From assembly GCA_965218425.1 (NCBI GenBank), contig OZ244621.1:4395498-4459497 (forward strand): a stretch of DNA of 64,000 nucleotides. The letters run 5' to 3'. Within the stretch, counting starts at the first letter, position 1, and every line of letters starts with the position of its first letter. Shown here one piece after another: positions 1 through 64,000 of the stretch. The DNA is from an uncultured Candidatus Binatia bacterium (GTDB lineage: Bacteria; Desulfobacterota; Binatia; UBA9968; CAXXLF01). The position numbers and the translations under genes are program-made. Below the pieces are notes generated by a model. It worked only from the letters and a program-made list of their open reading frames with translations, had not been told where the DNA came from and did no database searches.

Positions 1-798
1 CAGATGGGTATCGTTAATGGGTACCCAATAATGAACCGTCATCCCGTCCATCCCACCGGGTATGAACCCCTGGCACGGCATCACGAAATTGGTCACGCGA
101 AAGAGGTTGGTGTCTACCCTTGTCTTCCGGAGCGAAATCATCCTAACTCCGTAATCTGTTTCGGCAGCCTCAAGCTTCGGCGCGCCGTCTGCCGCATAGC
201 CTTCGTTTTCGAACCCCACAGCCCCAGCATGGAAGGATCTGTGAAGATAGGAAAGATGAGATGAATCACAGTCTCCCTCGAGACCTTGAAGGTAATTGCA
301 ATCGAGCAATACTTTAGTTACATAAACGTGGTCCTCGGGCATCGCAGCCCACTCATAGTTGGGAAATAGAGGTATCTCTTCTTGCGGACCCATATAGGCA
401 AACACGAGGCCCGCCACTTCTTTGCAAGGATAGGCTTTATGGTGAATCTTCTTTCGAAAATCGCTTCCTGGCGGTTCCGCGGGGGTCTCCAGGACGTTCC
501 CTTTCACATCGTATTTCCAGCCATGATAGATACATCGCAGGCCGCAATCCTCGTTGCGCCCATAATAGAGGGATGTGCCTCGGTGAGAACAGTGCTCGTC
601 TAGGAGTCCCACCCTTCCCTGGCTGTCTCGAAAGGCCAGGAGCTCCTCACCCAGCAACCTCACCTGTACCGGCGGGCAGTCTGGCTCGGGAATTTCTTCC
701 GACAACACTGCCGGGATCCAATAGCGCCGGAACAATCCACCCATAGGTGTACCGGGCCCGGTGCGAGTTAAGAGTTCATTTTCTACATTTGAAAGCAT
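1..798 (-). CDS. Rieske aromatic-ring oxygenase alpha subunit (LigXa / phthalate 4,5-dioxygenase-like); runs off the window start
   Basis: Manual translation from ATG 798 gives MLSNVENELLTRTGPGTPMG..., Rieske motif CSHRG...CIYHGW and mononuclear Fe motif DSSHLSYLH. Absent from the ORF track. Confidence 0.9.
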   Translation of the reverse strand, partial: MLSNVENELLTRTGPGTPMGGLFRRYWIPAVLSEEIPEPDCPPVQVRLLGEELLAFRDSQGRVGLLDEHCSHRGTSLYYGRNEDCGLRCIYHGWKYDVKGNVLETPAEPPGSDFRKKIHHKAYPCKEVAGLVFAYMGPQEEIPLFPNYEWAAMPEDHVYVTKVLLDCNYLQGLEGDCDSSHLSYLHRSFHAGAVGFENEGYAADGAPKLEAAETDYGVRMISLRKTRVDTNLFRVTNFVMPCQGFIPGGMDGMTVHYWVPINDTHL

Positions 799-890
799 CG
801 ATGCAGGACTAAATCACTCGCTTGGATTTTCAAGAACCTCTCGAAATTATTTCCTCTTCTTAAAACCGGTTATTATTTGTAGATCCTCTA

Positions 891-1918
891 TCATTTTTGG
901 AGGCAGCGAATGAATTTGTTCAACTCCCTTCTCGACCTGCCGCCATGTACATGGGTAACATTCAATCTGGATTTTTTGGCGTCTTTCAGAAACTGTGGAT
1001 CTTTCATGGTGGCCGCAAAGGCCTTGCGCAGGATATCCAGCCGATCCTTAGGCGTCCCCGGAGCCACCGAATAGGGCTTGGTTATCTCATTCTTCGCATT
1101 AAAAGCATTCCATTGGGTTAATGTCCTCTCATTCTTGATGACCTCATGAAAGAACGGGATATTCTTGACCTCCGGATCGTTCCATTTTTTCGTCATTACA
1201 AAGGGGATGAACTTGTCCTCACCCTCCGCACCCAGCATGGACTTCGCTGTAACCCTCATGGACTCCCAGGTCCAACAGGCCGCGTCCGCTTCCCTTGATT
1301 GCATGGCCAAAGGCATCCTGGCTGTTCCTGCGTACCCGGTGATTACTCTAAACTTTGTTCCCAGGGCTCGGTTCAGGAACTTGGGCGGCTCCGTCGTGTT
1401 CCCAGGCGCCCTAGTGGCAGGGACCTCAGGGTCCTACCTGACTTCACGATGTCGTCGAGGGATTTTAGGCCTGTGTGACCCATAATGCCACAGGTAATTG
1501 TCTCGGTCGTGGGGGTGCCAAGCCAGCCCAGCTCCCGTGGATCAAACTTTACCTTCTTGTCCCCCAACGCATGACCAAGAATAATCCCTGGAGTCCAAAC
1601 TGCTACAGTTAGCCCGTCTGGCCTGGCTCGGTCGGCGTTATAGTTCGCGGCGATCAGACTTCCTGCTCCAGTCATGTCCATCACCACAGGGGTAGGATTT
1701 CCCGGAGTATACTTGCCAATATGACGGGCAATAGCCCGTGTGTAAGTGTCGTAGCCTCCACCTGGGGAAAAGCCCACAATGAAGCGCCTGGTCTTGCCTG
1801 CATAAAAGTCAGCACCGAACGCCGGGGTCGAAGCACCGAAAACTAGCACCAGGCCAAGTAGAAAGTAGGAAAATTTCGCATTCGTAATATATTCCTTCTT
1901 CATATCATAAAATGGCAA
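891..1918 (-). pseudogene. Bug/TctC-family tripartite tricarboxylate transporter substrate-binding protein, frameshifted
   Basis: N-terminal ORF 1373-1918 (signal peptide, IVGFSPGGGYDTY, MTGAGSL) continues in another frame near 1425 (...KFRVITGYAGT...) into ORF 891-1316 (APGTPKDRLDILRKAF). Confidence 0.8.
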
Positions 1919-2175
1919 AAAAACCAGCGCACCCTAACGGCACACAATTGCAGAGTGACTGGTGTTAAGTTTTTTTCTTCATTGTCCCCTTCACGGAACA
2001 AATACCATCCGTTAAGCCTCACATCGGGTTAGATGCTTTAGAAATAATGATGGAGAACTGACATGCTACGAGCTAAGGGGCCCTATATCAATCATAGAAA
2101 TTTGTGTCAACGGGGGCTTTGAATTGTTGGGAGGAAGTAATCTAGAAACCATAGAGCCGAAGCCAGCGCCTTAAG

Positions 2176-3408
2176 TTACCCCAGAAGGTTCTTGCCGCGA
2201 ATTCGTGGGACCCGTAACAGAACCAGCGCAGCCAGGAGAACTACCATTGAACCCATTACGGTAACGGTGATGGGCGCACTGAAATAGTGCGCTGCGACTC
2301 CTGCGGCAAAGGATCCCATCGGGGTAAGTCCCCGTTCAAGCAAGAAGAGGCTATTCACACGCCCCCGGAGCTCATCCGGCACGGTCAATTGTACCATGGT
2401 GTTTTTGATGGCCCCGAACAGGGCATGGAACCCTCCTACCCCCATAAGAGCCACTAAGGCAAGCGACAAGGAAGTGGATTGGGAAAAGAAAATTAGCGAA
2501 AGACCCAAAAGCGTCATACAGCCCAGTAGAAACAAGCCCTTCCGTACAATGCCGCTTGCGATGGTGGCTAATAATAGCATTCCCCCCACGGCCCCCAAGC
2601 CGGGTGCGGCAACCATAAAACCGAGTCCTTCGGGGCCCACCCCCAACACGTCTTTTTGAAAGATCGGCATCAAAGCCTGGTGCGGCATGGCGAAGACCGC
2701 AGGAACCAAAGCCACAACCATGATGGTCACCACCATAGGATTGGACCACAGATAACCAACCCCTTCTCTAAAATGCGTTATGACCGACGATTTTTTACCT
2801 ACGGCTTTTACCGGAGCTAGGCGCAATGAATAGGTCACCAGCGCGGCACACGCGGTCACTGCGCTTTCAACAAACAAATTCCCAGCGGCACCGAACAAGG
2901 GAATCAAAAAACCACCCAACACAGGCGCAATGACCCTGGTGGTGTTAAAGGCACCGAAATCCAATGCCACTGCGTTCATGAGTTCTTCTCTGGGCACCGT
3001 GTTGGGTATGATGGAGTGTTCTACCGTAATGAGAAACGAGGCCATAACTCCTGTGATCGAAACGAAGACAAAGAGATGCCATATTTGCACTATTCCTAGG
3101 GCCACCACGCTCCCCATGCTCAAGCTCAGAAGCGAGAACAGGCAGTAGAGACTTGTAATGAGTTTGCGTCGGTCCACACGGTCCGCAATGACACCGCCCA
3201 CCGGACCGAATATCAAGAAGGGCAACATTCGAAGGGCGCTTAACGCTCCCAGCAAAACGGCAGAGCCGGTCAGATCATAGACCAACCACCCCAAGGTAAG
3301 TTGCTGGATCATCATCCCCGCCCCTCTAAAGACTGTGCCAGCCCACATGAGGCGGAAATTCCTATGTCGAAGGGAGGAAAAGGTTCCCCCGTTAAACAGA
3401 TTGACCAA
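2176..3408 (-). CDS. MFS transporter (MFS_3/DHA3-like)
   Basis: 410 aa, about 12 hydrophobic segments, FSSLRHRNFR start, GGVIADRVDRRK motif A. Confidence 0.9.
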   Translation of the reverse strand: MVNLFNGGTFSSLRHRNFRLMWAGTVFRGAGMMIQQLTLGWLVYDLTGSAVLLGALSALRMLPFLIFGPVGGVIADRVDRRKLITSLYCLFSLLSLSMGSVVALGIVQIWHLFVFVSITGVMASFLITVEHSIIPNTVPREELMNAVALDFGAFNTTRVIAPVLGGFLIPLFGAAGNLFVESAVTACAALVTYSLRLAPVKAVGKKSSVITHFREGVGYLWSNPMVVTIMVVALVPAVFAMPHQALMPIFQKDVLGVGPEGLGFMVAAPGLGAVGGMLLLATIASGIVRKGLFLLGCMTLLGLSLIFFSQSTSLSLALVALMGVGGFHALFGAIKNTMVQLTVPDELRGRVNSLFLLERGLTPMGSFAAGVAAHYFSAPITVTVMGSMVVLLAALVLLRVPRIRGKNLLG

Positions 3409-3641
3409 TGCTTACTCCAGATTTCTTCCCTCAATGGGTAGGAAGGTTGTTCGATGCGTCGCTCTCTCTGTTAGCACAAAGGAAAAGGAGGGGTAAAGCC
3501 CGTACTGCAAACGCACCTGTAAAGGAAGCGCTAACCCGCCTGACGCGCGTCTCAAGACGGCCATTCTTAGGTCAATTCAAACCACAGGAAAGTTCGAACC
3601 AGCCGGCAATGGCAAATGGACGGAGTCGATTTCTTTGCGCT

Positions 3642-5093
3642 TTATTGAGTTCCCAAATTTCCGCCGGCCACGGTGGCAGCCCTTGCTGGGAGTATCGAGA
3701 ATTCGACACGCCGGTTTTCTTGCTGCCCCTCTGGGGTGTCATTGCCAGCTATGGGTTGGTGAAATGCATACCCAGATGCTGATAACCGAGTGGGATCAAT
3801 CCCTACTTCATCGACCAAATAACGAACGATGGTGGCAGCCCGGGCGGTGGACAATTCCCAGTTGGTGGGATACTTGCGTTGGAGATCCCACCTGATGGGC
3901 CGGGAATCGGTGTGGCCCTGTACTTGGATATGTTTGTCTTTGATCTGTCGCAGAGCTTCAACTACCTTTTTTAAAACGCCAAATCCGGAATCCTTTATGG
4001 TAGCCCGGGAGGAATCGAACAGGATTTTGTCCTCCAAGTGTACCGTAGTTAAGCCGGCAAGCCGTGCGATTTTCACCTGACCAGCATCAATTTCTTTCTT
4101 GAGTGATTCTATCAATTGTTGCCGGTCTCGAAGGGCTTGTTCTCTATCTCTCTTGGCCTTGGCGAGTTCCTCGGCCTCAGCCGATATACGCTGCAGCTTA
4201 CCTGAAAGTTGAGACTTGGCCCGCGCGAGCTCCCGAGCCTCAGCGGAAACAAGCTCCAGTTGATCGGAAAGTTGATTCTTACCGGCCAATAACTCCTGGC
4301 TTTGTTTTTCGGTCTCTCGCATGTCCAATAAAAGGGATTCGTTTTGCCTTTGAAGACCCCGGCGGGCCTTGCCCAGTTCGGCAACCCGAAGCTGTTGCTC
4401 AGCGATGATCTGCTCCCGCTCCAGGAGCACCGCTTTCATCTCTCCGACACTGGCTTTCAATTTTGCGATCTCCTGTTCTTGTTCAGCGGAAACAAGCTCC
4501 AGTTGATCGGAAAGTTGATTCTTACCGGCCAATAACTCCTGGCTTTGTTTTTCGGTCTCTCGCATGTCCAATAAAAGGGATTCGTTTTGCTTTTGAAGAC
4601 CCCGGCGGGCCTTGCCCAGTTCGGCAACCCGAAGCTGTTGCTCAGCGATGATCTGCTCCCGCTCCAGGAGCACCGCTTTCATCTCTCCGACACTGGCTTT
4701 CAATTTTGCGATCTCCTGTTCTTGTTCAGCGGAAACAAGCTCCAGTTGATCGGAAAGTTGATTCTTACCGGCCAATAACTCCTGGCTTTGTTTTTCGGTC
4801 TCTCGCATGTCCAATAAAAGGGATTCGTTTTGCTTTTGAAGACCCCGGCGGGCCTTGCCCAGTTCGGCAACCCGAAGCTGTTGCTCAGCGATGATCTGCT
4901 CCCGCTCCAGGAGCACCGCTTTCATCTCTCCGACACTGGCTTTCAATTTTGCGATCTCCTGTTCTTGTTCAGCGGTAAGGTGCTTGTATTTGACTGCCTC
5001 ACTTCTCATCCATAGACCAAAGACCGGTCCAACAACCAATGCGAGCCCCACGACAATCAAGGCCACGTACAGAAACTTCCTATTAATATTCAT
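3642..5093 (-). CDS. Membrane-anchored coiled-coil protein with C-terminal OmpA/MotB-like peptidoglycan-binding domain
   Basis: N-terminal TM segment, repeated coiled coil, then ILFDS...GHTD...NWELSTARA...NRRVE. Confidence 0.9.
   Translation of the reverse strand: MNINRKFLYVALIVVGLALVVGPVFGLWMRSEAVKYKHLTAEQEQEIAKLKASVGEMKAVLLEREQIIAEQQLRVAELGKARRGLQKQNESLLLDMRETEKQSQELLAGKNQLSDQLELVSAEQEQEIAKLKASVGEMKAVLLEREQIIAEQQLRVAELGKARRGLQKQNESLLLDMRETEKQSQELLAGKNQLSDQLELVSAEQEQEIAKLKASVGEMKAVLLEREQIIAEQQLRVAELGKARRGLQRQNESLLLDMRETEKQSQELLAGKNQLSDQLELVSAEARELARAKSQLSGKLQRISAEAEELAKAKRDREQALRDRQQLIESLKKEIDAGQVKIARLAGLTTVHLEDKILFDSSRATIKDSGFGVLKKVVEALRQIKDKHIQVQGHTDSRPIRWDLQRKYPTNWELSTARAATIVRYLVDEVGIDPTRLSASGYAFHQPIAGNDTPEGQQENRRVEFSILPARAATVAGGNLGTQ
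4240..4975. repeat. Three tandem 243-bp (81-aa) near-identical repeats inside the OmpA/MotB gene
   Basis: The same sequence recurs at a 243-bp period (shadow ORFs start at 4344, 4587, 4830). Only a QKQ/QRQ difference is visible in the protein. Confidence 0.95.
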
Positions 5094-5337
5094 TTAAGCC
5101 CCCCACAATATCTTGGCAGGTTTTACGGGTTTATTATGCCAACCATCTAGGACGAACGGACCTCCACGTAAGTGCCTAATTTTACAACAGTCGCGGAATC
5201 GAAGGATCAACGCCGCGAAAAAATTCGCAAGCATGCTTTGACAAAAACCGTAAAAATCAATCCATGATAATTAATATCCGCGGATCCCCCCCCGCCACAG
5301 AGGCCTCGGCGAGTCCTGATTCAGGCAAACACGAGTC

Positions 5338-6333
5338 CTATGGAGACGGGAATAGCTCTTCCAAGGGGACCTTTCGTTTCATTAGCCCCTGTTCCACCAG
5401 GTGATCCATTAATGTATTCAGGGTGTGCCGGTTGGGCTCAAGTCCATAGGACCACCCATCTCCACTGAAAAACTGGTCCAACTGTTCCAGATCATCCCAT
5501 AACCAGGGTAGCATAAACCGTAAAGTACCGCCCTCGCTAATTCGATCCAACACCCAATCTTTCGCTTCGACCATCGCGTTGTAGATACTTTTTGCCACCC
5601 AGGAGCGCTCCCGGTAGAGGCTCTCCTTCAGAACCATGGTGTGCATGATCGGAAAAATACCCGTCCTTCGGTAGTAGTTCTGTTCCACTTCCCGAAAGTT
5701 AGGGAAAAGCCTCTGCACATGGGGGCTGGAGCCAAAAGAGGTAGGTTTTCTGGCGCCGAGCAGGGCGTCCAGCTCGCCATTTCCCAACATTTCGTCCAAA
5801 CTCTTGCCCTGGGGAGCAAACTCAAGGGAGAAAGACCCCCCCGGTTTGAGGTCCAGCTCATCAGGAGGCCGCGCAGCATTGATGCCCCCCTCCACCCATC
5901 GAATGGTGGTCAGGTCAACACCGTAATCATGTTGTAGGGCACCCTTGGCCCATACGGCCGCCGTCTGTCGAAACTCTGGCACCCCCACACGCTTCCCTTC
6001 CAGGTCCTTCGGTTTCTCTATACCCGAGCGGGTGTTTACGAAGATAAACCCGTGGCGAAAGACCCTGGAGGGAAAGACAGGGATTGCAATGAACGGGAAC
6101 TTCCCCTGTGAACGAAGGGACATGTAAAGTGCCAGGAACATCTCAGCAATATCGAACTCGTTTTCCTTAACAGCACGATCCACCAGCAGCGGAGGGGGTT
6201 CAATGGCCAGGTAAGTAAGATCGATGCCCTCTGGCTTAACCATGCCATTGCGCAATGCTTCAGTTCTGTCGTAGGGGCCACAGGCCATGGTGAGGTTTAA
6301 CCTATCCGTCTTCGTATTCGGCGATTTATTCAT
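5338..6333 (-). CDS. Substrate-binding-fold protein, 4,5-dihydroxyphthalate decarboxylase-like
   Basis: ACGPYDRTEAL...FPSRVFRHG...GIFPIMH...YGLEPNR motifs. Confidence 0.8.
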   Translation of the reverse strand: MNKSPNTKTDRLNLTMACGPYDRTEALRNGMVKPEGIDLTYLAIEPPPLLVDRAVKENEFDIAEMFLALYMSLRSQGKFPFIAIPVFPSRVFRHGFIFVNTRSGIEKPKDLEGKRVGVPEFRQTAAVWAKGALQHDYGVDLTTIRWVEGGINAARPPDELDLKPGGSFSLEFAPQGKSLDEMLGNGELDALLGARKPTSFGSSPHVQRLFPNFREVEQNYYRRTGIFPIMHTMVLKESLYRERSWVAKSIYNAMVEAKDWVLDRISEGGTLRFMLPWLWDDLEQLDQFFSGDGWSYGLEPNRHTLNTLMDHLVEQGLMKRKVPLEELFPSP

Positions 6334-6532
6334 GTGGATCTTCGTTATCTCAAATTGCCTAACACCGCAAGAAATCTTTATGACTAATTGTGCAATCCAT
6401 CACAAAGGTCATTGCAATGGAACCTCAGTGACAGTGTATAAAGTTACCCATACTACCTGCGAGAAGGGATGTAGCCCGATCCAATGGCTAAGCAAACAGA
6501 CGAAATGACGCCTAACTCGGAGGTGGGTTGAA

Positions 6533-6802
6533 ATGCGGGGCGACGCACATACTCATTTTATCAGCCTCGACTTCATCAAGCATCTGGAAGGTCGTAGCAC
6601 CCTTTCCAGCAGTGCCTTGGAGGGGGGCACCTACTTTACCACCTGTGCTCAGGGGTTTCGGCTGCCAATCCTCCCCAGAACCACTGACATGGAAGTGAAG
6701 CTTAAGGACATCGAGGATATGAGCGTTGATCTATCCGTCCTCAGCATTCGCCACTCAGCACTGAGTCTGCTTTGGGCGAGTGGCCAATTATGCGGATTAT
6801 AA
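6533..6802 (+). pseudogene. Amidohydrolase-2 N-terminal fragment
   Basis: RBS ggagg upstream, DAHTH metal motif, ...DMSVDLSVLS, then truncated at 89 aa. Confidence 0.55.
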
Positions 6803-6826
6803 GGAAAGCTCCTGAATATATTGGGC

Positions 6827-8038
6827 CTAAATAAGTTCGTACAGTTCCTGAGGCCGGCTGCCCAATCGCTCGACACCATTTCTCCGAACCACCACAATCT
6901 CACCCCAACGGCCATAATCCGGCTTCCCATCGACAAAGACGCTCGGCTTCACGATCATCACGCAACCTTCTTTCAACTCCATTGCTCTCAGTTCATGGGT
7001 AATGCGAGTTGTAACCAGGGGCCCATCATCGCCTGTCCCACGCCCGTGCATGAGTAGCTTCGCTTCCCCCCGGCCATTCATTCCCTTCACCTCTCCGGCA
7101 GTAAGCAACTCTCCAACGGTGACGCCAGGTTTCATGGCTTCCACCACTCTATTGTAGGACTCGAATATCAATTGCATCCCGTCTTTGAGGTCCTGAGGGG
7201 CAGCCCCGATGGAAAAGGCCTGGTCGATCTGAGCGATATAGCCTCCCCATCGACCTTCGATTTCGATGCCAAGAACATCACCGGTTTCGAATTTACGAAA
7301 GGACGGCAGTTCTACGCGGTGATAAGTATTGCCCAGGGGCCCGCTGCTCCACCCAAACATAGGGGTAAAACTTCCCCCTTCAACGGCACTGGTGTACATC
7401 ATGTGCCCGAACACCTCCCGTTCGGCCACACCAATGCGCGCATGATTCACTACCGATTGAAGAACCTTCTCGGCGATTTGAGCCCCCTTGCGGAGGAATC
7501 CAATTTCCTCTTCACTTTTTTGGTAGCGCGCTTCGCCCAGGAGGTCCGTGGCAGATACCACCCTGGCGTTGGGAAGAGCCTGCTTGATCAGTTCCACCGA
7601 CTGCCAGTTGGCTTCGCCCTCAGTTTCCCGGCAATGACCCAATATTCCTCCGGTGAGTCCAGTAATGCCAACCACACCACGCTCAAACCCCATCTCCTTC
7701 AAACGAGTCACGACGGTTCGACCTCCAGTACCGCGGGGCGCCGGACGAATGTCCGTGAGCCAGTTGGACGAGGGCCAGACACCCCCCCGTGAGAGCCAAG
7801 CGGTCACCTCATGATCCAAGGGGAAAACGACCGTCACCTCGTCAGAGTTTTCCCCGAGCTGTGTCAGGTAAATGGGATCCGCCTGACCTCGGTTGTGACT
7901 GTTAGTACAGGGAAGGCACACGAGGACGTCTATCCCGTCACCCGCCATCAATTCCCGTACCTTGCGCCACCGCCGGTCCCGTTCCTGTAGGGAGAAAACA
8001 GCGTTACTCCATTCTTGGCTCCATTGTTCAGGCATCAT
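6827..8038 (-). CDS. M24-family (Xaa-Pro peptidase / creatinase-like) protein
   Basis: Start moved to ATG 8038 after a GGAGG RBS. Motifs FSLQERDRRW, ARYQKSEEEI, GGYIAQ, HGRG. Confidence 0.85.
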   Translation of the reverse strand: MMPEQWSQEWSNAVFSLQERDRRWRKVRELMAGDGIDVLVCLPCTNSHNRGQADPIYLTQLGENSDEVTVVFPLDHEVTAWLSRGGVWPSSNWLTDIRPAPRGTGGRTVVTRLKEMGFERGVVGITGLTGGILGHCRETEGEANWQSVELIKQALPNARVVSATDLLGEARYQKSEEEIGFLRKGAQIAEKVLQSVVNHARIGVAEREVFGHMMYTSAVEGGSFTPMFGWSSGPLGNTYHRVELPSFRKFETGDVLGIEIEGRWGGYIAQIDQAFSIGAAPQDLKDGMQLIFESYNRVVEAMKPGVTVGELLTAGEVKGMNGRGEAKLLMHGRGTGDDGPLVTTRITHELRAMELKEGCVMIVKPSVFVDGKPDYGRWGEIVVVRRNGVERLGSRPQELYELI

Positions 8039-8257
8039 ACCCCTCCAAATCAAACACAAAGTGCCCACGGGGGCAACGATTCTAAGCACATCCCTTGTCG
8101 CACAGCGTGGCAACCCATTGCAAGACAAAACGGTCTTTAACGGTACATTACAGCGCATGAAAGTAAGTGGAGAATCAACACGACACCAGAGAAGGGTTTT
8201 GCCCTTGAAGAGGGGTTTCTCAATTACCGTAGTGACGCGGTCTTGTCGGGGGATCAA

Positions 8258-8569
8258 ATGAAAAACATAATTCTCACGTCCGTCTTCTCACTTTTGATGC
8301 TAAGCATTGCGCTGCCAATGAGCACAGCCAGCCAATGGCATGAAGGGAGAAGCCTGCAGGGGGCCCTTGTAGGTCAACGGAAGATGGCTACCGATACAAA
8401 CAAATTGGCTACGGCCGCGGCTTGGATCACGTTTCAACCCAAGATCAAGGACAAGGCTTACTACGCTCGCATGATCAAAGACCTCATGCCCCAAGCATTC
8501 CCCAAGCATTTAAATTGGTCCAATGTGTGGATCGCTCAGCGGCCATTGAAGACCTTTGTATCGTTTTAA
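8258..8569 (+). CDS. Hypothetical exported protein or fragment
   Basis: Signal-peptide-like N-terminus MKNIILTSVFSLLMLSIALP. Confidence 0.35.
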   Translation: MKNIILTSVFSLLMLSIALPMSTASQWHEGRSLQGALVGQRKMATDTNKLATAAAWITFQPKIKDKAYYARMIKDLMPQAFPKHLNWSNVWIAQRPLKTFVSF

Positions 8570-8905
8570 AGACGGTGGTGGAGAGCCTTAGCTATGAATG
8601 TCTTATGGCAAGCAACGGTAAAGAGGCTGTGGATATGGCTGCCTCCGAATTACCGGATGTCATCATGATGGATGTGATGATGCCTCAGATGGACGGCTTT
8701 ACAGCCGCGGGCCTTATTCGTCAGAATCCAAAAACTGAATCATACCAATCTTGGCTGTAACCGTTTTGAATTCCCATAAAAAGAAGCAACAGTGCCTGGA
8801 CAGCGGGGACAACGATGTCATCCATAAGCCTTCGCGCCGTCACAATTGGCTGCCCACCTGGAAAGGCTTTTGAAGGAATCCGGTACTAAAGCCCAGCCGT
8901 CCTAA
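8565..8905 (+). pseudogene. Response-regulator receiver domain, frameshifted
   Basis: ASNGKEAV...PDVIMMDVMMPQMDG, then other frames give ILAVT...DVIHKP. No clear start. Confidence 0.7.
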
Positions 8906-8959
8906 TGTTAGAGGCTACCCTTTTTCTCCCCGCAAATGCGCAAAGCTTTCCTGGACAGA

Positions 8960-9397
8960 TTAAGAACGCACAATGTCTTCGTACGAAGGCTCGGGCATTC
9001 CCTGCTTCCAGGTTGGATCGCGGAGTTCAAGCCTGTTACCGCTGGGATCGTGGAAATAGAGCTCTCTTCCTGTGAAATAGCCCTTTGCCCGGTAAACCAT
9101 CTCTATGATGGGAATTTTCTTTTCGTGAAACACCTTACACGCCTGCACAAAGGATTCCGGAGTTACCGTAAAGGAATGATGAATTCGATCCTCTCCTTTG
9201 GACTCTTTTGGCACTGGGTGCTCTCGTTCACATAGCAGGATATTGTGGTCGCCCACGTTGAAGCAGGTCATCACAGCGTTGCCGAGCCGCCCAACATGCT
9301 TAAGGCCGAGCAAATCGCCGTAAAATTTCTCTGACTCTGGCACACTGTTCACTGGAATGGACCAGTGGGTCACGCCCTCAATTTTCAGTAATCCCAT
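8960..9397 (-). CDS. VOC / glyoxalase-family protein
   Basis: GVTHWSIPV...FYGDLLGL...HHSF...YFHDPSGNRLE. Confidence 0.9.
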   Translation of the reverse strand: MGLLKIEGVTHWSIPVNSVPESEKFYGDLLGLKHVGRLGNAVMTCFNVGDHNILLCEREHPVPKESKGEDRIHHSFTVTPESFVQACKVFHEKKIPIIEMVYRAKGYFTGRELYFHDPSGNRLELRDPTWKQGMPEPSYEDIVRS

Positions 9398-9654
9398 ACT
9401 CGCCTCCTTTGTGACATCCTACAATCGCCAATTTTTAACCGTTCGAATGATTATGCGCAACTGGGCCCGCACCCTTTCCCTCACCATACCCCACCTGAAG
9501 AGTTTGGCAGGTTACCCTTCGGCATCTATACCACCGTGCACTATGGTGTCAAGACAGGCAAGGCACTCTTTCAAAAAGTGTCGTGCGAAATGTCTCGTCC
9601 GCCATGTCCGACCAGGGGAAACAAAGTTTGCATATTCTTCATCCCCGTCAACTT

Positions 9655-9878
9655 AGGGCTTCGGGGTCTTGCTTCGCTTCACGGGACTCCCGCAGCGACC
9701 CACCGGGCCCACACTCGATGCTACGGGAGCTGCCGTGCCTGAGCGGAAGTTCGGTCCCGGGGCGTGGAAGCCTCTGCGAAGCTGAGGAAAAGCGGCATCG
9801 ACTGTTCGAGCAAAGCGAGTTTCGAGGCTGCCCGCCGAGGAGCCCTGAAGCGAGGGACGGCGGCTCCCGTACAAGCAT
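9655..9878. repeat. GC-rich intergenic palindromic element (REP/MITE-like); 9655-9709 recurs inverted at 35750-35803
   Basis: Arm tacgggagctgccgtgcct (9722-9740) pairs with agggacggcggctcccgta (9853-9871). About 55 nt are shared with the second locus. Confidence 0.65.
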
Positions 9879-10034
9879 GTTCAATCCCTTACCAGAACTG
9901 AGGTTTTCAACCTGCGGAACCACACTTTTTGCGCTAGAGCCGGTAGGCGGAAGAGCGGGGTCAGTGACGCAGTTTCCGGAGAGCATCTGGAAAGCAGAAA
10001 TTTCTTTAAAGGGTCCGACCGACGGCCTCCCACC

Positions 10035-11162
10035 TTAGAGTCGGTAGAGGCTCGCAGCATTTTTCCATAGCACTTTCTCCCGTGTCTCCACCGGGACACC
10101 CTGGAAGCACTGATGGATCGTCTCCTGGGTGTGGGGCCAGGTGGAAGTCGTCAGGGGAACATTGGTGGACCAAAGAATATGCTCCGCACCCACGTGCTGC
10201 ACGAATGGCGCAACCTCGTCGAACCATGATGTGAAGCAGCACTGACGGTGGAACATCTCAGAAGGTTTCAACTCGTAACCCTCAGAGGCCAAGCCGTCAT
10301 GCTCGAACTGATGGTCCGCCCACTCCATGTAGAGCATACCCCAGCTCAGGGCGCTTTCTGCGAGTATTACTTTTAGACGCGGGTGACGTAACAATACTCG
10401 CGAGAAGGAAAACAGAGAGATGACGAATACACTGGAGACCGGCTTGGTCACTGCTTCAAGGGCTTCCGTTAGGGCAGGAGCCAAGCCTGAATAGGGGGTG
10501 TATTGCAGCTCAGGAGACGCCCCTGCGTGGAGGCAAACGGGCACGTTGAGCTCTTCACAGGCCTCCCACACTGGATCGTACTCGGGTCCACTGACATGGG
10601 GGACTCCGCGCAGACTCATGGGTAGTGAAGGAAAGACAACTCCCCTATGCCCCTTGGCGACAGCCCGCTGAATCTCAGCAACGGTGGCCTGGGCCGGCCA
10701 GATGGGCACGATGCACTGTGGGACGAAGCGCTCGCTGGTGGCTGCCCACTCCTCAATCAGCCAATCGTTGTACGCTTGCACACAGGCAAGCTCCAGTTCA
10801 GGGTCCTCCAGACGGCCGAAGGCCTCCCCCGCCAAGCCCGCAACTGTGGGGTAGAGCACTGAATAGTCGACGCCTGATTCGTCCATCAACTTAAGCCGTT
10901 CGGAGGGCACATAGGCTTGTGGTGGCACCTGATCCCAACGGCTTGGCTCATGGTTACGGTCGGCCATCAAGGCACCCGTCCTCGCGGAGTGACCCTCCAC
11001 AAGTACCCGCCCATCCACCACCCACCGCTCGCTACCCTCGGATGTTTGTTCGAGGTGCGGGATACGGTGACCCCATCGGCCCCTGGAGAGACGATCAGCC
11101 CACAAGGTTGGCGGTTCTTGCACGTGGTCGTCAACACTAATCAGGCCGAAATTTATCTGCAT
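10035..11162 (-). CDS. Amidohydrolase-2 family protein (atypical: WSTN in place of WxxD)
   Basis: ISVDDHV, AYNDW, LHAG, AES motifs. Confidence 0.9.
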   Translation of the reverse strand: MQINFGLISVDDHVQEPPTLWADRLSRGRWGHRIPHLEQTSEGSERWVVDGRVLVEGHSARTGALMADRNHEPSRWDQVPPQAYVPSERLKLMDESGVDYSVLYPTVAGLAGEAFGRLEDPELELACVQAYNDWLIEEWAATSERFVPQCIVPIWPAQATVAEIQRAVAKGHRGVVFPSLPMSLRGVPHVSGPEYDPVWEACEELNVPVCLHAGASPELQYTPYSGLAPALTEALEAVTKPVSSVFVISLFSFSRVLLRHPRLKVILAESALSWGMLYMEWADHQFEHDGLASEGYELKPSEMFHRQCCFTSWFDEVAPFVQHVGAEHILWSTNVPLTTSTWPHTQETIHQCFQGVPVETREKVLWKNAASLYRL

Positions 11163-11176
11163 ACAAGCTTACCCCC

Positions 11177-12193
11177 TCAATGCTCTTTCGCCACTACGGC
11201 AGCCTCCATTTGGTAGACGCGCAGCGCGTTCTCGTAGAGCACCTTGCGACGGTCTTCCTGCGGCACCCCCTTCAGTACACGCTCAACCGAATCCCAGGAT
11301 CGCGGATAGAAGGAAGCCACATGCGGGAAATCCGACTCCCACATTATGTTATCGATACCGATAAGGTGTCGGAGCTTAATTCCTTCTACCTCGAACCAGA
11401 AGTTCACGTACATCTGCCTTCGCACCGTTTCGCTCGGACGGCTGGAAATTCCTTCCGTCCATAGATGGCGACACTCCCACTCGTGGTCGCATGCGGCCAG
11501 CACGTAGTTGAATCCCCCAATCCCGGCCTCGGCAAACACGCACTTGAGAAGTGGGAAGCGCTCTGTAACACCGGAAAAGATCAACTGTGGGATGATCTGA
11601 GCCGGTGTTACCGCAGATGTGGCGGTCATTGCCGAGTGGGCCTGCCTCGGCGAGTAACCACTCCACTTTCGCACGGACGCTCCTGCGCGGAGATTTGCTG
11701 AGCCGTGAAAATGAATAGGAAGACCCATTTCCTGGCAAGCACTCCAGATGGGGTCCCAGTAAGGGTCGCTGGTCTGCGCCCACTCGGCGAGGGAGTCATT
11801 GTAGGCTTTCACCACATCGAGCTCGTACTCTTTATCGCCGAACTCGAAGTACGCGCCGCCCGGTGGATTAGGAAAGAGCACTTCCGCATCAACTCCATCA
11901 GTATCCAATGCCCGTAAACGTTCCTTGGGGACATACGCGGTCCGAGGAATATCCTCCCACCGCTGGGGATAGGTGGGAAATGGATCCCCCATCACTGCTG
12001 GGCAATTGCCAACGTTATCGCCGCGGGCGTTGCCATAGACCGCCCAACGGTTAACCTGGCGCCCATCCTTCTCCACCTCCACTACTTGGGGAATCCGGTT
12101 CCCCCACTTTTGCACCGACATCCGGGAGGTAAAAGCGTCACGGTCAAACCCCGCATGGGAGTCCACGCTTATGAGGCCGTAGTTAATTTCCAT
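11177..12193 (-). CDS. Amidohydrolase-2 family protein with an apparent internal in-frame deletion (possible pseudogene)
   Basis: Start MEINYGLISVDSH at 12193, motif WESDFPH. AQTSD runs directly into PYWDPIW, unlike the adjacent paralog. Confidence 0.8.
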   Translation of the reverse strand: MEINYGLISVDSHAGFDRDAFTSRMSVQKWGNRIPQVVEVEKDGRQVNRWAVYGNARGDNVGNCPAVMGDPFPTYPQRWEDIPRTAYVPKERLRALDTDGVDAEVLFPNPPGGAYFEFGDKEYELDVVKAYNDSLAEWAQTSDPYWDPIWSACQEMGLPIHFHGSANLRAGASVRKWSGYSPRQAHSAMTATSAVTPAQIIPQLIFSGVTERFPLLKCVFAEAGIGGFNYVLAACDHEWECRHLWTEGISSRPSETVRRQMYVNFWFEVEGIKLRHLIGIDNIMWESDFPHVASFYPRSWDSVERVLKGVPQEDRRKVLYENALRVYQMEAAVVAKEH

Positions 12194-12331
12194 CTCTGCT
12201 CCAAAACATTTTTTAAAAACCGTGGATCGGACAGCAAAATGCCCAAACAACATACCAAACTTGCGTGTCTTCGCAACCGTAAGCACATACGGAAAAACTT
12301 TTGCCTGCACCTGGTGGTGCACGGGAACAAT

Positions 12332-13504
12332 CTAAACTTTGGACTTGCGCCTGACGGCCCAGGTTCCCAACAGAAAAACCATGGTCGAACCGAGAGGCCC
12401 AATCACAAAGACGCCGCCCAGACTGGTAACCTGTGCAATGAATCCCCCCAGGACCGGACCGAGAATATTGCCCAAGTCACCCGCAGCATTGAAGATCCCC
12501 GTGGCTACTCCACGTGGCACCTTGTGCTCGGGCACCTCCTGTACCAGTCCAACGGTGTTGGCCACGATCACCACGGCACGGGTGAAACCCACCACAACGT
12601 AAACGGCTAAAATCGTACCAAAACCGGTGAACAGTGGGATCAACATAAGAATGGCAGACTGCAATGGCAGCCCAAAGTAAGACAAACCTCGATGCCCCAC
12701 CTTGTCCACCACATGACCACTGATGGGCCGGGTGATGGCATTGCACCCCGCGTAAGCCGCACGCATCACCCCGATCTGCGTAAGACTCATTCCCACAGCC
12801 AACCCGTATAGGGAAATAAACACGCTACTCATCTGATGCAACAAATTGAGGAACATGGCCACAATGACCACAATGGCCAGTTCGGGCTGCAAAATCGCCT
12901 TCAACGTTTCTCTAGAGGTTAGTGTTGAGTGTTCCCGCACCTTGCCACGGTTTTCTCCACTGGAACCACGCAACAACCACAAAAGAGCGACAGGGAGTAA
13001 CGATACCAAAGCCCCTACCTGGAACGTCAACCTGTAACCAAAATGGTCCGCAATAAATCCGCCTAAAAAACCCCCTGTGGAATAACCCACCGCCAGGCTA
13101 CCCACATAATACCCCATGGCGTGGTTGCGGTTCTCGCTCGATGGCAGAGAATCAACGAAAAAGGCCATGTACAATGTCGTTACCGCGCCCAAGGCAAGTC
13201 CGTTGAAAGAATGCACAACGGCAAAGGTTACATCATCCGTAGCGAAGCTATATGAGTAAATGGTCACGCCCACCATCAAGATCGCGCCAGCAATGAGCAT
13301 TCGAGCCCGACGTTGGCTGTAAACCATTCCCACGGGTAACCGTGAAAGCAGGGCGAAGATGGGACCGAGTGAAATCAAGGTGCCGATGGCGGCAACCGGA
13401 ATGGACAACTCTTTAAGGTACGGGGGGATAATCGTCGACGCCATGTTGTTTTGCACCGTAATGGCAACCACAGGAACCAGGAGTTTTAAGGTCTGAAGGT
13501 TCAT
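12332..13504 (-). CDS. MFS transporter
   Basis: 390 aa, about 12 TM segments, GHVVDKVGHR motif. Confidence 0.9.
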   Translation of the reverse strand: MNLQTLKLLVPVVAITVQNNMASTIIPPYLKELSIPVAAIGTLISLGPIFALLSRLPVGMVYSQRRARMLIAGAILMVGVTIYSYSFATDDVTFAVVHSFNGLALGAVTTLYMAFFVDSLPSSENRNHAMGYYVGSLAVGYSTGGFLGGFIADHFGYRLTFQVGALVSLLPVALLWLLRGSSGENRGKVREHSTLTSRETLKAILQPELAIVVIVAMFLNLLHQMSSVFISLYGLAVGMSLTQIGVMRAAYAGCNAITRPISGHVVDKVGHRGLSYFGLPLQSAILMLIPLFTGFGTILAVYVVVGFTRAVVIVANTVGLVQEVPEHKVPRGVATGIFNAAGDLGNILGPVLGGFIAQVTSLGGVFVIGPLGSTMVFLLGTWAVRRKSKV

Positions 13505-13765
13505 TTGGGTTTCGTATCGAAGGTTTCAAACAGAACCGTCAATTTTCTATTGGTAAAGGTATGGCTGCATTGGAAATAGGATGCGGTTAAGTGTAACAGG
13601 CGCTCCATGGTTGTACAAAACGCGCAGCTTGAACTCAGAGGGCTGGTAAAGTCTTGTGCATTGTGGAGGTGGTGAGACGGTTTGCGGCCGGCGCGGGATC
13701 TGCCGTGGCAAGGTCAATCAATCACAGGATCAGTTAAGAATGGAAGGCTATTCACACAGCGCTTT

Positions 13766-14671
13766 TTAGCTATCCACCGCTTCTTCGTAGGAGGCCCCGG
13801 CATTTGTCTTAGTGTCGAATAGATTTCGCGCGCGCATCCAGTTCTGGGTCTTTTCAAAGATTTCTTTAGTGTACGACTGCGGCACCACGCGTTCGCCGAT
13901 CCCGAAACGTCGAACGTCCACTTTGTCGTGAAAGCGCTCAGGGATCTCATTGAGAAAGTAGTGCTTGTATCGCTCCGGTTCCACATCAATGTCGGTTTGT
14001 GCCCAGACCAAGCAACCCATATAGCGCTCTACATTACCTGCATCTGCCTCGCGGGGGAACATAAAGGCCATCATGAACGTCGTGGAGAGGATCCTTCGAA
14101 ATCCATGTTGCTCCAGCAGGTACAATTCCGGTCCCCATACATTCACCGCGGGTGTCTTCCCCGCCAGCGCGGCATCAACCCGAGCCCAGGAGGTGCCAAT
14201 GAATTTAAGCGCAATGTCTTTGGGGGATAAAAAGACCTCCAACGCCTGCAGAGCCGAATAATGGCTCCCTGAATGATAACCCACGGCAACCTCGATTCCC
14301 GCCAGTTCTCCGGGCTCCGAAACCTTTGAATCACCGGGGACCACAATGGCAGATTCGCAAACACTGTATGCCTTCCCCCACATAATTCCTTCTTTAACCT
14401 TCGCAGCCTGGTTAACCGTCCAATGGCAGGCACAGCTTACATCTCCAGCACCTCCACCCTTTCGGCCATGTCCTTCCGCATAGCGTTCAAATGCACCAAA
14501 CAAGTTATCTTTGAGTGGAGTTGACGAATCGACACCGGTGAGCTCGGGAGTGCTTTTACGGCTTCCCTCCACATTGAACGCGTACTCGAGACCCGCGTCA
14601 CGAAAATAGCCTTTTTCGTCCGCAACCCAATCGTTAAGCCTACCATGCGGTTGAATGATAAATTTTGCCAT
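13766..14671 (-). CDS. ABC transporter substrate-binding protein (SsuA/NMT1-like fold)
   Basis: MAKFIIQPHGRLNDWVADEKGYF...VAVGYHSGSHYS. Confidence 0.75.
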   Translation of the reverse strand: MAKFIIQPHGRLNDWVADEKGYFRDAGLEYAFNVEGSRKSTPELTGVDSSTPLKDNLFGAFERYAEGHGRKGGGAGDVSCACHWTVNQAAKVKEGIMWGKAYSVCESAIVVPGDSKVSEPGELAGIEVAVGYHSGSHYSALQALEVFLSPKDIALKFIGTSWARVDAALAGKTPAVNVWGPELYLLEQHGFRRILSTTFMMAFMFPREADAGNVERYMGCLVWAQTDIDVEPERYKHYFLNEIPERFHDKVDVRRFGIGERVVPQSYTKEIFEKTQNWMRARNLFDTKTNAGASYEEAVDS

Positions 14672-14941
14672 GGGAATTGCCCCCATTAAATTTTTATAGC
14701 CGGATGGCACCCCACCTGGTCACTCATCTCCCGCCACCACATTATTGCACTTATCACAACAATGAGCGCGCCAACAATAGCCCGACTTATCAAAACAGGA
14801 CAAGAGCCTCCAGTTAGATAGGCATGAATCCGCCGATTGCTCTCGTGGCGCTCAATTTCCTGTCTCGTAGGCCGGTCTATTGCCCTATCCTAAGAAACCA
14901 TCTGCAGTGAGTGAAGAGTATCAGCCCCTCTATCTGAAATC

Positions 14942-14986
14942 TGGAGCCATCCATCGCAGTCGAACCGGCGGCCTACTGATAATGAG
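14942..14986 (-). other. Degenerate 3' half of a tRNA (Thr-like); possible att remnant
   Basis: Minus strand reads ...ATCAG TAGGCC GCCGG TTCGACT GCGAT GGATGGC TCCA: T-loop, acceptor 3' strand and CCA. Confidence 0.5.
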
Positions 14987-15116
14987 ACGAAAGAAGGTCC
15001 GCACCAGCACCGAGTCGCACCTGGAAATGCGGGATAGAACATATGCGCGAACTTTGCGCCAGAAAGGATTATTGCCAGCGCTGCTTCGAATTGTGGCCAT
15101 CGGCTCTGACCTTCTC

Positions 15117-15161
15117 AACTAAAGGAAGGGGCAACCCGACCAGTTGCCCCTTCCTTTAGTT
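15117..15161. terminator. Perfect 19-bp inverted repeat; probable intrinsic terminator downstream of the RRM gene
   Basis: aactaaaggaaggggcaac-ccgacca-gttgccccttcctttagtt. Confidence 0.8.
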
Positions 15162-15178
15162 ACTTAGGAGTGAGAAAA

Positions 15179-15487
15179 CTACCAGCGATTGCGCTCGCCG
15201 CTTCTGTTTCCACGACCTCCCCCATCATTGTCGCGCTTTACCATAGGTTTAGCCTCATTGACCACCAGGGAACGACTATCCAGCTGGGTGCCGTTCAGGC
15301 CATCGATAGCTTTCTGCGCCTCACCTCCGGAACTCATCTCCACGAAGCCGAAGCCCCGGGACTGGCCGGTCAATTTATCCGTTATTACTCTGGCGGTTTC
15401 TACGGTTCCGTGAGCGGCGAATATTTCCTACAGTTTCCCTTCCGTTACAGAATATGGCAAACCGCCAACATACAATTTATTATTCAT
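15179..15487 (-). pseudogene. RRM RNA-binding protein with a premature TAG at codon 20
   Basis: MNNKLYVGGLPYSVTEGKL*EIFAAHG...SRGFGFVEM...VVNEA plus Gly/Arg tail. TAG at 15428-15430; RBS aggagg. Confidence 0.85.
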
Positions 15488-15521
15488 GTTCTCCTCCTTA
15501 ATGAGAGAATGTTAGTGTCTT

Positions 15522-16722
15522 TGACCTGCTCCCCTTTTTGTCCTCACCTATAAGTTAGTGGTGTTTCGTTGTGGTCCGCTCCGGACCGGGTTGCAAACTC
15601 CATCGGTGTGAGTCCGTTAAGGCTCGTGTGTGGTCTTCTGGCGTTGTAGTCGACCCTCCAGTCTTCGATGATCTCTCGCGCATGGCGGTAGCTGATGAAT
15701 ATGTGCTCGTTCAGGCATTCATCACGCACACGCCCGATGAAGCTCTCCACCAACCCGTTCTGCATGGGCTTGCCCGGAGCGATGTCGTGCCACTCTACCC
15801 GGCGACCCTGCTGCCATCGCAGCATCGCATTCGACGTGAACTCGGTGCCGTTATCGGACACCACTAGGAGGGGATCACCGCGCCGTTGAGCGATGTGGTC
15901 CAGTTCTCGGGCAACCCGCTCTGCGGTGATGGAGTTGTCTACGATGGTGGCCAGGCACTCCCGTGTGAAGTCGTCGATCACGCAGAGCACACGGAAACGC
16001 CGGCTGTCGACCAAGGCGTCGGATGCGAAGTCCACCGACCAGCGCTGATTGGCCCCTTGCGGGATCGTCATCGGCGCCCGGCTCCCAAGCGCCCGCTTGC
16101 GACCGCCCCGTTTGCGCACCGCCAACTTCTCCTCCTTGTAGAGCTGGTAGAGCTTCTTGCGATTCACCACCACGCCTTCCCGCGCCAGCAACAGGTGCAG
16201 GCGCCGATACCCGAAACGACGGCGTTCCGCCGCCAGCTCCCGCAGCTTCTGCCGTAACTCCCCGTCATCCGGTCTCATCGACCGATAACGGTAGACCCGC
16301 GGCTCGATGCCCAACAGACCACAAGCCCGCCGCTGCGAGTCACCCTTTTCCTTCATCGCCCAGTCCACGGCTTCTCTCCTGGACCTGGGCGTCAGAAGTC
16401 TTTTCCCACCATCTCCTTGAGCGTCGATACGTCCAGTATCGCGTCCGCCAAAAGACGCTTCAGCTTGGCGTTCTCCGTCTCCAGGCTCCGAAGCCGTTTC
16501 GCCTCAGACACCTCCAGCCCGCTATACTTCGAGCGCCACTTGTACAACGTCGCGTCACTGACGCCGTGCTTGCGACACAGCTCCGTCGCCCCCAGCCCCG
16601 CCTGGTGCTCCTTCAGAATCCCGACGATCTGTGTTTCGCTGAACCTGCTCTTGCGCATGCGTGCCCCTCCTCTTCGGTCAAAGACTAACCTCTAGGTGAG
16701 GACAATCAAGGGGAGCAGGTCA
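15522..16722 (-). mobile_element. IS3-family element (IS407-like): orfA 16392-16658, orfB 15544-16368
   Basis: TG...CA ends with inverted repeats TGACCTGCTCCCC, 4-bp target duplication TCTT, DDE motifs WSVDF / SDNGTEF / NGLVES. Confidence 0.95.
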
Positions 16723-16900
16723 TCTTTTACCCTGAGAATCTGAATGCTAATGGGGGGAGAACATGGGAGACTCAGCAATGGCAACCACGCTCTGGTCGGT
16801 TCGTCCTTTAGATATCCTATCGCAAGGAAAGACTGATTTAGGCCTTCACCAATGTGCTATCCTCTTTCAAAAGGCCCTATACTGAAGTAGGATCTTGGCA

Positions 16901-17380
16901 CTATTTTTTCCTGTTTCCGGGTAATCCAACCTTTCTCTTCTGGGCGGCTAGCTTTCTGAGTAGACGCTTTCTTTCCTTTAGGCATGAGGGCTGCCCAACC
17001 TTAGCACCTTCCATTTCCAGACTTCCGCAAGCTAAGCAGGACGGACAAATCCATGCGCCGCATTGACAGCGACCCCTTGGCAAGTCCTTCAGGCCAGGCT
17101 TGCTTATAAATGAGCAATGACAACGTGAGCAAACCACCGTTACAACCCCGTCCAGAATCTCCAAATCCTCGGGGGGGGCAACCCGCCGTATGGACTCCCC
17201 CTTAACTGCCACACGATATTGGAATATCTGCTTCGTGTTAGCCATTTGCAGCAACTCTCCTGCCACGGTGAAGCAGGCCTTAATCTCAGTTATGCCGTCT
17301 ATCTGTCCCTCGTAGCCCACCACGTTATGACGTATCAGCGTTCCGTCTTGTAGTTTGAGTGGCTCTGTTCTCTCCGACAT
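16901..17380 (-). CDS. Hypothetical protein with Cys-rich putative Zn-binding C-terminus
   Basis: CSRC...CQC...CPSCLAC...C and a basic tail; RBS gagg. Confidence 0.7.
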   Translation of the reverse strand: MSERTEPLKLQDGTLIRHNVVGYEGQIDGITEIKACFTVAGELLQMANTKQIFQYRVAVKGESIRRVAPPEDLEILDGVVTVVCSRCHCSFISKPGLKDLPRGRCQCGAWICPSCLACGSLEMEGAKVGQPSCLKERKRLLRKLAAQKRKVGLPGNRKK

Positions 17381-17561
17381 GTCAACCTCGCTAAATCAAA
17401 TTTTAAAAAAACCCTGCCCTGTTCAGCTTTCGCCTTTCAAGCAGGGAGTCATTGGGTCTAAAATAACAATGCAATCTGTCCTTCTTAACCTGAATGAGGG
17501 AGCCAAAACGTTTCATTTCCCAATCTCTCTCTCCCTAAACCGCAAGCCTTACCCCTTGACC

Positions 17562-19088
17562 TTAAGTGTTATTTACTGTGCCGGCTCTAAGGGCGGCGAT
17601 TCTCTGCGAATCCCGGAGTTTTTTTAGGGCTGTGGCCTCAATTTGGCGAATTCTTTCCCGGGTGACACCGAAGACCTTCCCCGTCTCCTCGAGCGTATAA
17701 TCCGAATTTTCTCTGATCCCAAAACGCATGCGTATAATCTTTTCTTCCCTAGGGCTGAGAGTTGTCAAGATTCGTTGTGTCTCCGCTTGAAGGTTAAGAT
17801 CCATAATCGTTTTCTCAGGATCAGGAGAATGCTCATCCCTGATGAAGTCCCCTAGACAGCTCTCTGCCTCATTGCCCATGGGCGCTTCGAGAGAGACGGG
17901 TTCTTTTACCAGGTTGAAAATTAACCGCACCTTGTCCACGGGTATTGTCATTGCAGCGGCAATCTCCTCAAGAACGGGCCTACGACCTAATTGGTGATTG
18001 AGGGCACTGACCGTCTTGGTAAATTTGTTAGCGATGTCAACCATATGGACCGGGATGCGAATGGTACGAGAGTAATCAGATAGGGCCCGGGTGATGGCCT
18101 GACGTATCCACCAGCTTGCATAGGTAGAAAATCTAAATCCTAACCGATAATTAAACTTCTCCACGGCCCTCATGAGTCCAATGTTACCTTCCTGGATCAG
18201 ATCGAGTATGTGGAGGCCTCGACCGCAATACTTTTTCGCTATGGTTACTACCAGACGGAGATTGGCCTCGGCGAAGTGATTCTTTGCCCGAGCAGCTTGG
18301 GCTTTTTTCTCAAAGATGGTCCCAACCCTCCGAGCCACTTCCTGCTCAGACATGCCTATTTCCTTTTCTATCGTCCGTATCACGTTTTTTGATTTTGTCT
18401 TTCCCCGGGCTATTCGTTCAAGCCCCTTGAGCCTCTCGTCAGTCTGTTTGTGCTCCTGAATAATAATCTCGATCTGGTAGCGATTGAGTTGAAGGGCTTT
18501 AATAATGGCAGTAATCTTTTCCCTCTGCCGGAGGATTTTTACATCCAGATGCTTTCGACCCAGTTCGCTCGATTGCTTGTCCAGACGTCTCATCATGTCT
18601 TCACACGTCCTGGCCCGATACTCGAGTTTCCTCATTTCAGCCAAAAAGCGAGTTTTAAGGATTTTTTCATGTGCCAAGACGTCCGCCGATGCCTCCCCTG
18701 AATGCTTGACCACATCAAGCACGCTCACCGACCCTTCAGCAATTTGTTTTCCGAGACCGAGCGTCCAACGCATGGTAAAAAGAGAAGATAGGACCGCTTT
18801 GGCAATCTGTGCCTCACACTCCTCGATCTCCTGGGCCAATTTTACTTCTTCTCCATGGCTCAGGAGAGGGACAGATCTTAATTGCTGTAGATAAACAAAG
18901 ACGGGGTCGTTTGAGTTACCTGCGGCATCGTTCTCGAAGTCAGTTTCCGCCTCTCCTTGATCCGACACTTCATCCGCCTGGCTCTCTGGAATGATAGGCA
19001 GTGAATCCTCCATTCCCTCTAGGAAAAGGTTGGGATTCTCCCCTTTAACGGTATCACTCTCAATCATCTTTCGAGCTCGGTCAGACAA
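17562..19088 (-). CDS. RpoD-like sigma-70 factor paralog lacking a clear region 1.1
   Basis: Region 1.2 DPVFVYL, region 2 [17 protein letters not shown]...[13 protein letters not shown], region 4 TLEETG...[10 protein letters not shown]. Confidence 0.9.
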
Positions 19089-19093
19089 ACCCC

Positions 19094-19384
19094 TTATTGA
19101 CGCCCAGCGGAAGGCAAGAATCTTGCGGAAAGCATCCGGGCAACCGACACTAGAGTCACAGAACCGAGGACCGCCGTAGCATATCTGCTAATCAAGCCGG
19201 TTTCCCCTATACCGGCCCCAAAAATTAGATAGCCGCCAATGGAGGCACCTGCGATTCCGATGATGAAATCCAACCAATAGCCGGCGGAACTACCTAAAGC
19301 TGTTCCATAGCCGTGGTCACCAATTATCTTTCCTGTGAACCAACTGGTAGCCCCTACAGTTAGAACCCAAAGTAATCCGCCCAC
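19094..19384 (-). CDS. GlsB/YeaQ/YmgE-like small membrane protein
   Basis: Three TM segments, [19 protein letters not shown]. Confidence 0.7.
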
Positions 19385-19505
19385 AAGAACCTCCTACTAT
19401 TTGCCGTTACGACCAACCTTCCGGGTTAGCTGGTTTAAAGGAGGCTTACTTGAAGAATTTCGAATAACCGAGGTGTGAACCCTGCGTTTGCTATTCAACT
19501 TGTAC

Positions 19506-19589
19506 ACTCTAATCTACTTAACTAATTTTGTCAAGTCAATTCTTTACAGACGGCACAAAAGGTGATATAAATAACCAGATCAGTTAACT
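19506..19589. promoter_or_regulatory. Back-to-back sigma70 promoters with two inverted operator-like boxes
   Basis: Minus strand TTGACA-17-TAGAGT (19534-19506); plus strand TTTACA-17-TATAAA (19543-19571). Boxes ACTTAACTAAT (19516-19526) and ATCAGTTAACT (19579-19589). Confidence 0.6.
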
Positions 19590-19600
19590 CAGGGAAAAAG

Positions 19601-20476
19601 ATGTTAAATATCATAGGCTTAATAAGGCATCGTCTTGAAGAGTTGGGCTATGAGCAGAGGGATTTGGCGGTGGCGGCTGATGTTACCGAGTCTTATATCT
19701 CTCAGTTACTTACCGGCAAGAAAGCTCTACCCGCACCTAATCGGTCGGACATTTATGATAAAATGCAGGCCTTTCTTAAACTCCCTTCGGGAGAGCTAGT
19801 AAAGCTCGCAAATCTGCATCGCAAAGAAGAGATCCAAAGAACAATCGACGAACCGGCTAGACCTTTGTTTCAAGAGATCAGAGAACTGATCCTGCAAAAG
19901 TGCCAACCCGAGAAGGCAAAGCAACTGCTCCCGATTTTTGAGAAGGAACCCTTCGGCGAAATCGAACGGCTTATTACACAAAAACTTTTAGATGTGGCCA
20001 AGGGGATAGCCAAAGAGAAATGGAAGAACGAGAATTGGCTTCGGGTGGTGGCACGGATAAACGACAAAAGCTATGAGGAAATGCGGGTCATCGTCCTGGA
20101 GTTCCTCGATACCGATATTTTCAACCTATCGGTACCGAACTTTATCCACTTCCTGGACCCGCTCATTGAATCCTGGGACGTGGATCTGGTGACTCTAGGA
20201 ATGAAGATTGTTTTGGCTCCTGGATTGGGCCGTGAGCGGATCAAACAGTTTGAGTTTGTCGAAAAACAGTCTGACCCCGAAGCCCGGGAAGAGCCCGGGC
20301 TCAGAGAGTTTCTCCAGGATACCGCCATGAGCGGAAACATATCCCCAGAGGAACTCCACTTTATCAAGCAGCTAACATTTAGATTTAAGGGCAAGAGGCC
20401 CACGGCGCTTTATTTCTACCGGGAACTGCAGAACTTAAGAGACCCCCTCCATTTCCAATCTGAGGTGTCTAGATAA
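19601..20476 (+). CDS. XRE-family HTH transcriptional regulator with a long uncharacterised C-terminal region
   Basis: EQRDLAVAADVTESYISQLLTGK helix-turn-helix. Confidence 0.85.
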   Translation: MLNIIGLIRHRLEELGYEQRDLAVAADVTESYISQLLTGKKALPAPNRSDIYDKMQAFLKLPSGELVKLANLHRKEEIQRTIDEPARPLFQEIRELILQKCQPEKAKQLLPIFEKEPFGEIERLITQKLLDVAKGIAKEKWKNENWLRVVARINDKSYEEMRVIVLEFLDTDIFNLSVPNFIHFLDPLIESWDVDLVTLGMKIVLAPGLGRERIKQFEFVEKQSDPEAREEPGLREFLQDTAMSGNISPEELHFIKQLTFRFKGKRPTALYFYRELQNLRDPLHFQSEVSR

Positions 20477-20519
20477 GGAAAGTGGGGCCCCTGGGAGCCG
20501 GAAAGCTGGAGGTAATTGA

Positions 20520-21299
20520 TTGTCTGTTCCAGTTGTTATTCTTTTAATCGTTATTTTCGCGGTGGGTCTGACTGGCATCAAGATATTCCAGGAATACCAA
20601 AGAGGCGTGGTGTTCCGTTTGGGGCGACTCGTCTCCTCTCGCGGGCCCGGGCTTAGCTTTGTCATTCCCTTTATTGAAAAGATGGTTCGGGTGGATTTAC
20701 GAGCCGTCGCCATGCCGGTGCCGCCTCAAGACGTCATCACGCGGGATAACGTATCCGTGAGGGTGGCTGCCGTGGTTTATTTTCGCGTGGTGAACCCAAA
20801 TAACGCAGTCGTTCAAATTGAGGAATATCTTTTTGCCACCTCGCAATTGGCCCAAACCACCCTGCGTAGTGTTTGCGGCCGGGCGCAATTGGACGAAATC
20901 CTAAGCGAAAGAGAGAGGATTAACGCTCAGATTCAGGAGATAATTGACTCGCAAACCCACCCGTGGGGGATCAAAATAAGTCTGGTTGCGGTCAAGGACA
21001 TCGATCTTGCGCAGGACATGCAGCGGGCTATGGCAAAACAGGCTGAGGCAGAAAGAGACAGACGCGCTAAAGTGATCCATGCGGAGGGCGAGTTTCAAGC
21101 GGCGCAGAAACTCTCCGATGCGGCGGAGATCATGGCCACGCATCCCGCGGCCATTCACCTCCGATTCCTGCAGGTTCTTTCCAAAGTTGCCGTTGAACAA
21201 AATGAAACAATCATAGTTCCAGTTCCAATTGACCTGCTGGGACCGCTACTTGACAAAGCACGGAGCCTCGATAGCAGAAATAACGGGAAAGGAGCGTAG
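20520..21299 (+). CDS. SPFH / stomatin-like (slipin) protein
   Basis: [12 protein letters not shown]...QDVITRDNV...[10 protein letters not shown]...[20 protein letters not shown]. Confidence 0.95.
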
Positions 21300-21306
21300 G
21301 AACACC

Positions 21307-21615
21307 ATGATGGACACTGAAAACAATCGACTATTTGTGGGCATAAAGGTTTCCTCGAAGCTACAAAGGGAATTGGACCATTGCGCCCGGGGGGCGGAGC
21401 ACTACTTTAAGGAAGATCATCCCGAGTCGCTGCGGATTGTAACCTTAGGCGAGGAGAAGGTCATCGGAAGGTTTTTACGCGATGGGTATCCCGTTACCGA
21501 CATTGACAACGTGAGCAGAAACGTCCACAGCATCATAACGCTGATCACAGGAGGCTCACGAATCGAGGAGGATTCCATCCGCATATATGCCGCCGACTCA
21601 ACGACGCCTATTTAA
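21307..21615 (+). CDS. Hypothetical protein
   Basis: Starts 7 bp after the SPFH stop; globular-looking 102 aa. Confidence 0.65.
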   Translation: MMDTENNRLFVGIKVSSKLQRELDHCARGAEHYFKEDHPESLRIVTLGEEKVIGRFLRDGYPVTDIDNVSRNVHSIITLITGGSRIEEDSIRIYAADSTTPI

Positions 21616-21931
21616 CCTCGTATGCCGGCATCACACCGCAGAAAAAGAATACACAGGACGACTCGCATATCCCATGGACCCGATGGGCAATGTGCCGACA
21701 CGGGGCACCCACAAAATACCCCTTGTTATAATGGCCGCGACGCTATAGCGTCGCTTTATCAAGAGACTTCCTTCGTATTATTGGCGCGCAAGAGGCAGAA
21801 GGCTAGACCACACCTCAACGATTGCAAGGACTTCGGCTGTAGTGTTCCCGCGAATGTATTGCTTGTAGATCCTGCCCCTCTCCCTCTTCCTAAAACCAAG
21901 GGCATTCAAAAGCCCAAAAAAGGAGAACCTT

Positions 21932-22471
21932 ATGCACCCAGTTATTGTGATTGCCATACCGTTGGTGCTGCTCATCGTAGGCATGATATTGAACAGCATC
22001 CGAATTTCTTTTGATCAACCTGCGAGTTCGCCGGAACAAGATCCCGCAAAAAGGCTCGAAGCTGAAAGACAAGCTTACCATCGGTACTTCAACCTCCAGA
22101 GGATACGAGAGTTGAAAAGGCAGACAAGGGTAGGCCAGTATGCCTGGCTGGTGCTGATCGCGTTTATTGGGTCCCACATGTGGATGTATTTCGACACCGT
22201 AAAGAGGACAACGGCCCGGAATAAAATTGCCGCGCTCCAAACAATGCCGACGGAAAAAGGGAAAGAGACGGTTCTCTCCGTAACCCTAAATGACGGGAGC
22301 AATGAAAAATACCTCATCAACTCGACCAAAGCCGACCCCTCGAATGAAACTGCAAAAGAAGGAATTTCGAAAGAAACGGTCCCGTCTTGGGAGATGTCAG
22401 GACTAGCAACGGCTTTGAGCATTGGCGATAATTCATTACCACTTGGGGTCGCGCTGACAATTTCCAACTAA
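21932..22471 (+). CDS. Hypothetical membrane protein (2 TM)
   Basis: RBS aggag, two hydrophobic segments. Confidence 0.65.
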   Translation: MHPVIVIAIPLVLLIVGMILNSIRISFDQPASSPEQDPAKRLEAERQAYHRYFNLQRIRELKRQTRVGQYAWLVLIAFIGSHMWMYFDTVKRTTARNKIAALQTMPTEKGKETVLSVTLNDGSNEKYLINSTKADPSNETAKEGISKETVPSWEMSGLATALSIGDNSLPLGVALTISN

Positions 22472-22512
22472 CGAGCGACAAAACTCGATCCCCGCCCTAG
22501 ATCCACACAATA

Positions 22513-22543
22513 AGGGGCACGCCGCAGGTTGCGGCATGCCCCT
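22513..22543. repeat. REP-like hairpin or terminator
   Basis: aggggcacgccgca-ggt-tgcggcatgcccct. Confidence 0.5.
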
Positions 22544-22785
22544 GGCCAACTACCGGTTTGCCGCCCAAAGGTCATGAAGCGGGAGTGGATGGCTGAACGG
22601 GAAAGAAAATAGAAAAGTCCCGGGGGTTAAAGACCCTACTCCATTTTTTAAGGAATTCATACGCCACTAGACATAATTTTGCAGCGTAACGAATTCTGTC
22701 TGCCATAAAAATGTGCGGCTATAGCTTGGTTCAGATTCGAAGATAACTTGGCATCTGACTGGGGAAGGAGACTGAAATGCGCCTA

Positions 22786-23599
22786 GGGCCTGTTAACACT
22801 AGCGTAACGCCTCGATGATGAGCGAGAAGAGGATGAAACCGAGGAAGATCACATCGAGCTTCTCGAAGCGGGAGAAGACTCGCCGGAAACCCTTCAGACG
22901 ACGAAACAACCTCTCGATTTCGTTGCGTCGCTTCTACATGTGGCCATCGTACTGCCAAGGGTCGACTCGCGTGGCCAACGGCGCCACCACGGGTGTGAAC
23001 CCCAGAGCCAGAGCCAACTGGCGTGTCTCGTTACCTTCATACGCCCGGTCCATGACGAGCGAGGGATTGTCGTGCTGCTGACCAGGGCGATTCAGCAACT
23101 TACGTCGTTCTGGAGCGTCGTGGGCCTGTGCGGGGGAAAGCGAGAAGGTGATAGCCGTTCGAGCATCCGCGGCAACCATATGAATCTTGGTGCTCCACCC
23201 GCCGCGGGATTTGCCGATGGCTTGGGGACCGTTTTTTTTAGTGCCCCGGTCCCGTCGGGATGGACCTTGACGATGGTGGTGTCCATCGACACGGCCTCGA
23301 TCTTGATGCGCACCATCTGCTCCCTCTGTAGTTGCTCGAAGACCTAGTCCAGCACCCCGTTCTTCGACCAGCGATTCATTCGAGTGTAGATCGTGTGCCA
23401 ATTGCCCAACCGAGACGGTAACCCACGCCACTTGCAACCATGCTCCGCTACATACAAGATAGCGTTCAGCACCTGGCGGTTCGAAAGGCTGACATTACCC
23501 CACTGCACCGCAAGCTACGGCGCAATACGGTCGTACTGGGCTTGAGTCAGTTCCATCCCCAAAGTGTAACGTATTTCCAGCATTAGTGTTTACAGGACC
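22786..23599 (-). mobile_element. IS5-family (IS427-like) element; transposase with an A-run frameshift and a premature TAG
   Basis: Inverted repeats GGGCCTGTTAACACTA / TAGTGTTTACAGGACC inserted in a CTAG (TA duplication). ATG at 23556, TAG at 23344-23346, motifs GKSRGGWSTKIH and DRAY. Confidence 0.9.
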
Positions 23600-23856
23600 T
23601 AGTCGATCTCGGCTATGGTCACTTCCGCGTCGATCATTGCAAGGAGGAGTTCACCAAGGGGGCCGTCCATATCAACGGCATCTAGGGCTTGTGGGCTCTG
23701 GCGAAGGTCAGGCTGGCAAGGTTCAAAGGCCTGCCCAAACACACCTTGCACCTCCATCTCAAGGAAACCGAATGGCGATACAACCGTCGAGGTTCCAACA
23801 AGTATCGAACCCTGCTACAGTACCTACGCGAAAACCCACTCTGCTAGGCATGACCC
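23600..23856 (+). mobile_element. IS1595-family transposase C-terminal remnant
   Basis: LVDLGYGHFRVDH...HINGI*GLW...HLKETEWRYN. Confidence 0.8.
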
Positions 23857-24029
23857 AAAAATATATAGTGAATGAGGTATAGCCGGACAGGATCCCACTG
23901 GTTATATCTTCCCCCTAGGATCTTTTTGTGGTTGCTATAGATCTATCCAGACTGATATATTGTCGGGACAGTAATTCTCCGGAGCCGATTCAGGAGGAAC
24001 AGGGGCCGAGGCTAGCGGCCATCTCAGGA

Positions 24030-24428
24030 ATGAAAGATAAGGTCCATAAATCCGACGAGGAGTGGAAAAAGCGACTCACCCCTGAACAGTTCTACGTCTG
24101 CCGACAAAAAGGCACCGAGGCGCCCTTCTCGGGAGAATACTGCAACTCCAAAGAGAAGGGAGTTTACCAGTGCACCTGCTGCGGCAACGATCTTTTCAGC
24201 TCAGACACAAAATTTGATTCCGGCACGGGCTGGCCAAGCTTTTGGCAACCCATCGCACCGCAGAACGTCGATACGGAAACCGACAACAGTCGTTTCATGG
24301 AGAGGATTGAAGTGATGTGCAGCGCCTGCGGCGCCCATCTCGGTCATGTGTTCGACGACGGCCCAAATCCCACGAACCTGCGCTACTGCATCAATTCCGT
24401 TTCCCTGAAACTCGCAAAGGATAAATGA
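24030..24428 (+). CDS. msrB: Peptide-methionine (R)-S-oxide reductase
   Basis: GTEAPFSG, Cxx[28 protein letters not shown]. Confidence 0.97.
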
Positions 24429-24497
24429 TAGACCCCGACCTCCATCCACCATCGACAGGTTCCCTAAACTTCCTCACTACCCTTCTAAGAGGACACT

Positions 24498-25238
24498 ATG
24501 ATTGTTGAACATCTTCCGCCAAAGTTCGAGAAGAATTTGAACGGGTTCGTTCTGACCGTACGCAATCTGCTGGGCGCAGACTTGAAGAGCGTCATCTTAT
24601 ACGGCAGTGCGGCCCGCGGTGAGTTCGATGTCAAGAGATCCGACCTGAACCTACTGGTGGTTCTTGAACAGGTGGATTTCCAACATCTCGCCATCATGGC
24701 CCCCATGATAAAGAAATGGTACCGGCAACGCATTGCCACACCCTTGATGGTGAGCCCTCAGTATCTCTCCAGCGCCCTGGATGTCTTCCCGCTAGAGTTC
24801 CTGGAGATGCAAGCGGCCCGACGGGTCCTGTTTGGCGATGACGTTCTGGCGAAAATCACGCCCCCCATTCAGGCCATCAGACACCAGTGCGAGCAGGAGG
24901 CTAGAGGCAAACTCCTGCACCTGAGAGAGATTGTTCTGGAAACGGCCCTGAAACCGAAACAGCTGCGGCAGGCCATGATCCTCTCGGTGCCGTCTTTTGT
25001 GAGGATCGGAAGGTACATCCTCCAATTGCTCGAGCAACCACCGCAACTACACGCAAAAGAGGTCATTTCAGAGCTACGAAAGGCCACCCAACTCCCTCTC
25101 GAGGGCCTGGAGATTGCATGGAATATAAAGACGGGAGAGCGCACGGTGCCCCGTAGCGATATCATGTCGTTCTTCCAGACCTACCTGCACGATGCGGTGG
25201 CCATCACAACCTTCGTGGACAACTTGAAGGTCGCCTGA
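24498..25238 (+). CDS. Nucleotidyltransferase-fold (pol-beta superfamily) protein
   Basis: SVILYGSAARGEF...SDLNLL...DVFPLEF. Confidence 0.85.
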   Translation: MIVEHLPPKFEKNLNGFVLTVRNLLGADLKSVILYGSAARGEFDVKRSDLNLLVVLEQVDFQHLAIMAPMIKKWYRQRIATPLMVSPQYLSSALDVFPLEFLEMQAARRVLFGDDVLAKITPPIQAIRHQCEQEARGKLLHLREIVLETALKPKQLRQAMILSVPSFVRIGRYILQLLEQPPQLHAKEVISELRKATQLPLEGLEIAWNIKTGERTVPRSDIMSFFQTYLHDAVAITTFVDNLKVA

Positions 25239-25270
25239 TCCCCAAATCCGGATCTCCACTCAAACCAACC

Positions 25271-26092
25271 ATGCAAATTGCCGCCATGACTCGTCTATTT
25301 CGTGCTCCATATCCTATGCTCCGTCCTATGGGGCTTAACTTTGCAGCGGTGATGTTTTTTTTGATGGCCATGGTCCCCCCGACGGTCCTCGCTCAGATCA
25401 ACGTGGTCCCGCTTAAAAATTACGTCAACGATTACGCTGGGATCCTACCACAAAACGTTCAGAGCCAACTCAACAGCTTGCTGAAGCAACTAGAAAATCA
25501 GACCGAGGCGCAGATTGCCGTGGTTATCATCGACTCCACTGAAGGGGTGGCACATTCCGACTATGCCGTGGAATTCGGGCAGAAGTGGGGGGTGGGAAAG
25601 AAAGGCAAAGACAATGGGGTGGTGTTCCTCGTGGCGGTCAAAGACCGTAAGACGTTTATCGCCACGGGATACGGTGTGGAGGGCATCCTGCCCGATGGAA
25701 AGGTTGGCCGCATTCGCGACCAGGCGATCCTCCCACACTTCCGAAAAGGGGAAATGGGAAACGGTATCATCAACGGGACCCTCTACCTGGCCCAAGAGAT
25801 TGCCAAATCCGAAGGGATATCTCTCCAGTCCCTGGCCCCGGGAGTTCGCAACCCCCGGCTGCTGCGTCGGCGGGGAACATCGTTCCTTGGATTTCTTCCA
25901 ATCTTGCTGATCTTCATGTTGTTTATGGGCAGAGGGTTTTTCGGGTTCTTTCCCCTACCCTTTTTATTTGGAGGCTACGGCATGCGTGGCGGCAGCTTTG
26001 GCGGCGGCTTCGGCGGTCACGGGTTTGGCGGGGGATTCGGCGGCGGCATGGGCGGCGGCTTCGGCGGCGGCGGTACCGGTGGAGGCTGGTAA
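25271..26092 (+). CDS. TPM-domain (YgcG-like) membrane protein with a Gly-rich tail; true start may be 25328
   Basis: YVNDYAGIL...WGVGKKGKDNGV...TGYGVEGILPD...GGGTGGGW. Confidence 0.93.
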   Translation: MQIAAMTRLFRAPYPMLRPMGLNFAAVMFFLMAMVPPTVLAQINVVPLKNYVNDYAGILPQNVQSQLNSLLKQLENQTEAQIAVVIIDSTEGVAHSDYAVEFGQKWGVGKKGKDNGVVFLVAVKDRKTFIATGYGVEGILPDGKVGRIRDQAILPHFRKGEMGNGIINGTLYLAQEIAKSEGISLQSLAPGVRNPRLLRRRGTSFLGFLPILLIFMLFMGRGFFGFFPLPFLFGGYGMRGGSFGGGFGGHGFGGGFGGGMGGGFGGGGTGGGW

Positions 26093-26124
26093 CGTAGCTT
26101 AATTCCCGGAGAGGAGATCAAGAA

Positions 26125-26700
26125 ATGAAAAGAGGACTTTTGATAGTCGGCATCACCCTTGGGCTGCTGGTGGTGGTGGGCATCGGGAGCTGTGGTTACG
26201 TGGTTTCCAAACGCAACCGCTTCATTAACATGGACGAAGCCATCACCGGACAGTGGGCTCAGGTGGAGAATGTACTGCAACGCCGGAGCGATCTCATCCC
26301 CAACCTCGTAAATACTGTGAAAGGCTTTGCCTCCCAGGAAAAAGAGATTTTTACCAACATTGCCGAGTCCAGGGCGAAGCTGAGCGGTGCGACCAAAATC
26401 GGGGACAAAATCAACGCTGCCAACGGGATGTCCGCGGCCCTGGGGCGATTGCTGGTCATCGTGGAGCGGTATCCGAATCTCAAATCCAACCAGAACTTCC
26501 TGGCTCTCCAGGACGAGCTGGCGGGCACTGAGAACCGTATTGCAGTGGAAAGGAAGCGCTACAATGACCGGGTACGGGAATTTAATGGAGGCATACGCCG
26601 GTTTCCAGGAAATCTGATTGCGTCGTCCATGGGGCTTGCCCGCTACCCCTACTATGAGGTGCCCACAGAAAAGAAAGAGGTTCCCCAGGTCAAGTTTTGA
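26125..26700 (+). CDS. lemA: LemA-family protein
   Basis: QRRSDLIPNLVNTVKG...YPNLKSN...GTENRIAVER...YN. Confidence 0.95.
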   Translation: MKRGLLIVGITLGLLVVVGIGSCGYVVSKRNRFINMDEAITGQWAQVENVLQRRSDLIPNLVNTVKGFASQEKEIFTNIAESRAKLSGATKIGDKINAANGMSAALGRLLVIVERYPNLKSNQNFLALQDELAGTENRIAVERKRYNDRVREFNGGIRRFPGNLIASSMGLARYPYYEVPTEKKEVPQVKF

Positions 26701-26757
26701 ACACAATGCGAACAGACTTCATCGCACTGAACCCGAAGGACAGGTCATATAAAGGAA

Positions 26758-27387
26758 GTGAACCCACCTAAAGATCCTATTCTCTCGGCCATCCTGTCGG
26801 TCCTGATGCCAGGTCTGGGGCAATTCTACTGCCGGCAATGGGGTAGAGGGGCCATGTTCTTGGTGGGTGCCATCTTCACTGGCGCCCTGTTCCCTCCCAT
26901 AGGATTTCTTTTATCCGGCGCAATCTGGATCTGGGGCATCGTGGATGCTTACCGAATCGCCCAAGAAGAACAGGGCTACGAAAGCGGTGCCGAGGGACCC
27001 ATTATCGATGTGGGACGGCCCCGATTTTCCAACATAGACATCCGGCCTGCTCTCACCTTAATAGGCGTTCCCGTAGCCATCGTTGTCATGATTGTGTTGA
27101 CTTTGGCCTTACTTCTCACCCGGTATGGGTTTTGGCGTGATGGTTCTTCCAGCGAAGCTGGAAAATCAATCATGGAGAAGATTGAGGCTCACAAGACAAC
27201 CACCGGATCCTATCCGCGTTCATTGAGTGTCCTCATAGACCCAACCGATCCCATAGAGAAAAAACGAACCCTTGACCCCTGGGGAAACCCTTATATCTAT
27301 CGAACCACCCGGGGTGGTTTCGAACTTTTCAGTTCCGGTAAGGACGGCATTGCGGGCACTAAGGACGACATTCGTTACCATCCCTAG
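26758..27387 (+). CDS. Membrane protein: N-terminal PGLGQFY membrane domain plus C-terminal GspG-like pseudopilin domain
   Basis: [14 protein letters not shown]...; DPWGNPYIY...[14 protein letters not shown]. Confidence 0.75.
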
Positions 27388-27427
27388 GTCCTCCTGCAGG
27401 CAGCACTATGCTTTATCCGGGTTGCTT

Positions 27428-27560
27428 ACCGCTCATCGGTGCTGACTTGTTCCATTTGCGGGATATCAGAACCGTTGCCACCGCAATGGCCAGCATCGGC
27501 GGGACCGGCACATTCGACGGCATTGTCCTGTCGGGGCTGATGGCAGCCTTTCTGGCATGA
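27428..27560 (+). pseudogene. DUF1614-like membrane protein, C-terminal remnant
   Basis: [13 protein letters not shown]...[23 protein letters not shown]. Confidence 0.65.
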
Positions 27561-27605
27561 CGGCTAATCCAATGAATCGTTTCGGCAACAGAGAGAGGAA
27601 ACCTC

Positions 27606-28865
27606 ATGAGCCTATTTGAGATCGCGGCCATTCTTTTAACCCTCGCCGCCTTGTTCAGCTATTTCAACGAGCGTTATGTGGGAATGCCCACCACCATTGG
27701 GCTCATGTTTATCTCCCTTGTGATCTCCTTGGCCCTGATTGGCATAGCGAGTATGGGCCTGGATGTGGAAAGCAGGGCCGAGTCGGTTCTCGCTGAGATC
27801 GATTTCAGCGACCTCCTTTTGCACGGCATGCTGGGCTTTCTTCTCTTTGCCGGCGCCCTGCACGTCAACCTAGGGGACCTGCTACAACAGAAATGGGTCA
27901 TCAGCTCCCTGGCCACCGCCGGTGTCCTGACCTCCACCCTCATCGTGGCCTTTTTAACCTGGATTCTGTCGCGTGTTCTGGGACTGGAGCTCCCCTTTAT
28001 CTACTGTTTGCTGTTTGGAGCTCTCATCTCTCCAACAGATCCCATTGCAGTGCTGGGAATTCTCAAAAGCGCCAACGCCCCCAAGAGCCTGGAAACCAAG
28101 ATTACCGGTGAGTCGCTGTTCAATGATGGGGTTGGTGTCGTGGTGTTCATCGTCCTTTTGGACATTGTCCGTGGTGGCCATGAACTGGATGCGTGGGAGG
28201 TGGTTGTTTTCTTCCTGCAGGAGGCCGTGGGTGGTGCGGTGTTCGGCCTGGCCACGGGGTTTTTGGTTTACTGGATGCTAAAGAGCCTGGACAACTACCC
28301 GGTGGAGATCCTTCTAACCATGGCTCTGGTCACCGGCACCTATGCCCTGGCAGAATCGCTGCATCTTTCCGCGCCCATCGCCGTGGTAGTGGCGGGGCTT
28401 TTGATCGGGAACAAAGGACGTTCCCTGGCCATGTCGGAGAAGACTTGCGAGCACCTGGACTCTTTCTGGGAGCTGGTGGATGAGATTTTGAACGCCGTGC
28501 TGTTCGTCCTCATCGGCCTTGAGATCCTGGTACTTCAATTCAACGTGAGTTATCTACTGGCAGGTCTGGCGGCCATACCCATTGTACTGGCGGCACGATG
28601 GGTGAGTGTAGGTATTCCCATCAGCCTTCTCAGGCTACGCCGGGAGTTCTCTCCCAATGTGGTAAAGATCATGACCTGGGGCGGGTTGCGAGGCGGGATC
28701 TCGGTGGCCCTTGCTCTTTCCCTACCTACAGGTCCCGAGCGCGCTGTGATCCTGGCCATCACCTATACCGTGGTGGTCTTCTCTATTCTGGTGCAGGGTC
28801 TGACCATCAGCCGACTCTTTCCTACCACCGCTGAGGACTCCGAAACAGACGTGGAAACTCACTAG
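27606..28865 (+). CDS. Na+/H+ antiporter, CPA1/NhaP family
   Basis: LISPTDPIAV, GESLFNDG, WGGLRGGIS. Confidence 0.95.
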   Translation: MSLFEIAAILLTLAALFSYFNERYVGMPTTIGLMFISLVISLALIGIASMGLDVESRAESVLAEIDFSDLLLHGMLGFLLFAGALHVNLGDLLQQKWVISSLATAGVLTSTLIVAFLTWILSRVLGLELPFIYCLLFGALISPTDPIAVLGILKSANAPKSLETKITGESLFNDGVGVVVFIVLLDIVRGGHELDAWEVVVFFLQEAVGGAVFGLATGFLVYWMLKSLDNYPVEILLTMALVTGTYALAESLHLSAPIAVVVAGLLIGNKGRSLAMSEKTCEHLDSFWELVDEILNAVLFVLIGLEILVLQFNVSYLLAGLAAIPIVLAARWVSVGIPISLLRLRREFSPNVVKIMTWGGLRGGISVALALSLPTGPERAVILAITYTVVVFSILVQGLTISRLFPTTAEDSETDVETH

Positions 28866-28889
28866 TCTCCAATTTCAGGATGCCGAGGG

Positions 28890-28930
28890 CAAAAAAATAG
28901 GGGGACGGTATTCACCCCGCCCCCCTTTGT
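28890..28930. terminator. Probable bidirectional terminator between convergent genes
   Basis: A-run, GGGGGACGG...CCGCCCCCC hairpin, T-rich flank. Confidence 0.55.
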
Positions 28931-28966
28931 TGACTGCCCTGGCAGCGAATAGGGCTGTCTACACTT

Positions 28967-29257
28967 TTATTTCACAGTTACGGCACTTGCTGTCTTGCGA
29001 TCGTCGTCCTCGTCATAGGTTGCAGAGACGCTTTGACCTTCCTTGATCTCGAAACGATCACCCACACCGTTGAGCTCCGTGCTGCCGCCGCTGATCCGAA
29101 CCCGAACCGACTTACCATCATTCGACTTGATGGTGATATAGCGGCCCTCTCTCTCGATTGCGGCAACCTTTCCTTCCATGTCGGCTGCGAGCACGGAACC
29201 AGCCAATGACAGGCTGAACAGTACCACGGCGATTAAACTAAGTGGCTTCCTGACCAT
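28967..29257 (-). CDS. Small exported beta-rich hypothetical protein (OB-fold-like)
   Basis: Signal peptide ...GSVLA-AD; GKVAAIE...IKEGQSVSATY. Confidence 0.7.
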   Translation of the reverse strand: MVRKPLSLIAVVLFSLSLAGSVLAADMEGKVAAIEREGRYITIKSNDGKSVRVRISGGSTELNGVGDRFEIKEGQSVSATYDEDDDRKTASAVTVK

Positions 29258-29495
29258 TGTTTTTCGCGCCCTTTCCCGCTTAAATCAGTATCGGAGCGAA
29301 TACTATGGGATCGAAAATATGTCAAGCGCACACCACCTATGCGAAGGTTCATGGGCAACTCCGAATCTCATGTAATTTCAATTATTTGACTCTAAACGTT
29401 TGATTTAACTTATATTTTATCTTTCTATTCTGGAAACATTTACTTGGAAAATTTGTTGCCTGGTGGAAGGAAACCCCTGATTTCCACAGTGGATT

Positions 29496-30605
29496 ATGAT
29501 CACTGAACGTGCCGATGTTGTTGGCAGTCTGCTTCGGCCGTCCGGGCTGCTGAAGGCTCAGAAGCAGGTGGCCACCGGGACCATTGACCGGTCCAGTTTT
29601 AAGGCCATCGAGGATCGGGCAGTGGACGAGGTGGTATTGCTGCAGGAAGAAGCGGGACTTGGCATCGTCACCGACGGTGAAATGCGCAGGCAGTCCTTCC
29701 AAAGCCAGATGACGGAAGCGGTTGATGGCTTTGGTGAATATACCATGGATGCCTTCCTCTGGGGTGAATGGCATGGCGACAAGAACGTGGGTGATTGGAG
29801 CCTGGAGCGTCCCAGCACTTTAGGGGTAGTGAAAAAGCTTAGTCGAAAACGATACCTTTCCGTGGATGAGTACACCTACCTGCGATCGCGCACCACGCGG
29901 ATACCCAAGATCACCCTGCCAAGCCCCAGCCTGTTTGCTAACTTCTGGTCTCCAGAGCGTTCCAAACGAGCCTATCCTACACTGGATCATCTCCTGGCTG
30001 ACATTGTCGATATTCTTCGGGGCGAGGTTACGGAGCTGACTCGGTTAGGAGCTACGTATATTCAGCTAGATGCACCCCATTACTGCTTACTGTTAGATCC
30101 GAAAACGAAGTCGTTCTATGAGTCCCGGGGATGGCGTGCCGATCGATGGCTCCAGGCCGGCATCGAAATGGATAACGCCGTGTTGGGCGAGGTTTCTCAG
30201 GTCACTTTCGGGTTTCATCTCTGACGGGGTAATCAAGGCAGCCGGTGGCTGCTGGAGGGAGGCTACGACCTTCTCGCACGACAGGTCTTTAGGGAAATCC
30301 GCGCAGAGCGACTCTTGCTGGAATATGACGACCCGCGTTCCGGATCCTTTGAACCGTTAAAAGAAGTGCCAGACGGAAAAATCGCCGTTCTCGGACTGGT
30401 TTCCACCAAGGGACCAAGACTGGAGACCCAAGCGGAGTTGGTCAAAAGAATTCACGAAGCAAGCCGATTCCTGCCCCTCCAGCAACTAGCCGTCAGCCCG
30501 CAGTGCGGATTTTCCACATCTGTAATCGGCAATCGGATTTCAGCGCGGGATCAGAAGCAAAAGCTTCGTGCAGTGGTTGAAGCCGCTCATTCGGTATGGG
30601 GCTAA
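29496..30605 (+). CDS. Cobalamin-independent methionine synthase II-family (Meth_synt_2) protein; candidate selenoprotein (U243)
   Basis: ORFs 29496-30224 and 30315-30605 are in one frame separated by a single TGA (30222-30224) in HL*RGN (family consensus HxCRGN). Motifs VGSLLRP, TDGEMRR, LLEYD and SPQCGF are intact. Confidence 0.85.
30225..30255 (+). promoter_or_regulatory. Candidate bacterial SECIS element
   Basis: GCAGCC-GGT-GGCTGC hairpin (30238-30252); the loop starts 19 nt after the UGA. Confidence 0.6.
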
Positions 30606-30726
30606 TCCCGACATGGGCGCATCTCACTTGTCACACAGCACCGAAAATGTTAGATACCACTCAATTCAGAGTTGAAATTACATAAGTGTATCTCCTTCGA
30701 AAATCCTCACAGAGGGGGAAGGTGTC

Positions 30727-31395
30727 ATGGCAAACCAACAATTTATTGACTCGCTCTTAAAGGATATCATCCAACCAGGCTTGAAGCGTCTCATGGAGAC
30801 CCGTTTCTTCACGGAATTAAGGGAGGGAAAGCTCTCCAACAAGAGACTCCAGGGGTTCGCATTGCAACACTACCTCCACAACATCTCCATCAACAAGGGT
30901 TTTGCCCTGTGCATGGTAAAGAACGCTCACATCCCGGAGCTATACGCTCATTTCGAGCACCAGTTTAACGAGGAAGGCCCTCACCCCGATCTGGCAAAAA
31001 AATTTGGCATTGCCGTTGGACTCAAAGAAGAGGACTTCAAGGCTATTACCCCGGTCTTTGAGTGTTTGGCTCACACCAGCGCCGTTCTTCGGGGCATGCT
31101 GTTGGGGTCCCCCGGGGAGAACCGTGCGGGGGCCCTGGTAAATGAAACCATGGTTTGCCGTTACTCGGAAGAATTTGATACCTACCTGCACAAGAACTAC
31201 CAGCTCTCGGACGATGCCTGTGAGTTTTTCTCGGTCCATGCAGTGGCGGACAAGGAACACACTCAGTTGGCGGCGGAGGTGATCATGCGTTTCGCCCAAA
31301 CTCCACAGGAGCAGGAGGCTGCACGGGTGAACGCCCTTAACATGGCTCGGTTCAAGGTTGCAAAATTCGACGGTATCTACGAAAGCTACAATTAA
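30727..31395 (+). CDS. Heme-oxygenase-like diiron enzyme (TenA/PqqC/CADD superfamily)
   Basis: FFTELREGKL; predicted ligand pattern EEGPH...NE...HAVADKEH. Confidence 0.8.
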   Translation: MANQQFIDSLLKDIIQPGLKRLMETRFFTELREGKLSNKRLQGFALQHYLHNISINKGFALCMVKNAHIPELYAHFEHQFNEEGPHPDLAKKFGIAVGLKEEDFKAITPVFECLAHTSAVLRGMLLGSPGENRAGALVNETMVCRYSEEFDTYLHKNYQLSDDACEFFSVHAVADKEHTQLAAEVIMRFAQTPQEQEAARVNALNMARFKVAKFDGIYESYN

Positions 31396-31458
31396 TTTAA
31401 TTCGTTCCCGATCCTCTGCCGATCAAATCCTGCTTTATTTTCTTTGGAACCACAGAAC

Positions 31459-32529
31459 ATGCGCCACCGTGACGTTGGAGTCGTTAGTATTGATTCTACG
31501 CAGACGATGCCCGGCTACACCCTCATCGTGCCGCTGTCGGGCAAGTCCGCATATCTCATCGGCTTGCGAGGAGAGATCCTCCATCAGTGGAGCTTTCCCT
31601 TCACCCCGGGAAACTATGCCTACCTCCTACCCAATGGCAACCTCCTCTGGTCGGGCCGGACCCCAGAAGGCCCTCCCATCCCACAGGGAAAGGGCGGCAT
31701 CCTGCGCGAGTACAACTGGGCGGGCGAAGTCCTTTGGGAGTATCGGGATCCTGGGCAGCACCATGACTTTCGCCGGCTCACCAGCGGGAACACCATTTAT
31801 ATCGGGAGAGAGCCCGTTCCACAGGACACGGTTTCAAGGATCAGGGGAGGCCTCATTGGAACGGAACACGACGGCCAGGTTTTTGGCGACTACCTGCGGG
31901 AAGTAAACGCCAAGGGAGAGACTGTCTGGGATTGGCACGCTCACCGGGATATGGAGTTGGATCGCTACATGATTTGTCCTTTGTGCGCAAGGGACGAGTT
32001 CGCCCACGCTAACACATGCGCCCCGCTTCCCGATGGCAACATCATGATCAGCTTCCGCCGCCTCAACATGATCGCCGTCATCGATCGAGAGACGCGCCGA
32101 TTTTGTTGGGAGCGCCGGGACGACACCTGGGGGCATCAGCATGACTGCCACCTTCTGGCGAACGGGAACATCCTTTTATTCGCCAACGGATTCCATGGCA
32201 CGGGCACGTCATTTTCCAGGGTCCTCGAACTAAACAAGGACACAGGGGAAACCGTCTGGGAGTACCAGGGTTGGCCACCATACACTTTCTACAGTCCAAA
32301 CATCAGCGGAGCCCAGCGACTACCCAACGGAAATACCCTCATTTGCGAGGGACGGACTGGCCGGGTCTTCGAAGTGACCCACGGCAAGGAAATCGTTTGG
32401 GAATATGTCTGCCCTTATTTCGCAGCCTACGGTCCGGAGGGTCCATCCAACGCCTTGTTTCGCTGTTATCGTTACGCGGGTGACTCACTCGAGATTGCTG
32501 GAAGGGTCTCGACTTCGCTGATCCGGTAA
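31459..32529 (+). CDS. Arylsulfotransferase (ASST)-family beta-propeller protein, no signal peptide
   Basis: QHHDF, HANTC, QHDCH, SGAQRLPNGNTLICEG. Confidence 0.9.
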   Translation: MRHRDVGVVSIDSTQTMPGYTLIVPLSGKSAYLIGLRGEILHQWSFPFTPGNYAYLLPNGNLLWSGRTPEGPPIPQGKGGILREYNWAGEVLWEYRDPGQHHDFRRLTSGNTIYIGREPVPQDTVSRIRGGLIGTEHDGQVFGDYLREVNAKGETVWDWHAHRDMELDRYMICPLCARDEFAHANTCAPLPDGNIMISFRRLNMIAVIDRETRRFCWERRDDTWGHQHDCHLLANGNILLFANGFHGTGTSFSRVLELNKDTGETVWEYQGWPPYTFYSPNISGAQRLPNGNTLICEGRTGRVFEVTHGKEIVWEYVCPYFAAYGPEGPSNALFRCYRYAGDSLEIAGRVSTSLIR

Positions 32530-32568
32530 GATCATCACACCCGTTTTTGAGCAGGAGGAACAGCCACC

Positions 32569-33360
32569 ATGGAGATCCATTTCATCGGCACCGGGTCGCC
32601 TTATCCGGACCCAAAGCGGGGGAGTTCGGCCATCCTTGTGGATATAGGATCGGCGAGGATTCTGCTGGACTGCGGCCGTGGCTGTTTGCAGCGCATGGCA
32701 GAGATGGGAATAGCTCCACACACCATCACCCACTGTATTTTAACCCATGGCCATTACGATCATGTGGCCGACTATGCCCTGCTTGTCCTGACCTCTTGGC
32801 GTTTCGGAAGACACCATACGTTACAGGTCTATGGACCGCCGGGCACCCGGGCCATGTCCGATGCCCTGTTCAATGAAGCCTATAAGATAGACATTGCAGC
32901 CCGTAAGAGCCTTCACAGCGCCGAAGCCGCGGCGGACATTAACATCCAGGTGCAGGAGATCAGTCATGGCCATCAGATCGAGGCCGATGGGTGGCGCGTT
33001 CGAGCCACGGAGGTCAAACACTGGCCTATTCCAGTCTCCCTGGGTCTCCTAGTTGAGGGGGACGGACGACGTATCTTCTTTACGGGGGATACGGCCCCAT
33101 GTGATGCCGTGCGGCAGGACGCCGCAGGTGTGGACCTACTCATCCACGAGGCCATGTACTTTCCAAAAGATTCCGGCCACTATCAAAGCCACACCCATCC
33201 AACCCATGCGGGAGAGGTGGCCCGTCAGGCGGGGGTTAAACAGTTGATCTTAACGCACCTCCAACCGAAGCGCACCGAAGAGCAGCTCTTGAATGACGCG
33301 ACTACCCAATTCTCACGGAAAATTACAATGGCAACGGATCAGATGCGGATTGTGGTGTAG
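32569..33360 (+). CDS. MBL-fold hydrolase (RNase Z / AtsA arylsulfatase-like)
   Basis: FIGTGSP, LDCG, THGHYDH, TGDT, LIHEA, LTHL. Confidence 0.9.
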   Translation: MEIHFIGTGSPYPDPKRGSSAILVDIGSARILLDCGRGCLQRMAEMGIAPHTITHCILTHGHYDHVADYALLVLTSWRFGRHHTLQVYGPPGTRAMSDALFNEAYKIDIAARKSLHSAEAAADINIQVQEISHGHQIEADGWRVRATEVKHWPIPVSLGLLVEGDGRRIFFTGDTAPCDAVRQDAAGVDLLIHEAMYFPKDSGHYQSHTHPTHAGEVARQAGVKQLILTHLQPKRTEEQLLNDATTQFSRKITMATDQMRIVV

Positions 33361-33392
33361 CGTCGCGCTGAAGCGAGTCGGATAGAGGATGA

Positions 33393-33615
33393 CTCGCGCA
33401 AGGGCCGCCAAGTACGAATAAAATCAAAAATTCGAAATCCGAAACAAATTCGAATAACCAAAATGCAAAACGAAAGCACCGGCTGGCTTTTCTTAAGGGC
33501 TCGAATTATCGTCTTTGCGAGACATTCCAGATCACCGTTTATAAAATGTTTTGAGCATTAATAATTTGAGATGTTGGAATTGTTTAGGGTTTAGTTCTTT
33601 GGACTTAGATTGTAA
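33393..33615. repeat. Degenerate AT-rich inverted-repeat element between convergent genes
   Basis: A-rich arm aaattcgaaatccgaaacaaattcgaat (about 33421-33471) and T-rich arm ...ttggaattgtttagggtttag (about 33548-33611). Confidence 0.5.
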
Positions 33616-33688
33616 CTTGGGGGTGTCTCAGCCCAAAAAACCTTGTTGGAGTCGTTCTGTCAAAGATTCCACCAGGAAGCATCTAGGT

Positions 33689-34804
33689 TTATTGCCCGTG
33701 AACCTTGAAGACCTTGGCAAACTGCTTCCACGGCGCAGGTGGAACTTGGACCAGTTGCAGATTTTCTTCCACATGGGCAATCTGTTTCATGCCCACCAGG
33801 GCAACGGTAACTCCCGGGGCGGAGCGCACGAATTGAAGGGCCCTTTGTGCGTCGTTCGATAAACCGTCAAAGACGTCACTAATTCTTTCGGGTAAGTTGC
33901 GTGTGAGCTGTCCCTGCAAAACAGAGGCGCTGCACATGACGGACACATCCAATTGCTCGGCCGCCTCCAGGGTCGTAAGGGTCTCCCCGTCTACTTTCTG
34001 ATTCTTCTTGATCAGGGCCTCGGGCATTCCCAGATTAAAGGGAAGCTGGATCACTTTAAAGTGGTGGTTATCTCCTCCCGCCCTCCTGGCGATCCGTTTC
34101 ACTTCGGCCAGGGAGAGATAGTCCTTACTTCCCATGTCCACCCGATAGCCGTTCCAGGTGGCTGTCCCGTACATTCGGATCTTTCCCGATGCCACGGCAC
34201 CCTCCAGGGCCTCGAAGGCCTTTTCGAGACGGGGGCTAAAATCATCGTGTAACATCTCACCCAGCTGCATTTCCGGGTTGTGGACATAATAGATATCGAT
34301 ACAGTCCAGACCCAGGTTTTTGAGACTACAATCGATCTGGTTCAAGAGGTAGCGGGGGGTCATACAGTGGCAGCCAGCAACGATCTCAGTGACATCCGCG
34401 ATGCCAGGCTTTATAAAGGTCTCGTCAAAATAGCTTCGCACGTCCTTGGGCGGCGCGTTGTCAAAGGGAATGAATCCTCCTTTGCTAGCAACCACAACTC
34501 CGCTTCGCCCGACTCCATTGGCTTCCAGCTCTTTCAACGCGGCACCAATGGAACGCTCGCTCCTTTGAAAACGGTAGTTGATGGCGCTATCGATGACGTT
34601 GGCTCCCATCTCTACCGCACGCATCACCGACTGGCGGTAAAGATCGTCGGTGTCATCGTCATGGCTCCCCAGGTAGGTGCCGATACCGATGGATGACATC
34701 CAAAGCTCTTGCTGGTATCGGAAGTGATTCTCTCCCGCTTTACCGGCAAAACGATTCCGATAGCTGGCGGTCCCTTCCTGTGTGGCCCAAGCCTGCTGAT
34801 TCAT
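33689..34804 (-). CDS. Aldo/keto reductase
   Basis: SSIGIGTYLG, IDSAINY, VASKGG, DIYYVHNPE, QLPFN. Confidence 0.92.
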   Translation of the reverse strand: MNQQAWATQEGTASYRNRFAGKAGENHFRYQQELWMSSIGIGTYLGSHDDDTDDLYRQSVMRAVEMGANVIDSAINYRFQRSERSIGAALKELEANGVGRSGVVVASKGGFIPFDNAPPKDVRSYFDETFIKPGIADVTEIVAGCHCMTPRYLLNQIDCSLKNLGLDCIDIYYVHNPEMQLGEMLHDDFSPRLEKAFEALEGAVASGKIRMYGTATWNGYRVDMGSKDYLSLAEVKRIARRAGGDNHHFKVIQLPFNLGMPEALIKKNQKVDGETLTTLEAAEQLDVSVMCSASVLQGQLTRNLPERISDVFDGLSNDAQRALQFVRSAPGVTVALVGMKQIAHVEENLQLVQVPPAPWKQFAKVFKVHGQ

Positions 34805-34824
34805 AAGCTAGTCCTCAGGATGGA

Positions 34825-35592
34825 TTAGAAGGAGTCCTTGAGCTGGCGAACCTGAGCAAACACGGAGACAGGGTCCAGAGACAATTTCGGGAAGCGGTTT
34901 TTCAGGTTCTGTTGAATCTCTTGGCTGTCCCAGCGGAGAAAGGGGTTGGTTGCCATCTCCTCCTCCATGGTGGAGGGAACGGTGGATTGACCCTTCTCCC
35001 GGAGGGAGCGGGCCCTGGCTAACTTTTCAGTTACCTTCGGGTTGTTGCCTTCAACGCTCACGGTGAATTGCAGGTTGTTCACGGTATACTCATGACCGCA
35101 GTGCACAAAAGTATCCGGCGGAAGCTTCTTCAGCTTGGCCAGGGAACTCTGCATCTGCTGGGCGGTTCCCTCAAAGAGACGCCCGCAACCGGCAACGAAA
35201 AGGGTATCGCCGCTAAAAACATTTCCTGGAAACACATAGGCCACATGACCTTTCGTATGACCGGGAATAAATAAGACTTCCGCCTCCAGCTCTCCTACCT
35301 TTAACCGATCCCCTTCCTCCATTGGATGGGTAAGCCCGGGAATGCGGTTCTTATCCTCACGGCCACCGTAAACCTCTAGGGTAAAACGTTCCAGAAGTCC
35401 CGTATTACCGCCCGTGTGATCCCGATGGTGATGGGTATTGAGAATCGCCGCAAGGTTAACTCCTTCCTGCTGGACCTTCTCTATTACCGGATCACTTTCC
35501 GATGGATCCACGATGGCGGCCTTGTTGGTCTTCTCGCATACCACGAGGTACGCATAGTTGTCCCTAAGACAGGAAACCTGTATGATTTTCAT
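34825..35592 (-). CDS. gloB: Hydroxyacylglutathione hydrolase (glyoxalase II)
   Basis: DNYAY, THHHRDHTGG, PGHTKGH, GDTLFVAGCGR, CGHEYT, TNPFLR. Confidence 0.95.
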   Translation of the reverse strand: MKIIQVSCLRDNYAYLVVCEKTNKAAIVDPSESDPVIEKVQQEGVNLAAILNTHHHRDHTGGNTGLLERFTLEVYGGREDKNRIPGLTHPMEEGDRLKVGELEAEVLFIPGHTKGHVAYVFPGNVFSGDTLFVAGCGRLFEGTAQQMQSSLAKLKKLPPDTFVHCGHEYTVNNLQFTVSVEGNNPKVTEKLARARSLREKGQSTVPSTMEEEMATNPFLRWDSQEIQQNLKNRFPKLSLDPVSVFAQVRQLKDSF

Positions 35593-35749
35593 GGTCTGAT
35601 TTATAACAGATAAAGAAAAAAAGACCAGCTAGTCTTGCCATTTTAGATTTTAGATTGGTGATTGAGGGTTACCCGCCGAGGTCGGCGCCGCATGAAAGCC
35701 GCAGTCCGCCCACGGCTAATCTGAGATCCGGAAGGTTCGTGCGAGCGCA

Positions 35750-35995
35750 GGCCCGGTGGGTCGGTGCGAGAGTCCCGTGAAGCGAGGGGAGTGCCGAAGC
35801 CCTCATGGTACAGCTCTATTGCCCACGGCCTGAAAACCCGCTCCCCAAGGAGAACAGAGAACCCGGACCCGGGATTTTCGCCACTCACTTAGCCCCGAGG
35901 GGAATGAGGACGAAGGGCATGGGCATCGAACGTTCCGCTTCAGATATTCACAGGCCTGTTGCCCGCGGCCTGAAGACTCGTTCCCCGAGGACAAC
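35750..35995. repeat. Intergenic repeat region: inverted copy of 9655-9709 plus a 37-bp direct repeat pair
   Basis: 35750-35803 matches the reverse complement of 9655-9709; 35819-35855 vs 35959-35995 are 31/37 identical. Confidence 0.65.
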
Positions 35996-36085
35996 CACCA
36001 CTCGAGTTATGGCCTATTTTCAATTGGCATCTCACCCGCGACTTCTCGCTGTTAACGATGGTGGTTAACCGTTAATGAAATACCA

Positions 36086-36115
36086 TTGACGAATCACTCC
36101 CCTTTCGCTTAGAGT
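36086..36115 (+). promoter_or_regulatory. Sigma70 promoter giving a probably leaderless FIST mRNA
   Basis: TTGACG-18-TAGAGT, 6 nt before ATG 36122; no Shine-Dalgarno. Confidence 0.5.
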
Positions 36116-36121
36116 TACGTC

Positions 36122-37309
36122 ATGCTCAAAGCCGGTGCGGGTCAATCCACGACGCGAACAACCAGTCGGGCCATTGAAGAGGCCGCCGGCCAGGCCATGA
36201 GCCGGGCCGGCATCGACCAGGCAGATCTAGCTCTGGTATTCTTCACGGTTGATCATATCGCGAACCAGCAAGACTTAACCTCCACGCTCCGCCTTGTAAC
36301 CAAGACGGACCAGGTGGTGGGATGCAGCGCGGCCGGCGTTCTCACCGGTGAGGGTGAAATCGAGGGAGAAGCCGGGGTCGCTGTCCTGGTTCTGGCATCA
36401 GATAGCATGAATGCCTATCCCTTTCTCATTCAACCCCTGCGGGAGCGCGAGCCGGAGGTTGGAGGGGAGATCATACAAACCCTGCGCGACGAGTCGGAGC
36501 AAAATTCCCATCTCGTATTGTTGCCGGACCCCTACAATGGCCGCGCGGACCAGGTGCTTCACGAAGTGGGAGAAAACTACGGTTTCGTACCCGTTGTGGG
36601 AGCAGGTTCCTCCGAGGATGGAAGCCAGGGCAAAACCTTTCAGCTCTGCGGTGAACGGATCACCACCAATGCATTGTCTGGACTGCTGTTGACGGGTTCC
36701 TTTGACAGCTCCATCGGAGTGAGCCAGGGTTGTCAACCCGTCAGTAAACCCATGGTGATCACAAAGGCTCAAGGCAATATCATATTCGAAATTGACCACC
36801 GGCCCGCCTTCGAGGTCTTTACTCAAACCATCAAAGGACCCCTGCTGGAAGACCTCCGTCGAGCTTTGAACTTCGTATTCATTGGTTTGCCCGTGGACAC
36901 CCAGAAAAACTCAGTGGCGCCCGGTTCCTATCTCGTTCGCAATATCATCGGTCTGGATTCAGAAAAAAGAATTCTCGCTGTGGGAGAAAACGTATTCGAA
37001 GGCGAAAACATGATTTTCACCCTGCGGGAACCCCAGAGGGCAAGAGAAGACCTGGAGCAGATGCTGCAGCGACAAGTGGAAAGCCTCGCCGGGACAAAAC
37101 CTCAGCTGGGTCTTTATTTTAACTGCTGCGCACGGGGAACGTCCCTATACGGCTATTCCGGCATCGATACCGCTTATATCCAGAAATCCTTGGGAGAGTT
37201 TCCGTTGATCGGATTTTTCGGCAGCTTTGAGCTAGGACCGGTGGGGATGAAGAACCACTTGCTGACCTACACCGGGGTATTGGTGTTAATTACTGAAAGA
37301 ACAAACTGA
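36122..37309 (+). CDS. FIST signal-transduction domain protein
   Basis: VVGCSAAGV, VSQGCQP, YLVRNIIG, YFNCCARG, GFFGSFELGP. Confidence 0.92.
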   Translation: MLKAGAGQSTTRTTSRAIEEAAGQAMSRAGIDQADLALVFFTVDHIANQQDLTSTLRLVTKTDQVVGCSAAGVLTGEGEIEGEAGVAVLVLASDSMNAYPFLIQPLREREPEVGGEIIQTLRDESEQNSHLVLLPDPYNGRADQVLHEVGENYGFVPVVGAGSSEDGSQGKTFQLCGERITTNALSGLLLTGSFDSSIGVSQGCQPVSKPMVITKAQGNIIFEIDHRPAFEVFTQTIKGPLLEDLRRALNFVFIGLPVDTQKNSVAPGSYLVRNIIGLDSEKRILAVGENVFEGENMIFTLREPQRAREDLEQMLQRQVESLAGTKPQLGLYFNCCARGTSLYGYSGIDTAYIQKSLGEFPLIGFFGSFELGPVGMKNHLLTYTGVLVLITERTN

Positions 37310-37432
37310 TAAAGAGATAGAGACAGGGACAGAGAAGTTATAACAGCAGGCTCACCTCAACAAATTTATAATGGTAATAGCAAATCAAAGAAGATTGGAG
37401 AGGGGTGAAGAGATCAGAGACTCTCTGTCTAT

Positions 37433-39259
37433 TCAGGTTCCTCCTATCCGTTTCCGCTTGTTCGCAATATAGTCCACCACGATGTAGTTACCGATCTGGT
37501 CAGCCGAGGTGTAAAAGACCCGACCGATGTTGAGCCTGGTCAGTTGATCCACAAAACCCCGGCGATAATAATCAGTCCCCAGCATGAAGGTGTTGATCTT
37601 GATCCCGCTCTGGGTGCAGCGCCGGACTTCCTTTAGGGTCTCCCTAACGATTCTTTCGTGGAGCAGAGCGGAACCCCAACCGCTGTGGATCCTACCTCCT
37701 TGATCCAGGCAGGCCGCCGTGGGCTCACCGTCCGTGATCAGGATAATTTGCCGGTTGGCCGCCTTCTGCGAACCCAGCAGCTGGCGGGCAAAGCGCAATG
37801 CCTCTTTAATATCCGTCCCATGCTCCATGAAATAAGTAATGGCCACGATAGACGGGAGGTCTTGAGTTTTGATCACCTTGGCATTGGAGCGGAAAGCAAC
37901 CAGGTGCAGGGTGTCCTGGGGGAATTTGGTCTCGATCAAACGCTGTAGTGCCAGGGCAACCTTCTTCCCTGCATGCAAGGCGTCGTTCATAAGCATGGAA
38001 TAGCTGACGTCGATGAGAAGCACCGTCTCGGTATCCGTGGCGAATTCTTGACGTTGAATGGCAAAGTCGCTAGGCCTTATAGCCACAGGAACTCCCCGCT
38101 TCCCACTTTGCATGGCGTTCCTTACGGTCTCACTGATGTTCACGTTGAGGGGATCACCGAATTCGTACCTTTTGGTCTCTTCCAGCATGGAGCCCTGATT
38201 TCCTTGCTTCACGGTGTTGTGCCCGCCCCAGCGGTTCTTGTTGAGCACCTGGAAGATTTCCCTCAAAGCCTTATCGCCTATTTTTCTCATTCCCTTTGGG
38301 GTGAGCTTTAGGCCCTCGCTGGATTGCATCAGGTAGCCCTCTTCGATCATCATCTGCTCTACGCCCTTGAGGTATTTGAAATGCTCGTAGGCCTCTTCCC
38401 CCAACAACTCACGAATCTCGGCCAGATCCACGTTGGACATGTCGCCCATGCCCCTTTGTCCCCAACGGAGAAACTGCTCGATCCCCTTCAATTGACCTAA
38501 AATCTGTCCAGCCTCACCCATGCCCATCTGCTGCGAGCCGCGAAATGGATACTGGTTCAACAGTTGTTCCAGATGCTCCATCTGGGCGAGGGATTCGCTG
38601 AGTTGGTTCAGTTGCTCCTGGCTCAGGGAGTCCAGGTTCTCCAAGAGATTATCCAGGTCCTCCGCTGCGGCATCCAGCATGTTGGGTAGATTTTCCAAGA
38701 ACTTGTCATCTTCCAACAGCTTGTTTAAGCGATCCAGCATCTCACCGAGTCCCGGGTAACCCTGCCCCATGGGATTTTGCTGCCCCTGCATACCGCGTTT
38801 ACCGATCTGATCTCGTAACCTATCCCTGAGTTCTTGATAGCGCTCTTGGGCCTGCTGCATCTTACGGGCCATCTCATGCATGTCCTGGGAGTAACGGCCG
38901 GAGAGGCGCTCCATAAAATTGCGCATCTTCTCGTGATAGGCCTCAAGTTTTTCTGCCAGGTTGTTGAGCTTGTCACTGAGGGCCTGTTGCTCCTCCGGAG
39001 AGAGTTTGAAGGAATCGGGAGAATACTTTTGTAGGATCTCTTTTTTCTTCTCCTCCGCGTCCCTCAAAAAGTCCCTGATTCCCTTGATGGAGCGCTCGCC
39101 GTCATCGGATGTAAAGCCGCGACGCATTAGGTCCCTCAGGGCCTTGCGAACCCCGCCTTCATCCAAGAAACGATCTGAAAGGTGTTTGAGGAGATCCTGG
39201 GGGGTAGGGAAAAGGACCTCTTGCGTCCCATCCCAATTGGTGTAGCGATGGACTCTCAT
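37433..39259 (-). CDS. VWA-domain protein (MoxR / chelatase-associated type)
   Basis: YTNWDGTQ, LTPKGMRKIG, MIDAS DVSYSM, ITDGEPTA. Confidence 0.9.
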   Translation of the reverse strand: MRVHRYTNWDGTQEVLFPTPQDLLKHLSDRFLDEGGVRKALRDLMRRGFTSDDGERSIKGIRDFLRDAEEKKKEILQKYSPDSFKLSPEEQQALSDKLNNLAEKLEAYHEKMRNFMERLSGRYSQDMHEMARKMQQAQERYQELRDRLRDQIGKRGMQGQQNPMGQGYPGLGEMLDRLNKLLEDDKFLENLPNMLDAAAEDLDNLLENLDSLSQEQLNQLSESLAQMEHLEQLLNQYPFRGSQQMGMGEAGQILGQLKGIEQFLRWGQRGMGDMSNVDLAEIRELLGEEAYEHFKYLKGVEQMMIEEGYLMQSSEGLKLTPKGMRKIGDKALREIFQVLNKNRWGGHNTVKQGNQGSMLEETKRYEFGDPLNVNISETVRNAMQSGKRGVPVAIRPSDFAIQRQEFATDTETVLLIDVSYSMLMNDALHAGKKVALALQRLIETKFPQDTLHLVAFRSNAKVIKTQDLPSIVAITYFMEHGTDIKEALRFARQLLGSQKAANRQIILITDGEPTAACLDQGGRIHSGWGSALLHERIVRETLKEVRRCTQSGIKINTFMLGTDYYRRGFVDQLTRLNIGRVFYTSADQIGNYIVVDYIANKRKRIGGT

Positions 39260-39529
39260 GGTAGCGATAAATATAGCCCAGATAACTCTTGCCGCGCAAC
39301 CCTATTATGAATTTTCATTGCCGTCGCAAGTGGTGGCCAGCTCCAGGGATTCTCGTTCCCGCCGGGCCACCGGTAGCGTCAAGACTTGTGGGTAAATTTC
39401 TTCGGGGTGTTTAGATTCCAGTTTTGGTTCAGGTGATGAAAAACAGCAAAACGATTCTTTGTAAGCTCTTAGTATTTGTTACAAAAGGAGAATAGATGGG
39501 TTGCGATAGTTGAATACTTTCAAGATTTC

Positions 39530-39838
39530 GACATTTGATGATCCGAATCTGAACCGAAAACTTGCCAGCACGACAACCATCGCCAGGGCCAAGCTTTCGG
39601 ATACTCTGTTCGGCTATATCAGGCGATCGCCGGCGTGGATTATCGGGTCAGTGAGCCGTTCACCATCGGGCTCAAGTTGCGCTGGACGGATTTCGGTGAA
39701 TTCGAGGATGGGAAAGAGTGGGATCAGCTTCGCAGTCACGAATCCACCAATAACCGAGGCGATCGGGTCCGATACAAAGTGACCACGGATGACATTCAAT
39801 TCTGGGGTGTCAGCCTCAACATGAAGTATCAGTTCTGA
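39530..39838 (+). pseudogene. C-terminal remnant of an outer-membrane beta-barrel protein
   Basis: ...LSDTLFGY, frame break, GVDYRVSEPFTIGLKLRW...GVSLNMKYQF with terminal Phe (BAM-type signal). No N-terminus. Confidence 0.6.
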
Positions 39839-40034
39839 TCGGTCACTATGGAAAGGGTATGCCCGGTATAAGGAGAAAGCCGAAGAAGAACCGATCGAGG
39901 TCACGTAAGTCCCCCCTACCCGTCTCCAGAGGAGTTAAAAGTGATTTAAAAGACTGCTTACCCTAAGCTGGAGCGAATGTTCAGTTCTGCCTGCAAACCG
40001 GGCCACCAGTGCCGTTGCTCAATCTACTCATTTT

Positions 40035-40204
40035 CACTAATCTTGGATAGTACGATATCCCCCTCCTGGACGGCATAATCTTTTCCCGGATACCTGTGCT
40101 CGAAGTTTACCGGCGTTCTTCCGCCCACCGGCGCCAAGATCCATAAGGATATTAAAAAGGGTAGATTTTCCTGATCCCCTGAAACCGACGATACCGACTC
40201 TCAT
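40035..40204 (-). pseudogene. ychF: Collapsed ychF-like relic (N- and C-termini joined)
   Basis: MRVGIVGFRGSGKSTLFNIL joined to ...KNAGKLR, then KDYAVQEGDIV in another frame. Confidence 0.65.
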
Positions 40205-40254
40205 CTCAATCTCAATGAGTTAACCCTATAAACTGAACAGTCCTGTCCCGTCCA

Positions 40255-40357
40255 TTAACCAAAGCGGCTGAACCAAGGCCTGGCTCAAGCCGCGGGTTGG
40301 ATACGCACTGTCGGCATGGGTCTTGTTGAACAAGCAACTCAACGCCGATTTGGCTAA
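40255..40357 (-). ncRNA. Candidate structured RNA (three-way junction), family unknown
   Basis: Three helices, each with a G-U pair only in the minus orientation. ATGCCA-17-TATAAT promoter upstream (-10 at 40381-40386). Confidence 0.4.
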
Positions 40358-40483
40358 AGGGGGTCTCGCACCATAATATTATTATACGACTTACGGATGA
40401 GAATGGCATGTCTTTACCTGGCAACAGGGAAACTTTTGAGATATAAAACGGTTAACTCGGCTCCCATAAAAAAAGGAGGCATC

Positions 40484-40696
40484 ATGAAGATTACGGTTGA
40501 TCAAGGTATTTGCGACGGACATGGAAAGTGCGTGGAGGTGGCTCCCAAAGTATTTAAGATGAACGAAAGAATGTGCTCCGAGGTAGCGGATCCCAAAGGG
40601 GATACCGACGAGAAAATCGTGTTTGCTGCCAAGCTCTGCCCAGTCAAAGCCATTTTTCTGGAGGAGGAAGGGACAGGAAAAAGGATTTTTCCGTAA
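40484..40696 (+). CDS. Single-cluster ferredoxin, probably [3Fe-4S]
   Basis: RBS aggagg; CDGHGKC...CPVKAI (CxxHxxC...CP). Confidence 0.9.
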   Translation: MKITVDQGICDGHGKCVEVAPKVFKMNERMCSEVADPKGDTDEKIVFAAKLCPVKAIFLEEEGTGKRIFP

Positions 40697-40710
40697 CCCT
40701 GGAGTGCCAG

Positions 40711-41823
40711 ATGACCTCAGCCCGGTATGTGATCATCGGGGCTGGATTTGCTGGAGCGGCAACCGCCTATCACCTTGCGCGCAGCGGCATACGCGAAATC
40801 GTAGTGGTGGAGCAGGAACGGGTGGCTGGAGTCCATGCCTCCGGACGCAACGCCTCCATGATTCGTCAGATCATTTCCGAGCCTTCCACGGCTTCCCTGG
40901 CCTACGAAGGAGCAGCCTTTTTACGTAGCATTCCCGCCCACTGGCAAGTCCCCGTTTCATTCGAGCAAAACGGATCCCTCCTTCTTGGCGGGGGAGAAAC
41001 TTGGAAAGCTCTGAGCCAAGACGCTGAGGTGGCCAGACAAAGGGGTATTGAGGCGGAATTGTGGACGCCACAGAAGGCAAAGGAATACGTGCCAGTTCTT
41101 AAAGAAGTAAATCTAGACGGGGCGGTTTGGTGTCCCTCAGACGGAGTGGTTGATATTCACGCCCTGCTTACAGGCTACATCAAAGAAGCCATGTCCCTGG
41201 GGGCCGAATTTCGTTACGGCAGCCCCATCCGTGAAATCACCGTCAAGGACCAATGTGTGACGGGCATTGTAGTGGGAAACCAACGGATCGAAACCGAAAA
41301 CGTGGTCAACGCCGCCGGGGCCTGGGCCGGTGTGATCGCGCAAATGGCAGGGGCGGCCAAGGTACCTCTGCGTCCCCTGCGTCGGCATCTATTCGTGACC
41401 CCTCCTCTCTCTTGGGTCGACCCCCGCTGGCCTTTTGTTTGGGACGTATCCCATGACTTCTACTTTAGACCCGACTCCGGCGGCCTGCTCCTTTGCCCAT
41501 GCGACCAGGATGAGATGGAACCGGGCATCCCCCCCATCGATGAATCCAAGATGGAGTCGTTGGCTGACAAGGTCAGGCAGCATTACCCGGACCTTTCCGA
41601 TGTGCCCATCAAGACGTTCTGGGCCGGGCTTAGAACCTTTACGCCGGACGGCCGGTTCGTGGTGGGTTGGGATCACAAGTGCAAAGGCTTCTTCTGGTTG
41701 GCAGGCCTAGGAGGCCATGGCGTCACTACCAGTGCCGCCGTTGGCGCCCTTGCCGCCAAGCTGATACTCAATGAAGGTGGAGAAAGGGCAAAGGAGCTGG
41801 ACCCTAATAGGTTCCAGGCGTAA
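40711..41823 (+). CDS. FAD-dependent oxidoreductase (DAO / sarcosine oxidase beta-like)
   Basis: VIIGAGFAG, ASGRNA, VNAAGAWA, WAGLRTFTPDG, GLGGHG. Confidence 0.92.
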   Translation: MTSARYVIIGAGFAGAATAYHLARSGIREIVVVEQERVAGVHASGRNASMIRQIISEPSTASLAYEGAAFLRSIPAHWQVPVSFEQNGSLLLGGGETWKALSQDAEVARQRGIEAELWTPQKAKEYVPVLKEVNLDGAVWCPSDGVVDIHALLTGYIKEAMSLGAEFRYGSPIREITVKDQCVTGIVVGNQRIETENVVNAAGAWAGVIAQMAGAAKVPLRPLRRHLFVTPPLSWVDPRWPFVWDVSHDFYFRPDSGGLLLCPCDQDEMEPGIPPIDESKMESLADKVRQHYPDLSDVPIKTFWAGLRTFTPDGRFVVGWDHKCKGFFWLAGLGGHGVTTSAAVGALAAKLILNEGGERAKELDPNRFQA

Positions 41824-41857
41824 TCAAGCTATTTGCTTGATCAAATCAGTCTTCTAA

Positions 41858-43087
41858 CTAGGACTGAAATATCACGCTGGCATAACTGCAAACAGAGCCG
41901 GAGCCATCCATCTCACCATGGCTGTGGGATAAAATCTGTCCCTTTTGCACGCCAATGGCCTTGAGGAGAATATAGATGGGAGACAGGCCACAGATACGCC
42001 TCTTGTCCTTTTCCCGGCTAATATATTTCAAGAAACCCTCCCCATCGACTTTCTCCGTATAGGCCAGCATCTCCAGGTCGGCTTGTTTTATTTTTTCCAA
42101 CATTTCTCCTTCAATCCCCTCACGGTCTCCGTAACGAGGCCCCACGTGGGCCAGGTCAGCACTGGCAATCAAACAAACACGCCGGCCCTCTCTGCCCATG
42201 GCGAGTTTGAGGGCTTCTGCAAACCGTTGGATCCTATGCGCCGTCTCCCCCTGAGTTACCATCCAATGGGCGAAGGAGCAGAGGATCGGAACGATCGGAA
42301 CATTGCTCCCAAACAGCATTTGCAGAAACAAGACTTGGAACTCGATGGTATGCTCAGTACGGTGAGCGAACTCATCCACAAAGAGGTCATGGGGATAGAG
42401 GGCGGTAAGAGTCTCCACGAACTCGGAATCCACGGGAAGTGTTCCCAAGGGAGTGCCAAAGGGTTTTCGAGTTAGAGAAAAATGATTCTTGAGACCGTTG
42501 TGCCCCGTACCCAAGATCACCGCGATGTCTGGTCTCTGAGTTTCCGCCAGTTCTTTGTATGCCCAGGCATAGGTATGCCCGCCAAGCCTCAGGTCAATAT
42601 GGGGAACAATCATACCCTGGATGTCCCGTTTACTCCCCGCTTTATTGGGGGAACCTGGACCCTTTGGCTCGGCGAAGAACTTGGATAACGCTTCTTTAAG
42701 TGCAACCGCATCCTTCGGGTAGCCTTGCCCCGCATGAAACGCTTCACGCACATCCGCCCGCTGAAAGGATTCCACCAGGCTGCCGAAGTGGGATTGGTAG
42801 GTTTCGTTGAGCAGGAAGAAGGACTGATCCAACATCTGCACCACCTGTGCCAGGTGACCCCGGGGGAATTCCTGATTCACTCTTTGTTTAAACTCGGCGC
42901 AGGCCTCTTCCAGGGTATGATTCCCATCAAAGAATTGAAGCATGAAAGCAACTTCAAGGGGAAGACAGAGCACATGGGGGCTAATTTGCTGGGGGTCCCT
43001 GAGGCCAAACAGGGGCCTTCCATCTTTTTTTGGCAAAGGAAACACATCGAGATATCTGAGACGTGGACGAAGGTCATTTTCAGCCAT
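41858..43087 (-). CDS. amrB: AmmeMemoRadiSam system protein B (MEMO1 family) with N-terminal extension
   Basis: PHIDL, GTGH, EHTIEFQ, SADLAHVG, ICG. Confidence 0.9.
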   Translation of the reverse strand: MAENDLRPRLRYLDVFPLPKKDGRPLFGLRDPQQISPHVLCLPLEVAFMLQFFDGNHTLEEACAEFKQRVNQEFPRGHLAQVVQMLDQSFFLLNETYQSHFGSLVESFQRADVREAFHAGQGYPKDAVALKEALSKFFAEPKGPGSPNKAGSKRDIQGMIVPHIDLRLGGHTYAWAYKELAETQRPDIAVILGTGHNGLKNHFSLTRKPFGTPLGTLPVDSEFVETLTALYPHDLFVDEFAHRTEHTIEFQVLFLQMLFGSNVPIVPILCSFAHWMVTQGETAHRIQRFAEALKLAMGREGRRVCLIASADLAHVGPRYGDREGIEGEMLEKIKQADLEMLAYTEKVDGEGFLKYISREKDKRRICGLSPIYILLKAIGVQKGQILSHSHGEMDGSGSVCSYASVIFQS

Positions 43088-43095
43088 ATGCCTTC

Positions 43096-43920
43096 CTACT
43101 CCAACCTCACGTTTTTCGTATAGTCATAGCTGGTGGAAACGTCGCTCTCGAAGTGGGAATAGACCCTCTCCCGTTCCAAACTGCCCTTGAGGGTCTTGCC
43201 CAGGAAATCCAGGAGTAATCGCCAGGCGTCCTGGGCGGCCTCCTTGCGGTATCTACCCGGCATGGTGTCGTTCAGCCACCCATGGGGGGCATCTCGGTAA
43301 AGACGGATGTGATAGGTTTTTTTAAACTGTTCCAACAGGCCGCGGAAGCGAAGCACGTCGTCAATTGAAATAATATGATCTGCCTCGCCAAAGATTCCCA
43401 ACAATGGACAGGATAGCCGTTCCACTAGACTGCTAATGCTTTCGGGTCGGTGCTCGTTGGTTTGCCATTCTCTGCGTCCCACCGCCCCATAAACCACCAC
43501 GCACCCGGAGATATCCAACCGATGGGCCGCAAACAACAACGAGGAGCGTCCCGTTTGACAAACCCCCACCACACTGATTCTCGAAGCGTCCACCGCCTGA
43601 AGTTTCTTTAAATAATCCACCGATTCGCTCAGGTCATCCATGACCTCATCGTCCCGTAGCTCTACCCTCGCATCACCCCGCTCCAAGGCCTTTCGATCAC
43701 CGGTGAAACGCGATAGAAGATCCGGGGCAAGTCCTACATATCCCGCTTGAGCCAGTCTGAAGGCCAGGTCCTTAGTATGCTGCTGGACACCATAGCGCTC
43801 GTGAAGAAAGATCACCGCGGGCCTCTTTCCCTTAACTTTAGGCACAGAACGAAAGGCAGGTATCCCGAAACCAATGCGGACCATGGAAGACTGAACCTTT
43901 GCTGTATTCCATCCCGGCAT
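43096..43920 (-). CDS. Dienelactone hydrolase family protein
   Basis: HERYG, GVCQTG nucleophile elbow, GEAD, APHGW. Confidence 0.9.
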   Translation of the reverse strand: MPGWNTAKVQSSMVRIGFGIPAFRSVPKVKGKRPAVIFLHERYGVQQHTKDLAFRLAQAGYVGLAPDLLSRFTGDRKALERGDARVELRDDEVMDDLSESVDYLKKLQAVDASRISVVGVCQTGRSSLLFAAHRLDISGCVVVYGAVGRREWQTNEHRPESISSLVERLSCPLLGIFGEADHIISIDDVLRFRGLLEQFKKTYHIRLYRDAPHGWLNDTMPGRYRKEAAQDAWRLLLDFLGKTLKGSLERERVYSHFESDVSTSYDYTKNVRLE

Positions 43921-44306
43921 ACGAAACGGAAGCGTAATGGATTATAATTTTGGGGTCAAACAAATGTTGCTGAGCGAAAGGGGGGATAGCTCAAAAGCAA
44001 AGACTTGCAGAACCCAGCAAGAAGTGGACAGTAAAACGAGTATTGAGGGTTAAGTATGTTGGAGAGCCATTTCGGATACTCAGTCCTCAGCACTCATTGT
44101 GGACTGACAAAAATAATTGGAAATGAGTTGAGCTGGGTTTTTCTGAGCAGATCTGAGTTGAAACCCTTGTTTTTCAGTGGTTTGAACGCTCGCCCGGTCC
44201 CGAATTCGGAACAAAAGAAATAACTGGAAATCCGGCCTGAAGCTGTGGATAAGTGGCTGTTAAAGGCTGTTTTTCCGGCTATTGGGGGGGAATTTTTCGA
44301 AAGCCG

Positions 44307-44752
44307 CTATTTCTTGTTCCGGGCGGCCTCGTCGATCTTGTCGGCCTCGTCGGCGGCGAACTCCTCGTCGGACACGTTTGGATCGCGCTCGCCGAAACAT
44401 CCGACTAAGCCGTCCGGTTCCGGCAGTGTCATGTCCACATCCTTGAGCGAATCGGGCAGGATGCCTTCGGACGGATCTTGCAGTCCGAACGTATAGAGCA
44501 GGGTCATGAAATCGGCGGGGTCGTGGCCTGGATCGCGCAGCTCGAAGGGGGCCATTGGTAAAGCTGGACGAGCACATGCCAGCTTTTGAGTGTTTTGTTG
44601 AGAAAAGGCACCCAGCTATGATCCCCGCTGACCGTGGCGGCCACGTCGTCCCAGATCACGGTCCTCAGCTCGCCGCCGGGCGTCGGCTCATCAATGGGAG
44701 TATTATCGCTCCCCCAGCCCCAATCCGGATATTTGATGTGGTGTCGAGCCAT
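44307..44752 (-). pseudogene. Acidic hypothetical protein split by a frameshift in a C-run
   Basis: ORF 44504-44758 joins 44307-44555 at tggcccccttcgag (about 44550). Confidence 0.4.
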
Positions 44753-44899
44753 CGTCACGGATTGTACTTAAAAAGCACGCCGATAATCAAGGCCAGCACT
44801 CATCACTCCTTGCTCTGTTTGGTGCAAGCCCCCTTCGTCCTCGGACAATTAGCCACAGCAATAACCTCAGGTGGGCTGAAGGCACTCCCTGAGTAAAAT

Positions 44900-45115
44900 A
44901 TGGACGGAGCAAGAGCCTTTCGAGGCCAGGGGGCTTTTCTCAACAGAGAAAGGATTCAAATGACGAAGGAAGGAAACATAGGAAAAGCCCTCCTGGCCAC
45001 GGGTTTTCCCTACAACCGAAGGCAAAAGGTGGATTCTTTATCTGGTCTGATCCACGATTCGATGCTACAAATCATGCAAAAGAACAGGCATGTTGACTCA
45101 CCCCAGGGGGATTGA
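44900..45115 (+). pseudogene. Inositol monophosphatase (SuhB-like) internal fragment
   Basis: AFRGQGAFLNRERIQ...ALLATGFPY. Confidence 0.65.
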
Positions 45116-45129
45116 TAAAAGACTCTCGG

Positions 45130-45201
45130 GCGCCCGTAGTGAAAAGGATATCACGAGGGTCTCCGGAACCCTAAGTCCGAGTTCGACTCTCGGCGGGCGC
45201 A
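45130..45201 (+). tRNA. tRNA-Arg(CCG)
   Basis: Acceptor GCGCCCG/CGGGCGC, D arm GTGA/TCAC, anticodon arm AGGGT-CTCCGGA-ACCCT, T arm CCGAG-TTCGACT-CTCGG. CCA not encoded. Confidence 0.95.
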
Positions 45202-45292
45202 AATACCCTACATTACAGGGGAAACTACCAAATTTTTATACCCAAAAATGGTCGTTGTGACCATTTTGTAGCCGAGAGTCGGAAAATCCCCG

Positions 45293-47194
45293 GTGGCTCA
45301 GCTGACCTGCCCCCAGGAGTGGTACCACCCTTTAAGTTAGAGCCGGAATTATCTGGAGTCCAGCCCATGGGGATGAATTCCCAGCCTGCGCTCTGGGCAG
45401 AAAGGCCTCCGGTGCCGGAGAACGATAGCCCAGGGCGCTGTGAGGCCGCCGCTGGTTATACTCTCTTCTCCATCTTTCGATCAGCACCTGAGCTTCCCTC
45501 AGGGTTTCAAACACCTCCCGGTTGAGCAGCTCATCCCTGAGTTTTCCGTTAAAACTCTCCACGTAGCCATTCTCCCAAGGACTGCCAGGCTCGATGTAGA
45601 GTGTCCTGACACCAATGGCCTTGAGCCAGTCCCGGATAGCCTGAGCCGTAAACTCGGGGCCATTGTCGGACCGAAGGGACTGCGGCACGCCCCGTTCCAC
45701 GAATAGCTCCGCTAACCGTTCCAGCACATCCCGGTGATTCATCCGTCTGGCCACATCAATCGCCAAGCACTCCCGGGTGTATTCATCCAGGATGCTCAAC
45801 AGCCGAAAGGCCCGACCGTCTTCGGTTCGCTCGTGCACGAAGTCATAACTCCACACATGGTTTCGATGCGCCGGTCTCAGGCGAATGCAGGAGCCATCAG
45901 TCAACCGGAGCCTCCCTCGCTTAGGCTGACGGCTGAGGACTTTCAGCCCTTCCTGCCTCCAGAGCCTCTCCACTCGCTTGTGGTTGACCTTCCACCCCTC
46001 CCCACGCAGCATGGCCGTAATCCTCCGGTAGCCGTATCGCCCGTATTCGCTGGCCAGCTCCATCATCCGAGCCACTAGTCTTGCTTCCTCTTCCGGGATC
46101 TCTCGGACTCTTCGTTGCGTCGATCGCGGCTGTCCCAACACTTGGCAAGCCCGGCGTTCGGAGACTCGATCAGGTCCCAATCTTTCTCTGGCCCATATCA
46201 CCGCTCGTCTCCTCTTCGCCGGGCCTAGAAGTTTCCCGAGGACACTTCCTTCAGGATCTGGTTGTCCAGCGATAGATCCGCCACCAGCTTCTTCAACCGC
46301 GCATTCTCCTTGTCCAAGGCCTTGAGCCTCTTGGCCTGATCCATCTTCAGGCCTCCATATTCCTTCCTCCACCGGTAGTAGGTCTGCACGGTTACCCCCA
46401 CCTGCTTGCACACCTAGCCCACCGCCTTCCCTTGGGCCAAGCTCACCTCCGCCTCACGCAGCTTGAGGATAATCTGCTCGGCCGTAAATCGCTTTCTTGC
46501 CATCCTTGCCTCCTTCCTAAAATCAAAATCCCTAACATTTCACCTGGACTCGTTTTAGGGGGCAAGGTCACAGCAGCGTGTAGACATTCAGCTTCACACG
46601 TTCCGCTCTCCCAGGTTCGAGAGCGTAGTTGAAGAAGCTATCAATTTCTTCAACAAGACGCCACTTCATTCACTACCACCAGCAGATAGATTCACCAGCG
46701 GTGGTGTTTATGCGCTGTATTATTCCGGTAACTTTAGGCTCTACAGTCACATTGCTGCGTCGAATCGCCGGCAAAAAAGCCCACAACCAATTTACGTTGG
46801 GAAAGCAGTCCCGCCAGGATGGAGAACCGCTAGGGCGGCAAACGCAACCGAAGCGTCCACATTATTTGGACGGTTACGTGAACATGCTCGCAACATTGAT
46901 CAGGCGAATAATCTGGATGCCTCGGATTTTTACACCAGGTTCATGGTCCTAAAAGGACTTGAGAGCGACCTAGTTATACCGGTAGAAGCCGAATTAATCC
47001 GGCGATACAAGCCGCTTTGGAACACCTTCGTAGATGGTTTTGGGAATCACGACCCAGGTCAGGGACGATATAATCAGGCTCGCTCTGAATGGGATGTGTT
47101 ACATGCCGGCCGGCCTTGGGCAGATCGACTTACCGGGTCTTCCCCGCAGATGAAAGACATAGTTAAAAAAATAACACAGTCCAAAAAGACTTAA
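45293..47194 (+). pseudogene. Eco29kI/Cfr42I-family GIY-YIG restriction endonuclease, interrupted at codons 3-4 by IS3
   Basis: GTG GCT CAG C | IS | then an open frame 46571-47194: GVYALYY...IYVGKA...RLREH...EAELIRRYKPLWN...GFGNHDPG. Confidence 0.88.
45303..46570 (-). mobile_element. IS3-family element, copy 1 (1268 bp), orfA Q30 changed to TAG
   Basis: TG...CA inverted repeats, target duplication CAGC, GGGAAAC frameshift site, TAG at 46414-46416. Confidence 0.95.
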
Positions 47195-48552
47195 CGCTTT
47201 TCTAGCTCTACAACGGCTTCATAGAGCTGGGCGGACTTCTTCGCTCGCTCGACCCGAACCTCTGATTGAATAATGCTATTACCAACGCGAGTAGCACGAG
47301 GGATATGTATATCTACCAGCTTCAGGCCTGCTGATTGGGCTATTTCGCCAAGGTACTGATCAGTCGGAATCATTACCCCTTGTAGAATACTGTTGCCAAT
47401 TACAACTAACGCCGTACCTCCCCGTTTGAGGACGTACTTGGCTTGCTTGGAAAACCGAAGGCAATCGTTAAAGTAAGAAGCAGCATAGTTAGCCCACCCG
47501 CTACCGCCATACACGCCCTTTTCTGCATGTAATTGACGAAGTTTCTTTAGGTGTTCACGTATCGCGGAGCCTTGGATCTTAGACTCCAAGTTAACGCATT
47601 CGAGGTCTCGAACTGTTTGCCAAAACTTCCCAAAGTTTGCTTCTTCCAGCGGTCTCATATCATCCGGACACTTGGCAAGCCCGAGCCAATAAAGATGAGG
47701 CCGGGTGTTGCGGTTGTAGTGATAATTGTTGAGATACGGCGGCGAGGTAATCAGTAAATCAACGCTCCCCGGGGGCACCTTCCCTTTAGACAGGAAAAAG
47801 GATTTCCTGAATACTTTCCATTTAGGTATCCTTCCGGGTAGCTTGGACTGGACCAGTGTAATGTCTTCCGCCATCTCGAAGAGTTTTTCTAGTATAGACT
47901 CAGAAACAGGAAAGTCTTCTATATTGTCCCGTCCTGCACTCTTTCGCTGACCCAAGCTGGGCTCGTATGAATAATTAGAGTAGCTTACCATCGTTGCGGC
48001 AAAAGCGAGCCGGAACAAGTCACGGACTGAGGCGTCTTCGACACTTGTTATAAAATCTTGAAGGATCAGAACCTTTCGTAGAACCTTTTCGCTGTAAAAT
48101 GTGCCTCTGGTATGAAAGCCCGGGGGCGGTGTACTTTTCGGTTGATAGTTCCCATATACGTTTTTTGCATAGAATTCTTTAAACTGTGAGACATGACGAA
48201 GTAAAAGGTCAACATCCAGCCGGAAGGCGCTGAGTTTTGTACGGCAAGCCAAAGCCGCATAGGGGTTGATCTCAAAGCCGATTGCCTGGTGACCTGCCAA
48301 TACCGACTCAACCAAGGAGGTCCCTACCCCTGCGAAGGGGTCTAGAACAACCCCTTTCTTGTGTAAATGACTCTCTAAGGCACCTTTGACGAATTCACTA
48401 GAAAAGCCCGCAATCCACGGAACCCACCTGTGCAAAGGAACGGTTTTGTTGCTTGTAAAAGCCGGATCCTTGAAACCCGTCCCGTTGTTGTTGCGATGTA
48501 CCTCCCTCTTAGTAGGGGGGAGATCCAGCAATGAAAGCTGGGTGCCTGACAC
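47191..48552 (-). CDS. DNA methyltransferase, probably N4-cytosine (alpha motif order)
   Basis: VLDPFAGVGTS followed by ITSPPY; convergent with the endonuclease and overlapping it by 4 nt. Confidence 0.9.
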   Translation of the reverse strand: MSGTQLSLLDLPPTKREVHRNNNGTGFKDPAFTSNKTVPLHRWVPWIAGFSSEFVKGALESHLHKKGVVLDPFAGVGTSLVESVLAGHQAIGFEINPYAALACRTKLSAFRLDVDLLLRHVSQFKEFYAKNVYGNYQPKSTPPPGFHTRGTFYSEKVLRKVLILQDFITSVEDASVRDLFRLAFAATMVSYSNYSYEPSLGQRKSAGRDNIEDFPVSESILEKLFEMAEDITLVQSKLPGRIPKWKVFRKSFFLSKGKVPPGSVDLLITSPPYLNNYHYNRNTRPHLYWLGLAKCPDDMRPLEEANFGKFWQTVRDLECVNLESKIQGSAIREHLKKLRQLHAEKGVYGGSGWANYAASYFNDCLRFSKQAKYVLKRGGTALVVIGNSILQGVMIPTDQYLGEIAQSAGLKLVDIHIPRATRVGNSIIQSEVRVERAKKSAQLYEAVVELEKR

Positions 48553-48707
48553 GAGCCGTTATCCTTTCTAGATTTTTTTTACCGGGGTACACTCGGTAGT
48601 TGCTGAGCGGTTATCCAGATGTACCAAGCTCCTCAGCCGCCTGGATGTTTTAGAATCCTGTTTAAATGAGGGTTAAATATAAAGGATTCAACGACTCAAG
48701 GTCAAGG

Positions 48708-49975
48708 TGACCTTGCCCCCTAAAACGAGTCCAGGTGAAATGTTAGGGATTTTGATTTTAGGAAGGAGGCAAGGATGGCAAGAAAGCGATTTACGGCCGA
48801 GCAGATTATCCTCAAGCTGCGTGAGGCGGAGGTGAGCTTGGCCCAAGGGAAGGCGGTGGGCCAGGTGTGCAAGCAGGTGGGGGTAACCGTGCAGACCTAC
48901 TACCGGTGGAGGAAGGAATATGGAGGCCTGAAGATGGATCAGGCCAAGAGGCTCAAGGCCTTGGACAAGGAGAATGCGCGGTTGAAGAAGCTGGTGGCGG
49001 ATCTATCGCTGGACAACCAGATCCTGAAGGAAGTGTCCTCGGGAAACTTCTAGGCCCGGCGAAGAGGAGACGAGCGGTGATATGGGCCAGAGAAAGATTG
49101 GGACCTGATCGAGTCTCCGAACGCCGGGCTTGCCAAGTGTTGGGACAGCCGCGATCGACGCAACGAAGAGTCCGAGAGATCCCGGAAGAGGAAGCAAGAC
49201 TAGTGGCTCGGATGATGGAGCTGGCCAGCGAATACGGGCGATACGGCTACCGGAGGATTACGGCCATGCTGCGTGGGGAGGGGTGGAAGGTCAACCACAA
49301 GCGAGTGGAGAGGCTCTGGAGGCAGGAAGGGCTGAAAGTCCTCAGCCGTCAGCCTAAGCGAGGGAGGCTCCGGTTGACTGATGGCTCCTGCATTCGCCTG
49401 AGACCGGCGCATCGAAACCATGTGTGGAGTTATGACTTCGTGCACGAGCGAACCGAAGACGGTCGGGCCTTTCGGCTGTTGAGCATCCTGGATGAATACA
49501 CCCGGGAGTGCTTGGCGATTGATGTGGCCAGACGGATGAATCACCGGGATGTGCTGGAACGGTTAGCGGAGCTATTCGTGGAACGGGGCGTGCCGCAGTC
49601 CCTTCGGTCCGACAATGGCCCCGAGTTTACGGCTCAGGCTATCCGGGACTGGCTCAAGGCCATTGGTGTCAGGACACTCTACATCGAGCCTGGCAGTCCT
49701 TGGGAGAATGGCTACGTGGAGAGTTTTAACGGAAAACTCAGGGATGAGCTGCTCAACCGGGAGGTGTTTGAAACCCTGAGGGAAGCTCAGGTGCTGATCG
49801 AAAGATGGAGAAGAGAGTATAACCAGCGGCGGCCTCACAGCGCCCTGGGCTATCGTTCTCCGGCACCGGAGGCCTTTCTGCCCAGAGCGCAGGCTGGGAA
49901 TTCATCCCCATGGGCTGGACTCCAGATAATTCCGGCTCTAACTTAAAGGGTGGTACCACTCCTGGGGGCAGGTCA
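48708..49975 (+). mobile_element. IS3-family element, copy 2 (1268 bp), apparently intact
   Basis: Target duplication AAGG; orfA 48775-49053; orfB to 49946 with WSYDF / SDNGPEF / NGYVESFN. Confidence 0.97.
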
Positions 49976-50066
49976 AAGGAGATTTGGCGTTCCGCCTCCA
50001 AATTTCAGGATTGAAAAAGACGCACTTAAGGATTAAAAGTCACTAACAAACCCAAGAGGTCGAATC

Positions 50067-50261
50067 ATGGCAGAAACAATCTTCTGGTGGACCTTCCTGT
50101 TTGCCTGCATTTTCGCCTTTTTCTTCGGCTACGGGATAGTTGAGAATCTGATCCGTAGGTGGGCTAGTAGAGGGCGATCAAGGAAGCAGAGAAACGCTCC
50201 AAGAATAGCCAACAGTCCGGACCCCAGGGGAAACGGACATGCGGACTCGATGCTTCATTAA
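50067..50261 (+). CDS. Small hypothetical membrane protein
   Basis: RBS gagg, one TM segment followed by a basic tail. Confidence 0.4.
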   Translation: MAETIFWWTFLFACIFAFFFGYGIVENLIRRWASRGRSRKQRNAPRIANSPDPRGNGHADSMLH

Positions 50262-50427
50262 AAGTCCTCATCCGGGCCAAAAGTGATGGCAGATAGTAAT
50301 AAAAACAGGACGAAACAACCCTCGGATAATAAACTCTACAATTCATTTCTTTCGTACGCCGAGTTTGCCATATCAACTCTAGGCAAGCAGCACACTCTTG
50401 GCTTTTCGTCGACCATTCCCACACACT

Positions 50428-50456
50428 AAAAGCGCCCTACACGGCGCTTTTTTTCT
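50428..50456. terminator. Probable intrinsic terminator
   Basis: aaaagcgcc-ctacac-ggcgctttttttct. Confidence 0.65.
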
Positions 50457-50510
50457 GTGCTTAAGGATTGTACTGCGGTCCTACGGCGGGGACGATTTCG
50501 CAAAGGCTTA

Positions 50511-52495
50511 TTAAATAGATTTCAATAAATCTTGAAGAGCGGATTCAAGCTCACCAAGTATATTTACCTGCATCGCAGGAAAATGTTCTGGCTCGAATGT
50601 GGAAGGGGTTGGAGACCCTGAATATTTTTTAAACGTCCTACCTATCTCCTTCCTCCTCTTGCTAATTTTTCCCGGCTTCCCGTGATCAACATCATGCTCT
50701 AAATCAGTGCGAAGATTTCGAATATCCTTAAACACAGTCGGCTCATTCTTTAGACGATTTCCGGATCCCTCCCAAAATACGAAATATAGATCATCAATAA
50801 ATGTTTTGTAAGTAGCATAATCTTTTACGGGTTTTCTAAGATTTCTTAAACCTGCCGACGTTTTATTGGTTAATTTGAACAGGTCTATACCATTTTTATG
50901 TGTGACCTGCCCCCAGGAGTGGTACCACCCTTTAAGTTAGAGCCGGAATTATCTGGAGTCCAGCCCATGGGGATGAATTCCCAGCCTGCGCTCTGGGCAG
51001 AAAGGCCTCCGGTGCCGGAGAACGATAGCCCAGGGCGCTGTGAGGCCGCCGCTGGTTATACTCTCTTCTCCATCTTTCGATCAGCACCTGAGCTTCCCTC
51101 AGGGTTTCAAACACCTCCCGGTTGAGCAGCTCATCCCTGAGTTTTCCGTTTAAAACTCTCCACGTAGCCATTCTCCCAAGGACTGCCAGGCTCGATGTAG
51201 AGTGTCCTGACACCAATGGCCTTGAGCCAGTCCCGGATAGCCTGAGCCGTAAACTCGGGGCCATTGTCGGACCGAAGGGACTGCGGCACGCCCCGTTCCA
51301 CGAATAGCTCCGCTAACCGTTCCAGCACATCCCGGTGATTCATCCGTCTGGCCACATCAATCGCCAAGCACTCCCGGGTGTATTCATCCAGGATGCTCAA
51401 CAGCCGAAAGGCCCGACCGTCTTCGGTTCGCTCGTGCACGAAGTCATAACTCCACACATGGTTTCGATGCGCCGGTCTCAGGCGAATGCAGGAGCCATCA
51501 GTCAACCGGAGCCTCCCTCGCTTAGGCTGACGGCTGAGGACTTTCAGCCCTTCCTGCCTCCAGAGCCTCTCCACTCGCTTGTGGTTGACCTTCCACCCCT
51601 CCCCACGCAGCATGGCCGTAATCCTCCGGTAGCCGTATCGCCCGTATTCGCTGGCCAGCTCCATCATCCGAGCCACTAGTCTTGCTTCCTCTTCCGGGAT
51701 CTCTCGGACTCTTCGTTGCGTCGATCGCGGCTGTCCCAACACTTGGCAAGCCCGGCGTTCGCAGACTCGATCAGGTCCCAATCTTTCTCTGGCCCATATC
51801 ACCGCTCGTCTCCTCTTCGCCGGGCCTAGAAGTTTCCCGAGGACACTTCCTTCAGGATCTGGTTGTCCAGCGATAGATCCGCCACCAGCTTCTTCAACCG
51901 CGCATTCTCCTTGTCCAAGGCCTTGAGCCTCTTGGCCTGATCCATCTTCAGGCCTCCATATTCCTTCCTCCACCGGTAGTAGGTCTGCACGGTTACCCCC
52001 ACCTGCTTGCACACCTGGCCCACCGCCTTCCCTTGGGCCAAGCTCACCTCCGCCTCACGCAGCTTGAGGATAATCTACTCGGCCGTAAATCGCTTTCTTG
52101 CCATCCTTGCCTCCTTCCTAAAATCAAAATCCCTAACATTTCACCTGGACTCGTTTTAGGGGGCAAGGTCAGTCGGATACGTCAGGAGCCAAATCACGAT
52201 AATACTGCGCTTTAAAGTTCTTTGAAGATTCCGCAGACAACGAAAGAGCGTTATTAAAAAATTCTAAAATCGTTGCAAGACGCTGCTGACCATCAACAAC
52301 TTCGAATTCTTCTGGATTATCAGATGTTTTCAAGAAATAAAATTTTGGTAATTTCCACCCTCTTAATATACTGTCTATGAGTTTTTGTTTTTTAGCAGTA
52401 TCCCAGACTTCTTCGCGTTGCCAATCAGGGATCTCATAGCGGTGCCGACGCTTATATATTTTGTCCAGAGCTCTATTATTTGAGGAAATTTCCAT
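50511..52495 (-). pseudogene. DUF262-domain protein interrupted by IS3; C-terminal part has an RxxxxH motif
   Basis: N part 52172-52495: IPDWQRE...W...IDSIL...VVDGQQRL. C part 50511-50902 is open (...IRNLRTDLEHDVDHG...). Both parts are AT-rich. Confidence 0.75.
50903..52171 (-). mobile_element. IS3-family element, copy 3 (1269 bp), orfA Q10 changed to TAG and orfB +1 frameshift; no target duplication
   Basis: Same ends as copies 1 and 2; TAG at 52075-52077; extra T near 51150. Confidence 0.95.
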
Positions 52496-52618
52496 TACTT
52501 TGTGTGGGCAAAGCTAGCTTTATTGTGGTTATTCCATTCACTATAGTCAAAACCGAAGTTCCGTCAAGCTCGAACTACAAACTTTAGAATATCCATTATT
52601 TGCAAAAGAGTAAGGAAG

Positions 52619-53817
52619 TGACCTGCCCCCTTGAATGTCCTCACCTCGAGGTTAGTGATTGACCCAGGAGGAGAGGACACATGCGCAAGAGCCGATTCAG
52701 CGAACAACAGATCATCGGGATACTGAAGGAGCACCAGGCTGGGCGTGGGGTGGCGGAGTTGTGTCGCAAGTACGGCATCAGCGACGCGACGTTGTACAAG
52801 TGGCGTTCGAAGTATGGTGGGTTGGAGGTGTCGGAAGCGAAACGGCTTGGGAACCTTGAGGCGCAGAACGCCAAGCTGAAGCGTCTATTGGCGGAAGCGA
52901 TGCTGGACGTATCGACGCTTAAGGAGATGGTGGGAAAAAACTTCTGACGCCCAGGACCAGGAGAGGAGCGGTGGACCGGGCGATGAAGGAAAGAGGGCAC
53001 TGGCAGCGGCGGGCTTGCGCTCTGGTGGGCATGGAGCCGCGGGTGTAGCGGTATCGGTCGATGAGACCCGATGACGGGGAGTTACGGTAAAGGCTGCGGG
53101 AGTTGGTGGCGGAACGTCGTCGGTTTGGGTATCGGCGTGTGCACCTGTTGCTTTTGCGGGAGGGCGTGGTGGTGAACCGCAAGAAGCTGTACCGGCTCTA
53201 CAAGGAGGAGAAGTTGACGGTGCGCAAACGAGGCGGCCGCAAGCGGGCTGTTGGGAGCCGGGTGCCGATGACGATCCCGCAGGGGGCCAATCAGCGCTGG
53301 TCGGTGGACTTCGCATCCGACGCCCTGAGCGACAGCCAGCGCTTGCGCCTTTTCTGCGTGATCGACGACTTCACACGGGAGTGCCTGGCCACCGTCCTCA
53401 GCAACTCCATCACCGGCGAGCGGGTCGCCACAGAGCTGGACAACATCGCTCAACAGCGTGGTTATCCCTTGTTGGTGGTTTCCGACAACGGCACCGAGTT
53501 CACCTCCAACGTGATGCTGCGATGGCAGCAGGGTCGCCGGGTAGAGTGGCACTACATCGCTCCAGGCAAGCCTATGCAGAACGGGCTAGTCGAGAGCTTC
53601 ATCGGGCCTCTGCGTGACGAATGCCTCAACGAACACCTGTTCACCAGCTACCGCCATGCCCGCGAGATCATCGAAGACTGGAGAGCCGACTACAACGCCA
53701 AGAGACCACACACGAGCCTCGACGGACTCACACCGATGGAGTTTGCAATCCGGTCCGGATCGGACCATAACGAAACACGGCTAACTTATACGTGAGGACA
53801 AAAAGGGGAGCAGGTCA
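52619..53817 (+). mobile_element. IS3-family (IS407-like) element related to 15522-16722; orfB has premature stops
   Basis: TGACCTGCCCCC...GGGGAGCAGGTCA ends; orfA 52681-52947; in-frame TAG near 53046 and TAA near 53088; no target duplication. Confidence 0.93.
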
Positions 53818-54791
53818 GTCCGCATACATCATGGCTTTGAGATAACCCTTGGCCTTGGCCTGATCCTTTTTACTCACAGCATCCACCCCGTTGAGAATCT
53901 TGTGATTCGAGCAGATCTGCTCCCCAGCTTCAGGAAAAATCTCTCCTGCACCCCCCCACAACCCCAGATGCCCCTCCCCAACAATAAAACGCGCACTCTT
54001 AAGCCCCCGCCCCTTCACTCCCCTGAGTACCTCTGCCCACCATTGCTTGCTCTCCCGCTAGCCCACTTCCAATGCTAACAACCTCTTGCTCCCATCCCTC
54101 ATCGCCCCCATCACTACCAATACTAGCGCCGCCTTCTCCTTGCCTATCCCAGCCTTTACATCAATCCCATCTGCCCAAAGATATGCTGCCTCCTCTTCCT
54201 CCATACCCTGTGCCTCCCACTGCTCGTAGTCCGCCTCCCACTTCTCCTTGAACCGTAAAAGCCAAAACGCCGATAGCGGTGCCCCTGCTCCCACTAGCCC
54301 CCTCAGCCCCAGCTCAAAATCCCCACTGCCCACACCGTGCCAATAAAGCTCCGGCAATAACTCCCTGACCTGGCGGCTCTGCCGCTTAAATAACGGCAAT
54401 ACCTGGAAGCTAAATCTCTCCTGCACATTCCTTACCCCAGCCCCTCTTACCTCTACGCTCCCCATGCTCAACGTGAACCGGCGCGGCTTACCGTAGCCGT
54501 TGCGATTCCCAGGCTGTCCCACTTCACTTGCTTTCCCCTCGCTCTTGTTCCTCCCCAACCGCTCCACTCCTTCCTGCTCCACCACATCCTGTACCCTTTC
54601 TCCCCAATCTTCTCCCGGGCAAATGCCTCCATGCATTCGTAAAAAACTCCCTTTGACTCTACCAGCCCGCTGTGCTTTCCTATCACCGGCGTATCCTTTC
54701 TCTGCCTGTTGCTCCAGGCAGCTTTTCGTTTGGAATTTACCAATGGGTACGCCTACCTGTCTCCTATTTCCACACTCTTTGATGATAGCTC
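53818..54791 (-). mobile_element. Degenerate IS256-family element truncated by the adjacent IS3
   Basis: RNGYGKPR...ELYWHG...YLWADGI...KAGIGKEKAA...DGSKRLLA; several frameshifts and stops. Confidence 0.8.
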
Positions 54792-55015
54792 GCAGCAACG
54801 TGGGTGACGGCTGGCTCAGATATCTTGCCAAAAGGCGAGGAGGCTGTTAATCATGGTTCTCAATGATGCCCCATTTGGAGATTTTTAATGCACTATTTGG
54901 GATCCGCAATATAACTTCATCGTTTGTCTTACGGGACCAAACTCGGCTCCCTTGGTGCGGACCGCATAGATCTCTAGGACAAGGTTGCTGTGTAACATTA
55001 GTCTAGGAGGAACCA

Positions 55016-55315
55016 ATGGGACAGATATTTGGGCTTGGCATCACTCATTATCCGGCCCTCTCCGTACAGGGGAACATGACCGATCGCATCAAGTTACTTC
55101 TGGCAGACCCGGCCCTTCCTGAACGGATGCGGTCCCTTGATAATTGGCCAGACGGCATGCGTCAACAGTGGGGGGACGGTGAAGGAGAGGCCCCTTCCAT
55201 TGAGCATCGCCAGGCAATGATTGACCGCTTTCGCCTGGCTCGGAAAGCACTCGATGAGTTCCAGCCGGATTTCTGCGTAATTTGAGGTGACGACCAGTAC
55301 GAGAACTGCCGCTAA
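55016..55315 (+). pseudogene. Extradiol ring-cleavage dioxygenase (LigB-like), N-terminal fragment
   Basis: GLGITHYP...ALDEFQPDFCVI*GDDQYENCR*. The TGA falls at a usual Trp and a TAA follows 9 codons later. Confidence 0.75.
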
Positions 55316-55383
55316 GGCATTCTTTGTATTCCAACCTTAGTTGAACTAATAGAAAATGGATCGTTATCCCTGGGAGGATTAAT

Positions 55384-56088
55384 ATGGCCAACCAAGAAAT
55401 CGCACTAGTTGTCGGAACCGGTCTGGGACTCAGCGCCTCACTTGCCAGACTGTTCAGCAAAGAAGGGATGAAGGTGGCCGTGGCGGCCCGCAATCCCGGC
55501 AAATTGGACGGCCTGATCAAGGAGATCGGTGGCCGAGCCTATCCTTGTGATGCAATTGTTCCTAAGGATGTGGAGAGCTTGTTTGGATCTGTGACCAAGG
55601 ATCTCGGAGAACCCAACCTTGTGGTTTACAACGCGAGCCGTAGAGTCCGAGGGCCCATTACGGAACTTGATCCTGACGAGGTACAAAAGGCCATTTTAGT
55701 AACTTGTTACGGGGGATTTTTGATCGGCCGGGAGGCAGCCAAACGAATGATCCCAGCGGGGAGGGGAACCATCCTCTATACCGGTGCCTCTGCAGGCATC
55801 AAGGGCTTTGCCAATTCTTCCATGTATGCCATGGGTAAGTTTGGTCTCAGCGGCCTGGTACAGAGCATGGCACGTGAACTCCAGCCGAAGAATATCCATG
55901 TGGCACAAGTTGTAATCGACGGCGGAATCTACAATCCTGCCGGCGATCAAGAGCGGATCAAAGCACGCGGCCCGGACGGGATGCTCCAGCCGGATTCCAT
56001 CGCTCAAACCTATCTTCACCTTCACCGCCAACACCGTAGCACCTGGGCATCCTACATCGAGCTGCGACCCTGGTCGGAGAAATTTTAA
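55384..56088 (+). CDS. Short-chain dehydrogenase/reductase
   Basis: VVGTGLGLS, VYNAS, TGASA, YAMGK. Confidence 0.93.
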   Translation: MANQEIALVVGTGLGLSASLARLFSKEGMKVAVAARNPGKLDGLIKEIGGRAYPCDAIVPKDVESLFGSVTKDLGEPNLVVYNASRRVRGPITELDPDEVQKAILVTCYGGFLIGREAAKRMIPAGRGTILYTGASAGIKGFANSSMYAMGKFGLSGLVQSMARELQPKNIHVAQVVIDGGIYNPAGDQERIKARGPDGMLQPDSIAQTYLHLHRQHRSTWASYIELRPWSEKF

Positions 56089-56093
56089 GCACT

Positions 56094-56744
56094 ATGCTCA
56101 GCACTCCGTTCTTTGTCTTGATCTTTGCTTTTTTTCTCTCCGCCTCCGTCCTTCACCCAAGCGATGGTACACATAATCAAGAGAACCAACCGTCAACGAA
56201 ACTTAAGGTAGTCGACCAAAAAGAACTAGGGCATACGGAAGAAAACTTAGCAAGGGAGGGTTTTCCCACTTTTCATCCCTTGATCGTACATTTCCCCATT
56301 GTACTTACCGTTGCTGCTTTTCCCTTTTACTTATTGGGAATGCTGCGCCGGCAAATGATCCTGAGACGATCCGGTATAGTTTTGGCTTTTTTTGGCTTTC
56401 TAGGGGCCTTATTGGCCGGTTACGTTTTCCACCCTCACACAGTTGGATTGACTGCCGCCTCACAAAACGCGTTGTGGAGCCATGACCTCTTTGCCAGCCT
56501 AACTCTATATCTCATGGCAATTGCTGTGCCATTAGGGACGTTGACTTGCACACGTCGCTTTTCGCGGTTCAGCTTGCAGGCTTCTACCACGGTTCTATTG
56601 CTGCTATCGGTCGTGATGGTCGGTCTTGCCGGCCATTACGGCGCAAAGTTGGTCCACATCCACGGGGTGGGTCCCAAGGGGCAGTTCCTTGTGAAAGAGC
56701 ATATTAGCCTGCACGTACCCTTCTTCGGACAAAAACTCCCTTGA
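56094..56744 (+). CDS. DUF2231-domain membrane protein
   Basis: HPLIVHFPI...H...GHYGAKLVHIHGVG. Confidence 0.85.
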   Translation: MLSTPFFVLIFAFFLSASVLHPSDGTHNQENQPSTKLKVVDQKELGHTEENLAREGFPTFHPLIVHFPIVLTVAAFPFYLLGMLRRQMILRRSGIVLAFFGFLGALLAGYVFHPHTVGLTAASQNALWSHDLFASLTLYLMAIAVPLGTLTCTRRFSRFSLQASTTVLLLLSVVMVGLAGHYGAKLVHIHGVGPKGQFLVKEHISLHVPFFGQKLP

Positions 56745-56760
56745 CAATCATCTTAACTAA

Positions 56761-58215
56761 TTCTCACTGAAAAAGTCATTTTTTCTGGGTCATCTCTAGC
56801 GACTCGTGGTACAAATAAGACCATGCGTACACCCATATCTCAGCAGTTCAGTTCTGGCGACGGCTTTATCCACCCCTCTCTTTATGCACTGGATGAGGAG
56901 GTTAACAAGGCTGAGAAGCTTTTGAATAATCCCCGATTGCTTAAGCCTTTCGAGAAGGTTTTCCATGAGAGCCGGGTCGTCGTGGCACTCCTGTAGGGAT
57001 TTACCTTCGAATGATGTATCTGAAGTTTCGCTGGGGTTTGAGCTACGAAGAGGTTGAGAGGGAAGTGAGTGAGAGAGAGTTCCGTGGCGTTATTTCTGCC
57101 ATTGGTCGCTCATGGATGCCGTAGCGGAGGCCACCACCTTGATCAAGCTCAACCACGGATTTGGCCGACAGCGGGTGGCCAAGCTCAATCAGGAGCTGGT
57201 CAGATCGTTGGTTAAGAGCCGATCGATCAAGGCCCGGCGCATTCGTATCGACTCGGCCACGCTGCAAGTTCACATCAGTTATCCCAACGATGTCGGTGTT
57301 GTTGACCGGGCGGTCAACACGCTTACCCGCACGGCAGCATGTACGTGGCACCAAGCGAGCCCTGTTTGCTTGTAGTGGGGCTGGAAGGGAGAAGCCCAAG
57401 GGGGGCAAGGAAAAGGGAGGGAAGATTGTTAAGCATGGGGCAAGCTGGCCAAGCATACGGTACACGAGAGCGGCAAGGTCTTTGAACGACTTTGTGCTAC
57501 GGTGTCGGAGCCAAGTAAGGACAAGGAGAAGTATTTGGAACAAATTGAGGTGGCCGAGAGGATTGTGAGCCAGACCGAGCACAAGCTTCAGGGCAAGAAG
57601 TCGATACCCGATAGGATCGTTTCGTTCCACGATGCCGAGGCACGAGCCACCTGCAAGGGCAAGCTCAACAGGCCCGTGGAGTTCGGGCGCACGTTGCAAC
57701 TGGTGCACGACAGTTGTGGAGTCATCGTTCACGATGAGGTCCATGGTGGTAATCCTAACGACAGCACTCAACTGCTTTGTGTGGTGAGCCAAAGTGAAAA
57801 GCGTCTGGGGGTCAAGCCTAAGGAGGTGGCAGCGGACCGAGGATACTAAGGCGCCGATAACGTCGGGAAGTTGGGCAAGGCCGGTATAGCGAGGGTAGGT
57901 ATCCCGGAGGTTGGTGGCTTGAGTATGAGGGAAAGCCGCCATGAGGGGAAACAGTGGTTTAGGGCAATGCAAGGGGTCGGCTGCGGGATAGAAGCGGGGA
58001 TCGGTATGCTCAAAGGCAAGTTTTCTCTGGGTCGAGTACTGGCTAGGGGAGCTCCAGGCACGGCGATCTGGACGGGATGGGTCATTTTTGCATACAATCT
58101 GTGGCAGCAGGAGGTAAAAGATGGTGGTAAGGACCGCACCTTCTCGGCAATGAAATGCCTGATGTGAGTGTCAGGGCCATAGAGTCATCTACAAACGGTA
58201 GTTTTTCAGTGAGAA
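56761..58215 (+). mobile_element. Degenerate IS5-like (DDE_Tnp_1) element
   Basis: Inverted repeats TTCTCACTGAAAAA / TTTTTCAGTGAGAA flanked by CTAA and CTAG. Fragments RIDSAT...YPND, DRIVSFHD...GK...VEFG, ADRGY, IEAGIG. Confidence 0.85.
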
Positions 58216-58229
58216 CTAGCTAGAGGAAA

Positions 58230-58712
58230 ATGAAGAAAATGAATATCAAAAGGTTGCGATTGCTCTCACTGATGAGCATCGCCATAGGAGTTGTGGTTGC
58301 TGCTACCGTTCTATACTCCCAGCCCAATCTCCCCGCTGGACCGCAGATTACGGTCTACAGAAGCCCGGGTTGAGGTTGTTGTTCCAGCTGGGTGGGTCAC
58401 CTGGAAGAGAATGGTTTTCGTGTTACGATCAAAGAGCTATCGCAGTCTCAACTTCAAACGGTGAAGGTAAAGCATGGCGTTCCCCCCGCCTTATATTCGT
58501 GCCACACCGCACTCATTGGCACATATGTCATCGAAGGTCATGTCCCTGCCGATCTCATAATGAAACTATTAAACGAGAGTACATCCCTCACCGGCTTGGG
58601 CGTACCGGGCATGCCCATAGGCTCGCCCGGAATGGAGGGTCCCAACCCTCAGCCATACAACGTCATTGGCTTCGACCGGAACGGTGGGATGCAAATTTAT
58701 GCCCGCAGATAG
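58230..58712 (+). CDS. DUF411 / CopG-like exported metal-binding protein; candidate selenoprotein (U48)
   Basis: RBS gagga, ATG 58230, signal/TM segment, VYRSPG-TGA(58371-58373)-GCCSSWVGHL (consensus CGCC), SCHTA, EGHVP, GMPIGSPGME, all in one frame. Confidence 0.85.
58374..58408 (+). promoter_or_regulatory. Candidate bacterial SECIS element
   Basis: TTCCA..GGTG-GGT-CACC-TGGAA bulged hairpin; the GGU loop starts 21 nt after the UGA. Confidence 0.6.
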
Positions 58713-58734
58713 GGTCTTTAACATCTAGCGACGG

Positions 58735-59700
58735 TCAGCCACCAAATACGACAGCGGAAATACAGGGAAGGCCGCTTATAAGGGTTCGACATTCAGACCC
58801 CTCAATGGCAAGTAGCTCGCCCTCTGAGGTTGCGGCGATAATTCCGTCACTGTCTGGGTCGGGTGTCGTGTCCATGATACCACCACGGAGGCCTTCCGCT
58901 ACCACTTCCCAGTCAAGACCCCCTTCACGGCTTCGAATAATTGCAGAGTTGGCTCTTCCTGTTCCGAGCCAGGTGTTGGGCCGGCCCAAAGAAATTCCCA
59001 GATACATCATCCCGCCAGCCGCCTCAGCAATGGTAGTTCCATAGGTCCTTGACCCCTGTGGCGTAACCTCTGCCCAGTGGGAAGCACGGTCGACGCTACG
59101 AAAAACTCCCTCACCGCAGGCCGCAAGAACCAATTCCGGGTTGTAACCGCAATGGCAGATCTGGTGCACGTCGGGATCGGTGAGACCGTCGTTTGCAGGT
59201 TGCCATGCCTCGCCCCCATCGTCGCTTACCAGCAACCCACCGACTTCTATCCCGGCATATATGCGAGAGGGCGAACCTGGATCTTCAGCCAAGGCGCGGA
59301 CCCGTGGGCTGAGTTCTGGGTTAGGGGGAAACACTCCACCGGCACTCTCAGTCCGCACCCCCTCTAGTTCCAGCCAGTCGCCACCTGGAATGCCACGGTA
59401 CACGGCTGCCGGCCGTGTTCCCACCAGGAGTGATCCAGGTAAGGCAAGTAATGAAAACAAGTTCAGATGGGGTATGCCGGGGTTTGCTCGCAACCACGAG
59501 ACACCACCGTCAGGTGAGAAAAACAGGCCCGAGTGATCAGTGCCCGCATAGACGGTCTGAGGATCTTCTGGATCCACGGCAAGGCAGCTTAAAGTCCAGT
59601 AGGTAAGCGCCCTGCCGGTCTCCTTATAAACGCCACCGTTGTTTTCAAAGCGGTACCAGCCGGAATGAGTTGCAACATGAAGCGCTTTGCCACTACCCAA
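58735..59700 (-). CDS. WD40/YVTN/BNR-like repeat beta-propeller protein
   Basis: Asp-box repeats SPDGGVSW, SDDGGEAW, SVDRASHW, SREGGLDW. Confidence 0.85.
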   Translation of the reverse strand: MGSGKALHVATHSGWYRFENNGGVYKETGRALTYWTLSCLAVDPEDPQTVYAGTDHSGLFFSPDGGVSWLRANPGIPHLNLFSLLALPGSLLVGTRPAAVYRGIPGGDWLELEGVRTESAGGVFPPNPELSPRVRALAEDPGSPSRIYAGIEVGGLLVSDDGGEAWQPANDGLTDPDVHQICHCGYNPELVLAACGEGVFRSVDRASHWAEVTPQGSRTYGTTIAEAAGGMMYLGISLGRPNTWLGTGRANSAIIRSREGGLDWEVVAEGLRGGIMDTTPDPDSDGIIAATSEGELLAIEGSECRTLISGLPCISAVVFGG

Positions 59701-59918
59701 TCGTCAGGTTCCTCCCTGGATGAGTTAAATTACGGATCACCCCGTTAGCAGGGGCACTATATTATAAGGTCACCGCCATGTCTATGGGGGTCCATTGGAG
59801 GAGGCTACGAGCTTGACCTCAGAGAGCCAGCTGTTCACAAGCAGATCAAGAGCAGTATCGGGCGTCTAAGCCTCGATGTTATCGTATTGAAGGGAGAATC
59901 GTTGGTGGGAAGGAGAGG

Positions 59919-60663
59919 CATGGGAACTGGGAAGTACGCCCTTGGATCCACCATTATGTTTTTGCTGCTGCTACCGGCAACAGCCTATGGAGAAACGCCG
60001 TCGACCATCTACACGTCAGTACCCAACAGCGTGATCCTACCGATTATAAAGCAAATTGACCAGCTCAATCCAGATATTAACTTCCGGGGTTACCGATCTG
60101 GAACCAACAAGATCATCGTCAAAGTAAAATCCGACCTTAAATCTACCGGGAGAGTTAAGGCCAACCTGATATGGGCGGCCGACCCCGCGTATTTTATCGA
60201 CCTAAAGGAACAAGGGTTGCTTTTGAAGTATACCTCGCCCAACGCATCTGTGATTCCATCCATCTACAAAGATCCTGACGGTTTCTTCACCGTAGGTAGA
60301 ATCCTGAACATGGGCATCACCTATAACACGAAAATGGTCAGTCCCGACCAGTCACCTAAAGACTGGATGAACCTCCTCGACAATAAATGGAAGGGCCAAA
60401 TTGCAATACCAGCTCCCAACTACTCGTGGTCAACTCTCGATACAGTAGAGGCCCTTTCCAGTAAGTTTGGCTGGGATTTCTTCAAAAAACTCTGGAACAA
60501 TGGCTTAACGGTTATGAAAACGAGTGGTGGGACCGTAAGAAAGGTCTCCACGGGAGATGTGAAGTCGCCATACAAGGAACCATTTCAAACCCCATGGAAG
60601 CACAGGTGGCATGGGGCACGGAATAGATGTAAATATTCTATGCAAGTGTGTGGTTGGACTTGA
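59919..60663 (+). pseudogene. Fe3+/AfuA-like ABC substrate-binding protein, C-terminally truncated
   Basis: Signal peptide, TIYTS, ANLIWAAD, YNTKMV...PKDW...L...WKGQI. Similarity is lost after about 60560 and no permease or ATPase is adjacent. Confidence 0.65.
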
Positions 60664-60786
60664 GAAAATGGGATTTTTATCGAACAATTCATATAGACGG
60701 ATGAGGTTGGCAGGGAACCAAACACAACAATATATTCTTACTGCAGAATGAAAATTAATGTTATGATCTCTCAAGGATTTGACCAT

Positions 60787-61317
60787 ATGAACCGACAACA
60801 TAGAACTTACCCAAATCGCACTCTAGCTTCATTGAGCCACGGTCGCCTGATCGCGGTTTTTATAGCAAGCACTCTCATCTGTTTGGTCTCGTTGGAAGGA
60901 CTATCCTGGGCGGCGGATATGGTGCGAGTCAAGGTGAAAACCGCTAATATCCGATCCGGACCTGGAAAAAAATTCGATAAAGTAGGAAAGGTCCCGGAGA
61001 ATTATCCCTACCGGGTAATCAGTCGGAAAGGTTCTTGGCTGAAGGTGAGGGACTTTGAAGGGTTCGAGGATTGGATCTATGGTCCGCTGACGGACAAGGA
61101 GCCTGCTGCCGCAGTAAAGGTGCCCAGGGCCAATGTCCGACAGGGTCCCGGCACCCGTCACCCCATCATACTGACCGCCGACAAGGGTGTGGCTTTTCGA
61201 ATTCTGGCCAAACAGGGCGATTGGGTCAAGGTGCAAACCGACGAAGGAGACGAAGGTTGGGTCTCGCGAAATTTGTTGTGGGGGTATTTTGACGCCAAGA
61301 AAAAGAAAGGCAGATAA
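60787..61317 (+). CDS. Exported tandem bacterial SH3 (SH3_4) domain protein
   Basis: ANIRSGPG...WLKVRD...DWI; ANVRQGPG...WVKVQ...EGWVSRNLLWG. Confidence 0.88.
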   Translation: MNRQHRTYPNRTLASLSHGRLIAVFIASTLICLVSLEGLSWAADMVRVKVKTANIRSGPGKKFDKVGKVPENYPYRVISRKGSWLKVRDFEGFEDWIYGPLTDKEPAAAVKVPRANVRQGPGTRHPIILTADKGVAFRILAKQGDWVKVQTDEGDEGWVSRNLLWGYFDAKKKKGR

Positions 61318-61438
61318 AAAGATGCACCTCTCAAAAAGTAAAAAATACCGGCGGCAGCCGACCTGTCAAGCCATCAAATAATCTAACCCTAGCGGCCGAT
61401 TGACAGCCCCCTCGTTTTCGCATATCCTGCGCGCCATT

Positions 61439-61972
61439 ATGAGCGACAACCGAGATACGAGTCCAGTATTGATCAAAATGCACGCGGCCGTAGTGGAAGC
61501 GGCCGCTGCGCGAATTTTTCCCACCACTGAAACTCCTGGTGCCACCGAAGCCGGAGTAATTAATTACATCCAACGGTTGCTCGGTGAAGCGTTCCCGGAG
61601 CTCGCCTCCCTTTACCGGAGCGGGTGCCGCGCCTTGAATCGCCACGCAAAACGCCGATTCGGCGTTGGCTTCCTACGCATAGCCGTAACTGACCGGGACT
61701 TAGTGCTTGCGGATTTCGAGGCGGACCAGGTCCCCGACTTCAAACAAGCCACTGACTTCTTTGAGATGCTTCGGGACCACACCATGGAGGGTGTCCTCGG
61801 CGAGCCTGCATACGGGGGGAACCGTGATATGGTAGGCTGGCGACTGGTGGGCTTCCCCGGTCATCAATTTGGTTATTCCCATCAGTACATCAACCAGCGC
61901 GTGGATGTTGAGCCAGTGGCAGTGGACCGGCCCTTTTCAACCGAGGAGGAGTGGCATGCCAAATCCCGTTGA
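61439..61972 (+). CDS. Gluconate 2-dehydrogenase subunit 3-family protein
   Basis: PGATEAGVINYI...YGGNRDMVGWRLVGFPG. The ORF-track TTG at 61400 looks like a -35 box (TTGACA-17-TATCCT). Confidence 0.88.
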   Translation: MSDNRDTSPVLIKMHAAVVEAAAARIFPTTETPGATEAGVINYIQRLLGEAFPELASLYRSGCRALNRHAKRRFGVGFLRIAVTDRDLVLADFEADQVPDFKQATDFFEMLRDHTMEGVLGEPAYGGNRDMVGWRLVGFPGHQFGYSHQYINQRVDVEPVAVDRPFSTEEEWHAKSR

Positions 61973-63638
61973 CGTTTGCATCGTGGGCATGGGTGCGGTG
62001 GGCGGCATCATGGCAAAGGAGCTCGCGTCCGCCGGACTGAAAGTGGCAGGGCTCGAGCGGGGCCCGCTTCTCGAGTTCGAGGACTACGCTTACAAGGACT
62101 CCATACGTGCCATTGCCAGACGACAACTCGAGGAAAAGGTCAAGCACGAACCCATCAGCATCCGGCCTGAGCGTGGCGCCAAGACAAGGCTCCAATACAC
62201 CACCTCTCCGAGTAACAGTGTTGGTGGCGGACTGATGATCTGGACAGGTAGTGCAACACGATTTATGCCGGACGACTTCAAAGTCTATAGCAACGACGTA
62301 CGCGGAGGGGTTGCCAAACGAGCCGGCGCTGACCTGAAAGGTTACAATATCGCCGATTGGCCCATCACCTACGACGACCTTGAGCCCTATTATGAACGTT
62401 TTGAGTGGGAAATGGGTGTTTCGGGTAATTCCGGCGCCAATCCTTTCGAAGGCCCTCGCAAAAAAGGCTACCCCTTGCCTCCATTGCGTCCGAGTACCCG
62501 TACGCAACTATTCGGCGACGCCTGCAAGCGTCTCGGATACCATGCCTACCAGACCCCCCAGGGCATCCTGTCGCAGCCCTACAAACCTCCAGCGCCATAC
62601 GATCAACGTATACCCGAGCGCCAAGGGTGCGTTTATTGCGGTCATTGCAACAACTACGGCTGCCATGTGCATGCCAAGACTTCCTCGCCTTTCACCGTGA
62701 TCCCGGCTGCGCTGGAAACAGGGAACCTGGACCTGCGCACACGATGCAAGGTCTTTCGGGTCAACTCCGGCCCCAATGGACGGGCCAATAGCGTTTCCTA
62801 TTTCGACCCAGACGGTAAAGTGGTGGAACAATCCGCCAAGGTGATTATCCTGGCAGGCTTTCTCTACGAAAACATCCGGTTACTGCTGCTCTCGGGAGAG
62901 GGGAAAAAGGGCCTCGCTAATTCCAGCGGGATGTTGGGCCGTTGTATTATGGCCCATGGGGATGTCCGTACCACGGGTCTATTTGACGATACCATTATCA
63001 ACGGATTTATTGGCCCCAACGGCGGCATGCGATTGGATGACTTCAACGGCAATAACTTCGACCATGCCGGCCTGGGATTTATCCGCGGAGGCACAATCGG
63101 AACCAGTGGCGGCGGTGCACCCATCGAGCGATGCGATGTCATTCCACCGGGTTGGCCCCGTTGGGGGGAAAAGTACAAAGAAAATCTCGCTCGCTACTAC
63201 ACCCGGGGCTTCGATGTAAGCATACACCCCGAGACCCTCGCCCATAAGGACAACTTTGTGGACCTGGACCCGGTGCGAAAAGACGCCTGGGGAGTTCCAC
63301 TGCCCCGTGTTACCTTCGACTTCCACCACAACGAGCACCGCGTGTGGCGCTACATCGGTGAAAAGTCGGAAGGAATCATGCGGGAGGCAGGCGCGAGCCA
63401 TGTTTGGACAAAACCAAGTAACCGTGGCAGCCGTTGGGCCGGCGGAACACGCATGGGCGATGATCCGAAAAAGTCGGTGGTCAATGGCTACTGCCAGACT
63501 CACGACGTGGAAAATCTCTTTGTGGTGGGCTCTGCGGTGTTTCCCACCATGACTGGCTATGCCGCCACGCCCACAGTGAGTGCCCTTGCGTACCGCACTG
63601 CGCAGTATATCAAATCCAACGGGAAGCTGGTCGGCTAG
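61956..63638 (+). CDS. GMC-family flavoprotein oxidoreductase
   Basis: VCIVGMGAVGG, VGGG, WPITYDDLEPYY, CxxCxxC...GC, GGTRMG...SVVN...HDVENLFV; RBS gaggag. Confidence 0.93.
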   Translation: MPNPVDVCIVGMGAVGGIMAKELASAGLKVAGLERGPLLEFEDYAYKDSIRAIARRQLEEKVKHEPISIRPERGAKTRLQYTTSPSNSVGGGLMIWTGSATRFMPDDFKVYSNDVRGGVAKRAGADLKGYNIADWPITYDDLEPYYERFEWEMGVSGNSGANPFEGPRKKGYPLPPLRPSTRTQLFGDACKRLGYHAYQTPQGILSQPYKPPAPYDQRIPERQGCVYCGHCNNYGCHVHAKTSSPFTVIPAALETGNLDLRTRCKVFRVNSGPNGRANSVSYFDPDGKVVEQSAKVIILAGFLYENIRLLLLSGEGKKGLANSSGMLGRCIMAHGDVRTTGLFDDTIINGFIGPNGGMRLDDFNGNNFDHAGLGFIRGGTIGTSGGGAPIERCDVIPPGWPRWGEKYKENLARYYTRGFDVSIHPETLAHKDNFVDLDPVRKDAWGVPLPRVTFDFHHNEHRVWRYIGEKSEGIMREAGASHVWTKPSNRGSRWAGGTRMGDDPKKSVVNGYCQTHDVENLFVVGSAVFPTMTGYAATPTVSALAYRTAQYIKSNGKLVG

Positions 63639-63942
63639 GATAACCTACCATCAGGGAACCCTCTACGGGTTCCTTCGGTGCAAGATCACGCTTCCCTGAA
63701 CCGGCTAGAATTATCTTTTAGCAATCTAACTCGGTAAAATTTTCATTTAGGTCGGCCAACCTCACTCCCGATTACCCGCGTTCACCGGGGAGCACCCGGT
63801 TTGCAACGGGGGCCAGCCATCAGAAAGTTTCGGAACCCTGGATGAATTCTGATTTGGCTTTTTCAACCGCAACCTTGACACCTTTTTCTCGTGTGATAGG
63901 GAGAGAACTCTTGTCACAGTGTCGAATAACGGGAGATTTGTA

Positions 63943-64000
63943 ATGGAGAGCCAAGAATTCGTACAAGAATTACTGGGCATTGTAAGAGACTTTTGCCGAA
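63943..64000 (+). CDS. Start of a CDS running off the window (MESQEFVQELL...)
   Basis: RBS ggaga and an open frame to the window end. Confidence 0.4.
   Translation, partial: MESQEFVQELLGIVRDFCR

Follow-up and report, generated by a model that had tools for sequence, protein, structure and literature searches.

The window, a stretch of 64,000 nucleotides of contig OZ244621.1 from an uncultured Candidatus Binatia bacterium, carries on its forward strand a gene for a short MetE-like enzyme, the single reading frame of which spans 369 codons from an ATG at 29496 to a TAA at 30603–30605 (Table 1). As the initial annotation had noticed, the frame contains one internal stop and no other lesion over its whole length. 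Both the sequence and its translation with TGA as U place this stop, a TGA, at codon 243 in the context VTFGFHL-U-RGNQGSRW. Gene calling with translation table 11 splits the frame into a product of 242 residues (29496–30224) and a TTG-started product of 96 residues (30315–30605), and the public gene calls hold the truncated 242-residue product only, so pipelines do truncate this gene, which had been expected to be split or called a pseudogene. In a public gene call of a relative (P0083, JGI), the column of U243 is occupied by W, which presumably reflects translation of the contig with TGA read as Trp. The split-looking gene is most likely one complete short MetE-like enzyme with selenocysteine (Sec) in place of a zinc-binding Cys.

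Table 1. Position of the gene, the candidate recoding elements and the predicted active-site residues in the window
Feature	Position	Strand	Basis
Coding sequence of Sec-containing short MetE-like enzyme (Meth_synt_2, 1YPX type)	29496..30605	+	369 codons plus TAA; PF01717, 1ypx_A, AF2 model
Ser11, equivalent of homocysteine-binding Ser433 of E. coli MetE	29526..29528	+	hhalign; invariant in alignment A1
His241, equivalent of zinc ligand His641 of E. coli MetE	30216..30218	+	hhalign; invariant in alignment A1; end of model strand 237–242
In-frame TGA, predicted Sec codon (U243)	30222..30224	+	Column kept in Sec forms; aligns with zinc ligand Cys643 of E. coli MetE
Candidate bacterial SECIS hairpin, within the coding sequence	30237..30253	+	Stem 30237–30243 / 30247–30253, loop GGU 30244–30246
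Glu276 (LLEYDD), probable Glu zinc ligand, equivalent of E665	30321..30323	+	Invariant in A1 and in 18 Sec forms; last residue of strand 272–276
Cys337 (SPQCGF), equivalent of zinc ligand Cys726 of E. coli MetE	30504..30506	+	hhalign; invariant

The surroundings of the gene are variable. Synteny, with a Na+/H+ exchanger upstream and a TenA/Haem_oxygenas_2 gene downstream, extends to the three closest genomes only, and no neighbour conserved across lineages was found, so the context lends no support to any particular substrate. TusA, DsrE and OsmC are absent from the 10 neighbours in the window and from the 98 flanking ORFs (same strand, at least 70 aa, within 2.2 kb) of 17 Sec-form loci. A search of positions 28800–30800 for Rfam families, riboswitches included, gave none at E ≤ 1, and a promoter and terminator scan gave nothing near the gene above shuffled expectation. 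None of the 14 runs listed for the sequence is an RNA run.

Decoding and conservation of the TGA

Codon 243, the TGA, almost certainly specifies selenocysteine. The genome encodes tRNA-Sec (76.5 bits; tRNA-SeC with anticodon tca according to ARAGORN), SelA (592 bits), SelB (413 bits) and SelD (378 bits), the gene for the last of which contains a TGA of its own, so the Sec reading proposed initially has the machinery it depends on. Otherwise TGA is an ordinary stop, which terminates 403 of 1124 long frames of the genome. SelA is present in 18 of 20 genomes with the TGA form. SelA, SelB and SelD went undetected in two of the 15 related genomes with a TGA ortholog (G005 and G047), both of which are fragmented assemblies (240 and 210 contigs, respectively); since the sel genes lie within 11 kb in G000, one missing contig could explain their lack.

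The TGA is not peculiar to this assembly. Among 61 related genomes, 15 best matches (60–100% identity) each contain exactly one TGA, in the identical column in all 15, and the next matches (46% identity or lower) are stop-free paralogs. Five further genomes of other phyla also have the TGA in this column, and contigs from three studies carry it unchanged. An apparent second paralog with a TGA (G000:C1:3089474-3090394) was rejected: it has Cys in HLCRGNN, its TGA being just the stop that lies upstream of a gene with a shorter N terminus. The anticipated alternation of Cys and TGA was found in loci from named genomes, 27 in number, with Cys in 20, TGA in six and a cut at the column in one; the titles of the TGA-form loci include Gemmatimonadales (twice), Ca. 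Binatia, Dehalococcoidia and Terriglobia. In metagenomes, at least 120 stretches match the TGA pattern. All 80 metagenome loci that were fetched have the TGA; 71 of them reach a stop, 69 after 125–133 codons, and nine are open to the end of the locus. Of these loci, 70 of 73 contain PQCG and 77 of 79 contain LxEYD, and the 62 longer sequences form 50 clusters at 90% identity.

The free tree of the family requires two Cys/Sec changes. The likelihood improves (+7.5, p-AU 0.66) if all Sec forms are constrained to group together, so repeated independent switches from Cys to Sec are unsupported. Judged by these trees, the Sec forms may be one clade, and counts across them are therefore not independent.

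The pattern of substitution indicates that the part of the gene beyond the TGA is translated. All 18 aligned Sec forms have the TGA in the same column. Omega is 0.06–0.20 in the 3' part versus 0.08–0.18 in the 5' part, so selection is not relaxed in the 3' half, and 40 of the 128 columns downstream of the TGA are invariant.

The hairpin downstream of the TGA

The SECIS-like hairpin GCAGCC-GGT-GGCTGC of the initial annotation occupies positions 30238–30252, and an extra outermost G-U pair extends its stem to 7 bp. The A of the TGA is separated from the first base of the loop by exactly 19 nt. The bSECIS model, as given in the relevant part of PMC13188914, has a loop of 3–9 nt with a G within its first two nucleotides, a stem of 4–16 bp, a spacing of 16–37 nt and an MFE of −7.5 kcal/mol or lower. 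With its GGU loop, 7-bp stem, 19-nt spacing and MFE of about −11.0 to −11.8 kcal/mol, the hairpin agrees with this model on all four counts. Its presence, its position and its fit to the model thus hold up. Its stability alone does not exceed chance and is not unusual for the composition (MFE −11.8 kcal/mol, z −1.17): of 200 dinucleotide shuffles, 26 fold just as well or better. Hairpins of the same strength occur in Cys forms L046, L061, L066 and L067. Most of the hairpin follows from the conserved peptide G-S-R-W-L, of which it is partly a by-product. Because the stem-loop coincides with this peptide, which is conserved in Cys forms too, the RNA element and the protein motif use the same bases. 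The arms being codon-constrained, covariation is nearly nil and compensatory changes are almost absent (pair 18–30 has 79 C-G and one G-C).

The evidential weight of the hairpin lies in its position and in the conservation of its loop and not in its energy alone. All 100 Sec forms compared have GGU or GUU as the loop, versus GCU in 11 of 19 Cys forms. The Arg codon in the loop is CGC in none of the 100 Sec forms versus 11 of the 19 Cys forms, and CGC makes up 233 of all 670 Arg codons in Sec-form genes. Stems of at least 7 bp are found in 64 of 100 Sec forms versus four of 19 Cys forms. A crude SECIS comparison scan within the genome returned noise only; the MFE fold after the TGA of SelD, with CCC in its loop, does not lend itself to comparison and was discarded. 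Bacterial genes of the fdhF paradigm with an in-frame SECIS (consensus in PMC13188914) resemble the present gene in the UGA, the spaced small apical loop beginning with G and then G or U, the existence of Cys homologs and the set of SelA, SelB, SelC and SelD. Unlike in those genes, the stem-loop here overlaps a peptide motif that the Cys forms also conserve.

Predicted active site and relation to known families

The protein matches PF01717 over residues 9–364 (56.2 bits, cut-off 21) and PDB entry 1ypx_A over residues 6–369 (E 1.7e-45; fold match TMt 0.80). Its AF2 model (pLDDT 81) matches MetE structures (TMq 0.65–0.75, Foldseek E 4e-19 to 1e-13) and has the active-site residues at the tips of successive strands. 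In E. coli MetE, the zinc ligands include H641, C643 and C726, and homocysteine is bound by S433, E484 and D599 (Price et al. 2021, PMC7857596). In the hhalign alignment U243 lies opposite Cys643, so the TGA does fall at a published zinc-ligand position, as had been claimed. Glu62 and Asp192 match Glu484 and Asp599 (hhalign rows counted by hand), and both are invariant in alignment A1. The U243 column is Cys in 1YPX and in Candida Met6p, and Cys337 aligns with the PDCGL motif of Met6p. The remaining ligand motifs, LLEYD and SPQCGF, are intact, also in agreement with the initial annotation. Glu276 is given here as only the probable Glu ligand, because hhalign put E665 not on Glu276 but opposite R266/E267, where the alignment is gapped and of low confidence. 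Homology thus predicts that Sec243 binds zinc; the conserved homocysteine-binding residues, and these alone, suggest that the substrate of this presumed thiol-alkylating enzyme is homocysteine-like.

The nearest known proteins are the Cys forms of the short 'cobalamin-independent methionine synthase II family' (1YPX, Listeria). They have the same length and the same single-domain architecture, Cys-form orthologs reach 70% identity, and the motifs H-x-C-R-G-N, LEYD and PQCGF are common to both, but Sec here stands where their metal site has its first Cys. After R-W-L, Sec forms have S, A, T or L, and Cys forms mostly V. With C for U in the query, the scores lie below the cut-offs of both NF005085 (PRK06520; 234.7 versus 313) and NF004875 (PRK06233; 210.7 versus 576). 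We take B. subtilis YxjG and YxjH to belong with the Cys-containing short methionine synthase II-type proteins.

MetE itself (E. coli; T. maritima, 1T7L/1XDJ; C. albicans, 3PPF/4L5Z) has the same catalytic barrel, and its zinc and homocysteine residues have equivalents here, but the present protein has no folate-binding barrel at its N terminus (369 aa versus about 750), has some 11 extra residues inserted after the HxU motif and before the probable Glu ligand, and carries Sec at the C643 position. The score for canonical MetE (TIGR01371) is 43.2 bits on the protein, compared to a cut-off of 929.95, and 30.8 bits in the genome search, where the match covers profile residues 432–601 only. The core folate-independent enzymes MesA–MesD also consist of a single catalytic domain without a folate-binding domain and conserve the zinc and homocysteine residues; their methyl donor is other than free methyl-folate (PMC7857596). 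None of these families is reported to contain Sec. The present protein is far nearer to 1YPX than to MesD (3RPD/ACIAD3523; E 2.7e-7 for 3rpd_A, to be compared with the value for 1ypx_A given above). DUF1852 (MesX), which accompanies MesD-type enzymes, is absent from the 10 window neighbours and the 98 flanking ORFs of the 17 Sec-form loci, and these flanking ORFs include no corrinoid-protein gene.

Sec is a ligand of the catalytic metal, in its first coordination sphere, in [NiFeSe] hydrogenase and in Mo/W formate dehydrogenase. These are redox enzymes of Ni or Mo/W, whereas the metal predicted here is redox-inert zinc and the predicted reaction is methyl transfer. The Sec-form family is absent from the 2026 list of 119 selenoprotein families, from BSepDB (the paper and one supplementary file) and from deep-Sep, which bears out the initial impression that it is not among the classical selenoprotein families as far as these sources go. 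It is most likely a widespread selenoprotein type that published lists lack.

Proposed reaction, alternatives and significance

Very probably, then, the gene encodes a 369-residue selenoprotein in which UGA243 is read as Sec by way of the hairpin, and the product is a zinc enzyme of the MetE superfamily that has a selenolate ligand and methylates a homocysteine-like substrate. SelB carrying Sec-tRNA(Sec) would decode the UGA, and the hairpin with its GGU loop would most likely be the recoding signal. The product would be a single-domain (beta/alpha)8-barrel of the MetE catalytic-domain superfamily, nearest to the 1YPX or 'cobalamin-independent methionine synthase II' type. Zinc would be held, by homology, by His241, Sec243, Glu276 and Cys337, a site with a selenolate where the first thiolate ligand would otherwise be. 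Ser11, Glu62 and Asp192 would bind a homocysteine-like alpha-amino acid, the thiol (or selenol) of which, once activated by the zinc, would accept a methyl group from a donor. Since the protein has no folate-binding N-terminal domain and MetH is present in the genome, the enzyme is probably not the housekeeping methionine synthase. Our favoured guess is that Sec serves to make the metal site more electron-rich and more oxidation-tolerant.

It is unlikely that Sec is inserted but is something other than a plain zinc ligand, such as a nucleophile, a relay for methyl groups or selenium, or a means of retuning the site for another metal or for a sulfur or selenium compound different from homocysteine (e.g. 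one related to ergothioneine or selenoneine). Zinc-bound thiolates can themselves be alkylated, as in the Ada protein, and the MetH of the genome makes a housekeeping role unnecessary. At two of 98 Sec-form loci (L059 and L090), furthermore, the gene lies between a gene for an EgtD-like histidine methyltransferase (Methyltransf_33, 367.7 bits) and an EgtB/SenA-like DinB+FGE-sulfatase gene, which in L059 is followed by an OpuAC-type ABC transporter. However, the window contains no ergothioneine or selenoneine neighbours, the EgtB-like gene of this genome being about 365 kb away, and the remaining three ligands of the metal are intact. There is no variation in the three residues that contact homocysteine at its free amino and carboxyl groups, so a plain alpha-amino acid fits better than a trimethylated betaine.

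Explanations that dispense with selenium are far less plausible than either of these. Read-through or recoding of the UGA without selenium, e.g. by near-cognate insertion of Trp or Cys, which would yield the complete protein but no selenoprotein, would agree with the W in P0083 and with the two TGA-form assemblies in which Sec machinery is undetected, but it is very improbable in an organism that uses TGA as a normal stop and has the full Sec machinery. The distribution of SelA among the TGA-form genomes also speaks against it, as do the Cys at the homologous position, the classic partner of Sec, and a hairpin that follows bSECIS rules at the right distance with its loop constrained in TGA forms only. 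Table-11 calling and the public records would suggest that a nonsense mutation has made the gene a pseudogene, or that it has two products (242 aa and a C-terminal fragment), and this we consider hardly credible: the TGA is kept among sequences diverged to 56% identity, and none of the 18 aligned Sec forms has a second stop or lesion. Immediately 3' of the TGA, omega is ~0.1, also across the invariant RGNQG, a motif that precedes any possible restart (the first in-frame start is the TTG at 30315), and of the four metal ligands, three would be divided between the two fragments.

Beyond the selenolate zinc enzyme favoured here, a broader picture is possible but somewhat short of probable. The Sec forms might constitute the first natural catalytic zinc-selenolate family in non-redox methyl transfer, derived by one Cys-to-Sec switch that co-opted the G-S-R-W-L hairpin and spread horizontally among bacteria that use selenium, in four or more phylum-level lineages. 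Their role might be a specialised one in sulfur or selenium amino-acid metabolism (e.g. linked to selenohomocysteine or to ergothioneine and selenoneine) and not housekeeping methionine synthesis.

To our knowledge, the chemistry for which known selenoproteins employ Sec is nearly always redox chemistry. A methyltransferase with Sec in the first shell of redox-inert zinc would, if true, extend the uses of selenium. It would also provide a natural experiment in how ligand donor strength tunes zinc-thiolate alkylation, an effect long discussed for MetE, MetH, Ada and farnesyltransferase. A SECIS that overlaps a conserved peptide motif would show how recoding to Sec can be favoured in advance by the coding sequence itself. 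Finally, because the gene is truncated in annotation and missing from the lists, yet common in the environment, the selenoproteomes of Binatia, Gemmatimonadota, Acidobacteriota and Chloroflexota are undercounted at present.

A recoded TGA in a short MetE-like gene

The frame of the short MetE-like gene is interrupted by a single TGA, as both the sequence and its translation with TGA read as selenocysteine (Sec, U) confirm (see the table of features). The initial annotation held that pipelines would split such a gene, and this is what has happened: standard gene calling gives two ORFs, NCBI/ENA gene calls hold the truncated 242-aa product only, and the 369-aa read-through sequence is absent from public gene calls.

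Features of the Sec gene and its surroundings (positions within the window)
Feature	Position	Strand	Details
Sec-gene frame	29496–30605	+	ATG 29496, TAA 30603–30605; 369 codons
Internal TGA	30222–30224	+	codon 243, sole in-frame stop; context VTFGFHL-U-RGNQGSRW
First ORF of standard calling	29496–30224		242 aa
Second ORF of standard calling	30315–30605		96 aa, TTG start
Hairpin	stem 30237–30243/30247–30253, loop 30244–30246	+	7 bp, outermost pair G-U; loop GGU
Haem_oxygenas_2/TENA-THI-4-PQQC family gene	30727–31395	+	222 aa, directly downstream of the Sec gene
Arylsulfotransferase (ASST)-like beta-propeller protein	31444–32529	+	same strand as the Sec gene
Metallo-beta-lactamase-fold protein	32569–33360	+	same strand as the Sec gene
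Upstream ORF	23928–24428	+	166 aa

This TGA almost certainly encodes Sec. The window's own genome (one contig, 4.46 Mb) has tRNA-Sec (76.5 bits; tRNA-SeC with anticodon tca according to ARAGORN), SelA (592 bits), SelB (413 bits) and SelD (378 bits, with a single in-frame TGA of its own), all within about 11 kb, which settles the question of Sec machinery left by the initial annotation. TGA is an ordinary stop in this genome, where it terminates 403 of 1124 open frames of at least 400 codons. SelA is also found in all five TGA-form genomes of other phyla and, among the 15 relatives bearing a TGA ortholog, in 13. The other two, G005 and G047 (loci L025 and L032; 240 and 210 contigs), have an intact TGA ortholog, with SelA and SelD undetected and no SelB above the cut-off. 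The simplest account of this gap could be one lost contig carrying the clustered sel genes; mis-binning could be another. Among homologs with Cys at this column (Cys forms), SelA co-occurs in four of the five tested, and Cys forms also occur without SelA.

A query of 61 related genomes with the read-through sequence gave 15 top matches (60–100% identity, the window's genome counted) that contained exactly one TGA apiece, at an identical column in 15/15 (F-[GA]-[FIL]-H-[LVI]-U-R-G-N-Q-G), so the codon is not peculiar to one assembly. The next matches (identity ≤46%) are paralogs without stops. Cys/TGA alternation at the column is evident from a scan of named genomes, which yielded 27 loci: six with TGA, 20 with TGC or TGT and one ended by a contig edge at the column. 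By record title, the TGA loci belong to Gemmatimonadales (two), Candidatus Binatia (88% identity to the window protein), Dehalococcoidia, Terriglobia and one other bacterium, and the Cys loci to Alpha- and Gammaproteobacteria, Terriglobia, Actinomycetes, Rubrobacter, Thermodesulfobacteriota, Gemmatimonadota, Litchfieldella and others. In metagenomes, the exact degenerate pattern F-H-x-TGA-R-G-N-Q-G matches at least 120 stretches. Eighty loci were examined among the matches listed; 71 reach a stop and nine are open to the locus end. The stop falls 125–133 codons on in 69 of the 71 (exactly 126 in 61; the outliers are 115 and 61). Among these same listed matches, LxEYD is present in 77 of 79 and PQCG in 70 of 73 long-enough loci, and the 62 loci of sufficient length, 57.6–86.6% identical to the window protein, fall into 50 clusters at a 90% identity threshold and into 25 at 80%.

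The TGA is the lone stop in 18/18 aligned Sec forms, in which 40 of the 128 columns 3′ of it are invariant. The invariant RGNQG lies immediately 3′ of the TGA and precedes every possible restart codon. There is no relaxed selection on the 3′ half: in pairs with unsaturated dS, omega is 0.08–0.18 for the 5′ part and a comparable 0.06–0.20 for the 3′ part (0.117 and 0.091 for the locus pair L021/L022, 0.174 and 0.200 for L027/L028, 0.173 and 0.110 for L042/L043). The TGA is also unchanged in contigs from four runs in three studies, one run possibly being the source of the window itself. Machinery, conservation, selection, contig support and co-occurrence together exclude, for practical purposes, that the gene is a pseudogene or split, or that the TGA is a sequencing error. 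The gene is almost certainly a genuine, mis-annotated selenoprotein gene; its product would be a short MetE-like enzyme, probably zinc-dependent, in its Sec form.

The hairpin downstream of the TGA

The initial annotation described a GCAGCC-GGT-GGCTGC hairpin with its loop 19 nt past the TGA. It is present, at exactly this spacing. Its energy (MFE −11.8 kcal/mol, z −1.17; 26 of 200 shuffles as stable or better) is by itself ordinary for G+C-rich sequence. The bSECIS consensus, as laid out in the Fig. 2 legend of PMC13188914, has an apical loop of 3–9 nt on a stem of 4–16 bp, a G at the first or second base of the loop, usually with G or U next, a UGA-to-loop distance of 16–37 nt and an MFE ≤ −7.5 kcal/mol; the hairpin agrees with that legend on all four points, in line with the small G-containing loop proposed for it.

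The arms encode the peptide G-S-R-W-L, which is conserved in Cys forms too, and equally strong hairpins occur in four of 20 Cys forms (L046, L061, L066 and L067). Differences between the two groups emerge from a comparison of 100 Sec forms with 19 Cys forms, in which the counts cannot be taken as independent because the Sec forms may be one clade. The loop Arg codon is CGG in 86, CGT in 13, AGG in one and CGC in none of the Sec forms vs CGC in 11, CGG in seven and CGT in one of the Cys forms, although CGC is the most frequent Arg codon across Sec-form genes (233/670). The resulting Sec-form loops (GGU in 87, GUU in 13; mostly GCU in Cys forms) follow exactly the G-then-G/U rule of the legend. 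Synonymous sites are saturated between most Sec forms, yet G or U is retained at the third position of this codon, which points to selection at the RNA level. Stems of at least seven contiguous bp (64/100 vs 4/19) are more common in Sec forms because S, A, T or L there replaces the residue following R-W-L, mostly V in Cys forms; compensatory stem changes are nearly absent across the compared forms. The hairpin is likely, but not proven, to be the SECIS.

Fold, predicted zinc site and possible role

The analysis shows three things: the UGA is recoded, the barrel is of the MetE type, and the positions for metal and for homocysteine are conserved. Residues 9–364 match Meth_synt_2 (PF01717, 56.2 bits), and the nearest NCBIfam models, NF005085/PRK06520 (234.7 bits, cut-off 313) and NF004875/PRK06233 (210.7 bits, cut-off 576), score under their cut-offs. 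The closest solved relative is 1YPX (E 1.7e-45), an uncharacterised Listeria ‘vitamin-B12-independent methionine synthase family protein’; MesD (3RPD, E 2.7e-7) and MetE are far weaker. In Foldseek, an AlphaFold model from a 16-sequence alignment (pLDDT 81, pTM 0.85) matches the catalytic domains of MetE as well as 1YPX and 3RPD (E 4e-19 to 2e-16, TMq 0.65–0.75), with uroporphyrinogen decarboxylase-type folds next at E near 1e-6 only.

When the protein is aligned by profile with E. coli MetE (probability 97.7; positions hand-counted from the printed alignment), H241, U243 and C337 fall opposite H641, C643 and C726, zinc ligands according to Price et al. 2021 (PMC7857596), and S11, E62 and D192 opposite S433, E484 and D599, which bind homocysteine in MetE. 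The TGA thus lies at the zinc-ligand position originally assigned to it; the E. coli enzyme has Cys where the window protein has Sec. In the model, H241 and U243 follow strand 237–242 and C337 follows strand 331–335. The Glu of LLEYD, also named as a ligand, fares less clearly: E276 (LLEYDD) is invariant and ends strand 272–276, and hhalign sets MetE E665 opposite R266/E267, where the alignment is gapped and of low confidence. E276 would be the Glu ligand, less certainly than the other residues are ligands.

Sec243 probably ligates zinc, in a site that would comprise His241, Sec243, Glu276 and Cys337. This predicted site would activate the thiol or selenol group of an amino acid resembling homocysteine, homocysteine itself being a tentative candidate, and the methyl group would come from a non-folate donor. 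A selenolate should give the zinc more electron density, loosening and activating the substrate thiolate. A non-exclusive idea is that Sec would guard an oxidation-prone position of the zinc site; oxidation of Sec is easier to reverse. Under oxidative stress MetE is known to be vulnerable at its zinc-site cysteines: the review PMC4360819 describes S-bacillithiolation of the zinc-site Cys730 in B. subtilis MetE, leading to methionine starvation, and names YxjG as a further target.

The window's genome has a full MetH (1674.5 bits) and seven Meth_synt_2-like regions by tblastn, the Sec gene included. Given MetH and the other paralogs, the Sec enzyme is unlikely to be a housekeeping methionine synthase. 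No two-domain MetE was found in this genome (G000); the C-terminal half of MetE (TIGR01371 418–752) is best matched, at 104.9 bits, by a different short MetE-like gene, a 342-aa open frame at G000:C1:4384255-4385262, some 10 kb ahead of the window, whose product may be a core methionine synthase. Outside the window, a Cys-type paralog (G000:C1:3089474-3090394, 39% identity, HLCRGNN) is missing roughly 64 residues at its N-terminus, among them the motif equivalent to Ser11, and is possibly a truncated or decaying copy.

None of the neighbours is conserved from one lineage to the next. The upstream Na+/H+ exchanger and the downstream TenA/Haem_oxygenas_2 gene are common only to the three closest genomes, and no TusA, DsrE or OsmC gene occurs among 10 window neighbours or 98 flanking ORFs of 17 Sec-form loci. 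The 166-aa upstream ORF shows, in translation, two CxxC pairs and a RYCINS-like motif, features typical of methionine sulfoxide reductase B. In two of 98 Sec-form loci, the metagenome loci L059 (2835–8725) and L090, the Sec gene has on one side a gene for a histidine methyltransferase of the EgtD type (Methyltransf_33, 367.7 bits) and on the other a DinB+FGE-sulfatase gene resembling EgtB/SenA, followed in L059 by an ABC ATPase and an OpuAC-permease fusion. The Cys form L067 has an EgtB-like gene 1.3 kb upstream, and that of the window's genome is about 365 kb from the Sec gene. Judged by this gene order, the family may be tied to ergothioneine/selenoneine chemistry in a minority of lineages.

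Novelty, origin and spread

The initial annotation placed the protein outside the classical selenoprotein families, and the sources searched agree. The text of a 2026 review that tabulates 119 selenoprotein families of prokaryotes nowhere mentions methionine synthase, MetE, homocysteine or PF01717, the BSepDB paper with one supplementary file (the BSepDB website lay outside the search) and the deep-Sep paper list no such family, an NCBIfam scan gave no selenoprotein-specific model, and a full-text search, with some subscription journals outside its scope, found no description of a Sec-containing MetE-like protein. The family is unlisted in the literature searched.

In a 42-row tree (omitting the duplicate L053, the partial L033 and L035, and L047, which contains N), the window's clade comprises 14 Sec forms (SH-aLRT 98%), and the Sec label takes two changes. 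The likelihood improves by 7.5 (p-AU 0.66) when the 18 Sec forms are all held in one clade, so one Cys-to-Sec switch with later transfer between phyla would be at least as good an account as repeated switches.

The Sec form is widespread in uncultured soil and sediment-type lineages. In a relative, a JGI gene call (P0083, 395 aa) shows W in place of Sec; its contig was presumably translated with TGA as Trp, and such translation is another route by which Sec-form genes are mis-annotated.

Follow-up and report, generated by a model that had tools for sequence, protein, structure and literature searches.

A probable selenocysteine form of the DUF411/CopG copper protein family, encoded across an in-frame UGA codon

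Introduction

Proteins resembling CopG are described in one review as periplasmic and thioredoxin-like, with a tetranuclear copper cluster held by a CxCC motif and two methionines (PMC7558416). The same review credits them with a contribution to copper resistance under anaerobic conditions, and proposes that they oxidize Cu(I) and hand copper over to other proteins (PMC7558416). The CopG of Pseudomonas aeruginosa, represented by PDB entries 6WIS and 6WJE, is the only solved relative of the protein considered here. Linkage to genes for copper export or copper oxidases is common among DUF411/CopG genes, but it is not a strict criterion for membership of the family.

Thioredoxin-like folds also host some well-described selenoproteins. 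Table 1 of a 2026 review gives the thioredoxin, glutaredoxin, DsbA-like and DsbG-like selenoproteins, among others, with a UxxC motif (PMC13188914). In these proteins, as is proposed for the locus described below, selenocysteine (Sec, U) replaces the N-terminal cysteine at the start of helix 1, but the motif proposed here is UxCC, and the equivalent site of the solved relative is a metal cluster rather than a dithiol/disulfide pair. SaoT, a component of the SAO system, likewise is thioredoxin-like, exists in UXXC, CXUC, CXCC and CXXC forms, and is argued to act on a heavy-metal species (bioRxiv 10.1101/2022.07.06.499078). Compared by description, SaoT belongs to a different family and a different genomic system from DUF411/CopG. 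Furthermore, the 2026 review gives predicted Sec forms, with Sec at predicted metal sites, for a CopZ-family 2Fe-2S protein, the SO_0444 Cu/Zn efflux transporter, an E1-E2 cation ATPase and a YHS-domain protein (PMC13188914), but these copper-related proteins have unrelated folds and belong to unrelated families, and none is a DUF411 protein.

No published Sec form of DUF411/CopG was found in the literature that was searched. The family is absent from the 119 prokaryotic selenoprotein families tabulated in the 2026 review, whose full text contains neither PF04214 nor CopG nor a UxCC or UGCC motif, and whose eight mentions of DUF families concern families other than DUF411 (PMC13188914). The main text of the BSepDB paper has no mention of DUF411, copper or CopG, and its supplementary family list could bear on novelty. 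Also, NCBIfam, which carries curated selenoprotein models, gives no match to the protein described here.

The gene of interest lies near one end of a 64,000-nucleotide stretch of DNA, the whole of which is called the window here, from an uncultured Candidatus Binatia bacterium (GenBank assembly GCA_965218425.1, contig OZ244621.1). Its product shares with the P. aeruginosa CopG the family, the fold, the x-C-C part of the motif and the residues C91, H92, H104, M128 and M135. It differs from that protein in that the codon for the first cysteine of the motif is TGA, and in that linkage to copper genes is lacking. We consider it very likely that the locus is a single intact CopG/DUF411 gene in which the UGA at 58371 is decoded as Sec, and thus that it encodes a genuine selenoprotein that has escaped annotation.

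Results and Discussion

A DUF411/CopG gene divided by one UGA codon

The frame begins at ATG 58230 and continues on the forward strand to a TAG stop at 58710-58712, with the TGA at 58371-58373 as its only in-frame TGA. Translated with TGA as U, it yields a product of 160 residues that carries U48. The residues before the TGA are MKKMNIKRLRLLSLMSIAIGVVVAATVLYSQPNLPAGPQITVYRSPG, and those from the TGA onward begin GCCSSWVGHLEENGF and continue in the same frame up to the TAG. In the immediate vicinity, ...ITVYRSPG is followed by the TGA and then by GGT TGT TGT (G-C-C). The features of the gene are as follows.

58223..58226, + strand: GAGG resembling a Shine-Dalgarno site, with ATG 58230 following after 3 nt and the in-frame ATG 58239 after 12 nt (from the sequence)
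58230..58712, + strand: full coding sequence of the proposed DUF411/CopG selenoprotein (frame open with TGA read as U; PF04214; match to 6WIS; structural model)
58230..58319, + strand: candidate export signal or membrane anchor, residues 1-30 (hydropathy profile; modelled helix 6-29)
58371..58373, + strand: in-frame TGA, the proposed Sec codon for U48 (aligned with the first Cys of CxCC in Cys homologues)
58371..58382, + strand: U-G-C-C motif, counterpart of the CopG CxCC copper-cluster motif (alignment of 50 homologues)
58392..58712, + strand: 106-aa open reading frame (ORF) from a GTG, the part reported by gene callers (ORF list; public protein collection)
58491..58634, + strand: Pfam DUF411 core, residues 88-135, which holds the invariant C91, H92, H104, M128 and M135

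Because a second in-frame ATG is present at 58239, 12 nt from the GAGG, either ATG may be the true start. The first 30 residues are rich in K/R with a long hydrophobic stretch thereafter, and homologues have comparable N-termini. A first-pass annotation of this DNA had pointed to an ATG at 58230 with a ribosome-binding site, an export signal, and a frame that passes through VYRSPG-TGA to a complete DUF411 C-terminus. These elements are all present in the sequence, as the GAGG at 58223-58226, as a K/R-rich and then hydrophobic N-terminus that is a candidate export signal and has a modelled helix at 6-29, and as a frame that is open to the TAG and scores 82 bits against PF04214.

Only the portion after the motif is called by annotation pipelines, as the same annotation had remarked. 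A mechanical ORF list splits the frame into 58230-58373 (47 aa) and 58392-58712 (106 aa, GTG start), and the public protein collection stores only the 106-aa piece (P0004) for the source genome. This fate is shared by the relatives. The closest 16 public proteins (67-80% identity) all have 106 aa and the same GTG start just after the motif. The Sec forms seen in the protein collection all are stored as 106-residue stumps, and the full-length relatives, at about 50% identity, carry CGCC.

Fold and conserved residues of the read-through product

The read-through product matches PF04214 (DUF411) in Pfam at 82 bits against a cut-off of 27 (E 2.5e-23), and its residues 40-158 match the sequence of CopG in PDB 6WIS at E 4.3e-30. 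Since the latter match begins eight residues before the TGA, the stretch upstream of the TGA is part of the domain. In an AlphaFold model built on 50 homologues (mean pLDDT 93.8), helix 6-29 is followed by strand 39-44 and helix 49-60, which places residue 48 at the N-terminus of helix 1. This is the classical place of the first Cys in a thioredoxin-fold motif. When the model is compared with known structures using Foldseek, the top matches are CopG chains (for 6WIS_A, target TM 0.91, rmsd 1.5 A and 44% identity), and thioredoxins and glutaredoxins rank after these with weak E-values only. Thus, the model agrees with the earlier proposal of a thioredoxin-like fold with a CxCC-type motif, in which residue 48 starts helix 1.

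The alignment of the 50 homologues has invariant C50 and C51 and a nearly invariant Cys at position 48. The Sec forms retain C50 and C51 together with C91, H92, H104, M128 and M135, the latter five being invariant in the alignments. As a side observation, three relatives of 230-279 residues (P0002, P0003 and P0005) consist of two tandem DUF411 domains with CxCC in each.

UGA and cysteine codons among relatives

If the UGA specifies Sec, some relatives should pair U with C at the same position, and an alignment of homologues had been proposed as a check at the outset. This pairing was found both in metagenomes and in the genomes of another phylum. A metagenome scan that was seeded with C-terminal patterns only yielded 80 loci, 79 of which could be parsed by the motif pattern. 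A TGA stands at exactly the first-Cys codon in 28 of the 80 (27 of the 79 parsed loci, plus L045), and the remaining loci have TGC or TGT there. In the phylum of locus L025 (labelled Gemmatimonadaceae), DUF411 is present in 316 of 401 genomes, a tally that takes in the unpublished genomes G501, G561 and G461, which enter no other result given here. At least 12 genomes of this phylum have a gene with one TGA among the 150 matches listed (there are 192 further matches), and the site of the TGA is the first-Cys codon in all 12. Among the named-genome loci that were parsed, Cys is present in 14 of 14, and a search of genome contigs with a single protein gave Cys forms only.

The genes with TGA at this codon, called Sec forms here, have an open frame on either side of it without exception. 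In those from metagenomes, the upstream part keeps the conserved strand (I/V)TVY(K/R)xP(T/G), and the downstream part has 110-116 residues, the same as in the Cys forms. Many of these genes end in a TGA stop, and therefore TGA is not a general sense codon in the organisms that carry them.

Two relatives depart from this pattern. A protein from JGI (P0013) has W at the first-Cys position (...VYQDPG-W-GCC...), which could reflect either a substitution to TGG or a TGA that the depositor's gene caller rendered as Trp. The other is a 421-residue frame in a genome from the phylum of the window (L023:646-1908, minus strand, genome G020), which has a signal-like N-terminus, a distant DUF411-like domain and a polytopic membrane domain. 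Its DUF411-like domain reads YSPG-U-PEC, with the TGA at a UxxC motif and a strong hairpin after the UGA. The frame has no match to a Pfam family, and the genome has selB. This gene may be a second, fused Sec form of the CopG fold.

Selenocysteine machinery of the source genome

Any Sec reading depends on a dedicated decoding pathway, and the search for sel genes suggested by the first-pass annotation uncovered a complete one. The tRNA-Sec scores 76.5 bits and is called by ARAGORN as tRNA-SeC with anticodon TCA, and the profile scores are 413 bits for selB, 592 bits for selA and 378 bits for selD. All four genes are located around 1.30-1.31 Mb of the source genome. The selD gene (G000:C1:1307623-1308549, minus strand, where G000:C1 is the contig of the source genome) has its own in-frame TGA, in SGUAAK, and thus is itself a selenoprotein gene. 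This sequence is consistent with the UxxK motif given for selenophosphate synthetase in the 2026 review (PMC13188914).

The alpha subunit of formate dehydrogenase (TIGR01553) was not found in the source genome at E 1e-30. The Sec machinery here therefore serves other proteins, and this enzyme provides no second SECIS reference. In the phylum of L025, selB is above the cut-off in 12 of 12 genomes with a Sec form versus 10 of the 12 top-ranked controls with a Cys form. Because most controls also have selB, its co-occurrence with the Sec forms is consistent with Sec decoding but does not discriminate between the two groups.

A hairpin downstream of the UGA codon

The SECIS element of Escherichia coli fdhF is a short hairpin within the coding region, directly after the UGA, whose loop presents a G and a U about 20 nt away. 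A comparable structure can be formed at the present locus.

58388..58404, + strand: SECIS-like hairpin of 7 bp with a GGU loop at 58395-58397 (energies; pair counts in Sec versus Cys forms)

The likeness to the fdhF element consists of a short hairpin inside the coding sequence, with G and U in the apical loop and at a similar distance from the UGA. The differences are that the loop here has three bases and that no bulged U was identified. The pairs are C-G, U-G, G-U, G-C, G-C, U-A and G-C, and the loop starts 21 nt after the A of the UGA. Numbering from the T of TGA as 1, bases 18-34 correspond to 58388-58404 and the loop to 25-27. The 7-bp form has an energy of -7.4 kcal/mol and the minimum free energy (MFE) register (58382-58406) one of -8.9 kcal/mol. 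The bulged hairpin with a GGU loop 21 nt past the UGA, which had been noticed in the first reading of the sequence, also can be drawn, at -7.1 kcal/mol.

The 86-nt stretch folds no better than shuffled sequences (z 0.71), so the hairpin on its own is not beyond chance and its weight comes from the relatives. Furthermore, four inner pairs are fixed by the peptide, since the stem is built of conserved Trp-Val and His-Leu codons. The informative sites are the third positions of the Val, His and Leu codons, the loop codon and the 18-34 pair.

Comparisons between Sec and Cys forms favor the hairpin at these sites. All six pairs from 19-33 to 24-28 can form in 19 of 27 distinct Sec rows of the alignment versus 6 of 65 Cys rows. 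Pooling with the genome set gives 32 of 40 Sec rows versus 12 of 90 Cys rows for the six pairs from 18-34 to 23-29. When the comparison is restricted to rows that encode W-V-x-H-L, 18 of 24 Sec rows combine Val GTG with Leu NNR, versus 6 of 24 Cys rows, and His CAC is found in 21 of 24 versus 9 of 24, at a similar GC3 (0.73 for Sec, 0.78 for Cys). In 24 of the 27 Sec rows the first base of the loop codon is G, and GGT is the commonest codon there.

Covariation is modest, as changes on both sides that preserve a pair are few. At 18-34, 17 rows have GC and 3 have CG, the window among these 3, and at 24-28, 18 rows have GC and 1 has AU, with locus L156 providing a second AU case. Two Sec forms (L046 and L156) have Tyr (TAC) in place of the conserved His after the loop, plus Val GTA. 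The TAC codon thus occurs together with a change on the other side, and the loop-closing pair stays, as A-U. In a phylogeny-corrected test of independent pairs on the 130-row tree, which has too few columns to be well resolved, a single pair fell on supported branches, too few for power.

Certain Sec rows lack the main register. Three marine ones (L077, L087 and L106) have a hairpin of shifted register in the same region; the folds of L077 and L106 have the loops GGUCAAA and GUCAA, respectively, and the register of L087 (loop GGUCG) was read by eye and differs from its MFE fold. No clear counterpart of the hairpin was seen in the Sec rows L101 and L116. RNAalifold gives a weak consensus of 4 pairs for the 27 Sec rows (-1.9 kcal/mol). 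A scan of the window at Rfam gathering thresholds returned tRNA only, with no SECIS-type match, and a permissive Rfam scan of 58340-58470 gave only chance-level matches. The hairpin downstream of the selD TGA in the same genome has a CCC loop, and hence shares no loop motif with the GGU hairpin.

Overall, TGA-bearing relatives exist and most of them keep the hairpin; the first reading had named the opposite outcome, TGC or TGT in all relatives and no hairpin, as evidence against Sec. Judged from these sequence comparisons, the hairpin at 58388-58404 is likely, though not proven, to be a SECIS element.

Weighing the alternative explanations

A TGA within a gene at the end of a contig invites the suspicion of a sequencing or assembly error, and the structure of this contig gives some cause for it. 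The source genome is represented by one contig of 4,459,497 bp, the last 10.1 kb of which (window 53877-64000, G000:C1:4449374-4459497) are an exact inverted copy, with 0 mismatches, of about G000:C1:3289962-3300085. The copy ends exactly at the contig end with no continuation across the contig start, an arrangement that looks like an artefact. It may be either an IS-mediated duplication or an artefact of assembly at the contig end. The TGA itself does not depend on this choice, because the internal copy of the DUF411/CopG gene is identical and has the same TGA. In addition, contigs from 4 public sequencing runs in 3 studies span at least 58289-58900 with 0 differing letters, and relatives share the TGA. 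One of the 4 runs may stem from the source sample, and no RNA data set was listed among the sequencing runs. It is scarcely credible that an error explains the codon. Another explanation is that a recent nonsense mutation, from TGC or TGT to TGA, has inactivated a CopG gene, as TGA is one base away from both Cys codons and degraded transposase fragments surround the gene. Yet the same TGA is present in the 28 metagenome loci and the 12 genomes described above, at 41-65% protein identity, and a nonsense lesion would not persist across such divergence. The frames on both sides of the TGA are intact with all conserved residues kept, and the protein of the window falls inside a well-supported clade composed of Sec forms only (see below). 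We therefore regard a pseudogene as very improbable.

The other explanations deny that Sec is inserted. The UGA might be read through with Cys or Trp by a near-cognate tRNA, for which the W recorded at the first-Cys position of relative P0013 could be cited, or translation might terminate at the UGA, with the 106 residues from GTG 58392 made separately. Strand 1 of the solved domain, the motif and the export signal would all be missing from such a fragment. Read-through without Sec has to contend with the complete Sec machinery of the source genome, with selB in 12 of 12 other genomes that carry a Sec form, with a hairpin that is kept at SECIS distance, and with the fact that many of the same genes themselves terminate at a UGA. 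Taken together, these alternatives to Sec insertion appear quite unlikely, and decoding of the UGA as Sec is the reading followed below.

Proposed function of the probable selenoprotein

On the preferred reading of UGA 58371 as a Sec codon, translation would begin at ATG 58230 (or 58239), and at the UGA, SelB carrying Sec-tRNA(Sec) would bind the hairpin 58388-58404, so that Sec is inserted without termination. The 160-residue product presumably is exported, or anchored in the membrane, by its N-terminal hydrophobic segment. It would then fold as a thioredoxin-like CopG domain, with U48 beside C50 and C51 at the place where CopG binds its tetranuclear copper cluster. A selenolate, which is softer, more nucleophilic and ionised at neutral pH, would take the place of a single thiolate at the cluster or redox site, and probably would accelerate Cu(I)/Cu(II) handling or the transfer of copper. 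These steps, from Sec insertion and export to copper binding and a kinetic advantage, are what we infer; the reading frame, the homology, the pairing of Sec with Cys, the Sec machinery, the conservation of the hairpin and the fold are what the analysis shows directly.

The conservation of C50, C51, C91, H92, H104, M128 and M135 points to an otherwise unchanged site in which one thiolate gives way to a selenolate. A copper function is suggested by homology, and gene context adds nothing to it: no copper genes were found flanking the DUF411/CopG gene in the window, and the 70 neighbouring ORFs of 14 Sec-form loci include none save one YHS-domain protein (at L119). More specifically, linkage to copA, cus or multicopper-oxidase genes was found neither at the window locus nor at the 14 Sec-form loci.

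A broader interpretation can be advanced tentatively, without our quite expecting it to hold: the Sec forms of CopG might constitute a natural multinuclear copper site with selenolate ligation, possibly with bridging Se, that has arisen through several Cys/Sec interconversions. If so, selenium would have been selected recurrently for extracytoplasmic copper handling in bacteria from soil, sediment and marine habitats. Independently of this interpretation, the Sec forms, if genuine, would enlarge the bacterial selenoproteome by a widespread family absent from current catalogues and annotation, and annotation pipelines would need a Sec-aware PF04214 model to recover it. They further would bring selenium into the metal-binding motif of a copper protein whose structure is solved, and so could offer a tractable natural system for comparing Se with S ligation of copper clusters, by means of a U48C variant and the natural Cys forms.

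Evolution and genomic setting of the gene

On a tree of 93 rows, the protein of the window is placed in a clade of 14 rows composed only of Sec forms (SH-aLRT 98), and the row closest to it is L041, with 65% identity. Explaining the Sec state takes 6 changes on this tree and 11 on a tree of 130 rows, and the branches with support force only one change between Sec and Cys. Repeated Sec/Cys interconversion is suggested by the sequence trees, with a single origin as the alternative.

Within the phylum of the window, a close copy of the gene is present only in the genome of the window, out of 401 genomes sampled. This distribution, together with the IS elements that surround the gene, suggests that the DUF411/CopG gene was acquired horizontally. 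It is located within the IS-rich 10.1-kb segment that is duplicated at the contig end, where its neighbours encode an SDR protein, a DUF2231 membrane protein, transposase fragments, a BNR/sortilin-like protein and a solute-binding protein. Mobile-element genes in the window are found at 48867-49946, 51131-52012, 53103-53795, 54058-54831 and 57043-58167. This cluster comprises three copies of an IS3-type integrase (rve), some of them truncated, plus a fragment of a Mutator-family transposase, and degraded pieces of a DDE transposase lie directly upstream of the DUF411 gene.
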